A stretch of DNA of 64,000 nucleotides from Felis catus (taxonomy: Eukaryota): contig NC_058368.1 of assembly GCF_018350175.1 (NCBI RefSeq), positions 87,546,001 to 87,610,000 of the forward strand, written 5' to 3'. Numbering within the stretch: the first letter of the stretch is position 1; every line of letters starts with the position of its first letter. The translations under genes were made by a program, and so were the position numbers. Under the pieces are notes generated by a model. It was not told the DNA's origin. It saw only the letters and a list, made by a program, of their open reading frames with translations, and searched no databases. Of the stretch, positions 1-64,000 are shown piece after piece.

Positions 1-364
1 CTTTTCCCGGGAATCACCGGATCTCAGTGAGAAAAGCTTGGACGATCTTTCCCCATGTCAACTCTAATCATCAGGATCATCCTGCAAAAGAGGCACAATT
101 ATTATTTCACAGGTGATGCACAATGGTTCAGAAATAGGCTTAGGGAGACCCAGCTGACCAAGATTCCCATCCAGGTAGCCCGTTAGGTAGTCTGGGCATT
201 CATAGTGTGCTGAGCCAGCAGCTTGTCTAAGGCGTTAGATAATAAATTGCACAAATAACTTTTAAATTACTGCTGGGACAGGGTGACAGGTGAGGAACAC
301 AGAGAGAATGTGTCAGGGAATGAAAGAGGGCTTCAGCTGCCTCCACTCTGACCTCACACTTTCT

Positions 365-985
365 AGTAGGGTTCTTCTTTCTGGCTTGTCTCGTGGCTCA
401 GGTGGAAGACCCCCGAAGGTAAAGCAGCCCCTGAAATGACCCCCTCAAGCAATGAGGACTGCCCGGAGCCACCAAGACACCACCCAGGACTGACTCCAAG
501 ACAATGATTGATTTGACATTCGCTGCCCACCTGTGCAGGTACCCACCCACCTTGGCCCACATTTTCCTTATATAAACCTGGAAGGGGGCACCTGGCTGGC
601 TCAGTCAGTTAAGCATCTGACTCCACTTGGGCTCAAGTCCTGATCTCCCGTTGATAGTTCGAGTTCCGCATCAGGCTCTGCACTGTTAGTGTGAAGTCTG
701 CTTCTGATCCTCTGTCTTCCTCTCTCTCTGCCCTTCCCCCAACTCTCTCTCTCAAAATACATAAATAAACTTTAAAGAAAATAAACCTGGAAGTATTTTC
801 AGTACTTGGAGACATCTTTGACACGTTAGCCCGCTGTTTTCCTGGGGCTGGCCACACTGAAATAAAATCCTTTTCTGTATCAACACACTTGTTTCTCTGC
901 TGTGGATTTTGTCGGTGGACAATGGCTGAACCTGGTCTGCGGGGGACTCCCAAGCCAGGTGCTCTTGCACGCTGGTGCTCTGGCT
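365..985 (+). mobile_element. Probable solo ERV LTR (boundaries approximate), interrupted by a SINE at its TATA box
   Basis: TATATAAA at ~569-576, AATAAA at 861-866 followed by a U5-like T/C-rich tract; no clear termini or TSD identified. Confidence 0.4.
585..780 (+). mobile_element. Can-SINE (tRNA-derived)
   Basis: GGGGCACCTGGCTGGCTCAG head, (CT)n tract, A-rich tail; TSD ATAAACCTGGAAG at 572-584 and 781-793. Confidence 0.95.
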
Positions 986-1169
986 GTAGGAAGACTGCTA
1001 TGAGAAGTAACCATAAAGTGAGATGCGGCAGAAAAATAAAAGTAGAATATAAAGGGACAGAACAAGGCCAGGGTGGCACCAAGCTTCAAATTTACCTTCA
1101 GAGTCAATTAGGATTGGGATATGGTAAGACCAGGTTTGTGTTTTCAGAGATGGCTCTACTACGGGTAGA

Positions 1170-2622
1170 AGGGGGGGAAGTGAGGTGAAGGGAGGAGGGA
1201 GTGGGGTGAATGGGGGACAGTGTGGTAAAGGGAGGGGGGTGAAGGGAGGGGTGCAGTGTGGTCAAGGGAGGGGGGAAATGTAGTGAAGGGAGGAGGACAG
1301 TGGGGTGAAGGGAGGGGGGCAGTGTGTGAAGGGAGGAAAGCAGTGTGGTGAAGGGAGGGGAGCAGCATGGTAGAGGGAGGCTGGCAGTGGGGTGAAGGGA
1401 GGGGTGCAGTGTGGTGAAGGGAGGAGGGCAATGTGGTGAAGGGAGGGGAGCAGTGTGGTGAAGGGAGGAGGGCAGTGTGGTGAAGGGAGGAGGGCACTGT
1501 GGTGAAGGGAGGGGAGCAGTGTGGTGAAGGGAGGGGTGCAGTGTGGTGAAGGCAGGAGGGCAGTAGGATGAAGGGAGGAAGGCAGTGTGGTGAAGGGAGG
1601 GGGTGCAGTGTGGTGAAGGCAGGAGGGCAGTGTGGTGAAGGGAGGAGGGCAGTGTGGTAAAGGGAGAGGGGGCTGTGGGGTGAAGGGAGGGGGGCAGTGT
1701 GTGAAGGGAAGAAAGCAGTGTGGTGAAGGGAGGGGAGCAGCATGGTAAAGGGAGGCTGGCAGTGTGGTGAAGGGAGGAGGGCAGTGTGGTGAAGGGAGGG
1801 GTGCAGTGTGATGAAGGGAGGAGGGCAGTGTGGTGAAGGGAGGAGGGCACTGTGGTAAAGGGAGGAGGGCAATGTGGTGAAGGGAGGGGGGCAGTGTAGT
1901 GAAGGCAGGAGGGCAGTGGGGTGAAGGGAGGAGGGCAGTGTGGTGACGGGAGGAGGGCAGTGTGGTCAAGGGAGGGGGCAGTGGGGTGAAGGCAGGAGAT
2001 CACTTTAGTGAAGGGAGGCGAGCAGTGTGGTGAAGGGAGGAGGGCAGTGTGGTAAAGGGAGAGGGAGCTGTGGGGTGAAGGGAGGAGGGTAGTGTGGTGA
2101 AGGCAGGAGGGCAGTGTGGTAAAGAGAGAGGGGGCAGTGGGGTGAAGGGAGGGGGCAGTGTGGTGAAGGGAGGGAGGCAGTGTGGTAAAGGGAGAGGGGG
2201 CTGTGGGGTGAAGGGAGGGGGGCAGTGTGGTTAAGGGAATAATGCAGTGGGGTGAAGGGAGAGAAGCAGTGTGGTGAAGGGAGGGAGGCAGTGTGGTTAA
2301 GAGAGGAGGGGAGTGGGGTGAAGGGAGGAGGGCAGTATGCAGAAGAGTGGCAATGTGGTAAAGGGAGAGGGGGCTGTGGGGTAAAGGGAGGGGACAGTTT
2401 TTTGAAGGGAGGGGAGCGGTGTGGTTAAGGGATGGGGGCAGTGGCATGAAGGGAATAATGCAGTGTGGTGAAGGGAAGGCAGCAGTGTGTGAAGGGAGAG
2501 GAGAATGGGGCAAAGGGAGGGGCAAAGGGGTGAAGGGAGGGGAAGTGGGTTGAAGGGAAGAGGGCCGTGGAGTGAAGGGAGGGCAAGGGGGTGAAGGGTG
2601 GAGCACTGTGGGGTGAAGGGGA
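1170..2622. repeat. G-rich minisatellite, ~21-22 bp unit (GCAGTGTGGTGAAGGGAGGAGG), roughly 65 degenerate copies
   Basis: Direct tandem repetition seen in the sequence; explains the Pro/His/Thr-rich minus-strand ORFs. Confidence 0.95.
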
Positions 2623-3024
2623 GCAAATGGCAGTCAGGGTCATAGTGCAGACTGGAGATTTGGGGAGCAGACTTTCAATGTTGTCTTTCTAGCACATCTG
2701 GGATACCCTGCAAGAACCAGCCGACAGCAGTAGACAGGCAGGAGGAAGGAGATGTGAGGAGATGAGGTGTGAAGAGGAAGGAATACATCAGCACGAGTGT
2801 AGTGTGGGTCTCACTGAGTTCAGGGCAGCCACAAGGGAGCAGCTGGACAGAACATCTGGAGACTGGAGACAGCTTCAGGCTGTAGGGGAGACCCTGGAGT
2901 CATGTCCTGTTACTGTAATGGCACCTGTGAGAGCAGAGGAGGTGGCCACGGGAGAAATCATGAAAACACAAGGGAGCCTGGAAGGAGGGAGTCTAGCTAA
3001 ATGTGTATCTAAAAGACAAAGAGA

Positions 3025-3179
3025 GGGGTGCTTGTGTGGCTAAAGAGGTTAAGCTTCCAAGTGTTGATCTCAGCTCAGGTCTTGATCTCAGGGTTGTGCG
3101 TTTGAGCCCCAGGCATTGGGCTCCACACTGGACATGAAGCCTACTTAGAATAAATGAATGAAAGAATGAATGAATAAAT
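3025..3179 (+). mobile_element. Short, older Can-SINE variant
   Basis: tRNA-like head, (GAAT)n/A tail, TSD AAAAGACAAAGAGAG at 3011-3025 and 3180-3194. Confidence 0.85.
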
Positions 3180-3199
3180 AAAAGACAAAGAGAGACCAT

Positions 3200-3347
3200 A
3201 CTGATGACTAGATGTCATGTGGGATCCTGGGACAGAAAAAGCACATTAGGAAAAAAGTAAGTAAGTCTGAATGATGTATGGACTTTAGCTAATAAGAATG
3301 TATTATATTGATATATTAACTGTAACAAGTGTACCACACTTGTGTAA
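3200..3347 (+). mobile_element. Ancient L1M (L1MC-like) 3' UTR fragment
   Basis: GGGATCCTGGGACAGAAAAA...TATGGACTTTAG...AAGTGTACCACAC resembles old eutherian L1 3' UTRs. Confidence 0.55.
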
Positions 3348-3800
3348 TGTTAACCTGAAAATAAGAGCCACAATGATAGACAAATGAGTGTTTATTTCAG
3401 AATCAAAAATTGCAATTCAGTGAGCACAGATTCAGGCAGAAACCCAAATAGTGTCCCACTTATAGGATGAAAGCAAGGAGTTTCTAAGAGGAAAAAGGAA
3501 GGGGGAAATTATAAGAGTCGGAGAACAGAAAAAAAAGTTTTCTATGTGTGATGACAAGCTAAGTTACACTGATAGACTACTGATTCTATCTTCAGAAAGT
3601 CCACAACCATCAGTCCTGTGATCAGGATGTCCATTACCACCCCCGCTCTCCAACTTGTCCAGCAATTGCTTAAAACACCTGATATTTTTCCCAATCCAAA
3701 GATTATATCCCAGTTCATACAAAGGCAGGTAAGTGAGCTTTTCTGCAGTGGCCACTCTGGCTCTATTTTAAAATGTTTCTAGTCATGCCAGTTTGTCACA
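3348..3800 (-). mobile_element. 3' LTR of a class I ERV remnant
   Basis: Minus strand reads TGTGACA...GGTTAACA and is preceded directly by the polypurine tract AAAAGGGGAAAA (3801-3812). Confidence 0.65.
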
Positions 3801-3861
3801 TTTTCCCCTTTTGATCTTGATCTTTCTCTGAAAGCATCCCTGATCAGCCTTCAGAAGGCAG

Positions 3862-4366
3862 TGCTGCCTGAGACTGGGTTGACTTCTTGGTGGGTGTCAA
3901 GCCAAAAGACACAGCCAGGCCAGAATGGAAAAAAAGGGTTTTGCTTGTAACAAGTAAGGAGAACATTTGGGGTATTTCTCAAAGCAATGTTTCCCTGAAC
4001 AGCAAAATTGGGGAAGTTTTAAGCTGAGGGCACATACATATTCATGAAGGGGCTTGCACAATGGGGAATTCAACAAGCAACTGGGGGAAAAGTCATCTTG
4101 AGGTGACAGAGTCCACGTCAGAGTCATGGGACCAGCCAGGGTCAACATTAGTTCCCTGGCTTTCGTTGCTCTGGTATTGGAGTGCTTACAGGGGTTTACA
4201 TTTGCAAATGGAACTCAACAATGTGTGTCAGGTCAATCTTTACCTTTGAATCAGCACTGGGAGTTTACCACTGATTAGTTGTTGTTGTCCTTTGTGTGAT
4301 TAGGTTGTCCCCTGGCCTGGTAGTGGCTGCTGTTCTTATATTCCTTTGTTTCCTTGACATTAAGCA
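3862..4366 (-). mobile_element. Probable second LTR inserted in the ERV internal region
   Basis: LTR-like R/U5 organisation on the minus strand; GCAGTG occurs near both approximate ends. Confidence 0.45.
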
Positions 4367-4639
4367 GTGATGCTAAGTCATCAAGGATTATTGCTCTTGT
4401 TTTCTTCAGGAAGACTCATTCCCAGTGTGGCATGTTTCAAGAGGAGAAAAATGATTTCCTTAGGAGCTTTGGGCCACATTTGAGCCACAAGAGTGCCAGA
4501 ATGGAAAAAGGCTTTACCGTCAAGTTCCTTTAAGGCCAAATGTCTTCTGGAGTTTTTGGATCTTCCTCGTGTGAGGTGTCATAAGCCTTAGAAATCATTT
4601 CAAATTGTTGAGTGACCATTATTTGGGTGGTGTCCTTAT

Positions 4640-4872
4640 AACATGCAACTATAGAGAGGAGGCAAAGTTTTACAGGGACAAGAATTCCAATAATAGTAAA
4701 AATACTGAATCCAAATAGAAGGATTGACCCAAACCAGGAAGGAATTCCTGGGGGCAGTCAGCTAAAAAGATCAAAGAACCATGGATATCATTGGACACTG
4801 CATTTAACTTTCTAGTTTGTGCCTGGATTTTATCGGATTCTGTTTCTACTTTACAAGAGGAGTTAACCCATG
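4640..4872 (-). pseudogene. env: Gamma-type (class I ERV) env TM remnant
   Basis: Minus strand TWVNSSCKVETESDKIQAQT.. then, after a frameshift, DLFS*LPPGIPSWFGSILLFGFSIFTIIGILV (region after CX6CC, MPER and TM helix); upstream of the PPT and LTR. Confidence 0.6.
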
Positions 4873-7451
4873 TTAAAAACATATATATCAGGAATCTCAG
4901 AAGATAGCAGAGTAGGAGGATCCTAAGCTCACCTTGTCCCATGGATACACCTAGATAACAGCCACATCAATGCAACTAACCCAGACAATGACACAAAGAC
5001 TGACACAACTCTCTCCACAGTTAATCCTAGACAGGAGGTCACATCTAGAAGGGTAAGAGGGGTGGGAAAATGGTCAGGAATCAAACTCCCAGTGGGACAC
5101 CCCAATGTGGACAAGGGAGAGGAGCAGATCCCACACCAGGCACCCCAGACCCTTGTACTGGGAAGACAAGTCCTTGTAATATTTGGCTTTGAAAACCAGG
5201 CAGGGCTTAGCTGCATGAGTTTTTGAAGTCAGTAGGGCATAACTACAGGTACTTTAAAATTCATCATGCTTGGTACTAGGAGAGCTGGAGGACAATAGGA
5301 AACTGAGTCCTCACCCTTACAGAAAGTATAACAAACAACCTAGTGGAGAAACAGCATAGAAGCACCAGTTTGAAAAGTGCCTAGGGTATATGAGAAGGAG
5401 ATGTATTTACTAATCTCAGAACTTGTGCTGGAGGGGCATGGATTTTTAAGGGATTTCTCTAAGAATAAAAGAACTTGTAGGCACCATTTCCCTCCTCCCA
5501 CCCAGCCTAGATACCCAGACACCTGTAAGAACCAGCACCACACTTTCCACATAGTTCGCTAACACCACATATCCCATTCCACATTATCCATTAGATTCAC
5601 CCCATCCAACCTGCCCCACTCAGCAGGAGTCCTTCCAAAGCAGTACCTACTGCATCTCATTTCACAAGCAGCGCTAACAGTGACCAGCATCATTCCAAAG
5701 TGACTCTTGCCCTGGGGAAAGGGGAAGATAACCACATATACCAGTTTGATTATAGCCCCAGAAGTGGGCTGGGGATAGATATTTGACCTGATTGCCAGTC
5801 CCACCCACCAACAAAAATCTTACAAAGGACAGCACAAGAAAAGAGCCTTGTAGTTCAAGGTCACAGCAACCCTAGCAGATAGATTAGGGGCAGACATCTG
5901 TTCTGACTGTAGGTTCTGCTCATCACTAAAAGCCTCTCATAGGGCAATGCACAGAGAGAACCCTGCATTTTGATATGCCCACATATCCAGCAAAGGGGCT
6001 GAGGGAAGGTACCTGGTCTGACTCAACTATAAGCACAAGGTTGCCCCACAAGGTTGTCCTTGACAGCACAAGGACCAAACCCTGCCCACAACAGGCAAAG
6101 GGGTCATTGAAGCTAGCCGGACTAAAGGCAAACATGTCTCAACCACAACAGTAGGGCACATGCAGTTAGACATCCTTGAAGCAACTGGTTCTAGTGAACA
6201 AGGGACATTGCACTATAGGACACTACAGGACTTCTTCATAAGCCCACTACTTTCCTAGTATACAGATATACTATATCTAATCTTAATATACTACAGGTCT
6301 TCTACTACAGGATATCCTAATATACTACAGGACTTCTTCATAAGTCCACTAATTTCCTAATATATAGAAATAGAGAATGAGACAAAATGAGGAGACAGAA
6401 GAATATATCCCAAAAGAAAGATCAGGACAAAATAACAGAAAAAAAAAAGATAAATGAAAGGGAGATAACTACATGTCTGATAGAGAATTCAAAGTAATGA
6501 ATAAAAATAAAGATAAAACTAAAGGGGGATGTCATAAAGAAATTCACTGGACTTGAGAAAAACAAGGGAGGACATCAATGAGACCTTCAACAAAGACATA
6601 GAAATTATAAAAACAGAACCAATCAGAAGTGAAGAACTCAATAACTGAAGTCAAAAATACCTAGAAGGAATAAATAATAGACTACAGAAAGCAGAAGAAT
6701 GGATCAGGGACCTGGAAAACAGTAATGGAAGGCAATCAAGCCGAACAGCAAAAAGAAAGACTAATAAATGAGAATAGGTTAAGGGAACTCAGTGACACCA
6801 TCAAGTATAAAAACATTTTCATTGTAAAGATCCCAGGAGAAGAGAGAGAAAATGGGGGCATAAAATCTATTTGAAGAAATCATACCTGAAATTTCCCTAA
6901 TCTGGGGAAGGAAACACACATGCAGATCCAGGAAGCACAGAGAGCCCCCAACAAATTCAACCCAATGAGATTTACATCAGGACACAGAATAATTAAAATG
7001 TCAAAAAATAATGATAAAGAGACAAGAAAGCAGCAAGAGACAAGAAAGGAATATATATAAGAAAACCTCATAAAGCTATCAGCTGATTTTTCAGCAGAAA
7101 GTTTTCAGGCCAGAAGTGAATGGTCTGATATATTCAAAATGCTAAAAGGAAAAAAAAAAAACCCTGCAGCCAAAGATATTCTATCCAGCAAGGTCACCAT
7201 TCATAATAGAAGGAGAAATAAAGAATTTCCCAGACAAAAGTTAAAGGAGTTTATCACCACTAAACCAGCCTTACAAGAAATGTTAAAGGGAATTCTGTGG
7301 AAAGAGAAGGAGTACAAAAACTAATAAAAGAAAAAAGTTCACAGATAAATACAAACATAATAAAAGTAATAGGTTAATATATTTAAAAAACAGTACAGAA
7401 GATAAAGCACAAAAGCAGTAAATGGACTGTATCTATAAAAATTAGTCAATG

Positions 7452-7578
7452 AGGGGCACCTGACTAGCTCAGTTGGAAGACCATGCAACTCTTGATCTCA
7501 AGGTTGTGAGTTCAAGCCCCACATTGGGTGTACAGATTCCTTAAGATAAATAAATAAATAAATAAATAAAATGTTTAA
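7452..7578 (+). mobile_element. Short tRNA-Lys-like SINE
   Basis: tRNA-like body with (TAAA)n tail; TSD ~ATTAGTCAA on both sides. Confidence 0.8.
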
Positions 7579-7800
7579 AAAATATTAGTCAAGGAAATCA
7601 CAAAAGGATGTAAAGTATGGCATAATATATGTAGTGTAGGAATGTGTAGGAATGTGTAGGAAGTGTAGGAATAAAAATTTAGCACTTCTAGAATGGGTTC
7701 AAACTTAAGTGACTACCTTAATATAGACTGCTATATACATAAAATGTTATACATCAACCTAATACTAGCCACAAATCAAAAACTTGTAAAGATATACAAA

Positions 7801-7913
7801 AATAAAAAGAAAAGAAAGAAAAGAAAAGAAAAAAGAAAAGAAAAGGAGAGGAGAGGAGAGGAAAGGAAAGGAAAGGAAAGGAAAGGAAAGGAAAGGAAAA
7901 AAAGGAAAGGAAA
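7801..7913. repeat. (GAAAA/GAAAG)n microsatellite
   Basis: Direct repeat seen in sequence. Confidence 0.9.
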
Positions 7914-8108
7914 ATATCCAAGCATATCACTGAAGAAAGCAATCAAATGGTAAGGGAAGACAGCAAGAGAAGAAACAGAGAACTACAAAAAGGATTGTAA
8001 AACAAGTAACAAGATGACAATAAGTACCTAACTACCAATAATTACTTGAGTCAAAATGGACTAAGTGCCCCATTCAAAACACATAGGGTGACTGAATGGA
8101 TAAAAAAG

Positions 8109-8494
8109 TGTAGAGAGATAGGCTTAAAGGTGCAGAGATGAGAGAATTGGAAAGCAGGGGGCTAAGACTCTCCAGGAGCCGAATCATTGGCCCCTGGATC
8201 AAGCCTCTTTTATTTTTGCAAATTGTCTGATAACAGCAAGCACATACAACATTGTATTTGGCATCTTGACAGGCCCTGCACCTGCAGTGTATTCCATACT
8301 GGGTCATGAGTACATCTGGCACCAGACAAAACATTCTTATCACTGGCCTGGTGCCGGTATGATGTCCTTCTGAAGAGAATGTGCAGTCCCCGTGGCCTTC
8401 TGTCCTGGGAATGAAACAGCGTTCAGTTCCTTCCTGCTCCATCCCTTTCCTTCAGGACATTCTTACAGTGCCTCCAGCTTCTTGTTCTCCAATG
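8109..8494 (-). repeat. 3' LTR of the provirus
   Basis: Homologous to 15893-16275; adjacent to PPT at 8495-8507; AATAAA on the minus strand near 8210. Confidence 0.95.
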
Positions 8495-10425
8495 TCTCCC
8501 CCTTTTTGTTTGTATACAATGGACTGTAGGAGGACATTGCATAACCCAAATTGTCGGTTGGTTCGTTGACAGGCTCGTCGTCCCTGGCGCCAGACTGTAC
8601 ATGCAAAGATAAATACCCTGCATATTAATACAAACAGAATAGCAGTAGAGAAACTAAAAATTTTAACATGCTCTATAGGGTTTAATTTTCCCAATCCCTC
8701 TGATAAAATTTCTAAGATCTTAGAACTGGATAACATGTCCAGATTTGTTTTGGAAGTCTCCTATATCTCTGCTTGCAGATGTTGAATGTCCATAGACACA
8801 TTAAAATGTCCAAGCAAGTGTCTCTTAACATCATTCCGTGGCAATTTAGTGTTATTAAATGGTAACAGGGTTACACTTATTGATGTAGCATTCCAATCAC
8901 ATTTTAATGATATTTGTCTTTGTAGGCTCACTAATTGATTTCCCAGCAGTATCACAGCCTGTTGCAGGTCTGCAATTTCACTGGACAGTCTACTGTCAGT
9001 GTCCCATTGTGTCTTCCAAAGTCGGTGTGATTTCTCATGCCATTGTTGCATAAGTTGTACTGTCTGCACAGATTGGTACAACGAGACAGCTGCAGTAGCT
9101 GCGGCAGCAGTCACAGCAATAATGCCTCTAATAGCTGCGACAAGCATTCCAACAAATCATTGGGATCGATGAAGAATTCTCCATAGAGCATGGTCCATCA
9201 GATACATTTCTGGAGAATGTTGCCATGGTTGAGACATGTGAACTGGCAGACACAGGCTGGTGCAAGCTCTAAGTAAATATAAGCTTTTGGATGACATATT
9301 AAAGGGTATAGAATTGTTAAGACAAGTATATAATGAGCAGTAAACACAGGTTATAAGGGCCTCAGAATCATTCCAAACTATGTCCTTTTAATAGTACGTA
9401 TGGCAAATGGACACAAGCCCGTATGTACCGGATACTATTGACCATGAAGGATAAAGTAGAAATATTGCTGGAGCTGTTTTTATAATATGTGCCCTTCCAA
9501 TATGTGCTACCCTGGTGGAGGGCAGCAGTTAATTTCCAAATATGCTTTTGTAATGGTCCTTGCTGTAAATGAGGACTGGGTGCAGAAAATCCTGCACTGT
9601 GCCAAACAATTGAGCCATTAGCAGTGGTGCTGATAGTATGATTATGAACACACCATCGTAGATTTTGTAATGAATTTTTAAGGCGAGCTGAGCCCCTAGG
9701 GCTCCAATCAATGACACTTCCTTAGGAAGTATTTAAAAGAACTCGCCCTATCTCCCCTCTACATGCTTCCCAAGTCACCCATCCATTCCATTCTGACAAT
9801 GTACGAGTAGCACGAGATGGAAGCATTGGAAGAGTGTCATTAAGATTGGAGCCAATTGGGGAATGGGCTGATAGTAAGAAAATATGTTTGTGCTGGGTCC
9901 CATTTTTAATAATAGACAGCCATGCTTGAGGCTTACTTTTGAGGCAGTGTTTCCCATAACCAAAACATATAGGAGAACCTTCAATCCCTATAGTATAATT
10001 CATAACAGTTCCTTCTTCATTTGGCCTATGCAGTCCTCTGCTGTCAAATGGCCCAGGTGTCCATTCAGTGTCATTTGTATATACCGGCATGGGGGAGTCA
10101 TACCAATCTACGCCCTGATTGACAGGTGGATGAGGGATGTAAGCCCAGTAAGTATAGTTATCAGCACTTACCATAGTAGTGATAACCCCAACCATTGCAA
10201 GGAAAAGGTGAGCAGGGGTTTGTGGGCTGTGAGCCTGCATCAATATTTTTTCAACATCATGAATCAGCCTCTTAACTTGTCCCCAAGTAGGAGGTTGAGC
10301 AGTCCTAGTGCACCTCAGAAGAGGGTGTGGCACATTGGGCACAATTATTGGTTTCTGGATGGCATTTGGCGAAACTCTTCGACTAGTAGGGTCAGGTCAA
10401 ACCGAGGTTGCTTGGATCGGCTCAT
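8452..10425 (-). pseudogene. env: env (beta-type; long leader, SU, TM), disrupted
   Basis: PPTWGQVKRL...QTPAHLFLAM...NYTYWAYIPHPP; furin site RSQR mutated to RSQ*; fusion peptide IIAVTAAAATAAV; CDWN; KQKGG running into the LTR, all matching HML-2 Env organisation. Confidence 0.93.
8463..10425 (-). pseudogene. Putative spliced Rec-like accessory gene (coding exons 10425-10172 and 8594-8463)
   Basis: Donor ATG|GTAAGT at 10172/10171; acceptor TACAG|TCTGG at 8595/8594; second exon open for 43 aa plus TAA; positions equivalent to HML-2 rec. Confidence 0.55.
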
Positions 10426-13170
10426 GCCTGGGTTTCAAGCGGTGACTGGGTAACCACTGGTAGCCTTAATCTGTAGAGATATAAGCATACCCTCTGCCCC
10501 ACACAACAACCTCTCCCTTTTCCCAGTATCCCTTCTCATCTTTCCAATATACCGACTGATGAACAGTCTTCATTCTTTTGCTTGTGCCAGTGTACCTCAG
10601 CAGCAGGATATGTATGGGGTCCTTGTATGTCCAAGAAATGTAAAGTATATAAGGCACGATGTAATTGTTCCCGTGGTGTAAGTCTAAGTCCTTCTTCTTC
10701 TCCCCCTTTTTGTTTAATTAACATATTTTTAAGTACCTGATGAGTGTGTTCTATGATCCCTTGACCTTGAGGGTTATAGGGCATGCCAGTAAGATGAGTA
10801 ATTTGTCAGGCTGCAAAGAAATGGGCCACCTTATGAGATACATATCAGTTTTAATGCATTGTGGGATACCTAGAATTGTAAAGGTTTCAAGAAAATGAGC
10901 AGTAATGTGCATAGCCTTTTCTCCGGTACGTGCTATGGGCCCATATATATCCAGAGAAGGTATCCACAGTAACATGCACATAAGAGAGTTTACCAAAAGC
11001 AGGAATATGGCTAACTTCAGACTGCCAAAGTTCATTTGTCTGTAGTCCATGAGGATTCACTACAGAGATGTATGGAGCCACAGGGAGGGGGTTGCAACAA
11101 GGACAGGCACTATCAATGTCTTTTGACTGAGCGTGTGATATAGCGTGTCTATGGGCAAGTCCTTGAGCATTAGTATGGTGAAGCATATGCTCCTGTTGTG
11201 CCATTTGTAAGGTGCCTTGTAATAAGTCATCAGCAATGGAATTTCCTTAGGCTAATGGGCCAGGAAGGTTAGAATTACTGCGAATATGAGTGATATATGA
11301 AGGGTGTTGCCTATGCCGTATTAATTCTTGTAAATGTAAAAACAGATGATGTAATTCATTTTGTGGAATGATATGTGCAGTTTCAATGTTTAGGATGTTA
11401 ACCATACATATTGTGAATCTGTTACAGTATTGAAGGAGGCAGGTACAGAATGCAACAATTCTTTAATGGATGCTAATTCAGCCTTTTGGGTAGATGTATA
11501 GGGTGTCTTAGAAATAGGACCATGTATAGAAGCTTTACCATGACCATTTCCATCTGTAAAATATGTCTCAGCATCTGCCAAAGGCCAGTCTTGAATTATC
11601 TTTGACCAAATCCATGATGTAACCTTGAGAAATTACAATATCCCTTGGATAGTGATTGTCTAATTTCCCTATGTAATTGGACAAGGCTATTTGCCATTAT
11701 ATATTAGTTTGGTAAGCCACATCAATTTGTTGATATGATAAAGGAATAATTATAGAGGAGGGATCACCACCATTAAGCACATGTAATTGGGATCGGCCTC
11801 TCCAAATTATATTCCCAATTTTATCCAGATGTATGGTAAGAATTTTAGTGTCCTTATTTGGTAAAAACAGCCATTCAATGATTCCCCCATCCTGCTGTAA
11901 GACCGCAGTTGGAGAATGTGGACTAGGAAAAATCAATAATTGATTAGGAACATTAAGTCAAATACGAGTGAGATGACAATTCTGAATATGATTTTCAATC
12001 CATTGGAGGTCAGCCTCTGCCTTTTCTGTGAGGACCCTAGGGCTGTTAAGGTTAGGATCACCGGCTAATGTTTGAAAAAGATGAGATAAGGTTTAAGTCG
12101 GTATTCCCAAAACAGGTTGCAACCAATTTATATCTCCTAGTAACTTCTGAAAATTGTTTAAAGTTTTTTTTTTTTTAATTTTTTTTTCAACGTTTTTTTA
12201 ATTTATTTTTGGGACAGAGAGAGACAGAGCATGAACGGGGGAGGGGCAGAGAGAGAGGGAGACACAGAATCGGAAGCAGGCTCCAGGCTCTGAGCCATCA
12301 GCCCAGAGCCCGATGCGGGGCTCGAACTCACGGACCGCGAGATAGTGACCTGGCTGAAGTTGGACGCTTAACCAACTGCGCCACCCAGGCGCCCCTGTTT
12401 AAAGTTTTTAAATTATCTCAGAGTATTTGTACTTTTTGGGGAATGATTGTTGCCTTGTGAATTTTTGCACCAAGATAAAGGAAGGGATCTTGGGTTTGAA
12501 GATTATCCTCTGCTATTATTAGGCCATATTTGGGTAACAATAATCAAGCAGCCTGATAAAGATCTTCTACCGGTGTAGGGGTTTTTGCAGCAAAAAGATT
12601 ATCATCCATGTAATGGATAATCAATGCCTGTGGAAACTGAATGTGTAATTGTGAAAGCAGCTGATTAACAAAATGCTGACACATAGTGGGGCTATTAAGC
12701 ATACCTTGTGGAAACACTTTCTGTTGATAGCGTTTCACAGGAGCCATATGATTGTATGAAGGTACACAAAAAGCAAATGTTTCTCTATCATCTGGCTGTA
12801 TTAGAGTTGTGAAGAAAACAATCTTTTAAATCTACTATAATTAATGACTGGTTCTGAGGAATCATAGTAGGAGAAGGGAGCCCAGGTTGCAAAGCTCCCA
12901 CAGGTTGTGTAACCTCATTTACCTTTCTTAAGTCAGTCAACATTCTCCATTTTCCAGATTTTTTCTTTACCACAAACACAGGAGAATTCCATGGACTGGT
13001 GGACATTTCTACATGACCTGAATCCAATTGTTCTTGCACTAATTGCTTTAAAGCCTCTAATTTCTCCTTCAGAAGGGGCCACTGTTCCACCCACACCAAG
13101 GAAGATGTTAACCATTTTAATGGTAAAGCATAACGTTGTTCAGAAACAGTGGCCCTTACGCTAAATTTGG
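10397..13170 (-). pseudogene. pol: pol (RT, RNase H, integrase), disrupted
   Basis: [58 protein letters not shown]...CPCC zinc finger, [27 protein letters not shown] slippery heptamer at 13162-13168. Confidence 0.95.
12169..12395 (-). mobile_element. Young felid-type Can-SINE (SINEC_Fc-like) inserted in pol
   Basis: CpG-rich, close to consensus; TSD TGTTTAAAGTTTTT at 12155-12168 and 12396-12409. Confidence 0.97.
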
Positions 13171-14112
13171 ATTCTGTACAGGATATCCCAGTCCCATATA
13201 AGGAGACCGCATTTCAGCAGCAATTGGTTCCAAATGCCCATTTGCTTGTTGTCCAAGCCCTATTAATGGATTATAATTCATTTTGGACATCATATTGGTT
13301 GCAGCAGGGGAACATAAGGAATATTAATATATGTTCCCCTTTGACTTAATAGGTCTCTTCCCCACAGATTAATAGCTATATCAGTAACATAAGTCTGGAT
13401 AGTAGCAGCCTGGCCTTCAAGCCCTTTACATAGAAAAATTTCAACACTCTGTTGGATATCAGTAGCTTTTCCTACACCTGTAAAGACTGTGGATACAGGT
13501 CGAAGTGGCCAATTCTTAGGCCAAAACTTAGAAGCAATGATGTTGACATCAGCTCCTGAGTCTACCAGGCCAGTAAACAACTTTCTATTAATTTGTAAGG
13601 TCATCTCAGGCCTTCTGTCCTTCAGAAATGTTTGCCAAAATACCTGTTTGTTGGTAGATCCAAACCCTCCCTGTCATTCTACGGGCATGGAATTTAAAGC
13701 AATGTAAGGCAACAATAGTTGGGCAATTCGATCTCCTGCCGTGACACTATAAGGGACAAAAGTACTAATAATTACTAAAATTTCATCCTTAAAATCAGCA
13801 TCTATAATTCTTAAGTGGACACGAACTCCCTTGTATGTAAGACTACTTCATCCAGTAAGAAGGCCAATGGACCCTGCAGGAAGAGGGCCATAAATCCTAG
13901 TTTTAACCTTATAAATTCCCATGGAGGGTTCGAGGACCAGAGAATCTGGAGCAGGGATATCTAATGCAGCGCTCCCTCATGTGGCATGGAGGAGGTCACG
14001 GACAGATGTGCATGATAAGCCCTGTTGCTCACAGGATAACAATGTGGAATCTGATCCCCCATATTGTTTATATTCGGACCCTTGTAGGGGGGAGGGCATT
14101 ATCCTGTTTCCC
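13155..14112 (-). pseudogene. pro: pro: dUTPase plus aspartic protease, disrupted
   Basis: GSAALDI, GPLPAG, IIDADFKDEI, GDRIAQL, GGFGST; LVDSGAD, NLWGRDLL; GGGAAAC slippery site at 14106-14112. Confidence 0.93.
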
Positions 14113-15762
14113 CAACCTAGATGTCAGGGGAGCTCCATTCTTATGGAATTTCGATCTACATTGATTTGCAAAATGGTAGCCTTTATTGCACTGGGGGGCA
14201 TAACCTAGGAGGTTTAGTATTTTGTTCTGGGGGCCATGGTAGATCATGGGGATTGTTCCGACTAGGCTGTTGACAATCCCTTTTATAATGTCTCAATTTG
14301 CCACAGCGAAAACACTTGGACTGTTTGCAAGGTCCAGTACCTTGAATAGCCACTGCCAGTAGCCCCATTTTATAGACCTCTCAGCCAATATCTTGACAGG
14401 CCTTTCAATAATCAGTAAGTCACCTCCTTGAGCCTTCACTGGGTGTAAAGTTTGTTGGCATTTATTAGCATTATCAAAAGCCAGCAGTTGTAAGAGGAGA
14501 TCCTGTGAACCTGCCTGAGAAACAGTTTTTATAATAACATCCTTTAGTGGAGCGATGAAATCTCCATTGGGCTCGTTAGGACTCTGTTTGACTTGAACAA
14601 AAGAAGGTGTAGCCTGTCCAGGGGTAGCTTTTTTCTCCAAGGCATTAAGGCAGCACAATCTAACTTGTATCACTGCTTGATCATCATACTGAAGCTGAAC
14701 CTGTGTGCCAAATCCTTGTTCAGTTCCGATACATTGTTCTTAGGTAATAGGCACCAGAGGATTTGTTGCAGCATTACACCGGGCCTGTATCTGTGCTTCT
14801 TCATCCCACCAAGTTCTAAATTGCAAAAATTCAGAAGCATTTAAGACAGTGCAACCTAGCACCTCCCAAATCCCATGGAATGAGTCTCTCTGAATTTGCT
14901 AAACCAGACACCAATCCCAATGTATAGGGGGAATTAACACCATATTTTGTTTCAAATGTTTCAAACAAGCCTGTTTCAAATCCTTAATGACTTTAAAACT
15001 TAAAGGAACATAATCAAATCATTGCCCTCCCTGAGGGCTGCTGATTAGGAGGAATTTGGGTAATGTTGACAGGATAAACTGCAGGCAAACTAGCAGGCAT
15101 TCAGTGTCCCCTGCAGGCATAGCTTGTTGAAGCATCTGCATCATGGGGGAAACAGGAACTGTGATGCTCTGAGTGGAAGTATCAATAAATGTTTGTTTTT
15201 TTCTGTTTTGTTTTTTTGTTTTTTTTTAATAAGTGGAATATTTAGTTTCTGTAAAAGGGTTGACCAGCTCAGGGCCATGGGGTAGTGCGAGAGGCAGGGG
15301 AGCAGAAGCTTGAACTGCAACTATCTCTTGGCCATTAACCCAGGGGCCTGTAGATTTCTGTTCCTGCGGTGGTGGGAGTAGGAGCTTGGGCTCTGAGTCC
15401 TCATTATCTACAAGCTCATGATCACTTTCACCCATGAGGGGTTGCAGGGACCAATGCCCCCTTCTTACCTGAATTCTGACTGCAAGGGCTGTAAAGCCAG
15501 GGAAATTAAATTACATTAAGACCATACAGAGAGAGGGATTACTTCTCCTTGTTGATGAGCACGGTCCAAAGCATGTAAAACCAAATTCCATCGTTTCTGA
15601 TTCAAAGCATTTCTGCCAGAGTGCGTAAACCTATAACAATGTTTCTTCACTAAATAAAACAAACCCTCAAACCCGAAATGTTTCACTTTTATCCCTGAGC
15701 TCTTTAATAGAGTCTGCAAGAGCTGAATATGTGAGTTATAATTAGATGAGGTGAATCCCCAT
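14070..15762 (-). pseudogene. gag: gag (MA, CA, NC), disrupted
   Basis: ATG at 15762 directly after donor GGTAAGT; MG(FTSS)..LLQTLLKSSGIKV; MHR VKQSPNEPNGDFI; zinc knuckle CFRCGKLRHYKRDC. Confidence 0.92.
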
Positions 15763-15872
15763 ACTTACCCTGCAGAAATCCCGAAGGATGAGCTTCCCCG
15801 GCTCTAAAGGGATCTAAAGTTCCCTTCATTCCCTTGGCATTTCTTCAGCATGCTGCACACTTCCACCTTCAG

Positions 15873-15890
15873 GTACCGGTTCCGGTACCA
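15873..15890 (-). promoter_or_regulatory. Primer binding site, degenerate tRNA-Lys3 type
   Basis: TGGTACCGGAACCGGTAC 2 nt after the 5' LTR versus canonical TGGCGCCCGAACAGGGAC (13/18 match). Confidence 0.75.
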
Positions 15891-15892
15891 GC

Positions 15893-16275
15893 TGTAGAGA
15901 GACAGGTCCTAAAGGTGCAGTGATGAGAGAATTGGAAAGCAGGGGGCTAAGACTCTCCAGGAGCTGAAGCATCGGTCCACTGGATCAAGCCTCTTTTATT
16001 TTTGCAAATTGTCTGATAACAGCAAGCACATACAACATAGTATTTGGCATCTTGACAGGTCCTGCACCTGCAGTGTATTCCATACTGGGTGGTGAGTACT
16101 TCTGACACCACACAAAACATTCTTGCCAGGCCTGGCACCAATATGATGTCCTTCTGGAGACAGCGAGAAGCCCTGGCAGCCTTCTATCCTGGGAATGAAA
16201 CTGCTTTCAGTTTCTTGCTGCTCTGTCCCTTTCTTTCAGGACATTCTTATGGTGCCTCCAGCTTGTTCTGCAACA
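15893..16275 (-). repeat. 5' LTR of the provirus
   Basis: TG...CA termini; homologous to 8109-8494. Confidence 0.95.
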
Positions 16276-16431
16276 AAAAAGCAAGACTGATCTGTATGCT
16301 GCCAACTAGAGACTATTTTCAGACCTAAAGGCTCATGCAGATTGAAAGGAAAGGGATGGAAAACATTTGCCAAGCAAATCAAAACAAAAAGAAAGCTGGG
16401 GTAGCAATGCTTATATCAAACAAAATAGATT

Positions 16432-16519
16432 ATATATTTTTTATTTTTAATTGTTTAATTTTTTTTAATTTTTTATTTTTGAGAGAGAGAGAGAGAGACA
16501 GAAAGTGAATGGAAGAAGG

Positions 16520-16553
<34 letters not shown>

Positions 16554-16678
16554 TTCGAAGCAGGTTCCAGGCTCCCAGCTGTCAGCACAGAGCCCAATGC
16601 AAGCCTCAAACTCACAAACTGAGATCATGACCTGAGCCAAAGTTGGACACTTAACTGACTGAGCCACCCAGGAACCCC
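16432..16678 (-). mobile_element. Can-SINE
   Basis: TSD AAACAAAATAGATT at 16418-16431 and 16680-16693. Confidence 0.93.
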
Positions 16679-17627
16679 TAAACAAAATAGATTTTAAAAC
16701 AAAGACTGTAATAAGAGACAAAGAAAGACACTACATAATCATAAAGACAAAAATCCAATAAGATATAACAACAGTAAATATTTATGCATCTAACATGGGA
16801 ACACCCAAATAGATAGGCAACTAATAGCAAACATAAAGGAAGAAATCAATAGTAATACAATAATAGTAAGGGACTTTAATACCCACTTTCATCAATGAAT
16901 AAATCATCCAGACAGGAAACCAACAAGAAAATGGTGGCTTTGAAAGCACATTGAACCAGGTAGATCTAACAGGTATACTCAGAAATTTTCATCCCCAAAC
17001 AGCAGAAAACTCATTCTTTTCAAGTGAACATCAAACATTTTCCAGAATAGATCATATGCTATTCCACAAAACTAGTCTCAATAAAGTAAAAAAGATTGAA
17101 ATAATGCCACATATCTTCTCTGACCACAATGGTAAGAAACTGGAAATCAACCACAAGAAAAATGTATGGAAAAAAAATACAAACATGGAGATTAAATAAT
17201 CTTCTACCAAATAGTGAATGGTTCAATCAAGAAATTTAAAAAATGCATGGAAACAAATAAAAATAAAAACACAATAATCCAAAAATCTTTGGGCTGCAAC
17301 AAAGCTGTTCTAAAATGGAAGATTATAGCAACACAAGTCTACCTAAAAAAGCAAGAAAAATCTCAAATAAGCAATTTTACCTTACCTTACACCTACAGGA
17401 ATTAGAGATTAAAAAAAAAAATAACAACAACAAAGTCAAAAATAAAATAAAATAAAATAAAATAAAATAAAATAAAGTCCAAAGCCAGAGGAAGAAGAGA
17501 AATAAATATTAGACCAGAAATGAATGAAATAGTTCATTATTTTCAAAAAAAGTTCAAGGAAACTAGGAACTAGTTCTTTCATAAGATCAACAAAATTGAT
17601 AAATCTTTAGCCAGACTCATAAAGAAA

Positions 17628-17666
17628 AGATAGATAGATAGATAGATAGATGATAGATAAATAGAT
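17628..17666. repeat. (GATA)n microsatellite
   Basis: Direct repeat. Confidence 0.85.
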
Positions 17667-20600
17667 ATGGCTCAAGTCAAATAAAGAATAAAAGAGGAAA
17701 AATAAAAACAAAACATCACAGAAAACAAACAATAATAAGAAAATATTATAAAAAAATTATATGCTAACAAATTAGCCAACGTAGAATAACTGGTTAGATT
17801 TCTATAAACATTTCACCTCCCAAAACTGATAAGGAACAAATAGAAAATTTGAGCCTATTACTAGCAGTGAAATTGAATCAGTAAACAACAATAAAAAGTC
17901 CTGGGCCAGATGGCATCACAGGCAAATTCTACCAAACATTTAAAGAATAGTTAACACCCATTCTTCTTGAACTATCCAAAAAACTGAGGAGGAATGAAAG
18001 CTGAATTTGTTCTACATGGCTAATATTACCTTCTTGCTAAAACCCGGGGGAAAAAACCCTACAAAGAAAGAAAACAAACTACAGGCCAGTATCTGATGAA
18101 CATAGATGCAAAATCTTCAGCAAACAAACAAAAAAAAATATTAACAAACCGATTCCAATAATACATTTAAAAACTTATTCACCACCATGAAGTTGGATAT
18201 TTTCCAGGCGTGTGAGAGTGTTCAATATTTTAAATGTTCAAAAATCACTCAATGTGATACACCACACAACAAGAACCAGATGATCATTTCAATAAATACA
18301 GAGAAAGCATTTGACAAACTATCACCTCATGATAAATACTCTAACAATGTAGGTTTAGAAGGAACATACTTCAACATAATAAAGGTCATATATGAAAAAC
18401 TCACAGCTATGATTATATTCAATGGTGAAAAATTAAGGGTTTTTCCAGCTAAGCTAGGAACAAAACAGTGATATCCACTCTTATTAATTTTATTCAACAC
18501 AGCACTGGAAGTCTTAGCCACAGCAACCAGACAACACAAAGAGACAAAAGACATCCAAATCAGTAGGAAGAAGTAAAATTTTCACTCTTGTGGAGAATAT
18601 GATATTATATATAGAAAACATGAAAGACTCCTTCAAAACACTGCTAGAATTGTTGAACAAATTCATTAAAGTCACAAAATAAATGTACAGAAATCTGTTG
18701 CATTTCTATATACCAATAATAAAGCAGAAAAAAGAGAAATTAAGAAATAAGCCCATTCACAATTCCACCAAAAATAATAAGATACTAGGAATAAACCTAA
18801 TGAAAGAGGTAAAAACCTGTACTCTTGAAACTATAAAAAAAAAAAAAAACCTGATAAAAGAAATTGAAGATGACACAAAGAAATGGAAAAACATTCCATG
18901 CTTATGGATCAAAAGAATAAATATTCTTGGGGCAAGGGGCCAAGATGGCAGAAAACCATGGAAATGTTTTGTGTGTCTCTCATCCCTAAAATGCAGCTAG
19001 ATCGACATTAAACCATCTTGCACACCTAGAAAACTGATTTAAGGTTTAACAACAATATGCATAACCTGAACCACAGAACTCGCAAGGTACATAGTGCAGA
19101 GAAGAGAACTGGGGGAGAGAAAAGCCACAGAGAGCAGGGAGCTGTATTTGCTTGCAGAAAGAGGATGGAGACAGGGGGAGAGTACAGAAAATATCCTTCA
19201 CCCCTGCTTGAAAGCAGCTGGAGAGAAAAGAAAGAGTATGCAAGGGGCTGAACAAAAAAGGAGAAAGGAGAGTTTAAATTCCATGAGGTCTCTATAAACA
19301 GGGGAAGTGCAGAGTCTGAAACTCTGCAGCTCAATACCTGGCAGTGCTCTGGTGGGAAGGGTGAACCCCAGGAGCAAAAAGTGAGGTACGAGGCATCCTC
19401 AGGCCACATAGGGAGAGGCGGTTCCCCCACTAGGAGGACATTTGGTAGAGGCTTTGCTGCGTCCCTACAGGCAAAGGTCCCAGCAGACCCTGGAGACCAA
19501 CCACATTCCCTGGTGTTGGAATAAGGACATTAAAGGTGGAGCTTGGTGCCAGATGTGTATTGTGATTTGCCATAATCCCTGAAATGCTGATGCTATACAA
19601 TCACACTAACGTTTTTTAGGGAACGCTGATACTGCTCACAGTCTCTGGGCAGTGGCAGTGGCAGTGGCAGGGTGGGCAAATATTCCTGGGGGTGGGCCGG
19701 CAAGTGGCCATTGCTCAGCACTCCCTTACCCCAGAGAGTCAGAGTGGGTCAAAGCTGCAGTCTCTTAGAAGTGGGGGGGTTGAGAAACATAACCTCATCT
19801 GAGATAAAACTCAGGATGGAGGTGCCTCATGGCAGACTGACAGCTTGGTCACAGACGATGTAGAAGTGGGAAACGGACAGAAGCTGGAGACCAAGGAGAT
19901 GTGCTTGATTGCTGGTTGGGAGAGCACAGAGTTCTGATACTAGAGACTGGGTAGCTAAGTGATGCCATTTTTACCCCTCCTGCATATTAGCATACATGCC
20001 TACATGTGCCACAATCCATACCAGTAACCTAAACAGCATCACCTAGTGGAGAATGGATCCATTACATTAAACCCCGCCCAACTGGGCCAACTGAGCTCTT
20101 CAGGAACACCACAAGTCTCTCCTCCTGCGTAGTCTACAGACTATAAAGTGCTTCATAGTTTTGTTATTTTTTTTCCTAGGAGAAACTGGATGTAATTTCA
20201 ATCATATTTGATTCTGTTCACTGCTCCATGTACTCAACTTGTTTTCTTATCTTATTCTTAAATACAGAAAGAGAAAAATATTATTTTTATTTTCCATTTT
20301 TTATTAAAAATTTTTTCCTTTAATTTTTTCTACTATATTTTTTTACTTTTTTGTAAACTTTTTATATTCTATTTTACTTCCATCATTTCATTTTATTCTA
20401 TTTTATTGTATTCATATCGTCAAATTTTCAAACATTTTCTATTTGTCCTTTTTTTCCTTTTCTTATCCTTCCCTTTTATCACTAATCTATCAAGTTTCTT
20501 TCAACAACCACACAAAAACACACGTAAGATCTAGTATCCTTTATTTGATTTTTCTTGTGCTGTTTTTAATTAATTTTTTCTTTACTTTATTAATTCATTT

Positions 20601-21412
20601 TCTTCCTTCAAAATGACAAAACGAAGGAATTCACCCCAAAAGAAAGAACAGGAAGTAATGACAGCTAGGGACTTAATCAACACAGATACAAGAAAGATGT
20701 CTGCACCATAATTTAGAATCACGATAATAAGAATACTAGCTGGGGTTGAAAATAGATTAGAATCCCTTTATGCTGAGTTAAATAAGTAAAAACTAGTAAG
20801 GATGAAATAAAAAATGGTATAACTGATCTGCAATCTTGAATGGATGCCAGGGCAGCAAGGATGGATGAAGCAGAGCAGCGAATCAGCGATATAGAGTACA
20901 AACTTCTAGAGAATAATGAAGCAGGAAAAAAAAAAGAGGGAGACTAAGGCAAAATAACACGATACAAGAATTAGAGAACAAGTAACTCATTAAAAAGGAA
21001 TAACATCAGAATCATAGGGGTCCCAGAAGATGAAGAGAGAAAAAGGGGTAGAAGGTTTATTTGAGTAATTCATAGCAGAAAACTTTATAACCTGGGGAAA
21101 GACACAAACATCCAAATCCAGGGAGCACAGACAACTCCCATTAGATTCAACAAAAACCGACCATCAACAAACATATCACAATCAAATTCACGAAATACAC
21201 AGACAAGGAAAAATTATGAAAGCAGCAAGGAAAAAAAAAGTCCTTAATCTACAAAGGAAGACAGATCAGGTTTGCAGCAGACCTACCCACAGAAACTTGG
21301 CAGGCTAGAAAGGAATGGCAGGATATGTTCAGTATGCTGAATTGGAAAAATATACAACCAAGAATTCTTTATCCAGCAAGGCTGTTATTCAAAATAGAAG
21401 TAGAGATAGAGA

Positions 21413-21640
21413 GGGGCTCCTGGGTGGCGCAGTCGGTTGAGCGTCTGACTTCGGCTCAGGTCATGATCTTGCGGTCTGTGAGTTCGAGCCCTGCATTGGG
21501 CTCTGTGCTGACAGTGCAGAGCCTGGAACCTGCTTCGGATTCTGTGTCTCCCTCTCTCTCTGCCCCTCCTCCGCTCATGCTCTGTCTCTCTCTTTCTGTC
21601 AAAAATAAATAAAACATTAAAAATTTTTGTTTTTTAAAAA
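21413..21640 (+). mobile_element. Can-SINE
   Basis: TSD AGAAGTAGAGATAGA at 21396-21410 and 21641-21655. Confidence 0.95.
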
Positions 21641-21919
21641 AGAAGTAGAGATAGAAAGTTTTCTAGACAAACAAAAACTAAAGCAGTTTGTGACCACTAA
21701 ACCAGGCTGACAATAAATTTTAAAGGGGACTCTCTGAAGGGAGAAAAAGGTGAAGATCATACTGTGCATATTTTCAGAAGACAACACTATGAAACTCAAA
21801 ATCAACCATAAGAAAAGACATGGAAAGACCATGGATACTTGGATATTAGAGAACATCATACTAAAGAATGAGTGGGTTAATCAAGAAATTAAGGAAGAAA
21901 TTAAAAAGGACATGGAAAA

Positions 21920-24900
21920 GGGGCCAACATGGCGGAGAAGTAGGGGGATCTATATATCCCACTTCTCTCAAAGAAGAGCTGAAGCCAAAGGATTTTGTAC
22001 CCCAAGAGTCTGGGAGGAAAAGAGACTGAATCTACCAGGAAGAAAATAGGACAACTTGAGAAAAGACAGGTGGGTGATTGCAAACTGAGGGAGATAAAAC
22101 AGACCATGTAGGCACAGAGGAGAGGGATCCTCCTTCTGTGGAGAGACAAAGGGAAGAGAAAGAGCAGCTGGGGAAGTGTAGGACCATGTCTGGAGAAGAG
22201 AAAAACCTCAGTCTGGGACTGAAAGGGATCCTATCTCTAGCTGTGGGGCTTTCTTCAGCCTGGGGCTGGCTCCCTGTTCATGCACCTGGTGAGAAGGGGA
22301 GCCAGCCTTGGGTTCAGTGGTAGGTCAGGGGTGCAGTCCACAGTGGGAGAAAGCAGTCCCCTCCCTGGAGGGCTGTGCAATAGTACAAAGCCTGCCTGCA
22401 TCTGCCACCCCAGGGCTTGGTGGAGAGGTCAGCAATGTAGTCCGCAGTAGGATACAACGGCCCTCCTTGAAGTGTGCTGGCACAGACAAAGCCAGACAGG
22501 ACCACATATCAGGCCACACTGAGAGGAGCTTCCCCAGTGCCAGAGTGCACAGAACGGTACTTTGAATCCTAGCCAAGGGCAGGGTCAGGGCAGTTGGTGG
22601 AGCAAGAAGGACTGCCCATCTCCACCGGCGGCACAGTGATGATGACTCAAATGGAGTCCACCGTGTCCAGGTCTATGGAGAAGAGACTGGGGGATTGCCA
22701 TTCCCCCCACCACCACCAAGGCAGAGCTTCAGGGATCATCCAAGGAACCCAGAATGGAGGTGGGGCAAGCATACACCAAACCATGGCCCTCCACACTGGG
22801 TAACTGCATATCTTCTGGAGCCGAACACACCGTGTTTAACCAGATGGACAACTCCTCTAGACCAGTGCTGCAGCATTGCCTGGATTAATTCTAGGTCAAT
22901 TCTGGATATATAGATATATTCTACCTCAATTTCTCCTGCTTATCTCATCCCTCCTCTAGGCTGGTTACTTTGGTTAGTGGTTTGTCTAAACAGACATATT
23001 TAATCCATTCTCTTCATACATGTTCTACACCTCCTTCTTTACATTCTTTTCTCTCGATGGAATAATCAAGCCATAAGTTTCTCTGTCTGGGTAAGTTTAT
23101 TTTTGTTCCCCACCCTCCTCCTTGTTTATTTTCCTTTATCTCTCTGTGGATTAAGCCTTTTAGTCTCTCTGCTTAGTCAATGTTTATTTTTTCTTCCCCA
23201 TCCCCCCCCCCCAACTCCTGTCATTTCTCTCTTTGTATATGATCTTCCATTAGCACCACCTCCACCCTCTTCTTTACTTGTAGTTGGTGTTTTTTGTTTT
23301 TAGTTTTTGGTTCTTTATTTTTGTTTATTGGTTTGTTTGGTTTGTTTGTGTGTTTGGGTGTTTTTGTCTCCTCTGTGTCTGTCTGTTGGTTTTCCTTTAC
23401 AGGGCTATTCCAAGGAACAAATCAAAGCACACCTGGTAGAGGGTCCAAAATATCACTACAAGTAGGGAAATAAAATAACCAAAGTCACAACAACAGAGCA
23501 AGTAACAATCTCCAAAAAAACACCTCCTGAAGGGCCAGGCCTAGACAGTGTATGACCTCCCTTTAATATAGCAGTGCTTGCAGGTGCAGAGCACACAACA
23601 AGGTTTTAAAATGTGTAAGGGACAGAAAACTAGCCAAAATGACGAAAAGGAAGAACCCTCCTCAAAAGAAATTCCAGGAAGGGGTGACAGCTAATGAATT
23701 GATCAAAACCAATTTAAACAATATAACTAAACAAGAATTTAGAATAATGGTCATAAAATTACTTGTTGGGCTTGAAAAAGGTAAAGAAGACAGCAGCGAA
23801 TCTATTGCTACAGAGATCAAGCAACTAAAAAATAGTCATGATGAATTAAAAGATGCTATAAATGAGGTGCAAAATAAAATGGAGGTGGCACAGCATGGAT
23901 TGAAGAGGAAGAGGGGAGAATAGGTGAATTAGAAGATAAAATTATTGAAAAAGAGGAAGCTGAGAAAAACAAAGAAAAAAATCCAGGATTATCAGGGAGA
24001 GAATTAGAGAACTAAGTGATGCAATCAAACGGAACAATATCCATATCATGGAATCCATAAGAGGAAGAGAGAGAGAAAGGGGCTGAAAGTGTACTTGAAC
24101 AAATCATAGCTGAGAACTTCCCTGATCTGGGGAAGGAAAAAGGCATTGAAAGCCAAGAGGCACAGAGAACTTCATTCAGACATAACTTGAATTGATCTTC
24201 TGCATGACATATCATAATGAAACTGGCAAAATACAGGGATAAAGAGAAAATTCTGAAAGCAGCAAGGGATAAACAGGCTCTAACTTACAAAGGGAGACCC
24301 ATAAGACTAGTAGCAGACCTATCCACTGAAACATGGCAGGCCAGAAAGGAATGGCAGGAAAACTTCAATGTGATGAACAGAAAAAATATGCAGCTGAGAA
24401 TCCTTTATCCACCAGGTCTGTCATTCAGAATAGAAGGATAGATAAAAGTTTTCCCAAAAAACCAAAAACTGAAGGAATTCATCACCACTGAACCAGCCCT
24501 ACAAGAGATACTAAGGGGGATCCTGTGAGTGAAATGTTGCAAGGATCACAAAGTACCAGAGACATCACTACAAGCATGAAACCTACAGACATCACAATGA
24601 CTCTAAACCCATATTTTTCTATAATAACACTGAAAGTAAATGGACTAAATGCTCCAACCAAAAGACATAGAGTTTCAGAATGGATAAAAAAACAAGATCC
24701 ATCTATTTTCTGTCTACAAGAGACTCATTTTAGACCTGAGGACACTTTCAAATTGAAAGTGAGGGGATGGAGAACTATCTATATGCTACTGGAAGTCAAA
24801 AGAAAGCTGGGAGTAGAAATATTATATCAGACAAACTAGACTTTAAATTAAAGGCTGTAACAAGAGATGAATAAGGGCATTATATAATAATTACAAGGTC

Positions 24901-27900
24901 TATCCATCAGGAAGAGCTAACAATTATAAATGTCTATGCATCAAATCCAGAGAAACCCAAATATATAAAAGAGTTAATAACAAACATAAACAACCTTATT
25001 GATAAGAATGTGACAATTGCAGGGGACTTTAATACCCCAGTTACAACAATGGACAGATCATCTAGACACAGGATCAATAAAGAAACAAGGGCTCTGAATG
25101 ATACATTGGACCAGATGGACTTGACAGATATATTTAGAATTCTGTATCCCAAAGGAGCAGAATATACTTTCTTCTCGAGTGCACATGGAACATTCTCCAT
25201 GATAGATCACATTCTGGGTCACAAAACAGCCCTTCATAAGTATAAAAGAATTGAGATCATACCATGCACACTTTCAGATCACAATGCTATGACACTTGAA
25301 ATCAACCACAGGAAAGAGTCTGGAAAATATCCAAAAGCATTGAGGTTAAAAAACATTCTACTAAAGAATAATGGGTCAACCAGGCAATTAGAGAAGAAAT
25401 TAAAAAATATATGGAAACAAATGAAAATGAAAATACAACAATCCAAATGCTTTGGGATGCAGCAAAGGCAGTCCTGAGAGGAACATACATTGCAATCCAG
25501 GCCTATCTCAAGAAAGAAGAAAAATCCCAAATACAAAATCTACCAGCACACCTAAAGGAAATAGAAGCAGAACAGCAAAGACACCCCAAACCCAGCAGAA
25601 GAAGAGAAATAATAAAGATCAGAGCAGAAATAAACAATATAGAATCTAAAAAAAACTGTAGAGCAGATCAATGAAACCAAGAGTTGGTTTTTGGAAAAAA
25701 ATAAATAAAATTAATAAACCTCTAGCCAGGCTTCTCAAAAAGAAAAGAGAAGGGACCCAAATAGATAAAATCATGAATGAAAATGGAAAGATTATAACCT
25801 CTCCCTCAGAAATACAAGCAATTATCAGGGAATATTATGAAAAATTATATGCCAACAAATTGGACAACCTAGAATAAATGGACAATTTTCTAAGTACCCA
25901 CACACTTCCAAAAAACTCAAACAGGAAGAAATAGAAGATTTGAATGGACTCATAACCAATGAAGAAATTGAATCAGTTATAAAAAATTTCCAAACAAAGA
26001 AGAGTGGACCAGATTGGTTCCCAGGGGAATTCTACCAGACATTTAAAGCAGAGATAATACCTATCCTTCTCAAGCTGTTCCAAAACATAGAAAGGGAAGG
26101 AAAACTTCCATACTCATTCTATGAAGCCAGCATTACTTTGATTCCTAAACTAGACAGAGACCCAGCAAAAAAGAGAACTACAGGCCAATATCCCTGATGA
26201 ATATGGATGCAAAAATTCTCAACAAGATACTAGCAAATGGAGTTCAACGGCCTATAAAAAGAATTATTCACCATGATCAAGTGGGATTCATTCCTGGGCT
26301 GTAGGGCTGGTTCAATATTCACGAGTTAATCAATGTGATACATCACATTAATAAAACAAAAGAAAAGAACCGTATGATCCTGTCAATTGATGCAGAAAAA
26401 GCATTTGACAAAATTCAGCATCCTTGTTTAATAAAATCCCTCGAGAAAGTCAGGATAGAAATAACATACTTAAACATCATGAAAAGCCCACAGCTAACAT
26501 CATCTTCAATGGGAAAAAACTGAAAGCTTTCCCCCTGAGATCGGGAACACTACAGAGATGTCGACTCTCACCACTGTTGCTTAACATAGTGTTGGAAGTC
26601 GTAGCATCAGCAATCAGACAACAAAATAAAATCAAAGGCATCAAAATTGGCAAAGATGAAGCCAAACTTTCACTTTTTGCAGACGACATGATACTCTACA
26701 TGGAAAACCCGACAGGCTCCACTAAAAGTCTACTAGAACTGATACATGATTTCAGCAAAGTCTCAGAGTACAAAATTAATGTACAGAAATCAGTTACATT
26801 TTTATACACCAATAAAGAAGCAATAGAAAGAGAAATAAGGAATCCGATCGTATTCACAATGGAACCAAAAATCATAAAATACTTAGGAATAAACCTAACC
26901 AAGGATGTAAAAGATCTGTATGCTGAAAACTATATAAAGCATATGAAGGAAATTGAAGAAGATACAAAGAAATCAAAAAACATCTCGTGCTCATGGATTG
27001 GAAGAATAAATATTGTCAAAATGTTAATACTACTCAAAGCTACATTCAATGCAATCCCAATCAAGATTGCACCAGCATTCTTCTCAAAGCTAGAACAAGC
27101 AACCCTAAAATTTGTATGGAACCACAGAAGACCCGAATAGCCAAAGTAATATTGAAGAAGAAGACCAAAGTGGGAGGCATCACAATCCCAGACTTTAGCC
27201 TCTACTACAAAGCTATAATCATCAAGACAGCATGGTATTGGCACAAAAACAGACACATAGACCAATGGAATAGATTAGAAACCCCAGAACTAGACCCACA
27301 GAAGGATGGCCAACTAATCTTTGACAAAGCAGGAAAGAGTATCCAATGGAAAAAAGACAGTCTCTTTAGCAAATGGTGCTGGGAGAACTGGACAGCAACA
27401 TGAAGAAGGATGAAACTAGACCATTTTCTTACACCATTGACAAAAATAAACTCAAAATGGGTGAAGGACATGAATATGAGACAGGAAACCATCAAAACCC
27501 TAGAGGAGAAAGCAGGAGAAAACCGCTCTGACCTCAGTCGCAGCAATTTCTTACTTGACACATCCCCAAAGGCAAGGGAATTAAAAGCAAAAATGAACTA
27601 TTGGGACTTCATGAAGATAAAAATCTCTGTACTGCAAAGGAAACAATTAACAAAACTAAAAGGCAACCAACGGAATGGGAAAAGATATTTGCAAATGACA
27701 TATCAGACAAAGGGCTTGTATCCAAAATCTATAAAGAACTCACCAAACTCCACACCCAAAAAACAAATAATCCAGTGAAGAAATGGGCAGAAAACATGAA
27801 TAGACATTTCTCTAAAGAAAACATCTGGATGGCCAACAGGCACATGAAAAGATGCTCAACAGCAGTCCTCATCAGGGAAATACAAATCAAAACCACACTG

Positions 27901-28598
27901 AGATACCACCTCATGCCAGTCAGAGTGGCTAAAATGAACAAATTAGGAGACTATAGATGCTGGAGAGGATGTGGAGAAACAGGAACCCTCTTGCACTGTT
28001 GGTGGGAATGCAAATTGGTGCAGCCGCTCTGGAAAGCAGTGTGGAGGTTCCTCAGAAAATTAAAAACAGATCTACCCTATGACCCAGCAATAGCACTGCT
28101 AGGAATTTATCCAAGGGATACAGGAGTACTGATGCATAGGGGCACTTGTACCCCAATGTTCATAGCAGCACTCTCAACAATAGCGAAATTATGGAAAGAG
28201 CCTAAATGTCCATCAACTGACAAATAGATAAAGAAGATGGAATACTAATTATTTGTATTTGTAGCAATGTAGATGGAGGGTATTATGCTAAGTGAATTAA
28301 ATCAGGCAGCGAAAGACAGATACCATATGTTTCCACTCATATGTGAATCCTGAGAAACTTAAGAGAAGACCATGGGGAGGGGAAGTGAGGGGAAAAAGTT
28401 ACAGAGAGGTAGGTAGGCAAACCAGAAGAGAGTCTTAAATACTGAGAACAAACTGAGGGTTGATGGGGGTTGGGGGAGAGAGGAAATTGGGTGGTGGGCA
28501 TTGAGGAGGGCACCTGTTGGGATGAGCACTGGGCGTTGTGTGGAAACCAATTTCACAATAAATTATATTTAATATAAAAAATAAAATCAAAGACTGAA
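21920..28598 (+). mobile_element. Full-length felid-type LINE-1 (L1#3), ORF1 from 23639, ORF2 from ~24597, both disrupted
   Basis: 5' GGGCCAACATGGCGG; ORF1 MTKRKNPPQK; ORF2 EN, RT (FADD), C-terminal Cys-rich region; TSD AAAAAGGACATG at ~21903 and ~28600. Confidence 0.95.
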
Positions 28599-30393
28599 AA
28601 AAAAGGACATGAAAGCCAATGAAAATGACAACAGGTATCCCAGAGGTATTGGTCGCAAAGGCAGTCAGAAGAGGAAATACAGGTCATCCTAAAGAAGGAA
28701 GAAATGTCTCAGATACACAACCTAACCTTACACCATAAAGAGGAGGAAAAAGAACAGCAAATAAGCCCCAAACCAGCAGAATATGAGAAAGAGTAGAGTA
28801 GAAAAGAATCAATATTATGGAAATAAAAAAAACATTTTAACAGATCAATGAAACCAGGAGCGTGTTCTTTGAAAGAATTAACAAAATTGGAAACCCCCTA
28901 CCCAGTTGATCAAAAAGAAAAAGTAAAGGATCTAAATAAATGCAATGAATAATGAAAGAGGAGAGATCACAACCAACACTGTAGAAATATAAACAATAGT
29001 AAGAAAATATTTTGAGCAGTTATATGCCAATAAATTAGGAAATCTGGAAGGAATGGACAAATTTCTAGAATCGTATACAGTACCAAAACTGAAATAGGAA
29101 GAAAGATAAAATATGAACAGACCAATAACCAGTAAATAAATTGAATTACTAATCAAAAATCTCCCAAAAAACTATTACAGTGCCAGATGGCTTTATAGGG
29201 AAAGTCTACCAAATATTTTTTGACGAGTTAAACCTATTCTTTTGAAGATGTCTAAAAAATAGAAATGGAAGAAAACTTACAAATTCATTCTATGAGTCCA
29301 GAATTACCTTGATTCCAAAACCAGACAAAGACCACACTAAAAAGAACTACAAACCAATTCCTTTGATGAACATGGATGCAAAAATTCTCAAGATACTAGC
29401 CAAATGGATCCAACAAAACTTTAAAAGAATTATTCCCCAGGACCAAGTGGGATTTATATTTGGGATGCAGGGCTGGTTAAATATCCACAACTAATTCAAT
29501 GTAATGCATCACATTAATAAACAAAATAATAAGAACCACATGATCCTCTCAAGAGGTGCAGAGAAACCATTTGACAAAAGACAGCATCATTTCTTGATAA
29601 AAACCCTCAAGAAAGTAGGGATAGAAGGATCATACCTCAAGATCATAAAAGCCATACACAAAAGACCCACTGCTAATATCATCCTCAATGGGGAAAAAGT
29701 GAGAGCTTTTCCCCTAAGATCAGGAACGTGACAAGAATGTTCACTTTCACCACTGTTATTCAACATAGTGTTGGAAGTCCTAGCCTAACTAATCAGACAA
29801 CAGAAAGAAATGAAAGGCATCCAAATCAACAATGAAGAAGTCAAACTTTCACTTTTCAGAGACAACATGATACTGTATGTGGAAAACCCAAAAGTGTCCA
29901 CCAAAAAAATGCTAGAAATGATCCATGAATTCAGTAAAGTTGCAGGATATAAAATAAATGCACAGAAATTGGTTGCATTCCTATATACCACTAATGAAGC
30001 AACACAAAGAGAAATCAAGAAATCAATCCCATTTACAATTGCATCAAACCCCATAAAATATCTATGAATAAACCTAACCAAAGAGGTTAAAAATCTATAC
30101 ACTGAAAACTATAGAAAGCTTATGAAAGAAATTTGTTTTTCCACAAAAAAGGAAAAACATTCCATGCTCATGGATTGGAAGAACAGATTTTGTGAAAATG
30201 TCAATACTAGGCAAAACAATCTATATATTCAATGCAATCTGTATCAAAAGAATATCAGCATTTTTTACAGAGCTAAAACAAAGAATCCTAAAATTTATAT
30301 GGGATCAGAAAAGACCCCAAATAGCCAAACCACTCTTGAAAAAGAAAACCGAACCTGGAGGCATCACAATCCCAGACTTCAAAATGTATTACA

Positions 30394-30597
30394 GCGGCTC
30401 CTTGATGGCTCAGTTGGTTGAGTGTCCGACTTGGGCTTAGGTCATGATTTTGTGGTTCGTGGGTTTGAGCCTTGCGCTGGGCTCTGTGCTGACAGCCCAG
30501 AGCCTGCAGCCTGCTTCAGATTCTGTCTCCGGCTGTCTCTGCCCCTCCCCCACTTGTGCTCTGTCTCTCTGTCTCTAAAATAAATAAACATTTAAAA
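30394..30597 (+). mobile_element. Can-SINE
   Basis: TSD AAAATGTATTACA on both sides. Confidence 0.93.
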
Positions 30598-31637
30598 AAT
30601 GTATTACAAAGCTGTAATCATGAAGACAGTATGGTATTAACACAAAAACAGACACTCAGATCAATGGAACAGAATAGAGAACCTAGAAACTGACCCACAA
30701 ACATCTGGCCAACTAATCTTTGGCAAAACAGGAAAGAATATCCAGTGGAATAAAGACAGTCCCTTTGGCAAATGGTGTTGGGAAAATTGGACAGCAACAT
30801 GCAGAAGAACCTCGACCACTCCTTATGCCATACACAAAAATAAACTCGAAATGGTTAGATGACCTAAACATCCTAAACATAAGACAGGAAGCCATCAAAA
30901 TCCTAGAGGAGAAAGCAGGCAAAAAAACCTCTGACTTCAGCCACAGCAAATTCTTAATCAATATGTCTCTGGAGGCAAGGGAAACAAAAACAAAAATGAA
31001 CTATTGGGACCTCATAAAGATAAAAAGCTTCTGCATGGCAGAGGCAACAATCAGCAAAACTAAAAGGCAACTGATGGAATGGGAGAAGATATTTGCAAAT
31101 GGCATATCAGATAAAGAGTTAGTATCCAAAATCTGTAAAGAACTTGTCAAATTCAACACCCCCAAAAACATAATCCAGTGATTAAATAGGAAAGTTACGA
31201 ATAGACATTTTCCAAAGTAGACGTTCAGATGGATAATAGACACATGAAAAGATGCTCAACATCACTCATCATCAGAGAAATACAAATCAAAACCACAATG
31301 AGATGCCACCTCACACTAGTCAGAATGGCTGGCTATCAATTCAGGCTACAACAGATGTTGACGAGGATGCAGAGAGAGAGGAATACTTTTGCACTCCTGG
31401 TGGGAATGCAAACTGGTGCAGCCACTCTCAAAACAGTATGGAGTTTTCTCAAAAAATTAAAAATAGAACTACCCTACAACCCAGCAATTGCACTACTAGG
31501 TATTTATCCAAAGAATACAGGAGTGCTGTTTCAAAAGGGTACATGCACCCCAATGTTTATAGCAGTGCTATTGACAATAGCCAAAATAGGGAAAGAGCCC
31601 AAATGTCCATTGACTGACGAATGGATAAAGAAGATGC

Positions 31638-31638
<1 letters not shown>

Positions 31639-31682
<44 letters not shown>
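31639..31682. repeat. (GT)n microsatellite
   Basis: Direct repeat. Confidence 0.9.
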
Positions 31683-31685
<3 letters not shown>

Positions 31686-32108
31686 GGAATATTACTGGCA
31701 ATCATAAAGGTTGGAATCTTGTCACTTGCAACAATGTGGATAGTACTAGATTGTATTATGCTAAGTGAAATAAGTCAGTCAGAGAAAGACAAAACATCTT
31801 GACTTCACCCATAGTGCAATTTAAGATACAAAACAGGTAAACATAAGGGAAGGGAAGCAAAAATAAAATAAAAACAGGGAGGGGGACAAAACATAAGAGA
31901 CTTTAGATACAGAACAAATGAGGGTTTCTGTAGAGGTTTTGGGTGGGGGGGATGGGCTAAATGGGCAAGGGGCATTGAGGAGGGCAGTTGTTGGAATGAG
32001 CACTGGCTGTTATATATAGGTGATGAATCTCTGAATTCTACTCTTGAAATAATTATTGCACTATATGCTAGGTAAGTTGGATGTAAATTTAAAAAAAGAA
32101 AAAAAATA

Positions 32109-32128
32109 AAAAAGATGTGATACATATA

Positions 32129-32172
<44 letters not shown>

Positions 32173-32533
32173 CACAAATATATCAGTCAGAGAAAGTCAG
32201 ATATCATATGACTTCACTCATATGTGGAATTTAAGAAGCACAACAGATGAACACAGGGGAAGGGAAGCAAGAATAAGATAAAAACAGAGAGGGAGGCAAA
32301 CCCTAAGAAACTCAAATATAGAAAACAAACTGAGGGTTGCTTGAGGGAGGTGGGTTAAATGGGTGACGGGCATTAAAGAGGGCACTTTTTGGGATGAGCA
32401 CTGGGTATCATATGTAAGAGATGAATCACGGGGTTGTACTCCTAGAGCCAAGACTACACTGTATGTTAATTAACCTGAGAAAATAATTATGAAATCAAAA
32501 ATAAAATAAATAAAATATAAAATGAAATAAAAT
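32109..32533 (+). mobile_element. Second L1 3' end stacked directly behind L1#2
   Basis: AAAGATGTGATAC..(TG)n..TCAGTCAGAGAAAG..A-rich tail. Confidence 0.85.
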
Positions 32534-32563
32534 GGGTAACAACAACAACAACAATTGGGTATG

Positions 32564-32765
32564 AGGGCACCTGGGTGTCTCAGTCTGTTAAGGGTCTGAT
32601 TCTTGGTTTTGGTTCAGGTCATGATCTCATGGTTTGTGTACTCAAGCCATGCATCAGGCTCTGTGCTGACAGCATAGGACCTGATTGGGATTCATTCTCC
32701 CTCTCTGTCCCTATCGACTCAAGGTCTCTCTGTTTCTCTCTCAAAATAAATAAACTTTAATTTAT
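32564..32765 (+). mobile_element. Can-SINE
   Basis: Head GGGCACCTGGGTG; TSD GGGTATG. Confidence 0.9.
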
Positions 32766-32980
32766 AAAGGGTATGGAAAGAGAAATAGTAACTTTAAAGT
32801 GGAGAAATCCTGGCTAACAGTACCTTAACCAGGTGATGAAGGTTAATAACACCACCAATGACTCGTGTTCATGCTATGTATGGCCCAATATGACATAATA
32901 TCATGTACATGATAATCATCCCTAAATATCTGACCAATACTTTTTTAAGTGCCAAGATCATTAAAAAATGGATCAGAGGA

Positions 32981-33181
32981 GGGATGCCTGGGTGGCTCTG
33001 TTGGTTAAGTGTCCAGCTCTTGATTTCAGCTCAGGTCATGATCTTGTGGTTCTTGGGTTTAAGCCCTGCCTTAGGCTCTGGGATAACAGCATGGAGCTTG
33101 TTTGGGATTTTCTCTGCTCTTTCCCCACTCATGCACACATAGGCTCTCTCTCTCTCTCAAAATAAATAAATAAAATTAAAA
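32981..33181 (+). mobile_element. Can-SINE
   Basis: TSD AATGGATCA at 32967 and 33183. Confidence 0.9.
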
Positions 33182-33191
33182 CAATGGATCA

Positions 33192-35048
33192 TAATAAAGT
33201 GAAAATAATTCATTTTTGTTTTTATTTCCTTGCCTCTGGAGACATGTCTAGTAAGATGTTGAGGCCTCGGTCAAAGAGGTTGCTGACTGTTTACTCCTGC
33301 AGGATTTTGATGGCTTCCTATCTCACGTTTAGGTCTTTCATCCATTTTGAATTTATTTTTGTGTATAGTGTAAGAAAGTGGTCCAGTTTTATTCTTCTGC
33401 GTGTTGCTGTCCGGTTCTCCCAGCACCATTTGCTGAAGAGACTGTATTCTTTCCACTGGAAATTCTTTCCTGCTTTGATGAGGATTAGTTGGCCATATAT
33501 TTGTGGGTCCATTTTCTGGGTTCTCTATTCAGTTCCATTGATCTATGGGTCTGTTTTTGTACCAATACCATCCTGTCTTGATGCTTACAGCTTTGTAATA
33601 CATATTAAAGTCTGGAATTGTGATGCCTCCAGCTTTGGTTTTCTTTTTCAACATTACTTTGGCTATTCAGGGTCTTTGGTGGTTCCATACAAATTTAAGA
33701 ATTGTTTGTTCTATCTCTGTGAAGAATGATGGTGTTATTTTAATAGAAGTTGCATTGAATGTGTAGATTGCTTTGGGTAGTATAGATATTTTAATAATAT
33801 TTGTTCTTTGAACCCATGAGTATGAAATGTTTTTCCATTTCTTTGTGTCTTCCATTCCTTTCATAATCTTTCTATACTTTCCATCATATAGATTTTTTAA
33901 CTTTTTGGTTTGGTTTATGCCCAGGTATCTTATAGTGTGGGGCACAATTGTAAATGGAATTGATTCCTTTATATCTCCTGCTTCATTATTGGTGTAGAGG
34001 GACCTCATTAAGATAAAAAGCACAGTAAAGGGAACAACCAGCAAAACTAAAAGGCAACCAAATGGGAGAAAATATTTGCAAATGACATATCAGATAAAGG
34101 GTTAGTATCCAAAATATATAAAAAATTATCAGACTCAACCCCCCAAAAACAAATAATCCAGTGAAGAAATGGGCAGAAGACAGATACTTTTCCAAAGAAG
34201 ACATACAAATGGCTAACAAATACATCAAAAGATGCTCAACATTGCTAATTATCAGAGAAATAAAAACCAAAGCCATGATGAGATACCACCTCACACCTGT
34301 CAGAATGGCTAAAATTAACAATTCAGGAAAAAACAGATGTTGGTGAGGATGAAGAAAAAGGGTAACCTTTTTTCACTGTTGGTGGGAATGCAAACTGATG
34401 CAGACACTCTGGAAAATAGTATATGGAGATTCCTTAAAAAATTAAAAATAGAATTACCTAATAATTCAGCAATTGCACTACTAGGTACTTATCCAAAGTA
34501 AACAAAAATGCTGATTCTAAGAGGCACATTTACCCCAACGTTTATAGCAGCACCATCAACAATAGCCAAATTATAGAAAAAGCCTAAATGTGCATCTACT
34601 GATGAATAATGGATAAAAAAGTTGTGATATACATATACAGTGGAATACTATTTGGTGATCAAAAAGAATGAAATCTTGTTATTTGCAACAACGTGGATGT
34701 AACTAGAGTGTGTTATACTAAGCAAAATAAGTCAGTCAGAGAAAGACAGACATCATATGACTTCACTTATATGTGAAATTTAAGAAACAAAACAGAACAT
34801 AGGGGAAGAGAAACAAAAATAAGATAAAAAGAGAGGGAGGCAAACCATAAGAGACTGAAATACAGAGAACAACCTGAGGGTTGTTGGAGGGAGGTGGGTT
34901 AAATGGGTGATGGTCATTAAGGAGGACACTTTTTGGTACGAGCACTGGGTGTCATATGTAAAAGGTGAACCGCTGGGTTGTTCTCCTGAAGCCAAGACTA
35001 CACTTTATGTTAACTATCTTGAAATTAAATACGTGAATTAAAGTTTTT
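33192..35048 (+). mobile_element. 5'-truncated, 5'-inverted (twin-primed) L1
   Basis: 33200-33999 is antisense ORF2; 34000-35048 is sense and starts at the adjacent L1 position (..AATGAATTATT | GGACCTCAT..); flanked by AATGGATCA. Confidence 0.85.
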
Positions 35049-35529
35049 AAGAAATGGATCAGAAGAGAATAAGGAAACATGATAACTAAATGAAACATAG
35101 TATCCTGGATTGAAACCTGGAAGAGGAAAATAATGACAATAGTGTAAAAGTTGGTAAAATCCAAATGAAGTCCAGAGTTCAGATAATAGTAATATACCAA
35201 TGTTAATTTTTGTAGTTTTAAGAAACACACCATGGTTAACATTAAATAAATCTGGTATACTTCAATCCTTTCTATTTTTCTCACACCCTTTCTTTACATC
35301 TAAAACCATTCCAAAACAAATATTTATTTTAAAAAGTTACAAATGAAGTATTGAGGAATCTTATGTCTATGTATACTGAATAGAAAAAGGTTGGATAGAT
35401 ACACACTTTGTTATCAATCAATAATCACCTGCAAGGAGGGAGGTGGGAAGAGAGAGCCACATGTGGATTTCACTAGTCACTTGATTGTGACTTGTGATTG
35501 TGCATTTTTACAAAGCCTTTTCACTAATT

Positions 35530-35611
35530 ATGTATGTATGTGTGTGTGTGTATATATATATATATGTATATACATATACATATATATGTATACATATATA
35601 TACATATATAT
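35530..35611. repeat. (TG)/(TA)/(TACA) microsatellite
   Basis: Direct repeat. Confidence 0.9.
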
Positions 35612-35639
35612 CTTGTGAAATTATTATAGAATAAATTGT

Positions 35640-36400
35640 ATGAAAACCAAGATGGCCAGGTTTTATGATGGTATCTGTTTGTCCTGACAGATAATGCTTA
35701 TGAATCTCTCAAAGATAAATAGCCCTTCTCTATATGGCTGCTACCAGATAAAGTGAAATTTACTATCTTCATGTAAATTTATTAAAGGTTCACAAGTATG
35801 TGATTCTTGTTGATGAGTCAGAAAATCAATCCCAAATATATGAGACCCCAGGAGAGGCCAAAATATGGGTTCTATTCAAGCAACCCAGTAGAATAAAGTC
35901 TTGGATAAATAGGATAATTTTCTCCCATAGTCTTGTTTTGAGCAAAATCCCAATGCATGTAGGTAAACAAATCAGTTACTCGAGGCCTAGGGAATTACCT
36001 CCTCTGTGGTTTCCTGTTTTCCTCAAGGATCCTCTGGGGCACTTGCTGCTGTCATGCATACTTGTAATTATCTATATAACCTCAGAAATCCTGCCTGCAA
36101 GTGGAAACCAAAATATTCAAGTGTCCCAACACCACGCTTCCCTCAGAAAGTAACGAGGAGCATTGCTACTTGGGGAAATATGATGTGATGAGGAAAATCC
36201 ATGGGTGTAGGTACATGAACACAGGTAAAATGGAAATTAAAAAAAAGGCTGATCTGGTTTCCAATAATTATATCTTCTGTTTTGCCCTTCTTCGGGGTAG
36301 TATTTCAGTTAATAGAATCCTTCACAGCAACTTGAGAAGCCAGGGGAGAATATTTAGTTCAATTAACTGTGTGCAACTTTAAGAATATGAGACAAACATT
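35640..36400 (+). promoter_or_regulatory. Candidate OR promoter / 5' non-coding exon region
   Basis: Unique AT-rich DNA 2.4-3 kb upstream of the OR with several O/E-like YCCCNNGR words (e.g. CCCCAGGAG ~35846), a TAATTA site (~36065) and a donor-like CAG|GTAAAA (~36224); inference only. Confidence 0.3.
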
Positions 36401-36416
36401 AAGAATATTTTTACTG

Positions 36417-36569
36417 GGGCACCTGGGTGGCTCAGTCAGTTAAGCGACAGACTCTTGATTTCAGCTCAGGTCATGATCTCACAGTCATGGGATCAAGCCC
36501 TACGTGGGGCTCTGCACTAGGAGTGGAGCCTGCTTGAGATTCTCTCTCTCTTTCTGTCCCTCCCCCACA

Positions 36570-36619
<50 letters not shown>

Positions 36620-36640
36620 AAGAAAATAATAATATAAACA
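36417..36640 (+). mobile_element. Can-SINE with expanded (CT)n
   Basis: Canonical head, (TC)n tract, A-rich tail. Confidence 0.92.
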
Positions 36641-37025
36641 AAATTTTTAGTAAATTACCTCTTAGGTCTGATTCTTTTTTCAATTTCCATATTCTTGTCT
36701 CTAAGAGGTTTGCATACACTCAACCTGAAAATTCAGTAGTCAGCTGATGAGAAGACATAATTTCTGGGTCCCAGAAGTAAACAAACCTAGTAAACATCAA
36801 TGAAGCAGCATTAACAGTAAATCCTCAGTGCATCTTCATGTTTTTAATAGGAATTTATAAACCATCACTGGTGTCACCAGGATACACCACTCAGTAGTGT
36901 TGGTTGGGAGAGTAAATCTCTTAATAGACTTTTCATGTCTCAATCAGAATTTTCCTTTTGAAATTTTTCCTTTACCCTACCTCAATTGCACTTTTCTACA
37001 ATTTTCTTGTAAATCTATGTTTTAT

Positions 37026-37456
37026 TTAAATTTTTTAATGTCTATTTATTTTTGAGAGTGTGAGCAAAGGAGCAGAGAGGGGCACCTGGGTGGCTCAGTC
37101 GGTTAACCGTCTGACTTCGGCTCAGGTCATGATCTCACGGTCCGTGAGTTCGAGCCCCGTGTCAGGCTCTGTGCTGACAGCTCAGAGCCTGGAGCCTGCT
37201 TTGGATTCTGTGTCTCCCTCTCTCTCTGACCCTCCCCGTTCATGCTCTGTCTCTCTCTGTCTCAAAAATAAATAAACATTAATTTTTAAAAAAAAAAAAA
37301 GGAGCAGAGAGAGAGATGGAGACACGGATTTTGAAGCAGGCTCATGGCTCTGAGCTGTCAGCACAGAGCCTGATGCAGGGCTTGAACTCATGAACAATGA
37401 GATCAAAACCTGACCCGAAGTTGGATATTTAACTGACTGAGCCACCCGGGTGCTCC
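37026..37456 (-). mobile_element. Can-SINE interrupted by a second SINE
   Basis: Minus-strand head ends at 37456; body resumes on both sides of the insert. Confidence 0.88.
37079..37300 (+). mobile_element. Young Can-SINE nested in the opposite-strand SINE
   Basis: TSD AAAGGAGCAGAGAG at ~37066 and ~37298. Confidence 0.95.
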
Positions 37457-38093
37457 TAAGTTTATGTTTTATTCATGCCTAGATGCTATCTGAGTAATTA
37501 GTGACATGCTCATAAAAATTTATATAGCATGCTTAGTTTCTTCTAACTTGTTCCAACTTCTTAGAGTAGAAACTTCTCCATTCTCACTTCTGTAAACTTG
37601 TAGAGAGGGTTATCTTCCCTCTTGAATATAGGCATAAAGTGATTACTTGTTTACAGCTCCTAGAACCTGATTTAATAATTTTTTCTGAGTTGATCCTGAT
37701 GTGCTTCATATTGAGCTCCTATGAATAAATCTAAAGGAGAACACACCACTGACTATATCCATTCATCTCTTAATTGATGTGTGATGTTTTAGGAAATGAC
37801 ATCCCAATTCCATTCAAATACAGGGATAATAACAGATTTATTTCATGGCATTCTACTTCATACCCATCTATGATTTCTTCTATGGATTTATGTAACCAGA
37901 TCCACAGGCAAAGGACTGCTAAGTGTTCATGCGTGTACCTGTCGCATACCTAACTATGCATATATTAAATGGCTACCTATGACATTGAATTGTTCACCAT
38001 AGTGAAATTAGTTTGTGATCATAGAATATCCATAGATCTTCATTATTAGGGCTTAACCAAACACGTTAAACAGAAGATTAAAAATTGAATCAT

Positions 38094-38199
38094 GGGGGGC
38101 ACATATGTGGCTCAGTTGGTAGAGCATGAGACTCTAGATCTTCGAGTCATAATTTCAAGCTCCATGTTGGATGTGGAGACTAGTTAATTAAAAAAAAAG
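38094..38199 (+). mobile_element. Short tRNA-Lys-like SINE
   Basis: GGCTCAGTTGGTAGAGCATGAGACTCT tRNA-like body plus poly(A); GAATCA on both flanks. Confidence 0.75.
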
Positions 38200-38349
38200 A
38201 ATCAAATAAGGGGATATCTGAAAACCCAGCACCAAGACCATGAAACTGAGGATGGTGGCCTATGAGTTTTGAGAAACATTTAGCTTATATTAATTGCTTC
38301 CAACCCCTTCTTCACTCCTCATGCTTTCATGATTCACTGTATGCGGAGC

Positions 38350-38665
38350 TTACTTCTCCACACTATTGATGTTGGGATCTTTGTGTGTGACTTTCTTTAG
38401 TTGGTGGAATGTGGTTGGAAATGGTAGAGTCAATCTTGAGCTCAGGCCTCAGTGGAGATCATGTGATTCTACTTGCCCCTGTTTAGCTTTTGCTATTTTC
38501 CTTGAGAAGAGCAAGCTGCAGACTGAGAGACATGTGGTGAAGTATATCTGTACCTGACCTTCAGCCTAAAGCAAAACTGACCCACAGATATGGGGACAAG
38601 AAAACACATTTGTTTTCATAAGCCACTGAAATTTGTAGAGTTTTATTTTATCTTGCATTATTATA
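38350..38665 (+). mobile_element. MaLR (MLT1-like) LTR fragment
   Basis: CCCACAGA...TTTGTTTTCATAAGCCACTGAAATTTG resembles MLT1 3' ends. Confidence 0.55.
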
Positions 38666-38711
38666 TCAATAACTTATCAACAATAAAAAATATTTTGTTA
38701 GGTCCTATAAC

Positions 38712-38759
38712 ATTTCATTTGCTTTTGTTTTTCTTGTCTTCTTCTTTTGGTTCAACTAG
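38712..38759 (+). promoter_or_regulatory. Polypyrimidine tract and 3' splice acceptor before the OR coding exon
   Basis: T/C-rich tract ending in CAACTAG, 13 nt before GCCATGG. Confidence 0.6.
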
Positions 38760-38772
38760 AACAGTCATAGCC

Positions 38773-39720
38773 ATGGAGGGAGAAAATGAGACATTAACAA
38801 CAGATTTTATTCTCTCAGGACTCTTCCCCAATATGAAGTATGTCAGCATACTTATCTACATTATCATCCTGATCTACCTTGCTGCAGTCACTGGGAATAT
38901 CATTCTGTTCTTTCTCATATGGATAGACATGAGGCTCCACACTCCAATGTACTTTCTACTCAGCCAGCTGTCTTTCATAGATCTGGCCCTCATCAACAGC
39001 ACTGTTCCAAAGATGATGATAAACTTTTTCTCTGGAAGAAAAGACATCACACGTCTTGCCTGTGGAATCCAGATATTTTTCTTCTTTACTCTTGGGGGTG
39101 CTGAATCCATCCTCTTGACCCTTATGGCTTATGACCGATATGTAGCTGTCTGTAACCCTTTGAGATACGTAGTCATTATGAACCACAGGGTCTGTCTGCA
39201 AATGACCATAGTGTCTTGGATTGGGGGCATATTAGCTTCCACAGCCCACACATTCTATACCATGAATCTACCTATCTGTGGTTCCAGAGAAATCCACCAT
39301 TTCTTCTGTGAGATGCCAGCAATCATGAAGATCTCATGCAAAGACACTTCCACCTATGAGCTGGTGGTCTTAGCGATGGGCATTGCTTTTATCATTGTCC
39401 CTTTTGGACTTATCATGGCTTCCTACACTTTCATCTTCCTTGCTGTTCTTCATATAAAATCTTCCCATGGCAGGAACAAAGCCTTGGCCACGTGCTCATC
39501 TCATCTTACAGTGGTAAGTTTTTATCTAGGACCATGTGTTTATATGTACATGACACCAGGTTTCTCCCACACTCCTGAGCAAGAACAGGCTGTATCTGTA
39601 TTTTGCACTGTCCTCACACCCATGCTAAATCCACTCATCTACAGCTTGAGAAACAAAGATGTGGTGAGGGCTTTTCAGAAAGTCCTGAGGAAGCATCCAG
39701 TCTCTAAACAGAACACATAA
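38773..39720 (+). CDS. Olfactory receptor, class II, family OR2 (OR2L/2M/2V/2AJ-like clade), 315 aa, intact
   Basis: Kozak GCCATGG; N-glycosylation site NET; GN, LHTPMYFLLSQLS, MAYDRYVAVCNPLRY, HFFCE, SY, KALATCSSHL, PMLNPLIYSLRN motifs; no stops. Confidence 0.97.
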   Translation: MEGENETLTTDFILSGLFPNMKYVSILIYIIILIYLAAVTGNIILFFLIWIDMRLHTPMYFLLSQLSFIDLALINSTVPKMMINFFSGRKDITRLACGIQIFFFFTLGGAESILLTLMAYDRYVAVCNPLRYVVIMNHRVCLQMTIVSWIGGILASTAHTFYTMNLPICGSREIHHFFCEMPAIMKISCKDTSTYELVVLAMGIAFIIVPFGLIMASYTFIFLAVLHIKSSHGRNKALATCSSHLTVVSFYLGPCVYMYMTPGFSHTPEQEQAVSVFCTVLTPMLNPLIYSLRNKDVVRAFQKVLRKHPVSKQNT

Positions 39721-40355
39721 ATATCAAGGTGGAAAATAGCTATCTAGAGTTAAAGGTAAAGACTCTAGAATCATCCACAGTCACATTTTTTGGCATGAAG
39801 AACTTTGCCGTAGCCCTGTTAGCAAATTACCTCATCGATAACTGACAATATTAATTCAATCATAAATACTTTGTTAGAAAGTTTGTCTCAGTTTATGATC
39901 ATTTGTTTCCAAAATTGATTAACTTAACTGCTGTTCTTCATACCAGTTTATAAGCATAAACAAAGTTCCAATCTTCCCTTTTTGGACCTGCAATATTTAG
40001 ACATTTCTCAGTGTTCTTGAGTCTTACCTCTGTTTGTTGTTGGTGGTGATGCAGGTCTTCTTAATTCCTGTTGTTAGAAGTACAAACTTCTTAGGAAAAA
40101 TAAGTGTGACTGATATGTAAAAAGGAATTGATCTTATTAAGAAACACAATAATAATTCTCTTGAATTCTCTGGCAAACTTGACATGTTGGCTCTATTCTC
40201 CCTGCTTGCCTTGTGTATAAATTTTCCCAGTCATTCTCAGATTAGCAAGACTTAGTTTATGTATAGTTCAAAAAGATTCTCCCTTCAGAAATGGATGTAC
40301 CTAGCTTTGAGTAAAAATAATGCCTACCATTAGCAAGTGTAGTGGGTTTTCTCTT

Positions 40356-40566
40356 TTTTTATTTTTATTTTTTAATATTTATTTGTTTGAGAGAGAGAGA
40401 GAATAAGTGGGGGAGGGGCAGAGAGAGAGGGAGACACGAAATCTGAAGCAGTCTCCAGGCTCTAAGCTGTCATCACAGAGCCAGACACAGCGCTCAAACC
40501 CACAAACCCTGAGATCATGACCTAAGCAGAAGTCAGACGCTTAACCAATTGAACCACCCAGGCCCC
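40356..40566 (-). mobile_element. Can-SINE
   Basis: Reverse-complement SINE body and T-rich tail. Confidence 0.9.
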
Positions 40567-40949
40567 ACAAGAGTTTTCTTTTGGTTTAAAGTCTTTGAAA
40601 GCTCTCCTTAGCTCTAGCTTCAGATCCTTCGTCCAGTAAGGGCAGTTGAACTCAAATTAGAGAGTGAAGATAAATGTCTTAAAAAGCTTTACTTACTTGT
40701 CACCTATCCAGAGAAGGTAATCTTTGGCCATGTTATATATTCAACAGACTCTCTGGAATCAGTAAATATTCAGAATTGTCTTTTTCCTTATGGAATACTT
40801 TTAAGCTCTGATGAGACACTGTAATTCATGTATAATAATTGGGTAAGTGGGTCACCTTTGATGCACAGAAATGAAAGCAATTGAAGTATTTTGGGGAATG
40901 TAGGTCTATGTAAAGTAATTGTAAGGTTTACCAAAAAATGGAACAGATT

Positions 40950-41280
40950 GGACCAACAATAAGGTTCAAGTGACCCATAGAGATGAATAAAGTTTTACAG
41001 TTGGTTATATGAATATTAGTGGGGAGTTGCATTGGACTTCTCAAGATGAGACCCATGACTGCATGTGAAAACATGCAAACACAGATTGTTGCATATGACC
41101 AGAGTGGATGATGCTTCTACTGGATAGAACATAGAGATGAGCAGGAAAGCTAATCAGCTGCTACTGAGATGATGGGCTGTGAAGGGACCCATGAAAGGCT
41201 TGTCTCTGATGTTGTGACCATGCAATCTTGGGCAATCCCAACTTTCACATGACAAAAGAGATAAACTTCTGTTAGAATTA
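40950..41280 (-). pseudogene. Possible highly decayed class I-like OR fragment (ECL2-TM7)
   Basis: With frameshifts: CES.GIAKIA..NIR, D..FLLISMFY, GSHL, IHI-x12-LNLIV in the expected order; weak. Confidence 0.25.
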
Positions 41281-42379
41281 TGAGTCCCGATAAGGCCCAA
41301 GTCAAGATTCTCTTGATGTAAACCACGTTTTCTTTAGTGTTCTGTGATTAAAGATATCATTCTGATACTAGCTCATATGAATCATAACAAAAGTTTATGA
41401 GTGAAATCTATTGCAAAATTCATAATTAACAATAACAAGCAAGCCATGGCCCATGGGGAATACAAATTAATTGTAGTATATATTACTTAACACTGCTCAC
41501 CTCATCAAAAACCAGAAAGCACTCTAAAATCTATTGATGGATATAATGTATGGAAAAAGGCATCTTTGTGCTGTGCTGGTATAAATATATACTGCTATGC
41601 ATTTTGGAATACAACTTATTAAAATATATATTTCCTCACATTTTTTTCTCAGGAATTACCCTTTGGAGAATTTTCTGAAATAAATGAAATAAAAAAGTAT
41701 TAATACTTAACATTTGCACATGCGTAATTTTTGTGGTATTGTTTACTCATAGATTGGCAACAACCAGTCTGATAATGGTTGAATAAATTGTGGTACATCC
41801 ATATCATGGGAAAATGCACAGCAATTATAAATAAATAATGAATAAAAGCTATTCAAGATAATTAGAAGGATCTTCAGAAAAAAAATTTGAGGAAGAGCTC
41901 AAGGTTTGAGTGGAGGGGAAAATGCATCATAAAAGCTTGTATTTTGGTGGAATAAAATAAACAATGACCTCAAAGCTGCTATATATGTTTACATTTGTTT
42001 GGTTTTTTTGAGGGAAACATAAACTTTGTTGGAAGAAGTTAGTACTAAGAAAGCTAACAGATGCTCCTCTCAGAGAGCATCCTCTCTAAGTGACAAAAAT
42101 AAAGACTTTAATATATTTAGGGAGATAGAATTGCATTACATCTTAGTGGTTTTGTATTTAAAAATTTAAAATTCCCTAAACTTATTTATCAACTAAACAC
42201 ACATTAGTACCATATAAACATCAGTGGTACAATTTAGCACTCTCAAAGAGATTATGTAATTTAATCCTCAAAATATATTTTTATGATAGGGCAGATGAAG
42301 ATGTACTCTCAGAGATGATTCATTATGGTTAAGTAATTTTGAGGTCTTTTTCTCTTAGATCTCAACTAGATGGAATTTT

Positions 42380-42593
42380 CTTTCTTTCTTTTTTTTTAAT
42401 GCTTATTTATTTTTGAGAGAAACAAAGTGTGAAAAGGGGAGGGGCAAAGAGAGAGGACACACAGAATCCAAAGGAGGTTCCAGGCTCTGAGCTGTCAGCA
42501 TAGAGCCCAATGCAGGGCTCAAACTCCTGAACTGCAAGATCATGACCTGAGCCTAAGTCAGATGCTCAACTGACTGAGACACCCAGGCACCCC
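42380..42593 (-). mobile_element. Can-SINE
   Basis: TSD ~CTAGATG(G/A)AAT on both sides. Confidence 0.9.
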
Positions 42594-42964
42594 TAGATGA
42601 AATATTCAAATAGAAATCCTAGAGAGAAAACTTTCCTAAAAATCAAAATCAAATAAGAAAATAGACAACTCATTTTCTTTGGATTTTTATTTCTAAGCAT
42701 ATAAAAATGTTCAGTAAATGTCAGTGATGATGATTTCTAATGTATAGTTATCTAAAAGGAAGTTATTTTTCTTATAGATATTACCACATGTGGCTCCTTG
42801 TTTTTTGCAGAAGACCCTTTTTTCTACTCCTTATTTTTTTAGTTGATAATGTATATGTTTACATTTGTGTGCAAGTGTATTCAATGAGCTTTACTCTAGT
42901 TTTATTGAGATATAATGGATTAATATTGCCGAAGTTTATTTTTTATTTTTGTTTAACATTTATT

Positions 42965-43171
42965 TATTTTTTAAAAATGATTTTATTATTTATTTTTTGA
43001 GAGACAGAGTGTGAGCGGGGAAGGGACAGAGAGAGAAAGACAGAATCTGAAGGGGGTTCCAGGCTCTGAGCTGTCAGCACAGAGCCTGATGCAGGGCTTG
43101 AACTCATGGGCTGAGAGATCATGACCTGAGCCAAAGTTGGCACTTAACCAACTGAGCCACCCAGGTGCCCC
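42965..43171 (-). mobile_element. Can-SINE inserted in the tail of another SINE
   Basis: TSD TAACATTTATTTATTTTT at ~42954 and 43172. Confidence 0.9.
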
Positions 43172-43378
43172 TAACATTTATTTATTTTTGAGAGAGAGAC
43201 AGAGACAGAGACAGAGAGCAGGGGAAGAGGAGAGAGAGAGGGAGACACAGAATTCGAAGCAGACTCCAGGCTCTGAGCTGTCAGCATAGAGTCCAACATG
43301 GGGTTCCAACCCATGAACTGTGAGATCATGTCCTAAGCTGAATTTGGATGTTTAACCGACTGAGCCATCAGGCACCCC
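43172..43378 (-). mobile_element. Can-SINE (outer element)
   Basis: TSD TTGCC(G/T)AAGTTTA at 42926 and 43383. Confidence 0.9.
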
Positions 43379-43534
43379 AACGTTGCCTAAGTTTAAAGTG
43401 TACAAGACGATTATTTGATGCCTGTATAAATTGCAAAATATTTACCACAGTAAAGCATATTAACGCATATTTAACTTTAAATAATTATTATTTTCTTGTT
43501 GGTGATATGGTGAGAACATTAGAGATTTACTTTC

Positions 43535-46500
43535 TTTTTTAATATGAAAATTATTGTCAAATTGGTTTCTTTTTTTGATATTTTATTTTATTTTTAAATT
43601 TGAATTTTATTTAAAAATTTTAATTTATTTTTATTATTTTTTAAATATGAAATTTATTGGCAAATTGTTTTCTATACAACACCCAGTGTGCATCCCAACA
43701 GGTGCCATCTCTCAATGCCCATCACCCACTATCCCCTCCCTCATCCCCACATCAACCCTCAGTTTATTCTCAGTATTTAAGAGTCCCTTATGGTTTGTCT
43801 CCCTCTCTCTGTAACTTTTTTTTTGTTTTCACCCTTCCCCTCCCCGCTTGTCTTCTGTTGAGTTTCTCAGGATCCACGTATGAGTGAAACATGTGGTATC
43901 TGTCTTTCTCTGCCTGACTTATTTCACTTAGCATAACTCTCTCCAGTTCCATCCACGTTGCAACAAAAGGCCATATTTCATTCTCATTGCCACGTAGTAC
44001 TCCATTGTGTATATAAACCACAATTTCTTTATCCATTCATCACTTGATGGACATTGAGGCTCTTTCCATAATTTGGCTATTGTTGAAAGTGCTGTTATAA
44101 ACATTGGGGTACAAGTGCTCTATGCATCAGCATTCCTGTACCCCTTGGGTAAATTCCTAGCAGTGCTATTGCTGGGTCATAGGGTAGATCTATTTTTAAT
44201 TTTTTGAGGAACCTCAACACTGTTTTCCAGAGCAGCTCGACCAGTTTGCATTCCCACCAACAGTGCAAGAGGGTTCCCATTTCTCCACATCCTCTCCAGT
44301 GTCTATAGCCTCCTAATTTGTTCATGTTAGCCACTCTGACTGGCATGAGGTGGTATCTGAGTGTGGTTTTGATTTGTATTTCCCTGATGAGGAGCGACGT
44401 TGAGAACATTTTCATGTGCCTGTTGGCCATCTGGTTGTCTTCTTTAGAGAACTGTCTGTTCATGTCTTCTGCCCATTTCTTCATTGGATTATTTGTTTTT
44501 CAGGTGTGGAGTTTGGTGAGTTCTTTATAGATTTCGGATACTAGCCCTTTGTCCGATATGTCATTTGCAAATCTCTTTTCCCATTCCGTTGGTTGCTTTT
44601 TAGTTTTGTCGATTATTTCATTAGCAGCGCAGAAGCTTTTTATCTTCATGAGGTCCCAATAGTTCATTTTTGCTTTTAATTCCCTTGCCTTCCCCAAAGG
44701 GAAAAGTAAGAAATTGCTGTGGCTGAGGTCACAGAGGTTTTTTTCCTGCTTTCTCCTCTAGGGTTTTGATGGTTTCCTGTATCACATTCAGGTCCTTCAC
44801 CCATTTTGAGTTTATTTTTGTCAATGGTGTAAGAAAATGGTCTAGTTTCATTCTTCTGCATGTTGCTGTCCAGTTCTCTCAGCACCATTTGTTAAAGAGA
44901 CTGTCTTTTTTCCATTGGATACTCTTTCCTGCATTGTCAAAGATTAGCTGGCCATACTTGTGTGGGTCTAGTTCTGGGGTTTCTATTCTATTCCATTGGT
45001 CTATGTGTCTGTTTTTGTGCCAATACCATGCTGTCTTCATGATTACAGCTTTGTAGTAGAGACTAAGTCTGGGATTGTGATGCCTCCCACTTTGGTCTTC
45101 TTCTTCAATATTACTTTGGCTATTCGGGGCTTTTTGTGGTTCCATACAAATTTTAGGATTGCTTGTTCTGTCTTTGAGAAGAATGCTGGTGCAATTTTGA
45201 TTGGGATTGCATTGAATGTATAGATACCTTTGGGCAGTATTGACATTTTGACAATATTTATTCTTCCAATCCATGAGCACGGGATGTTTTTCCATTTCTT
45301 TGCATCTTTTTCAATTTCCTTCATAAGCTTTCTATACTTTTCAGCATAAAGATCTTTTACATCTTTGGTTAGGTTTATTCCTAGGTATTTTATGCTTCTT
45401 GATGCAATTGTGAATGGGATCAGTTTCTTTATTTGTCTTCTGTTGCTTCATTATTAGTGTATAAGAATGCAACTAATTTCTGTACATTAATTTTGTTTCC
45501 TGCGACTTTGGTGAAATCATGTGTCAGTTCTAGCAGACTTTTGGTGGAGTCTATCGGGTTTTCCATGTATACTATCATGGCATCTGCAAAAAGTGAAAAC
45601 TTGACTTCATCTTTGCTGATTTCAACGCCTTTAATTTCATTTTGTTGTCCGACTACTTATGCTAGAACTTCCAACACTATGTTAAACAACAGTGGTGAGA
45701 GAGAACATCCCTGTCATGTTCCTGATCTCAAGGGAAACCTCTCAGTTTTTCCCCATGGAGGATGATACTAGCTGTGGGCTTTTCATAAATGCCTTTTATG
45801 ATGTTAAATATTTTCCTTTTATCCCAACTTTCTCAAGGATTTTTATTAAGAAAGGATGCTGAATTTTATCAAATGCTTTTTCTGCATCGATTGACAGGAT
45901 CATATGGTTCTTTTCTTTTCTTTTATTAATGTGATGTATCACATTGATTAATTTGTGAATGTTGAACCAGCCCTGCAGCCCAAAAATGAATCCCACTTGA
46001 TCATGGTGAATAATTCTTTTTATAGGCTGTTGAACTCCATTTGCTAGTATCTTGTTGAGAATTTTTGCATCCATATTCATCAGGGATATTGGCCTGTAGT
46101 TCTCTTTTTTTTTTTTTTTTTTTTTTTTGCTGGTCTCTGTCTGGTTTAGGAATCAAAGTAATGCTGGCTTCATAGAATGAGTATGGAAGTTTTCCTTCCC
46201 TTTATATTTCTTGGAATAGCTTGAGAATGATAGGTATTATCTCTGCTTTAAATTCTAGTGGAATTCCCCAGGGAAGCCATCTGGTCCTGGACTCTTCTTT
46301 GTTTGGAAATTTTTTATAACTGATTCAATTTCTTCATTGGTTACGAGTCTGTTCAAATCTTCTATTTCTTCCTGTTTGAGTTTTTTGGAAGTGTGTGGGT
46401 GCTTAGGAATTTGCCCATTTCTTCTAGGTTGCCCAATTTGTTGGCGTATAATTTTTCATAATATTCCCTGATAATTGCTTGTATTTCTGAGGGAGTGGTT

Positions 46501-49500
46501 GTAATCTTTCCATTTTCATTCATGATTTTATCTATTTGGGTCCCTTCTCTTTTCTTTTTGAGAAGCCTGGTTAGAGGTTTATTAATTTTATTTATTTTTT
46601 TCCAAAAACCAACTCTTGGTTTCATTGATCTGCTCCACAGTTTGTTTGTTTTTTTTTTTAGATTATATATTGTTTATTTTCTCTGATCTTTATTATTTCT
46701 CTTCTTCTGCTGGGTTTGGGGTGTCTTTGTTGTTCTGCTTCTATTTCCTTTAGGTGTGCTGGTAGATTTTGTATTTGGTATTTTTCTTGTTTCTTGAGAT
46801 AAGCCTGGATTGTAATGTATGTTCTTCTCAGGACTGCCTTTGCTGCATCCCAAAGCGTTTGGATTGTTGTATATTCATTTTTATTTATTTCCATATATTT
46901 TTTAATTTCTTCTCTAATTGCCTGGTTGACCCATTCATTCTTTAGTAGGATGTTCTTTAATCTCCATGGTTTTGGAGGTTTACCAGACTTTTTCCTGTGA
47001 TTGATTTCAAATTTCATAGCATTGTGGTCTGAAAGTGTACATAGTATGATCTCATTCCGTTTGTACTTATTAAGGGCTGTTTTGTGACCCTGACCCAGTA
47101 TGTGATCTATCATGGAGAATGTTCCATGTGCACTCAAGAAGAAAGTATATTCTGTTGCTTTGGGATGCAGAGTTCTAAATATATCTTCAAGTACATCTGA
47201 TCCAATATATCATTCATGGCCCTTGTTTCTTTATTTATTCTCTGTCTGGAAGTTCTATCCATTGTTGTCAGTGGAGTATTAAAGTCCCCTGCAATTACCA
47301 CATTCTTATCAATAAGTTTGCTTTTGTTTGTGATTAATTGTTTTACATATTTGGGTGTTCTCAAATTTGGTACATAGACATTTATAATTGTTAGTTCTTC
47401 CTGATGGATAAACCCTGTAATTATTATATAATGTCCTTCTTCATCTCTTGTTACAACCTTTAATTAAAGTCTAGTTTCTCTGATATAAGTATGGCTACTC
47501 CAGCTTTCTTTTGACTTCCAGTAGCATGATAGACAGTTCTCCATCCCCTTACTTTCAATCTGAAGGTGTCCTCAGGTCTAAAATGAGTCTCTTGGAGACA
47601 GAAAATAGATGGATCTTGTTTTTTTATGCATTCTGATACCCTATGTCTTTTGGTTGGAGCATTTATTCCACTTACATTCAGTGTTATTATAGAAAGATAT
47701 GGGTTTAGAGTCATTGTGATATTTGTAGGTTTCATGCTTGAAGTGGTGTCTCTGGTACTTTGGGGCCCTTGCAACATTTCACTCACAGAGTACCCGTGGA
47801 TCCCCTTAGGATCCCCTTAGGATCTCCCAAGGATCCCCTTAGGATCTCTTGTAGGGCTGGTTTAGTAGTGATGAATTCCTTCAGTTTTTGTTTGTTTGGG
47901 AAGACCTTTATCTCTCCTTCTATTCTGAATGACAGACTTGCTGGGTAAAAGATTCTTGGCTGCATATTTTTCCTGTTCATCACACTGCAGATTTCCTTTC
48001 TGGCCTGCCAAGTTTCAGTATATAGGTCTGCTATTACCCTCTTGTGTCTACCTTTGTATGTTAAGACCTGTTTATCTCTAGGTGGTTTCATAATTCTCTC
48101 TGTATCTTTATATTTTGCCAGTTTCACTATGATATGTCATGCAGAAGATTCATTCAAGTTATGTCCAAAGGGAGTTCTTCATGCCTCTTGGATTTCAATG
48201 CCTTTTTTCTTCCCCAGATTGGGGAAGTTCTCAGCTGTGATTTCTCTCTTCTTCTTCTGAATTCCTATGATTTGGATATTGTTCTGTTTGATTGTATCAC
48301 TTAGCTCTCTCATTCTCCCCTCCTATTCCTGGATTTTTTTTTATCTCTCTTTTTCTCAGCTTCCTCTTTTTCCATAGTTTTATCTTCTAATTCACCTATT
48401 CTGTCCTCTGCATCTTCAATCCCAACTCTGGCCACTTCCATTTTATTTTGCACCTCATTTATAGCGAATTTTTTAATTCATCGTGACTATTTTTTAGTCC
48501 CTTGATCTCTGTAGCAATAGATTCTCTGCTGTCCTCTATGCTTTTTGAAACCCCATGATTGATTTTATGACTATTATTCTAAATTCTTGTTCCATTATAT
48601 TGCTTAAATCGGTTTTGATCAATATGTTACCCGTCGCTACTTCCTGGAGTTTCTTTTGAGGAGAATTCTTCTGTTTCATCATTTTGGTTAGTTTTCTGTC
48701 CCTTATGTGTTTTAAAACCTTGTTGTGTGCTCTGCACTTGCAAGCACTGCTATATTAAAGGGAGGTCATACACTGTCCAGGGCCTGGCCCTTCAGGAGGT
48801 GTTTTTTTAGAGATTGTTACTTGCTCTCTGTTGTTGTGACTTTGGTTATTTTATTACCCTACTCATATTAATTGATTTGTTCCTTGGAGTAGCCCTGTAA
48901 AGAAAACAGATAGACAAACAGGAGACAAAAATGTGCAAACACACACACAAAAGAAACAAATAAACAAAAACAAAAACAAAAACCTAAAGACTAAAAAAAC
49001 ACCCCAAAACACTGACTACAAGTAAAGAAGAGGGTGGAGGCTGTGCTAATGGAAGAGCACATACAAAGAGAAAAATGACGGGAATGGCATGGGGGGTGGG
49101 GGAGAAAAAATAAACATTGATTAGGCAGAGAGACTGAAAGGCTTAATCCAGAGAGACAGAAAGGAAAATAAAGGAGGAGGTGAGGAAAATGAAATGAAGA
49201 TAAAGTTACCCAGACAGAGAAACTATATGACTTGATTATTCCAGAGAGTGAGAAAGGAGTGTAAAGCAGGAAGTGTAGAACATGTTTCAAGACATTGGGT
49301 TAAATATGTCTGTTTAGACAGACCAATAACCAGAGTAAACAGCTTAGGGGAGGGAAGAGATAAGGAGGAGAAATGGGTTGGGGGAGTATATATCTATATA
49401 TCCAGAGTTAACCTAGAGTTAATCCAGGCAATGCTGCATTGTTTGTCGGGAGGAGCTGTCTGCAGGGTCAGTGCTGCTCAGGTGGATAGGCAGTTACCCA

Positions 49501-50514
49501 GTGCAAAGGGGCGTGGCTTGATGTGATCTGGATCCACCTCCACTATGGCCCCCAGGAGTGATCCATGAGGCCCCGCCTTGGTCGTGATGGGGCGGGGGGG
49601 GGGGGGGGGGGGGGTGGCCGGAAATGGTAATCCCACAGTCTTTTCTCCACGGAGCCAGATCCGGTTGACTCAATTGGAGTCATTCTCACTGTGCTGTGGG
49701 CGCATAAGGGGCAGTCCTTCTCTCTCTGCCATCTTCCCTGACCTTGTGCTTGGCTAGGATTCAAAGTCTTGCTCCTTGGGCTCTGGCACACCTCTCAGTG
49801 TGGCGATATGTGGTCCAGGCTGGCTTTGTCTGGGCCAAAGCACTTCAGGGAGGACTGCATTCTCCTACTGAAGACTGAGCTGCAGCCCTCACCATCACGA
49901 TTCCTGGGGTCCGGATGCGGGCAGACTTTATCTTTTTCCACAGCACTCCAGGAAACGGCGGCCTTTTCCTCCTGCAGACTGCGCCCTTGGCCCAGCCACT
50001 GCACCTGGGGGTGGTGGACGCAGGCAGGTTCTGTACTATCGCACGGCCCTCTAGGGAGGGAACCGCTTTCTCCAGCTGTGGAATGAGCCCCTGACCTACA
50101 ACTGCACCCAGGCCTGACTCCCTGCCCCCCCAGGTGGGTGAACAGGGAGCCGGCCCCAGTCTGAAGAAGACCCCACAGTTAGAGATCGGATGCCTCTCTG
50201 TCTCAGTCCGAGGTCTTTCTCCTGTCCACATAAGGTCCTGCACTTCCCTAGCTGATCTTTATTTTCCCTTTGTCTCTCCGCGGAAGGAGAGACACTCCCC
50301 TCCCCTCCGTGCCCATGAGGCCTTTTTTTTTATCTCCCCCAGTTCGCAGTTACCCACCTATCTTTTTTCCAGATTTCCCATTTTATTCCTAGTAGGTTCA
50401 GTCTCTTTTCCTCCCAGGCTCTGGGGTTCAAAGTCCTTTGGCTTCAGCACTTCTTTGAGAGACGCTGGAAGTATGGATTACCCCTACTTCCTTTGCCATG
50501 TTGGCCCCCAACTC
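43535..50514 (-). mobile_element. Full-length felid-type LINE-1 (L1#4), same family as L1#3, disrupted
   Basis: 5' GGGGCCAACATGGC at ~50508; ORF1/ORF2 fragments; TSD TAGAG(A/CT)TTTACTTTC at ~43520 and ~50515. Confidence 0.95.
47798..47847. repeat. 11-bp tandem repeat (GGATCCCCTTA) x~4.5 at the L1#4 ORF1 end
   Basis: Direct repeat; single copy in L1#3. Confidence 0.85.
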
Positions 50515-50544
50515 TAGAGCTTTACTTTCAAAGCAAATTTCAAG

Positions 50545-52672
50545 TTTATAATACAGTGTTATACTAATTTCCGGTGTACAAAATAATGATTCAACAATTC
50601 TATACGTTTTTCAGTGCTCATCAATATGAGTATATTCTTCATCCCTTTTATCTATTTCATTCATTCCCCCCACCAATCTTTCTCTGACATCCCCTAGTTT
50701 GTTCACTGTATAAGAGTCTGTCTTTTGTCTCTTTCCCCATTGTTTGTTTTGTTCTGAAATTCCACATATTAGTGAATTTATATAGTATTTGTCTGACTTA
50801 TTTAACTTAGTACTATACCATTTTGACCTATCCATATTGTTGCAAATGGCAAGATTTTATTCTATCCAATGGCTCATTGTAATATTCCATTGTATATTAC
50901 TGAGCCATTGGATAAGTGGGTCACCTTTGATGCACAGAAATAAAAGCAATTGGAGTATTTGGGGGAAAGTTGGTCTATGTAAAGTAATTGTAAGGTTTAC
51001 CAAAGAATGGAAGAGATTGGACTATTAATAAGGTTCAAGTGACTTGATGTGATATATATGTATATATACATCTTTATCCATTATTTTGTGTATGAACATG
51101 TGTGCTGCTTCCATATCTTGGCTATGGTAAATAATATTGCAACAAACATAAGGGAAGTTGTATCTTTTTGTATTAGTATTTTCATTTTCTTTGGGTAAAT
51201 ATCCAATAGTAGAAATTATGGATCATATGGTAATCTGATTTTTAAATTTTGGAAGAAATTCCATACCGTTTTCCACAATGGCTTCACCAATTTACATTCC
51301 CACCAAAAGTGCACAACGGTTCTTTTTTCTCCATATTCTCGTCAACACTTGTAATTTTTTTGTGTTTGTGACTTTAGCCTTTCTAACACATGTGGGAAGA
51401 TATCTCCATTTTGCATTTATTTTTGTATAGTGTAATAAAGTGATCAAGTTTTATTCGTTTCTATGTAGCTGTCTAGTTTTCCCAGCACCATATGTTCAAG
51501 AGATTGTCTTTTTCCAATTGGATATTCTTTCCTGCTTTGTCAAAGATTAATTGACCATATAATTATGGATTTATTTCTGGGTTTTCTATTCTGTTCCATT
51601 GATCTATGTGTCTATTTTTGTGCCAGTACCACAGTGTGTTGATCACTACAGCTTTATAGTATAACATGAAGGCTGGATTTGTGATGCCTCCAACTTTACT
51701 TTTCTTTCCAAGTTTGCTTTCTCTATTCAAGGTCTTTTGTGGTTCCACACAAATTTTAGGATTATTTGTTCTAGTTCTGTGAAAAATGCTGTTGGTATTT
51801 GATAGGAGTTGCATTGAATCTCTAGATGGCTTTAAGTGGTATGGACATTTTAACAATATTGGTTCTTACAATACATGAGCATGGGATATCTTTGCATTTT
51901 CCATTTGTTTTGTCAATATATTTTTAAACTTATTTAAATTCAAGTTAGTTAACATACAGTATAGTATTGATTTCAGTAGAACCCAGTGATTCATCACTTA
52001 CATATGACAGCCAGTGCTCATCCCTACAAGTACCCTCTTTAATACTCATCATCCATTTAGTTCATTTCCCATCCACCTACCCTCCAGAAATCCTGTTAGT
52101 TCTCTGTCTTTAAGAGTCTCTTATGGTTTGTTTCCCTCTATGTTTTTATGTTATTTTTCTCTCCCTTCCCCTATGTACATCTGTTGTGTTTCTTAAATTC
52201 CACATATAAGTGAAATCACATGTTTTATAGTTCTCAGAGTACAGGTCTTTCACCTCCTTAAGTTGGTTTTTAGATATTTTATTCTTTTTGGTGCATTTAT
52301 AAATAAGATTGTTTTCTTAATTTTACTTTCTAGTATGTCATTATTAGTGTATAAAAATGAAAATGATTTCTATGCATTGATTTTTGTATCCTGCAATCTT
52401 ATTTAATTCATTTATCTGTTCTAGTAGTTTTTTTGGTGGAGACTTTTGGGTTTTCTATATATGTAGTATCATGTCATCTTCAAATAGTGGAAGTTTTACT
52501 TCTTCCTTACCAATTTGGATACCTTTTATTTATTTTGTTGTCTGATGGCTGTGTCTAGGACTTCCAGTACCATATTGAATTAAAGTAGTGAGAGTGGACC
52601 TTCTTATCTTTTTCTTGATCTTAGAATTAAATTCCTCAGTTGTTCACCATTAAGAATGATGTTAGCTGTGGG
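50545..52672 (-). mobile_element. Older carnivore L1 3' portion with internal deletion and a nested L1 3' end (~51920-52220)
   Basis: 3' UTR and ORF2 fragments ([32 protein letters not shown]). Confidence 0.8.
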
Positions 52673-52675
52673 TTT

Positions 52676-52738
52676 TCTTTTCTTTCCTTTCCTTTCCTTT
52701 CCTTTCCTTTCCTCTTCTCTTCCTTTCTTTCTTTCTTT

Positions 52739-52783
<45 letters not shown>

Positions 52784-53054
52784 TTTAAGTTAAAGTTAGT
52801 TAACAAACAATGTAGTATTCGTTTTTGGGAATAGAACCCAGTGACTCATCACTTCCATATAACACCCAGTGCTCATCCCAACAATTGCCCTCCTTAATAC
52901 TCATCACCCACTTTAGCCCATCCCCCACCTACCTCCCCTCTAGCAGCTCTCACTTTGTTCTCTGTATTTAAGGGTCGCTTATAGTTTGCCTCCCTCTCTG
53001 TTTCTTTTTTGTTTTGTTTTGTAAAATTAAAAAGAATGTTTATTTATTTTTGAG

Positions 53055-53105
<51 letters not shown>

Positions 53106-53481
53106 AAGACAGAGCAGGCGTCGGGGAGGGGCAGAGAGAGAGAGAAACACAGAATCTGAAGCAGGCTCCAGACTCCGAGCTGTCAGCCCAGAGCCCGATG
53201 TAGGGCTCAAACTCACAAACTGCAAGATCATGACCTGAACCAAAGTTGGTTGATTAACCAATTGAGACACCCAGGTGCCCCTTCTCCCTCTGTGTTTTAA
53301 TCTTATATTTCCTTCCCTTCCCCTATGTTCATGTGTTGAGTTTCTCAAATTCCACATATGAGTGAAATAATATGATATCTTTCTCACACTGACTTATTTC
53401 ACTTAACATAATACTCTCTGGTTCTGTCCGTGTTGTTTCAAATGGCAAGATTTCATTCTTTTCTTTACTGAGTAGTATTCG

Positions 53482-53552
<71 letters not shown>

Positions 53553-53665
53553 ACATCTTTTTTATCCATTCCTCGGCAGATGGCTTTTTGGGCTCTTTCC
53601 ATAAATTGGCTATTGTTGATGATGCTACTATAAACATTGGGGTGCACGTGCCCCTTCCAATCAGC
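52676..53665 (-). mobile_element. L1 3' end with (CTTT)n tail, nested SINE and (TG)n(TA)n
   Basis: ORF2 C-terminus [18 protein letters not shown] and 3' UTR. Confidence 0.85.
53015..53281 (-). mobile_element. Can-SINE with (GA)n expansion
   Basis: TSD ~CTCCCTCT(C/G)TGTTT. Confidence 0.9.
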
Positions 53666-53666
53666 A

Positions 53667-54080
53667 TTTATTTTTATTTTTATTTATTTGTTTTTAAATT
53701 TTATTATTTTAAATTTACATCCAAATTAGTTAACATACAGTGCAGCAATGATTTCAGGAGTAGATTCCTTAATGCCCCTTACCCATTTAGCCCATCCCCT
53801 TTCCCAAAACCCCTTCAGTAACCTTCTGTTTGTTCTCCATATTTATGAGTCTCTTCTGTTTTGTCCCCTTCCCTGTTTTTATATTTTTGTTTCCCTTCCC
53901 TTATGTTCACTTGTTTTGTCTCTTAAAGCCCTCATATGAGTGAAGTCATATGATATTTGTCTTTCTCTGACTAATTTCACTTAGCATAATACCCTCCAGG
54001 TCCATCCACATAGTTGCAAATGGCAAGATTTCATTCTTTTGGATTGCTGAGTAATACTCCATTGTATATATATAGCACAT
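53667..54080 (-). mobile_element. L1 3' UTR fragment
   Basis: Homologous to the L1#2-type 3' UTR (31690-32100). Confidence 0.85.
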
Positions 54081-57000
54081 CTTTTTTTTTTGCACTTTAT
54101 TTATTTTTTAATATGAAATTTATTGTCAAATCGGCTTCCATACAACACCCAGGGCTCATCCCAAAAGGTGCAATCCTCAATACCCATCACCCACCCTCCC
54201 CTCCCTCCCACCCCTCATCTACCCTCAGTTTGTTCTCAGTTTTTAAGAGTCTCTTAGGCTTTGGCTCACTCTGTCTCTAACCTCTTTTTTATTTTTCGTC
54301 CTCTCCCCCACAGACTTCTGTTAAGTTTCTCAGGATCCACATAAAAGTGAAAACACATGGAATCTGTCTTTCTCTGTATGACTTATTTCACTTAGCATAA
54401 CACTCTCCATTTCCATCCGGGTTGCTACAAAAGGCCATATTTCATTCTTTCTCATGGCCACGTAGTATTCTATTGTGTATATAAACCACAATTTCTTTAT
54501 CCATTCATCACTTGATGGACATTGAGGCTCTTTCCATAATGTGGCTATTGTTGAAAGTGCTGCTAAAACATTGGGGTACAAGTGCCCCTATGCATAAACA
54601 CTCCTGTATCCCTTGGGTAAATTCCTAGCAGTGCTATTGCTGGGTCATAAGGTAGATCTATTTTTAATTTTTTGAGGAACCTCCACACTGTTTTCCAGAG
54701 CAGCTCAACCAATTTGCGTTCCCACCAACAGTGCAAGAAGGTTCCCGTTTCTCCACATCCTTGACAGCGCCTATAGCCTCCTGATTTGTTCATGTTAGCC
54801 ACTCTGACTGGCGTGAGGTGGTATGTGAGTGTGGTTTTGATTTGTATTTCCTGATGAGGAGTGACGTTGAGCATCTTTTCATGTGCCTGTTGGCCATCTG
54901 GCTGTCTTCTTTACAGAAGGGTCTATTCATGTTTTCTGCCCGTTTCTTCATTGGATTATTTGTTTTTCAGGTGTGGAGTTTGGTGAGTTCTTTATAGATT
55001 TTGGATACTAGCCCTTTGTCCAATATGTCATTTGCAAATATCTTTTCCCATTCTGTTGGTTGCCTTTTAGTTTTGTTGGTTGTTTGCTTTGCAATGCAGA
55101 AGCATTTTATCTTCATGAGGTCCCAATATTTCATTTTTGCTTTTAATTCCCTTGCCTTTGGGGATGTGTCAAGTAAGAAATTGCTGCGGCTGAGGTCACA
55201 GAGGTTTTTTCCTGCTTTCTCCTCTAGGGTTTTGATGGTTTCCTGTCTCACATTCAGGTCCTTCATCCATTTTGATTTTGTTTTTGTGAATGGTGTAAGA
55301 AAGTGGTCTATTTTCATTCTGTATGTTGCTGTCCAGTTCTCCCAGCACCATTTGTTAAAGAGACTGTCTTTTTTCCATTGGATCTTCTTTCCTGCTCTGT
55401 CAAAGATTAGTTGGCCATCCTTTTGTGGGTCTAGTTCTGGGGTTTCTATTCTATTCCATTGGTCTATGTGTCTGTTTTTGTGCCAATACCATGCTGTGTT
55501 GATGATTACAGCTTTGTAGTAGAAGCTAAGGTCTGAGATTGTGATGCCTCCTGCTTTGGTCTTCTTCAAAATTACTTTGGCTATTCAGGTCCTTTTGTGG
55601 TTCCATATGAATTTTAGGATTGCTTGTTCTAGTTTTGAGAAGAATGCTGGTGCAATTTTGATTGGGATTGCATTGAATGTGTAGATAGCTTTGGGTAGTA
55701 TTGACATTTTGACAATATTTATTCTTCCAATCCATGAGCACGGGATGTTTTTCCATTTCTTTGCATCTTCTTCAATTTCCTTCATAAGCTTCCTATAGTT
55801 TTCAACATACAGATCTTTTACATCTTTGGTTAGATTTATTCCTAGGTATTTTATGCTTCTTGGTGCAGTTGTGAATGGGATCAGTTTCTTTATTTGTCTT
55901 TCTGTTGCTTCATTATTAGTGTATAAGAATGCAACTGATTTCTGTTCATTGATTTTGTATTCTGCGACTTTGCTAAATTCATGTATCAGTTCTAGCAGAC
56001 TTTTGGTGGAGTCTGTCGGGTTTTCCATGTATAATATCATGTCATCTGCAAAAAGTGAAAGCTTAACTTCATCTTTGCCAATTTTGATGCCTTTGATTTC
56101 CTTTTGTTGTCTGATTGCTTATGCTGGAACCTCCAACACTATGTTAAACAACAGCGGTGAGAGTGAACATCCCTGTTGTGTTCCTGATCTCAGGGAGAAA
56201 GCTCAGTTTTTCCCCACGGAGGATGATATTAGCTGTGGGCTTTTCATAAATGGCTTTTATGATATTTAAGTATGTTCCTTCTATCCTGCCTTTCTCGAGG
56301 GTTTTGATTAAGAAAGGATGCTGAATTTTATCAAATGCTTTGTCTGCATCAATTGACAGGATCATATGGTTCTTATCTTTTTTTTTATTAATGTGATGTA
56401 TCACATTGATTGATTTGCGAATGGTGAACCAGCCCTGAGCCCAGGAATGAATCCCACTTGATCATGGTGAATATTTCTTTTTATATGCTGTTGAATTCGA
56501 TTTGTTAGTATCTTGTTGAGAATTTTTGTATCCTTGTTCATCAGTGATATTGTCCTGTAAATCTCCTTTTTAGTGGGGTCTTTGTCTGGTTTTGGAATCA
56601 AGGTAATTCTGGCTTTATGGAATGAGTTTGGAAGATTTTCTTCCATTTATATATTTTTTGGAACCGTTTGAGGAGAATAGATATTAACTGTTCTGTAAAT
56701 GTCTGGGATAATTCCCCTGGAAACCCATCTGGCCTAGCAGATTGGGAGATTTTTGATAACTGATTTAATTTCTTTGCTCGTTATGGGCCTGTTCAAATTT
56801 TCTGTTTCTTCCCATTTGAGTTTTTGTAGTGTGTGTGTCTAGGACTTTGTCCATTTCTTCCAGATATTCCAGTTTGTTGGCATATAATTTTTCATAGTGT
56901 TCTATTATAATTGTTTGTCTTTCTGTGGTGTTGTTTGTGATCTCTCCTCTTTCATTCATGATTTTATCTATTTAGGTCTTCTCTCTTATCTTTTTGAGAA

Positions 57001-57396
57001 GTTTGGCTAAGGGTCTATCAGTTTTGTTTATTCTTTCAAAAAACCAGTTCTTAGATTCATTGATCTCTTCTGAGATTCATTAATGTCTTCTACTGTATTT
57101 TTGGATTCTATATGGTTTATTTCTGCTCTAATCGTTTTTATTTCTGTTCTTCTGATGTCTTTGAACTCTTTGCTACTACCTTTCTAGTTCCTTTAGGTGT
57201 GAGATTATGTATTTGAGACTTTTCTTGCTTTTTGAGATAGGCCTGAATTCCAATTTAATTGCCTCTTAGGACTGCCTTGCTGCATCTCAAATGTTTGGAC
57301 TGTGTGTTTCCATTCGCTTCCATGTATTTTTAAATTTCTTCTTTAATTTACTGGTTAAAATATGCATTCATTAGTAAGATATTTTTTAACTTCCAT

Positions 57397-58090
57397 TGTG
57401 GGGAATAAACTTAGGAATTCCCTGAGCTTGCACCGATGGATTAACAAGGCATAAAGAATTAGAAAGCCATAGGATGTACACACCCAAGTTTTGGTAAACA
57501 AGACTAGGTAAGTAAGATTAGGTAAATGGTACAAAGGCCCCAAGAATAGGACAAAGGTATAGGAATAGGGAATCTCAGTATGAAAACATCCAAGATGAGG
57601 TAAAAAAGATTAAGTAATCAGGGAGGAAGTGTCCCCAGCTTAGTACTATAGAAGAAAGCTGCTTTCACAGGAAAGAAGGACCAAATTAGGTAAACAGGTA
57701 AATAAAGCTATCACCAAAGCAGGGTCAAGTTGCCCGGAGCAGAGCTAATTAGGAAAAGAAAGGTGCCTTGTTGACCCTGAGGTAGCATGCTCTGTCTTTC
57801 TTGTCCCCTAGGCCAGTTTAGGTAAAAGGAGGTGGAGCCTCATGTCTGTTGTAAACAACCTTCCACCCAAACCCTCTTTTCCCCATGCCTGTGAGTTAAT
57901 GTTCACAATTTCATTGTCTCTTTGTGCATGCCCATCATACTTGTAAGACTTCTGATTTTAATAAAAACGGAGAAAGGACGCTTACTCCAGGCTCTTGTCT
58001 CCTCCTGGACATTAGCCTCTCTCAAAATTTAATCCTGCATCCCACCCTCTTGCTGGACGAGGGAGAACTCTAGACCCAGAGTCTATGACA
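57397..58090 (+). mobile_element. Solo LTR (694 bp), probably class II ERV
   Basis: TG...CA termini, 6-bp TSD TTCCAT (57391-57396, 58091-58096), AATAAA at 57960. Confidence 0.92.
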
Positions 58091-60117
58091 TTCCATGTAT
58101 TTAAAAGCTTTCCAATATTTTTCTTGTGGTTGATTTCACATTTAATTGTGTTGTGATCTGAAAATATGCATGGTATATCTTGATATTTATGTACCTTAAT
58201 GGCTGATTTTTGACCCAATATGTGATTTATTCTGGAGAATATTTCATGTGCACTTGAGAACAATGTGTATTCTGTTGCTTTAGGATGAAATGTTCTAAAT
58301 GTTCTGTTAAGTCCATCTGGTCCAGTGTGTAATTCAAAGTCATTGTTTCCTTGTTGATTTTCTGTTTAGATGATCTGACCATTGTTGTAAGTGGAGTATC
58401 AAAGTCTCTTACCATCATGGTATTTCTATCAATGAGTTTCTTTTTGTTTGTAATTAATTGGTTTATATATTTGGGCACTCCAAGTTGAGGGCATAAATAT
58501 TTACAGTTATTAGATCTTCTTGATGAATAGACCCACAATTATTGTATAATGCCCTTCTTCATCTCTTGTTACAGTCTTTTTTTAAAAAAAATCTAGTTTG
58601 TTTGATATAAGTGTGGCTATTCCAGCATTTTTTCCAACATTCCATTTATTCCAGCATTCTCCAATATCATGATAGATGGTTCTCTATCCCTTCACTTTCA
58701 ATATGCAGGTGTATTTAGGTCTAAAATAAGTCTCTTGTAGGCATATAGATGGATCTTGTTTTTTAATCCATTCTGATACCCTAAGTCTTTTGATTGGAGC
58801 AATTTGTCCATTTACATCTAGAATGATTATTGAATAATATGAATTTAGTGCCATTGTATTGCTTGTAGTATGGTAATCCTGGTGATGTTCTCTGATCCTT
58901 TCTAGTCTTTATTGCTTTGGTATTCTTTTTTTTTTTTCTCTCTCTCTCTCTCCTCAGAGATTCCCCCTTAAATTTTCTTGTGGGGCTGTTCAGTGGTATG
59001 AACTCCTTTAGCTTTTGTTTATCTGGGAAACTCTGTCCTTCTATTCTGAATTCCAGCTTTGCTGGATAAAGGATTCTTGGCTCCATATTTTCCCCACTGA
59101 GCACATTGAATATTTCTTGCCACTCTCTCTTGGTTTGCCAAGTTTCAGGGGACAGGTATGCTACTAATCTTATTGCCTGCCGTTTTAGGTTAAGGACATT
59201 TTGTCCCTAGCTGTTTTCAGAATTCTCTTTTTATCATTGTATTTTGCAAGTTTAACTCTGATAGGACTTGGTGTTGACCTGTTTTTGTTGATTTTCAGGG
59301 AAGTTCTCTGTGCCTCGTGGACTTGGATGCCTGTTTCCTTCCCCAGATTGGGGAAGTTCTCCACTATAATTTCTTCAAGTAAACCTTCTGCCCCTTTCTT
59401 TCTCTCTTTTTCTGGGACTCCTATGATATGGATACTGTTTTGTTTAATGTAATCAGTTCCCTAAGTCTTGCCTCGTAATCTAATAATTTCCTTTCCCTCT
59501 TTTTTCAGCTTCAGTATTTTCCATAATTTTATCTTCTATTTCACTTATTCTTTCCTCTGCTTCTTCAAAAATCTATGTCACTGTATCAAGTTTTTTTTTT
59601 TTTGCATCTCAGCTATAGCATTTCTAGTTTCATCATGACTAATTGTTAGGTCTTTGATGTCTGCACCAAGGGTTTCTCTGGCATCTTCTATGCTTTTTTT
59701 CAAACCCAGCTTGTAGTCTTATGAATGTTGTTCTAAGCTCTTATTCATGTATATTGTTTATATATCTATTTTGAGCAAGTCCCTGGCTATGATTTCTTCT
59801 TGAACTTTACTTTGGGAGAATTCCATCCATTTGTCATTTTGACTAAGTTTCTATTTTTTTTTTGTGTGTGTATGTTTTGAACACTCATTGTGTTTCCTGC
59901 ACCTGAGAGTTCTACTATGTTAAAAAGGGGTCATACGCTGTCCAAAACCTGACACTCCAGGAAGTGTTTCTTATGTATGCTGTTTGGACTCTGCTATTGC
60001 ATTTTGGCTGTTTTTTCCTACCAGTCAATTTTATATAGATCTCCCACTTGCTTGCAGTGGTGTAATTTTGGACCTTTAGGTGTGCTTTGGTTTGTTTGTT
60101 GATATAACCCTGGGGAA

Positions 60118-60470
60118 AAAAAAGGAGGGGAATCCCAATCCAAAAAAAAAAAAAAAAAAAGAGAGAGAGAGAGAGAGAGAAAAGAAAAGAAAGGAAAAGA
60201 AAAGAAAAGAAAGAGAGAGAAAGGAAAGGACAAAAAAAAAAAAACTCCAGAAAAGCAAATCTATAATTTTGTTTTCAGAGAAAAAGAAAGGCATAAAAAA
60301 GAAAAAAAGAAAAAAAATAGAAGGGAAGAAAACAAACAAAAAAAAAAAAGAATACAAAAGTCTGAACCAAAAAAAGAGAAAGGGAAATGAAAAAAGAAAA
60401 AAAACAACAGAAACAACAAGCCTGATTCTAGAAGAAAAAGGGAAGGAGAAAGAAACAAAGAGAAAATAAC
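60118..60470. repeat. A/G-rich low-complexity tract within the L1 5' UTR
   Basis: Poly-purine runs. Confidence 0.85.
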
Positions 60471-61634
60471 TGTAGGTTTTATTTTGAAGCCCTGAAATGT
60501 CAGTTCAGTTAGTGCATTGAGAATACTGGCTGTGTTAGTCTTCTGGAGGAGATTCTGATTGCTTTGGCTCAGAGTCAGTCTTGCACCAGTAAATAAGCAG
60601 TTGCCAGGCAAGCGGGAGAAGGGCTTGGTGTAAGCAGGTCCTGCCTCCACTGAGGGTGACTGCCTTACTCTCTGAAGTTCCACCCTGATAGTGTTGGGCA
60701 GAAAATGGTGCCACCCCATCTCTCATCCCTGGACTGGGGATCTCACACCTCTCACAGTTCAGACAGCCATCACAGAATGGGAAGGACAGTCAGCTTGCTC
60801 TGTGCCACAGCTCTTCTGTGTTTTCTTTCTTTGGTATACTGTTGGGATTCAAAACCCAAAGTCTTAAAGTACCCAGCACCACACACATCCACTCCTTTCT
60901 TCTGCAATAGAGCTGCTCCATGCTGTGTGAAGTCCTCTGTTCCTGAGAAACAGTCCCAAACCCACACAGTGTGCAGAATCTATGGTGTAGTGCCACTAAA
61001 AACAGCTAAAGTTATGTTCCCTTTGGGTGCACATTGTCCCCTGCTGATGAAAGGCCTTTGGCTGGCGTCTAAAGAGACTTGTCCTTGGGGAGGCAATATA
61101 CCCTCTTCCTGAAGTACTCCATCCAAGAAGGGGACTGTTCTCTCCCAGTGTTCCCTAGAGATCCCTATACCAACCTATGTACTCCGGGGCTAGGTCCCTC
61201 CTCCCCAGGAGAATGTGCCACAGCTCCACTCTTGAGAAAATTGCACAAAACCAAGAGTTTGAGGTCTAGACACTTAATAAAAGAACTGGGACACTGGTCC
61301 AGAGAGGTTTTCCTCTTGTGCTAACTCAATGCTGCATTTTCTCAACCCCTTTTTCATTCTCTCCCCTTTGCCTCTCCACGTAAGGAGTTCCCTCCTTTCT
61401 ACACGATGGCCACTTTTTCTCTACCCCCGTACACCCTACCCCGTACACCTCGCACCTGTCAAACTGTGTCCTTCCAATTATGGAGATCTTTCTGAATCTA
61501 CAGGTTGATTTCCGGGGTATTCCAAGTGATCTGATCTCAGTACAGCTGTGTTTGAGGGGTGAAGAAAGTTGAGGGTCCCCCTACAGATGGAGGGGTGGTG
61601 GAGGGTCCCTCACCATCTTAACTCCTCTTCCTAG

Positions 61635-62310
61635 ACCATTGTGTTTTTATTTTCATTTGTCTCTATATATTTTTAAAATTTACTCTTTGCTTTTTGGCTG
61701 ACCCATTCATTGTTTAGCAGAATGTTATTTAGCCTCTAGATATTTGTGTTCTTTTGAATTTTGTTCTTGTGACTGATTACTGGTTTCATACAGTTGTGGT
61801 TGGAAAAGATGCTTGATATTATTTTAATTTTTTGAGTATGTTGAGACTTGCTTTGTGCCCTGATATTTGCTCTGTTCTGGACAATGTTTCACGTGCACTT
61901 GCATAAAATATTTATTCTGTATTTTTTTTCTATGTAATGTTCTCAATATGTTTGTTATGTCCATCTGGTGCAGTGAAAGACATTGTTGAAAAACAGTTTC
62001 TTTGTTGATTTTCCGTCTGGATGATACATACATTGATGTATGTATTAATACTGCCGTATTAAAAGCCCTACTATTATTGTATTATTGTCGGTCTCTTGTT
62101 TCACTTGCTTCCCATATTTGGCTGCTCCCTTTTGAGTGCATCAGTATTTATCATTATATCCTCTTGCTCAGCCATTTACTTTATCATTATGTAGTGTTCT
62201 TCTTTGTCTCTTGCAACAGTGTGTGTTTTAAAGTATGCTTTGTCTGATATAAGTATTCCTCCTCCAGATTTCTTTTAGCTTCCATTCTCCTGGAGCATCT
62301 TTTCATATAC
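61635..62310 (-). mobile_element. Old L1 ORF2 endonuclease-region fragment
   Basis: SSRRKINKET..HQMDITNILRTLH. Confidence 0.7.
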
Positions 62311-62364
62311 CTGCTTGCCATGTGGACATTTTCTTTTGAAAATTATTTATTCATGTTTGTTGCA

Positions 62365-62492
62365 CATTTAAAAAATGTTTATTTGTTTATTTGGAGAGAG
62401 AGAGAATCCCAAACAGCCTCCCTGAGTCAGTGCAGAGCCAGATGCAGGGCTTGACTTCTTAAATGCTTGATCAACTGAGCCCCAGGTGCCCC
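62365..62492 (-). mobile_element. Degenerate Can-SINE
   Basis: CAACTGAGCCCCAGGTGCCCC head, deleted body. Confidence 0.7.
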
Positions 62493-62779
62493 ATTTCTTG
62501 CCCATTTTTAATCATTTTTATATCTATCTATCTATCTATCTATCCATCAACTTCTGTGTATCATGTATCTATCTACTGGTCTTTTTGTTTATTTATTTTT
62601 TGTTTTGTTTTGTTCTGTTTTTCTATGAAGGGAGCTCTCAGATTTCTAAGCATTCAAGGAAGTCACCTGAATCTGAACAATTCCATCTCTGTCCACGAGG
62701 TGGCAATAAGCATTTCTCTCTCAAGCCCATTTCTTTTTGTTTTTGTTTTTGTATAAATATTTTAAAATATTTTCTCAAA

Positions 62780-63825
62780 CACTACTTTTTTAAGTTTTTG
62801 TCTTAATTCCAGTTAGTTAAAATACAGTGTTATATTACTTTCAGGTGTACAGTATAGTGATTCCACAATTTTATACATCAACCTATGTTCATCACAAGTG
62901 CATTTCTTAGTCCTTATCACTTATTTAACAAAATCTCAACCCCCCTTCTGTGAACCGTCAGTTTGTTTTGTATCATTAAAAGTCTATTTATTGGTTTGTA
63001 TAATTCCTTCTTCCTTTGTTTTTTTGTTTTGATTCTTAAATTCCACATATGAGTGAAATCATATGGTATTTGTCTTCCTCTGAGTTACTTATTTTGCTTA
63101 GCTTTATACCCTCTACCTCCATCCATGTCATTGCAAATGGCAAGATTTCATTCATTTTTAAGGATGAATAATATTCCATTATGTGTGTGTATATACATAT
63201 AAACATATGGCATATATATGTGTGTATGATGTATAAACACAGATATATATGGCACATCTTTTTTTTAAATTTAGTGATTCATCACTTATACATAACACCC
63301 AGTGCACATCATAACAAGGATAACACAGCTTCTTTATCTACTGACCAACTAATGGATACTTGGGTACCACTGCTTCTTTACCTACTGTTCAACTGATGGA
63401 TACTTAGGCTTTTCCATATTTTGAGTACATAAAAATGCTGCCATAAAAATAGGAGTGCATGTATCCCTTTGAATGAGTGTTTTCGTATTCTTTTGGTAAA
63501 TTCCAAGTAGTGTGATTGCTGGATTATAGGGTAGTTCTGTTTTTAACTTTTTAAGGAACCTCCATACTGTTTGCCAAAGTTGCTGCACCACCTTGCATTC
63601 TCAAAAACAGTGCATGAGGGCTCATTTTTCTATACAACCTCACAACACCTGTTGTTTCTTCTGTTGTTGAATTAAGCCATTCTGAAAGGTGTGAGGTGAT
63701 ATCTCATTGTAGTTTTGATTTGCAGTTCCCAGATGCTAAGTGATGATAAGCATCATTTCATGTGCTGTTGGCCATCTGCATGTCTTCTTTGGGGAAATAT
63801 CTATTCATTTCTTCTGCCAATATTT
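62780..63825 (-). mobile_element. L1 3' end
   Basis: [32 protein letters not shown] and 3' UTR. Confidence 0.85.
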
Positions 63826-64000
63826 GTTTAACAAAAAAAGTTTACATATTTATTTTGATAGAGATTGAGCAAGTGAATGGGAAGGGCAGAGAGAGGAGAG
63901 ATAGAGAATCCCAAGCAGCTCTGCACTATCAGCATGGAGATCAATCTTAAAAACAATGAAATCATGACTTGAGCTGAAATCAAGGGTCAGTCACGTAATC
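63826..64000 (-). mobile_element. Can-SINE (runs off the window)
   Basis: GAATCCCAAGCAG...ATCATGACTTGAGCTGAAATCAAG. Confidence 0.75.

Follow-up and report, generated by a model that had tools for sequence, protein, structure and literature searches.

To our knowledge, betaretroviruses have no Rev-like systems other than Rec, Rem and Rej, and work on Rec has been confined to primate HML-2. In HERV-K(HML-2), PMC2649029 describes exon 1 of Rec as residues 1-87 of Env, with the rec donor at Env residues 85-87 and the acceptor at residues 651-655. An arginine-rich motif (residues 13-20 of Rec) has been described as the NLS and RNA-binding region, and the leucine-rich NES is formed by residues 54-60, beside a conserved PTW(A/G)Q motif. 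The same group of viruses produces hel, an RNA that retains the final 140 bp of env and is reported to be the most abundant form (PMC13238051). In SERV-K/MER11, the Old World monkey relatives of HML-2, the sRec protein has an unrelated second exon, which at 62 aa is longer and is partly LTR-derived, and macaque sRec, which is made by the same splice, showed no export activity (PMC11379458). Among other betaretroviruses, the Rem mRNA of MMTV is reported to be doubly spliced, with exons that do not leave the env frame and that retain the signal peptide in full; JSRV is reported to need no second splice.

Our study describes a rec-homologous spliced gene, with a putative export function, in a carnivore HML-2-like ERV family. 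The copy under study lies in a 64,000-nucleotide stretch of the Felis catus genome (hereafter the window, meaning the whole stretch that was analysed). An earlier note, made from the letters of this DNA, had proposed a Rec-like spliced accessory gene at this locus; we did not find such a gene described for carnivore ERVs in the literature.

The provirus and its family

The provirus occupies 8.2 kb of the minus strand of the window (16275-8109) and is an old, decayed copy. Its main parts are as follows.

15893 to 16275, minus strand: 5' LTR, TG...CA, a direct repeat with the 3' LTR
12168 to 12398, minus strand: SINE-like insertion in pol, seen as a blast alignment break at provirus positions 3933-4163
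8452 to 10425, minus strand: env, with SU and TM of HERV-K type and its ATG at 10425-10423
8109 to 8494, minus strand: 3' LTR, with AATAAA at 8214-8209

The target-site duplication CTTTTT is present on both flanks (16281-16276 on the 5' side, 8108-8103 on the 3' side), and seven contigs of X1, one of the sequencing runs considered below, diverge at 8492, as expected for the LTR edge. The K2P distance between the LTRs is 0.133 over 364 aligned sites, taken within bounds slightly narrower than the LTRs (16271-15907 against 8493-8107); this divergence of 13% suggests a provirus age of tens of millions of years. Other copies lack the SINE-like insertion at the same place, and the same stretch of about 230 nt occurs elsewhere at other loci. 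The env gene of this copy carries two frameshifts and three stops.

Pfam matches to gag p10/p24, PR, RT and IN domains, together with a beta-type Env (HERV-K_env_2, GP41), identify a betaretrovirus-like (class II) ERV. The nearest solved relative of its gag CA is HERV-K Gag (6ssj, E 5e-17), and those of Env are HERV-K Env (9nnd/9mla; SU E 8e-24, TM E 1e-27), which bears out the proposal of a betaretrovirus-like provirus with an HML-2-type env. Its PR is nearest to chains in PDB entries 3sqf and 1nso, both of which we take to be M-PMV protease. Env-bearing copies number 11 in this genome, with LTR divergences of 4.5-21%; five of them lie in one 250-kb cluster and are therefore not independent. 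These comparisons place the provirus in a small, old carnivore ERV family within the HERV-K(HML-2)-like betaretroviruses.

Splice sites and their conservation

Four splice sites and the intron between the last two were located on the provirus (a slash marks the exon border).

15763 to 15769, minus strand: SD1, major 5' donor AGG/GTAAGT, exon end 15769, GT 15768-15767
10471 to 10481, minus strand: SA1, env acceptor TATCTCTACAG/A, AG 10472-10471
10166 to 10174, minus strand: SD2, rec-type donor ATG/GTAAGT in phase 0, exon end 10172, GT 10171-10170
8595 to 10171, minus strand: second intron, 1577 nt, GT..AG, spanning most of SU and TM
8594 to 8620, minus strand: SA2, rec-type acceptor TTTATCTTTGCATGTACAG/TCTGG, AG 8596-8595, first exon base 8594

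SD1 directly precedes the gag ATG (15762-15760). SD2 is written by the Val-Ser codons that close the core of the Env signal peptide, and SA2, in env phase 1, lies within the Thr-Val codons that open the cytoplasmic tail of Env, with 143 nt left to the end of the gene. These four sites, the env ATG and the frame of the second exon were all found where the earlier note had placed them. The sense strand of the 8165-nt provirus holds GTAAGT exactly twice, at SD1 and SD2, against about 2.4 expected from base composition; the count is ordinary by chance, and it is therefore the placement that matters.

Among the genomic copies, the GT of SD2 is kept in 8 of 11 (GTAAG in 6 of 11) and the AG of SA2 in all 11, so that the expected conservation of both sites held within this genome. 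The AG of SA1 is present in 9 of 11 copies and the GT of SD1 in 11 of the 12 that hold the region. This distribution indicates that SD2 and SA2 are ancestral in the family. A comparable layout was found in a cattle virus: the Env of contig L013 shows full identity (687 of 687 residues) with a protein that bears the name Bovine retrovirus CH15, and GTAAGT occurs only twice on the sense strand of the contig, first upstream of gag and then at Env codon 126, the latter site being at Val-Ser codons two codons upstream of YTYWAY.

It is important to consider whether these sites could be fortuitous, that is, whether a strong donor and an AG without any ancestral role are joined by cryptic splicing of a transcribed, decayed provirus. 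The chance-level number of GTAAGT would agree with this, as would the aberrant splicing that the literature describes as common in old ERVs. However, both sites are ancestral, the two-GTAAGT layout recurs in the cattle virus, and the donor corresponds codon for codon to the HML-2 rec donor (in a phmmer alignment, ..IVSMV/VS.. of the HML-2-type fragments P0062 and P0040 falls on ..ITTM/VS.. here). The acceptor also agrees within a few codons, when compared by position and frame and not by letters, and the proposed homology of both sites to those of HML-2 rec holds in position. Cryptic splicing is already disfavoured by these observations, and we consider it very improbable.

RNA evidence for splicing

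We compared four public runs, X1 (262 contigs), X2, X3 and X24 (four reads), of which X2 and X3 come from one study. The search for the 10172/8594 junction, suggested on the basis of the sequence, was successful in one of the four: a single X2 contig of 385 nt, with a depth of 9.95 and a shorter side of 29 nt, skips 1577 nt, the RNA status of this run being only guessed. The junction ends read CT..AC on the plus strand, which is GT..AG on the minus strand, and the contig has no mismatches to this locus over 10172-10527 (356 nt). We scored every one of the 11 genomic places that hold each region: none lacked 10171-8595, and only the window itself was 100% identical.

A second join, from SD1 to SA2 (15769 to 8594), is present in two of the four runs (depth 44.6 in X2 and 7.2 in X3) and is known from contigs alone, in which a loose 30-mer equal to window positions 15770-15799, plus the G at 15769, is joined to 8594. 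In addition, the read depth of X2 steps at both exon borders, with values of 34 upstream, 4-15 inside the intron and 104-144 downstream. At this locus SD2 and SA2 still serve the host spliceosome as splice sites.

An assembly chimera, or a DNA copy with a 1577-nt deletion, could also produce the joined contig, and such an artefact would be compatible with one contig, a short side of 29 nt and a run of guessed kind. Against this, the join falls exactly at the predicted GT..AG with one shared letter between its sides, its depth is about 10, the same runs hold joins of the leader to 8594, and the deletion occurs in none of the genomic copies. The overhang of 29-30 nt would moreover fit a k=31 unitig that ends at the branch into a shared exon. 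We therefore give an artefact hardly any weight.

The SD2-SA2 junction is absent from X3, and neither this join nor SD1-SA2 appears in X1 (262 contigs) or X24 (four reads). The junction contig is unspliced through SA1, and thus no doubly spliced, rec-type mRNA (SD1-SA1 plus SD2-SA2) from this locus was seen among the four runs. In each of X2 and X3, one contig stops following the provirus at 10472 and goes on upstream with 28 letters that are unrelated. The one in X2 (record 16) shares about 88% identity with the window and hence derives from a related copy, and none of the X2 and X3 contigs showed SA1 used by this locus itself.

The spliced open reading frame

The SD2-SA2 join brings together two coding segments.

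10172 to 10425, minus strand: Env leader, equivalent of rec exon 1, from the ATG at 10425 to the last exon base at 10172
8463 to 8594, minus strand: second-exon frame, 43 codons and TAA (8465-8463), +1 relative to env

The Env leader contains PPTWGQVKRL and a hydrophobic core. It matches Pfam PF15695 HERV-K_REC with 29.3 bits against a cut-off of 27.5 (E 9e-7; residues 27-79 of ORF 10396-9722 on profile positions 21-72 of 87), confirming the suggested homology to Rec. In the alignment with P0062 and P0040, PPTWGQVKRLIHDVEKIL falls on their NES region with its spaced hydrophobic residues kept. The leader is 255 nt long (85 codons) in copies L008 and L009 and 254 nt here, the frameshift noticed near 10363 being one base fewer than in all 10 other copies. 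Translation of all natural copies gave an open leader frame in none of the 11, and no copy today can make the protein. The caution voiced earlier about a weak arginine-rich NLS was well founded: no motif like that at Rec residues 13-20, and no run of arginines, is present in the translations of the 11 copies, the basic residues of the leader being only scattered (for example MSRSKQPR and LLRCTRT in this copy). By the -3/-1 rule, signal peptidase is predicted to cleave after VSA, three codons downstream of SD2.

The second exon would encode an acidic product, SGARDDEP...LEAL, in a frame that crosses the polypurine tract (8505-8493) into U3. The expected conservation of this frame stood in part: substitution stops are absent from all 11 copies and 6 of 11 are open to the same stop column, but frameshifting indels break the other five and no constraint was measurable, a codon-phase test giving no significant result (9/7/14 informative sites per 43). 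This region is largely open in all three frames, which makes an open frame of 43 codons weak evidence by itself, and its lack of stops is explicable by CpG decay hitting the env frame. The second exon has no Pfam match.

Interpretation

We consider it likely that the locus is a decayed carnivore HML-2-like ERV with the four-site splicing plan of HML-2, and that a rec-type small mRNA was made ancestrally. In this plan, SD1 stands before gag, SA1 before env, SD2 at the end of the signal-peptide core and SA2 in the tail, where its AG sits inside a Val codon at the tail start, about 140 nt before the env stop. Removal of both introns in the ancestral virus would have yielded the small mRNA, whose ORF would join the 85-codon Env leader in phase 0 to a short exon outside the env frame, and SD1-SA2 splicing would have yielded a hel-like RNA. 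The product would derive from the leader and act, dependent on CRM1, in the export or expression of unspliced viral RNA; by analogy with Rec and Rem, we see about an even chance of such an action.

Folding of 8594-8190 (exon 2 and U3-R) did not reveal a structured response element (z = -1.14 against shuffles), a negative that weighs little in a decayed copy. The RcRE of HML-2 is described as 433 nt within a 968-nt LTR; the LTR here is about 385 nt, so an element of that size cannot fit.

SD2 and SA2 might instead have been kept and used for purposes at the RNA level, such as a hel-like RNA or the tuning of env mRNA, with a spliced ORF that encodes no Rec-like exporter and a leader that serves as the Env signal peptide only, or as a cleaved signal-peptide factor in the manner of JSRV. 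The dominance of SD1-SA2 (44.6 against 9.95 in X2), which recalls what is described for HML-2, would agree with this, as would the missing arginine-rich motif, the second exon without measurable constraint, the folding result and the example of SERV-K/MER11, where the splice is reported as kept without export activity. On the other hand, hel uses SD1 and does not need a second donor, the family keeps its Rec-homologous leader joined in phase 0 to an open frame that reaches one stop column in 6 of 11 copies and has a substitution stop in none, and the homologous HML-2 mRNA encodes an exporter. We thus regard a purely RNA-level role as unlikely and retain the reading of an ancestral rec-type mRNA.

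Significance

The RNA shows that the Rec-type splice is still in use in a family of carnivore ERVs, which means that this gene layout is older and wider than the primates and points to a rec architecture that predates the primate HML-2 radiation or lies outside it; the donor signature of the cattle betaretrovirus supports the same view. Despite an estimated age of tens of millions of years, the provirus still gives rise to subgenomic RNAs that are correctly spliced. The label of a candidate complex retrovirus lineage is a fair one, the complexity being of the kind known from HML-2 and MMTV and not new.

Independent lineages now make it possible to separate conserved features from free ones. 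Conserved across them are the leader, the region of PTWGQ and the putative NES, and both splice sites, whereas the arginine-rich motif, the length and sequence of exon 2 and the size of the LTR vary freely. It is possible, in our estimate at slightly less than an even chance, that primate HML-2 did not invent the rec-type second intron and that this layout is ancestral to a pan-mammalian clade of HML-2-like betaretroviruses; the "complex" organisation would then be ancestral, the leader functional and exon 2 (6, 18, 43 or 62 codons) a free appendage. Such a clade would take in carnivore ERVs with ages above 10 million years as well as a recently sampled cattle virus. For the latter, our results provide an annotation hypothesis: the words "splice" and "accessory" are absent from its description (PMC8686636), which makes no mention of splicing.

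Comparison with known systems

The Env leaders of MMTV and JSRV are presumably homologous to that of the carnivore ERV. Rem with its signal peptide in MMTV, and Rej or the Env signal peptide in JSRV, are described as long betaretroviral Env leaders with a regulatory function.

The SERV-K/MER11 sRec keeps the rec splice, as the carnivore family does, and its second exon is a precedent for free variation of exon 2. That exon is attributed to recombination with HML-8 (PMC11379458), whereas the one described here is the family's own env tail and U3 read out of frame.

The Env of Bovine retrovirus CH15 is of the same type and its leader contains PTWGQ, the virus shows the same pattern of two GTAAGT, and a candidate AG/TG acceptor is seen where the tail starts, within a pair of Ile-Val codons and in the same env phase. 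The virus differs in being intact and recently sampled and in a predicted exon 2 of only six codons.

The closest system is HML-2 rec. Its donor is likewise in phase 0, in the same alignment column as V87/V88-S89 of P0062 and P0040; its acceptor is likewise in the cytoplasmic-tail region (about 140 bp before the env end, against 143 nt here), and its second exon is likewise read in a frame other than that of env. The host is a primate there and a carnivore here, the HML-2 leader has 87 codons with an RRRR-type motif against 85 codons without it, and the second exon has 18 codons against 43 that reach U3. Furthermore, the carnivore copies are all broken and their export function is putative. 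The likeness extends to HML-2 hel (1.5 kb, SD1 to SA2), since the same join was found here in two runs and is the commonest form.

A rec-type splice architecture in the window provirus

Our study establishes the splice architecture of a provirus on the minus strand of the window, which is best read as a member of an old HML-2-like family of carnivore ERVs with a spliced gene homologous to rec. We found no description of such a gene from carnivores in the freely accessible literature, in line with the earlier note; a survey of felid ERVs presents class II elements as pro-pol fragments only, and the words "Rec" and "accessory" are absent from its text (PMC4373062).

The stop-to-stop frames of the provirus carry Pfam matches to gag (p10 and the p24 C-terminal domain), to protease, RT and integrase, and to an env of beta type, the last through HERV-K_env_2 and GP41; stops and frameshifts break every one of these genes. 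The solved structure closest to the capsid fragment is HERV-K Gag (E 5e-17), and those closest to SU (E 8e-24) and TM (E 1e-27) are of HERV-K Env; the protease ORF had no HERV-K match in PDB and was left out of this placement. Rereading the sequence recovered all the motifs that the earlier note had described, which are listed below with the other features.

Features of the provirus in the window, splice sites and env start as read in the sequence (a slash marks an exon border)
16275-15893, minus: 5' LTR, flanked by the 6-bp target-site duplication CTTTTT
15769 (exon end), minus: SD1, the donor AGG/GTAAGT directly before the gag ATG at 15762
~12398-12168, minus: SINE-like insertion in pol, ~230 nt, at this place in the window copy only
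10471 (end), minus: SA1, the env acceptor ...CTACAG
10425, minus: env ATG
10172/10171, minus: SD2, the proposed donor ATG/GTAAGT
8595/8594, minus: SA2, the proposed acceptor TGTACAG/TCTGG
8594-8463, minus: exon-2 frame, 43 codons to TAA at 8465-8463, crossing the polypurine tract and ending ~30 nt inside U3
8494-8109, minus: 3' LTR, flanked by the same 6-bp duplication CTTTTT

The hexamer GTAAGT occurs on the provirus sense strand only at the two donors; base composition alone would give about 2.4, so that its placement is informative and its count is not. The second exon is open, as had been claimed, but this is weak evidence when taken alone, since the other two frames of the window copy are open there as well. 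The proposed frameshift in the Env leader near 10363 is real, the window copy having one base fewer than each of ten other copies.

Several sister loci also contain the SINE-like element of ~230 nt, at other positions. Stretches of low complexity, either purine-rich (GAAA-like) or (TG)n, flank the provirus (7675-8000 and 16430-16730). After the 5' LTR, the PBS at 15890-15867 has 19 of 24 letters in common with that of L013, a cattle betaretrovirus contig, and is, judged from these letters, the same type of PBS in decayed form, which we take to be the tRNA-Lys type.

Spliced RNA from the window locus

Four public sequencing runs (X1, X2, X3 and X24) were compared with window positions 8300-10600; X2 and X3 come from one study. 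The predicted splice from 10172 to 8594 is present in X2, a run classed as RNA by guess, where a contig of 385 nt matches 10527-10172 without mismatch before jumping to 8594. The joint skips 1577 nt and has CT..AC ends on the plus strand, that is, GT..AG on the provirus strand, with a depth of 9.95 and a shorter side of 29 nt. The contig derives from the window locus, since no other genomic copy exceeds 88% identity. None of the 11 donor-region and 11 acceptor-region places scored in the genome lacks the intron, so the joined form is not a genomic one.

A further join, in which the leader up to SD1 is fused straight to 8594, was found in both X2 (depth 44.6) and X3 (depth 7.2); these contigs match 8300-8595 with one and no mismatch, respectively, and their next 30 letters are those of window 15770-15799. 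At both exon borders the depth of X2 changes sharply, with 104 before and 4 after 8607/8608, and 12 before and 34 after 10147/10148. None of these joins appeared in X1 (262 contigs matched), whose broad coverage is typical of DNA carry-over, or in X24, which is uninformative with only 4 raw reads matched. X1, a metatranscriptome, has two joints of another kind, at 8760-9190 and 9715-9778, with extra letters between their sides and no GT..AG ends; they are probably DNA-level deletion or insertion variants of other copies and not the result of splicing.

The junction contig runs unspliced through SA1, and thus a doubly spliced molecule of the window locus was not seen in the four runs. In X2 and in X3, a single contig departs from the window sequence at 10472, its remaining 28 letters being foreign to the leader of the family; the one in X2 (record 16) comes from a copy ~88% identical to the window. 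This suggests that a sister copy joins the env acceptor to an upstream exon outside the family's leader.

Splice sites and second exon across the family

Apart from the window, ten copies have the leader region and ten the acceptor region (12 loci were fetched from the genome); over these regions their identity to the window is 80-91%. Five copies (L003, L004, L007, L010 and L011) lie within ~250 kb of contig C13 of the host genome, at 29.99-30.24 Mb, and have lesions in common, namely a 1-nt deletion in exon 2 (L007, L010, L011) and one donor change (L004, L007); because these lesions are shared, we regard the copies as duplicates. The cluster looks like a segmental duplication of already integrated proviruses rather than separate insertions. 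The K2P distance between LTRs is 0.133 in the window and 0.045-0.208 in eight other copies, corresponding, at the neutral rates that we assume to be typical of mammals, to an age between about ten million and several tens of millions of years.

Examined copy by copy, the GT of SD2 is kept in 8 of 11 copies (GTAAG in 6 and the full GTAAGT in 3), having been lost in L006 and in L004 and L007, both of which have AG, and the AG of SA2 is kept in 11 of 11. The AG of SA1 is present in 9/11 and the GT of SD1 in 11/12. These counts are as expected under neutral decay from an ancestor with all four sites, and they have no bearing on selection after integration. An uninterrupted leader frame was found in none of the 11 copies.

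For exon 2, the codon-phase test gave diversities of 0.133, 0.137 and 0.194, with 9, 7 and 14 informative sites of 43 per phase; the direction favours the rec frame, but the difference falls short of significance and CpG decay confounds it. In the env control regions there is almost no third-position excess, so most of the divergence arose after integration. No copy of the 11 has a substitution stop in the second-exon frame (7 of 11 have stops in the env frame and 3 of 11 in the third frame). We rejected the stop pattern as evidence of selection, since the env-frame stops are at CGA-type codons and are explained by CpG decay.

No Pfam family matched the 43-aa exon at E <= 0.1. In the search for an element like the Rec response element (RcRE), exon 2 plus U3-R of this decayed copy folded no better than shuffles (z = -1.14); the window LTR, unlike that of HML-2, is too short for an RcRE of HML-2 size, given as 433 nt in PMC11379458. 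The same paper indicates, from macaque sRec, that the rec splice can persist without export activity. We infer a Rec-like export function for the spliced product with about an even chance of being right.

Wider relatives and a cattle virus

Relatives of the window Env annotated as "endogenous retrovirus group K ... Env polyprotein-like" were found in cetaceans (representative P0002, 48% identity), bat, guinea pig and marmot/ground squirrel, and two further named relatives are "Bovine retrovirus CH15" and "Bat faecal associated retrovirus 1". The Rec-like character claimed for the leader is borne out by Pfam, where ORF 10396-9722 of the window scores above the gathering threshold for HERV-K_REC (29.3 vs 27.5 bits); 13 of 14 relatives scanned match this family at E <= 0.1, three of them above threshold.

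When the best 150 protein representatives were re-aligned, the junction was covered by 110 of the 151 stretches. The first intron codon is Val in 64 of these 110 leaders and the next is Ser in 43, which is no more than suggestive, since hydrophobic cores often contain Val. Gln often precedes the junction (37/110 Env leaders), for which the DNA reading would be CAG/GTN; this Gln-Val column may hint at a widespread rec-type donor. No fusion of leader and exon 2 was present in the seven proteins examined of these best 150; P0148 is a deletion variant.

A metagenome scan with the tighter alignment A2 returned 11 pattern matches and no relatives, and the scan of viral contigs found a single related locus, L013 (IMG/VR contig, 7470 nt), whose Env is identical over 687/687 residues to the protein named Bovine retrovirus CH15. 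Its sense strand contains GTAAGT exactly twice: at 130-135, upstream of a gag ATG that starts at 155, and at 5374-5379, where it forms Val-Ser codons in the Env leader two residues upstream of YTYWAY. A candidate acceptor, ATAG/TG (6969-6971), falls on an Ile-Val pair where the cytoplasmic tail begins; its env phase is the same, and it would add 6 codons. The arrangement suggests that a cattle virus sampled recently has a rec-type intron missing from its annotation; the paper on Bovine retrovirus CH15 has neither "splice" nor "accessory" in its text (PMC8686636).

Comparison with HERV-K(HML-2) rec

The word-indexed protein search for longer relatives of the leader/SU ORF gave 211 candidates, none at E <= 1e-5, and hence no HML-2 Env or Rec entry bearing that name; for this reason, two HML-2-type fragments, P0062 and P0040, which an exhaustive search returned among 343 proteins at E <= 1e-3, served as the comparator. 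Their SU starts at the same place as in solved HERV-K Env chains. According to Ruggieri et al. 2009 (PMC2649029), exon 1 of Rec corresponds to Env aa 1-87, the signal peptide of HML-2 Env has 96 aa with a hydrophobic core at aa 76-90, the rec donor lies at Env aa 85-87 and the acceptor at 651-655, and Rec has its NLS at aa 13-20 and its NES at aa 54-60. The segment MLLAALMIVSMVVSL of P0062/P0040 fits the 15-residue core, which makes residue 87 the V before VS. In the phmmer alignment, this V pairs with M75 of the window ORF, and the V-S after it with V76-S77, whose codons spell GTAAGT; the invariant Trp of PTWxQ is 38 residues from the intron-starting Val in both the window and the HML-2-type fragments. 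In contrast to Rec, the leader has no Arg-rich run like that of aa 13-20 in any of the 11 copies.

The acceptors were compared by position and frame only. From 8594 to the end of env there are 143 nt, or 47 codons, and if HML-2 Env has ~699 residues, as we assume, this position matches aa 651-655. The HML-2 RNA called hel, which joins SD1 to SA2, retains "the last 140 bp of env" and is the most abundant HML-2 isoform, as reported in PMC13238051; the SD1-SA2 RNA seen here is its counterpart. As in HML-2 rec, exon 2 of the window provirus is read in a different frame from env.
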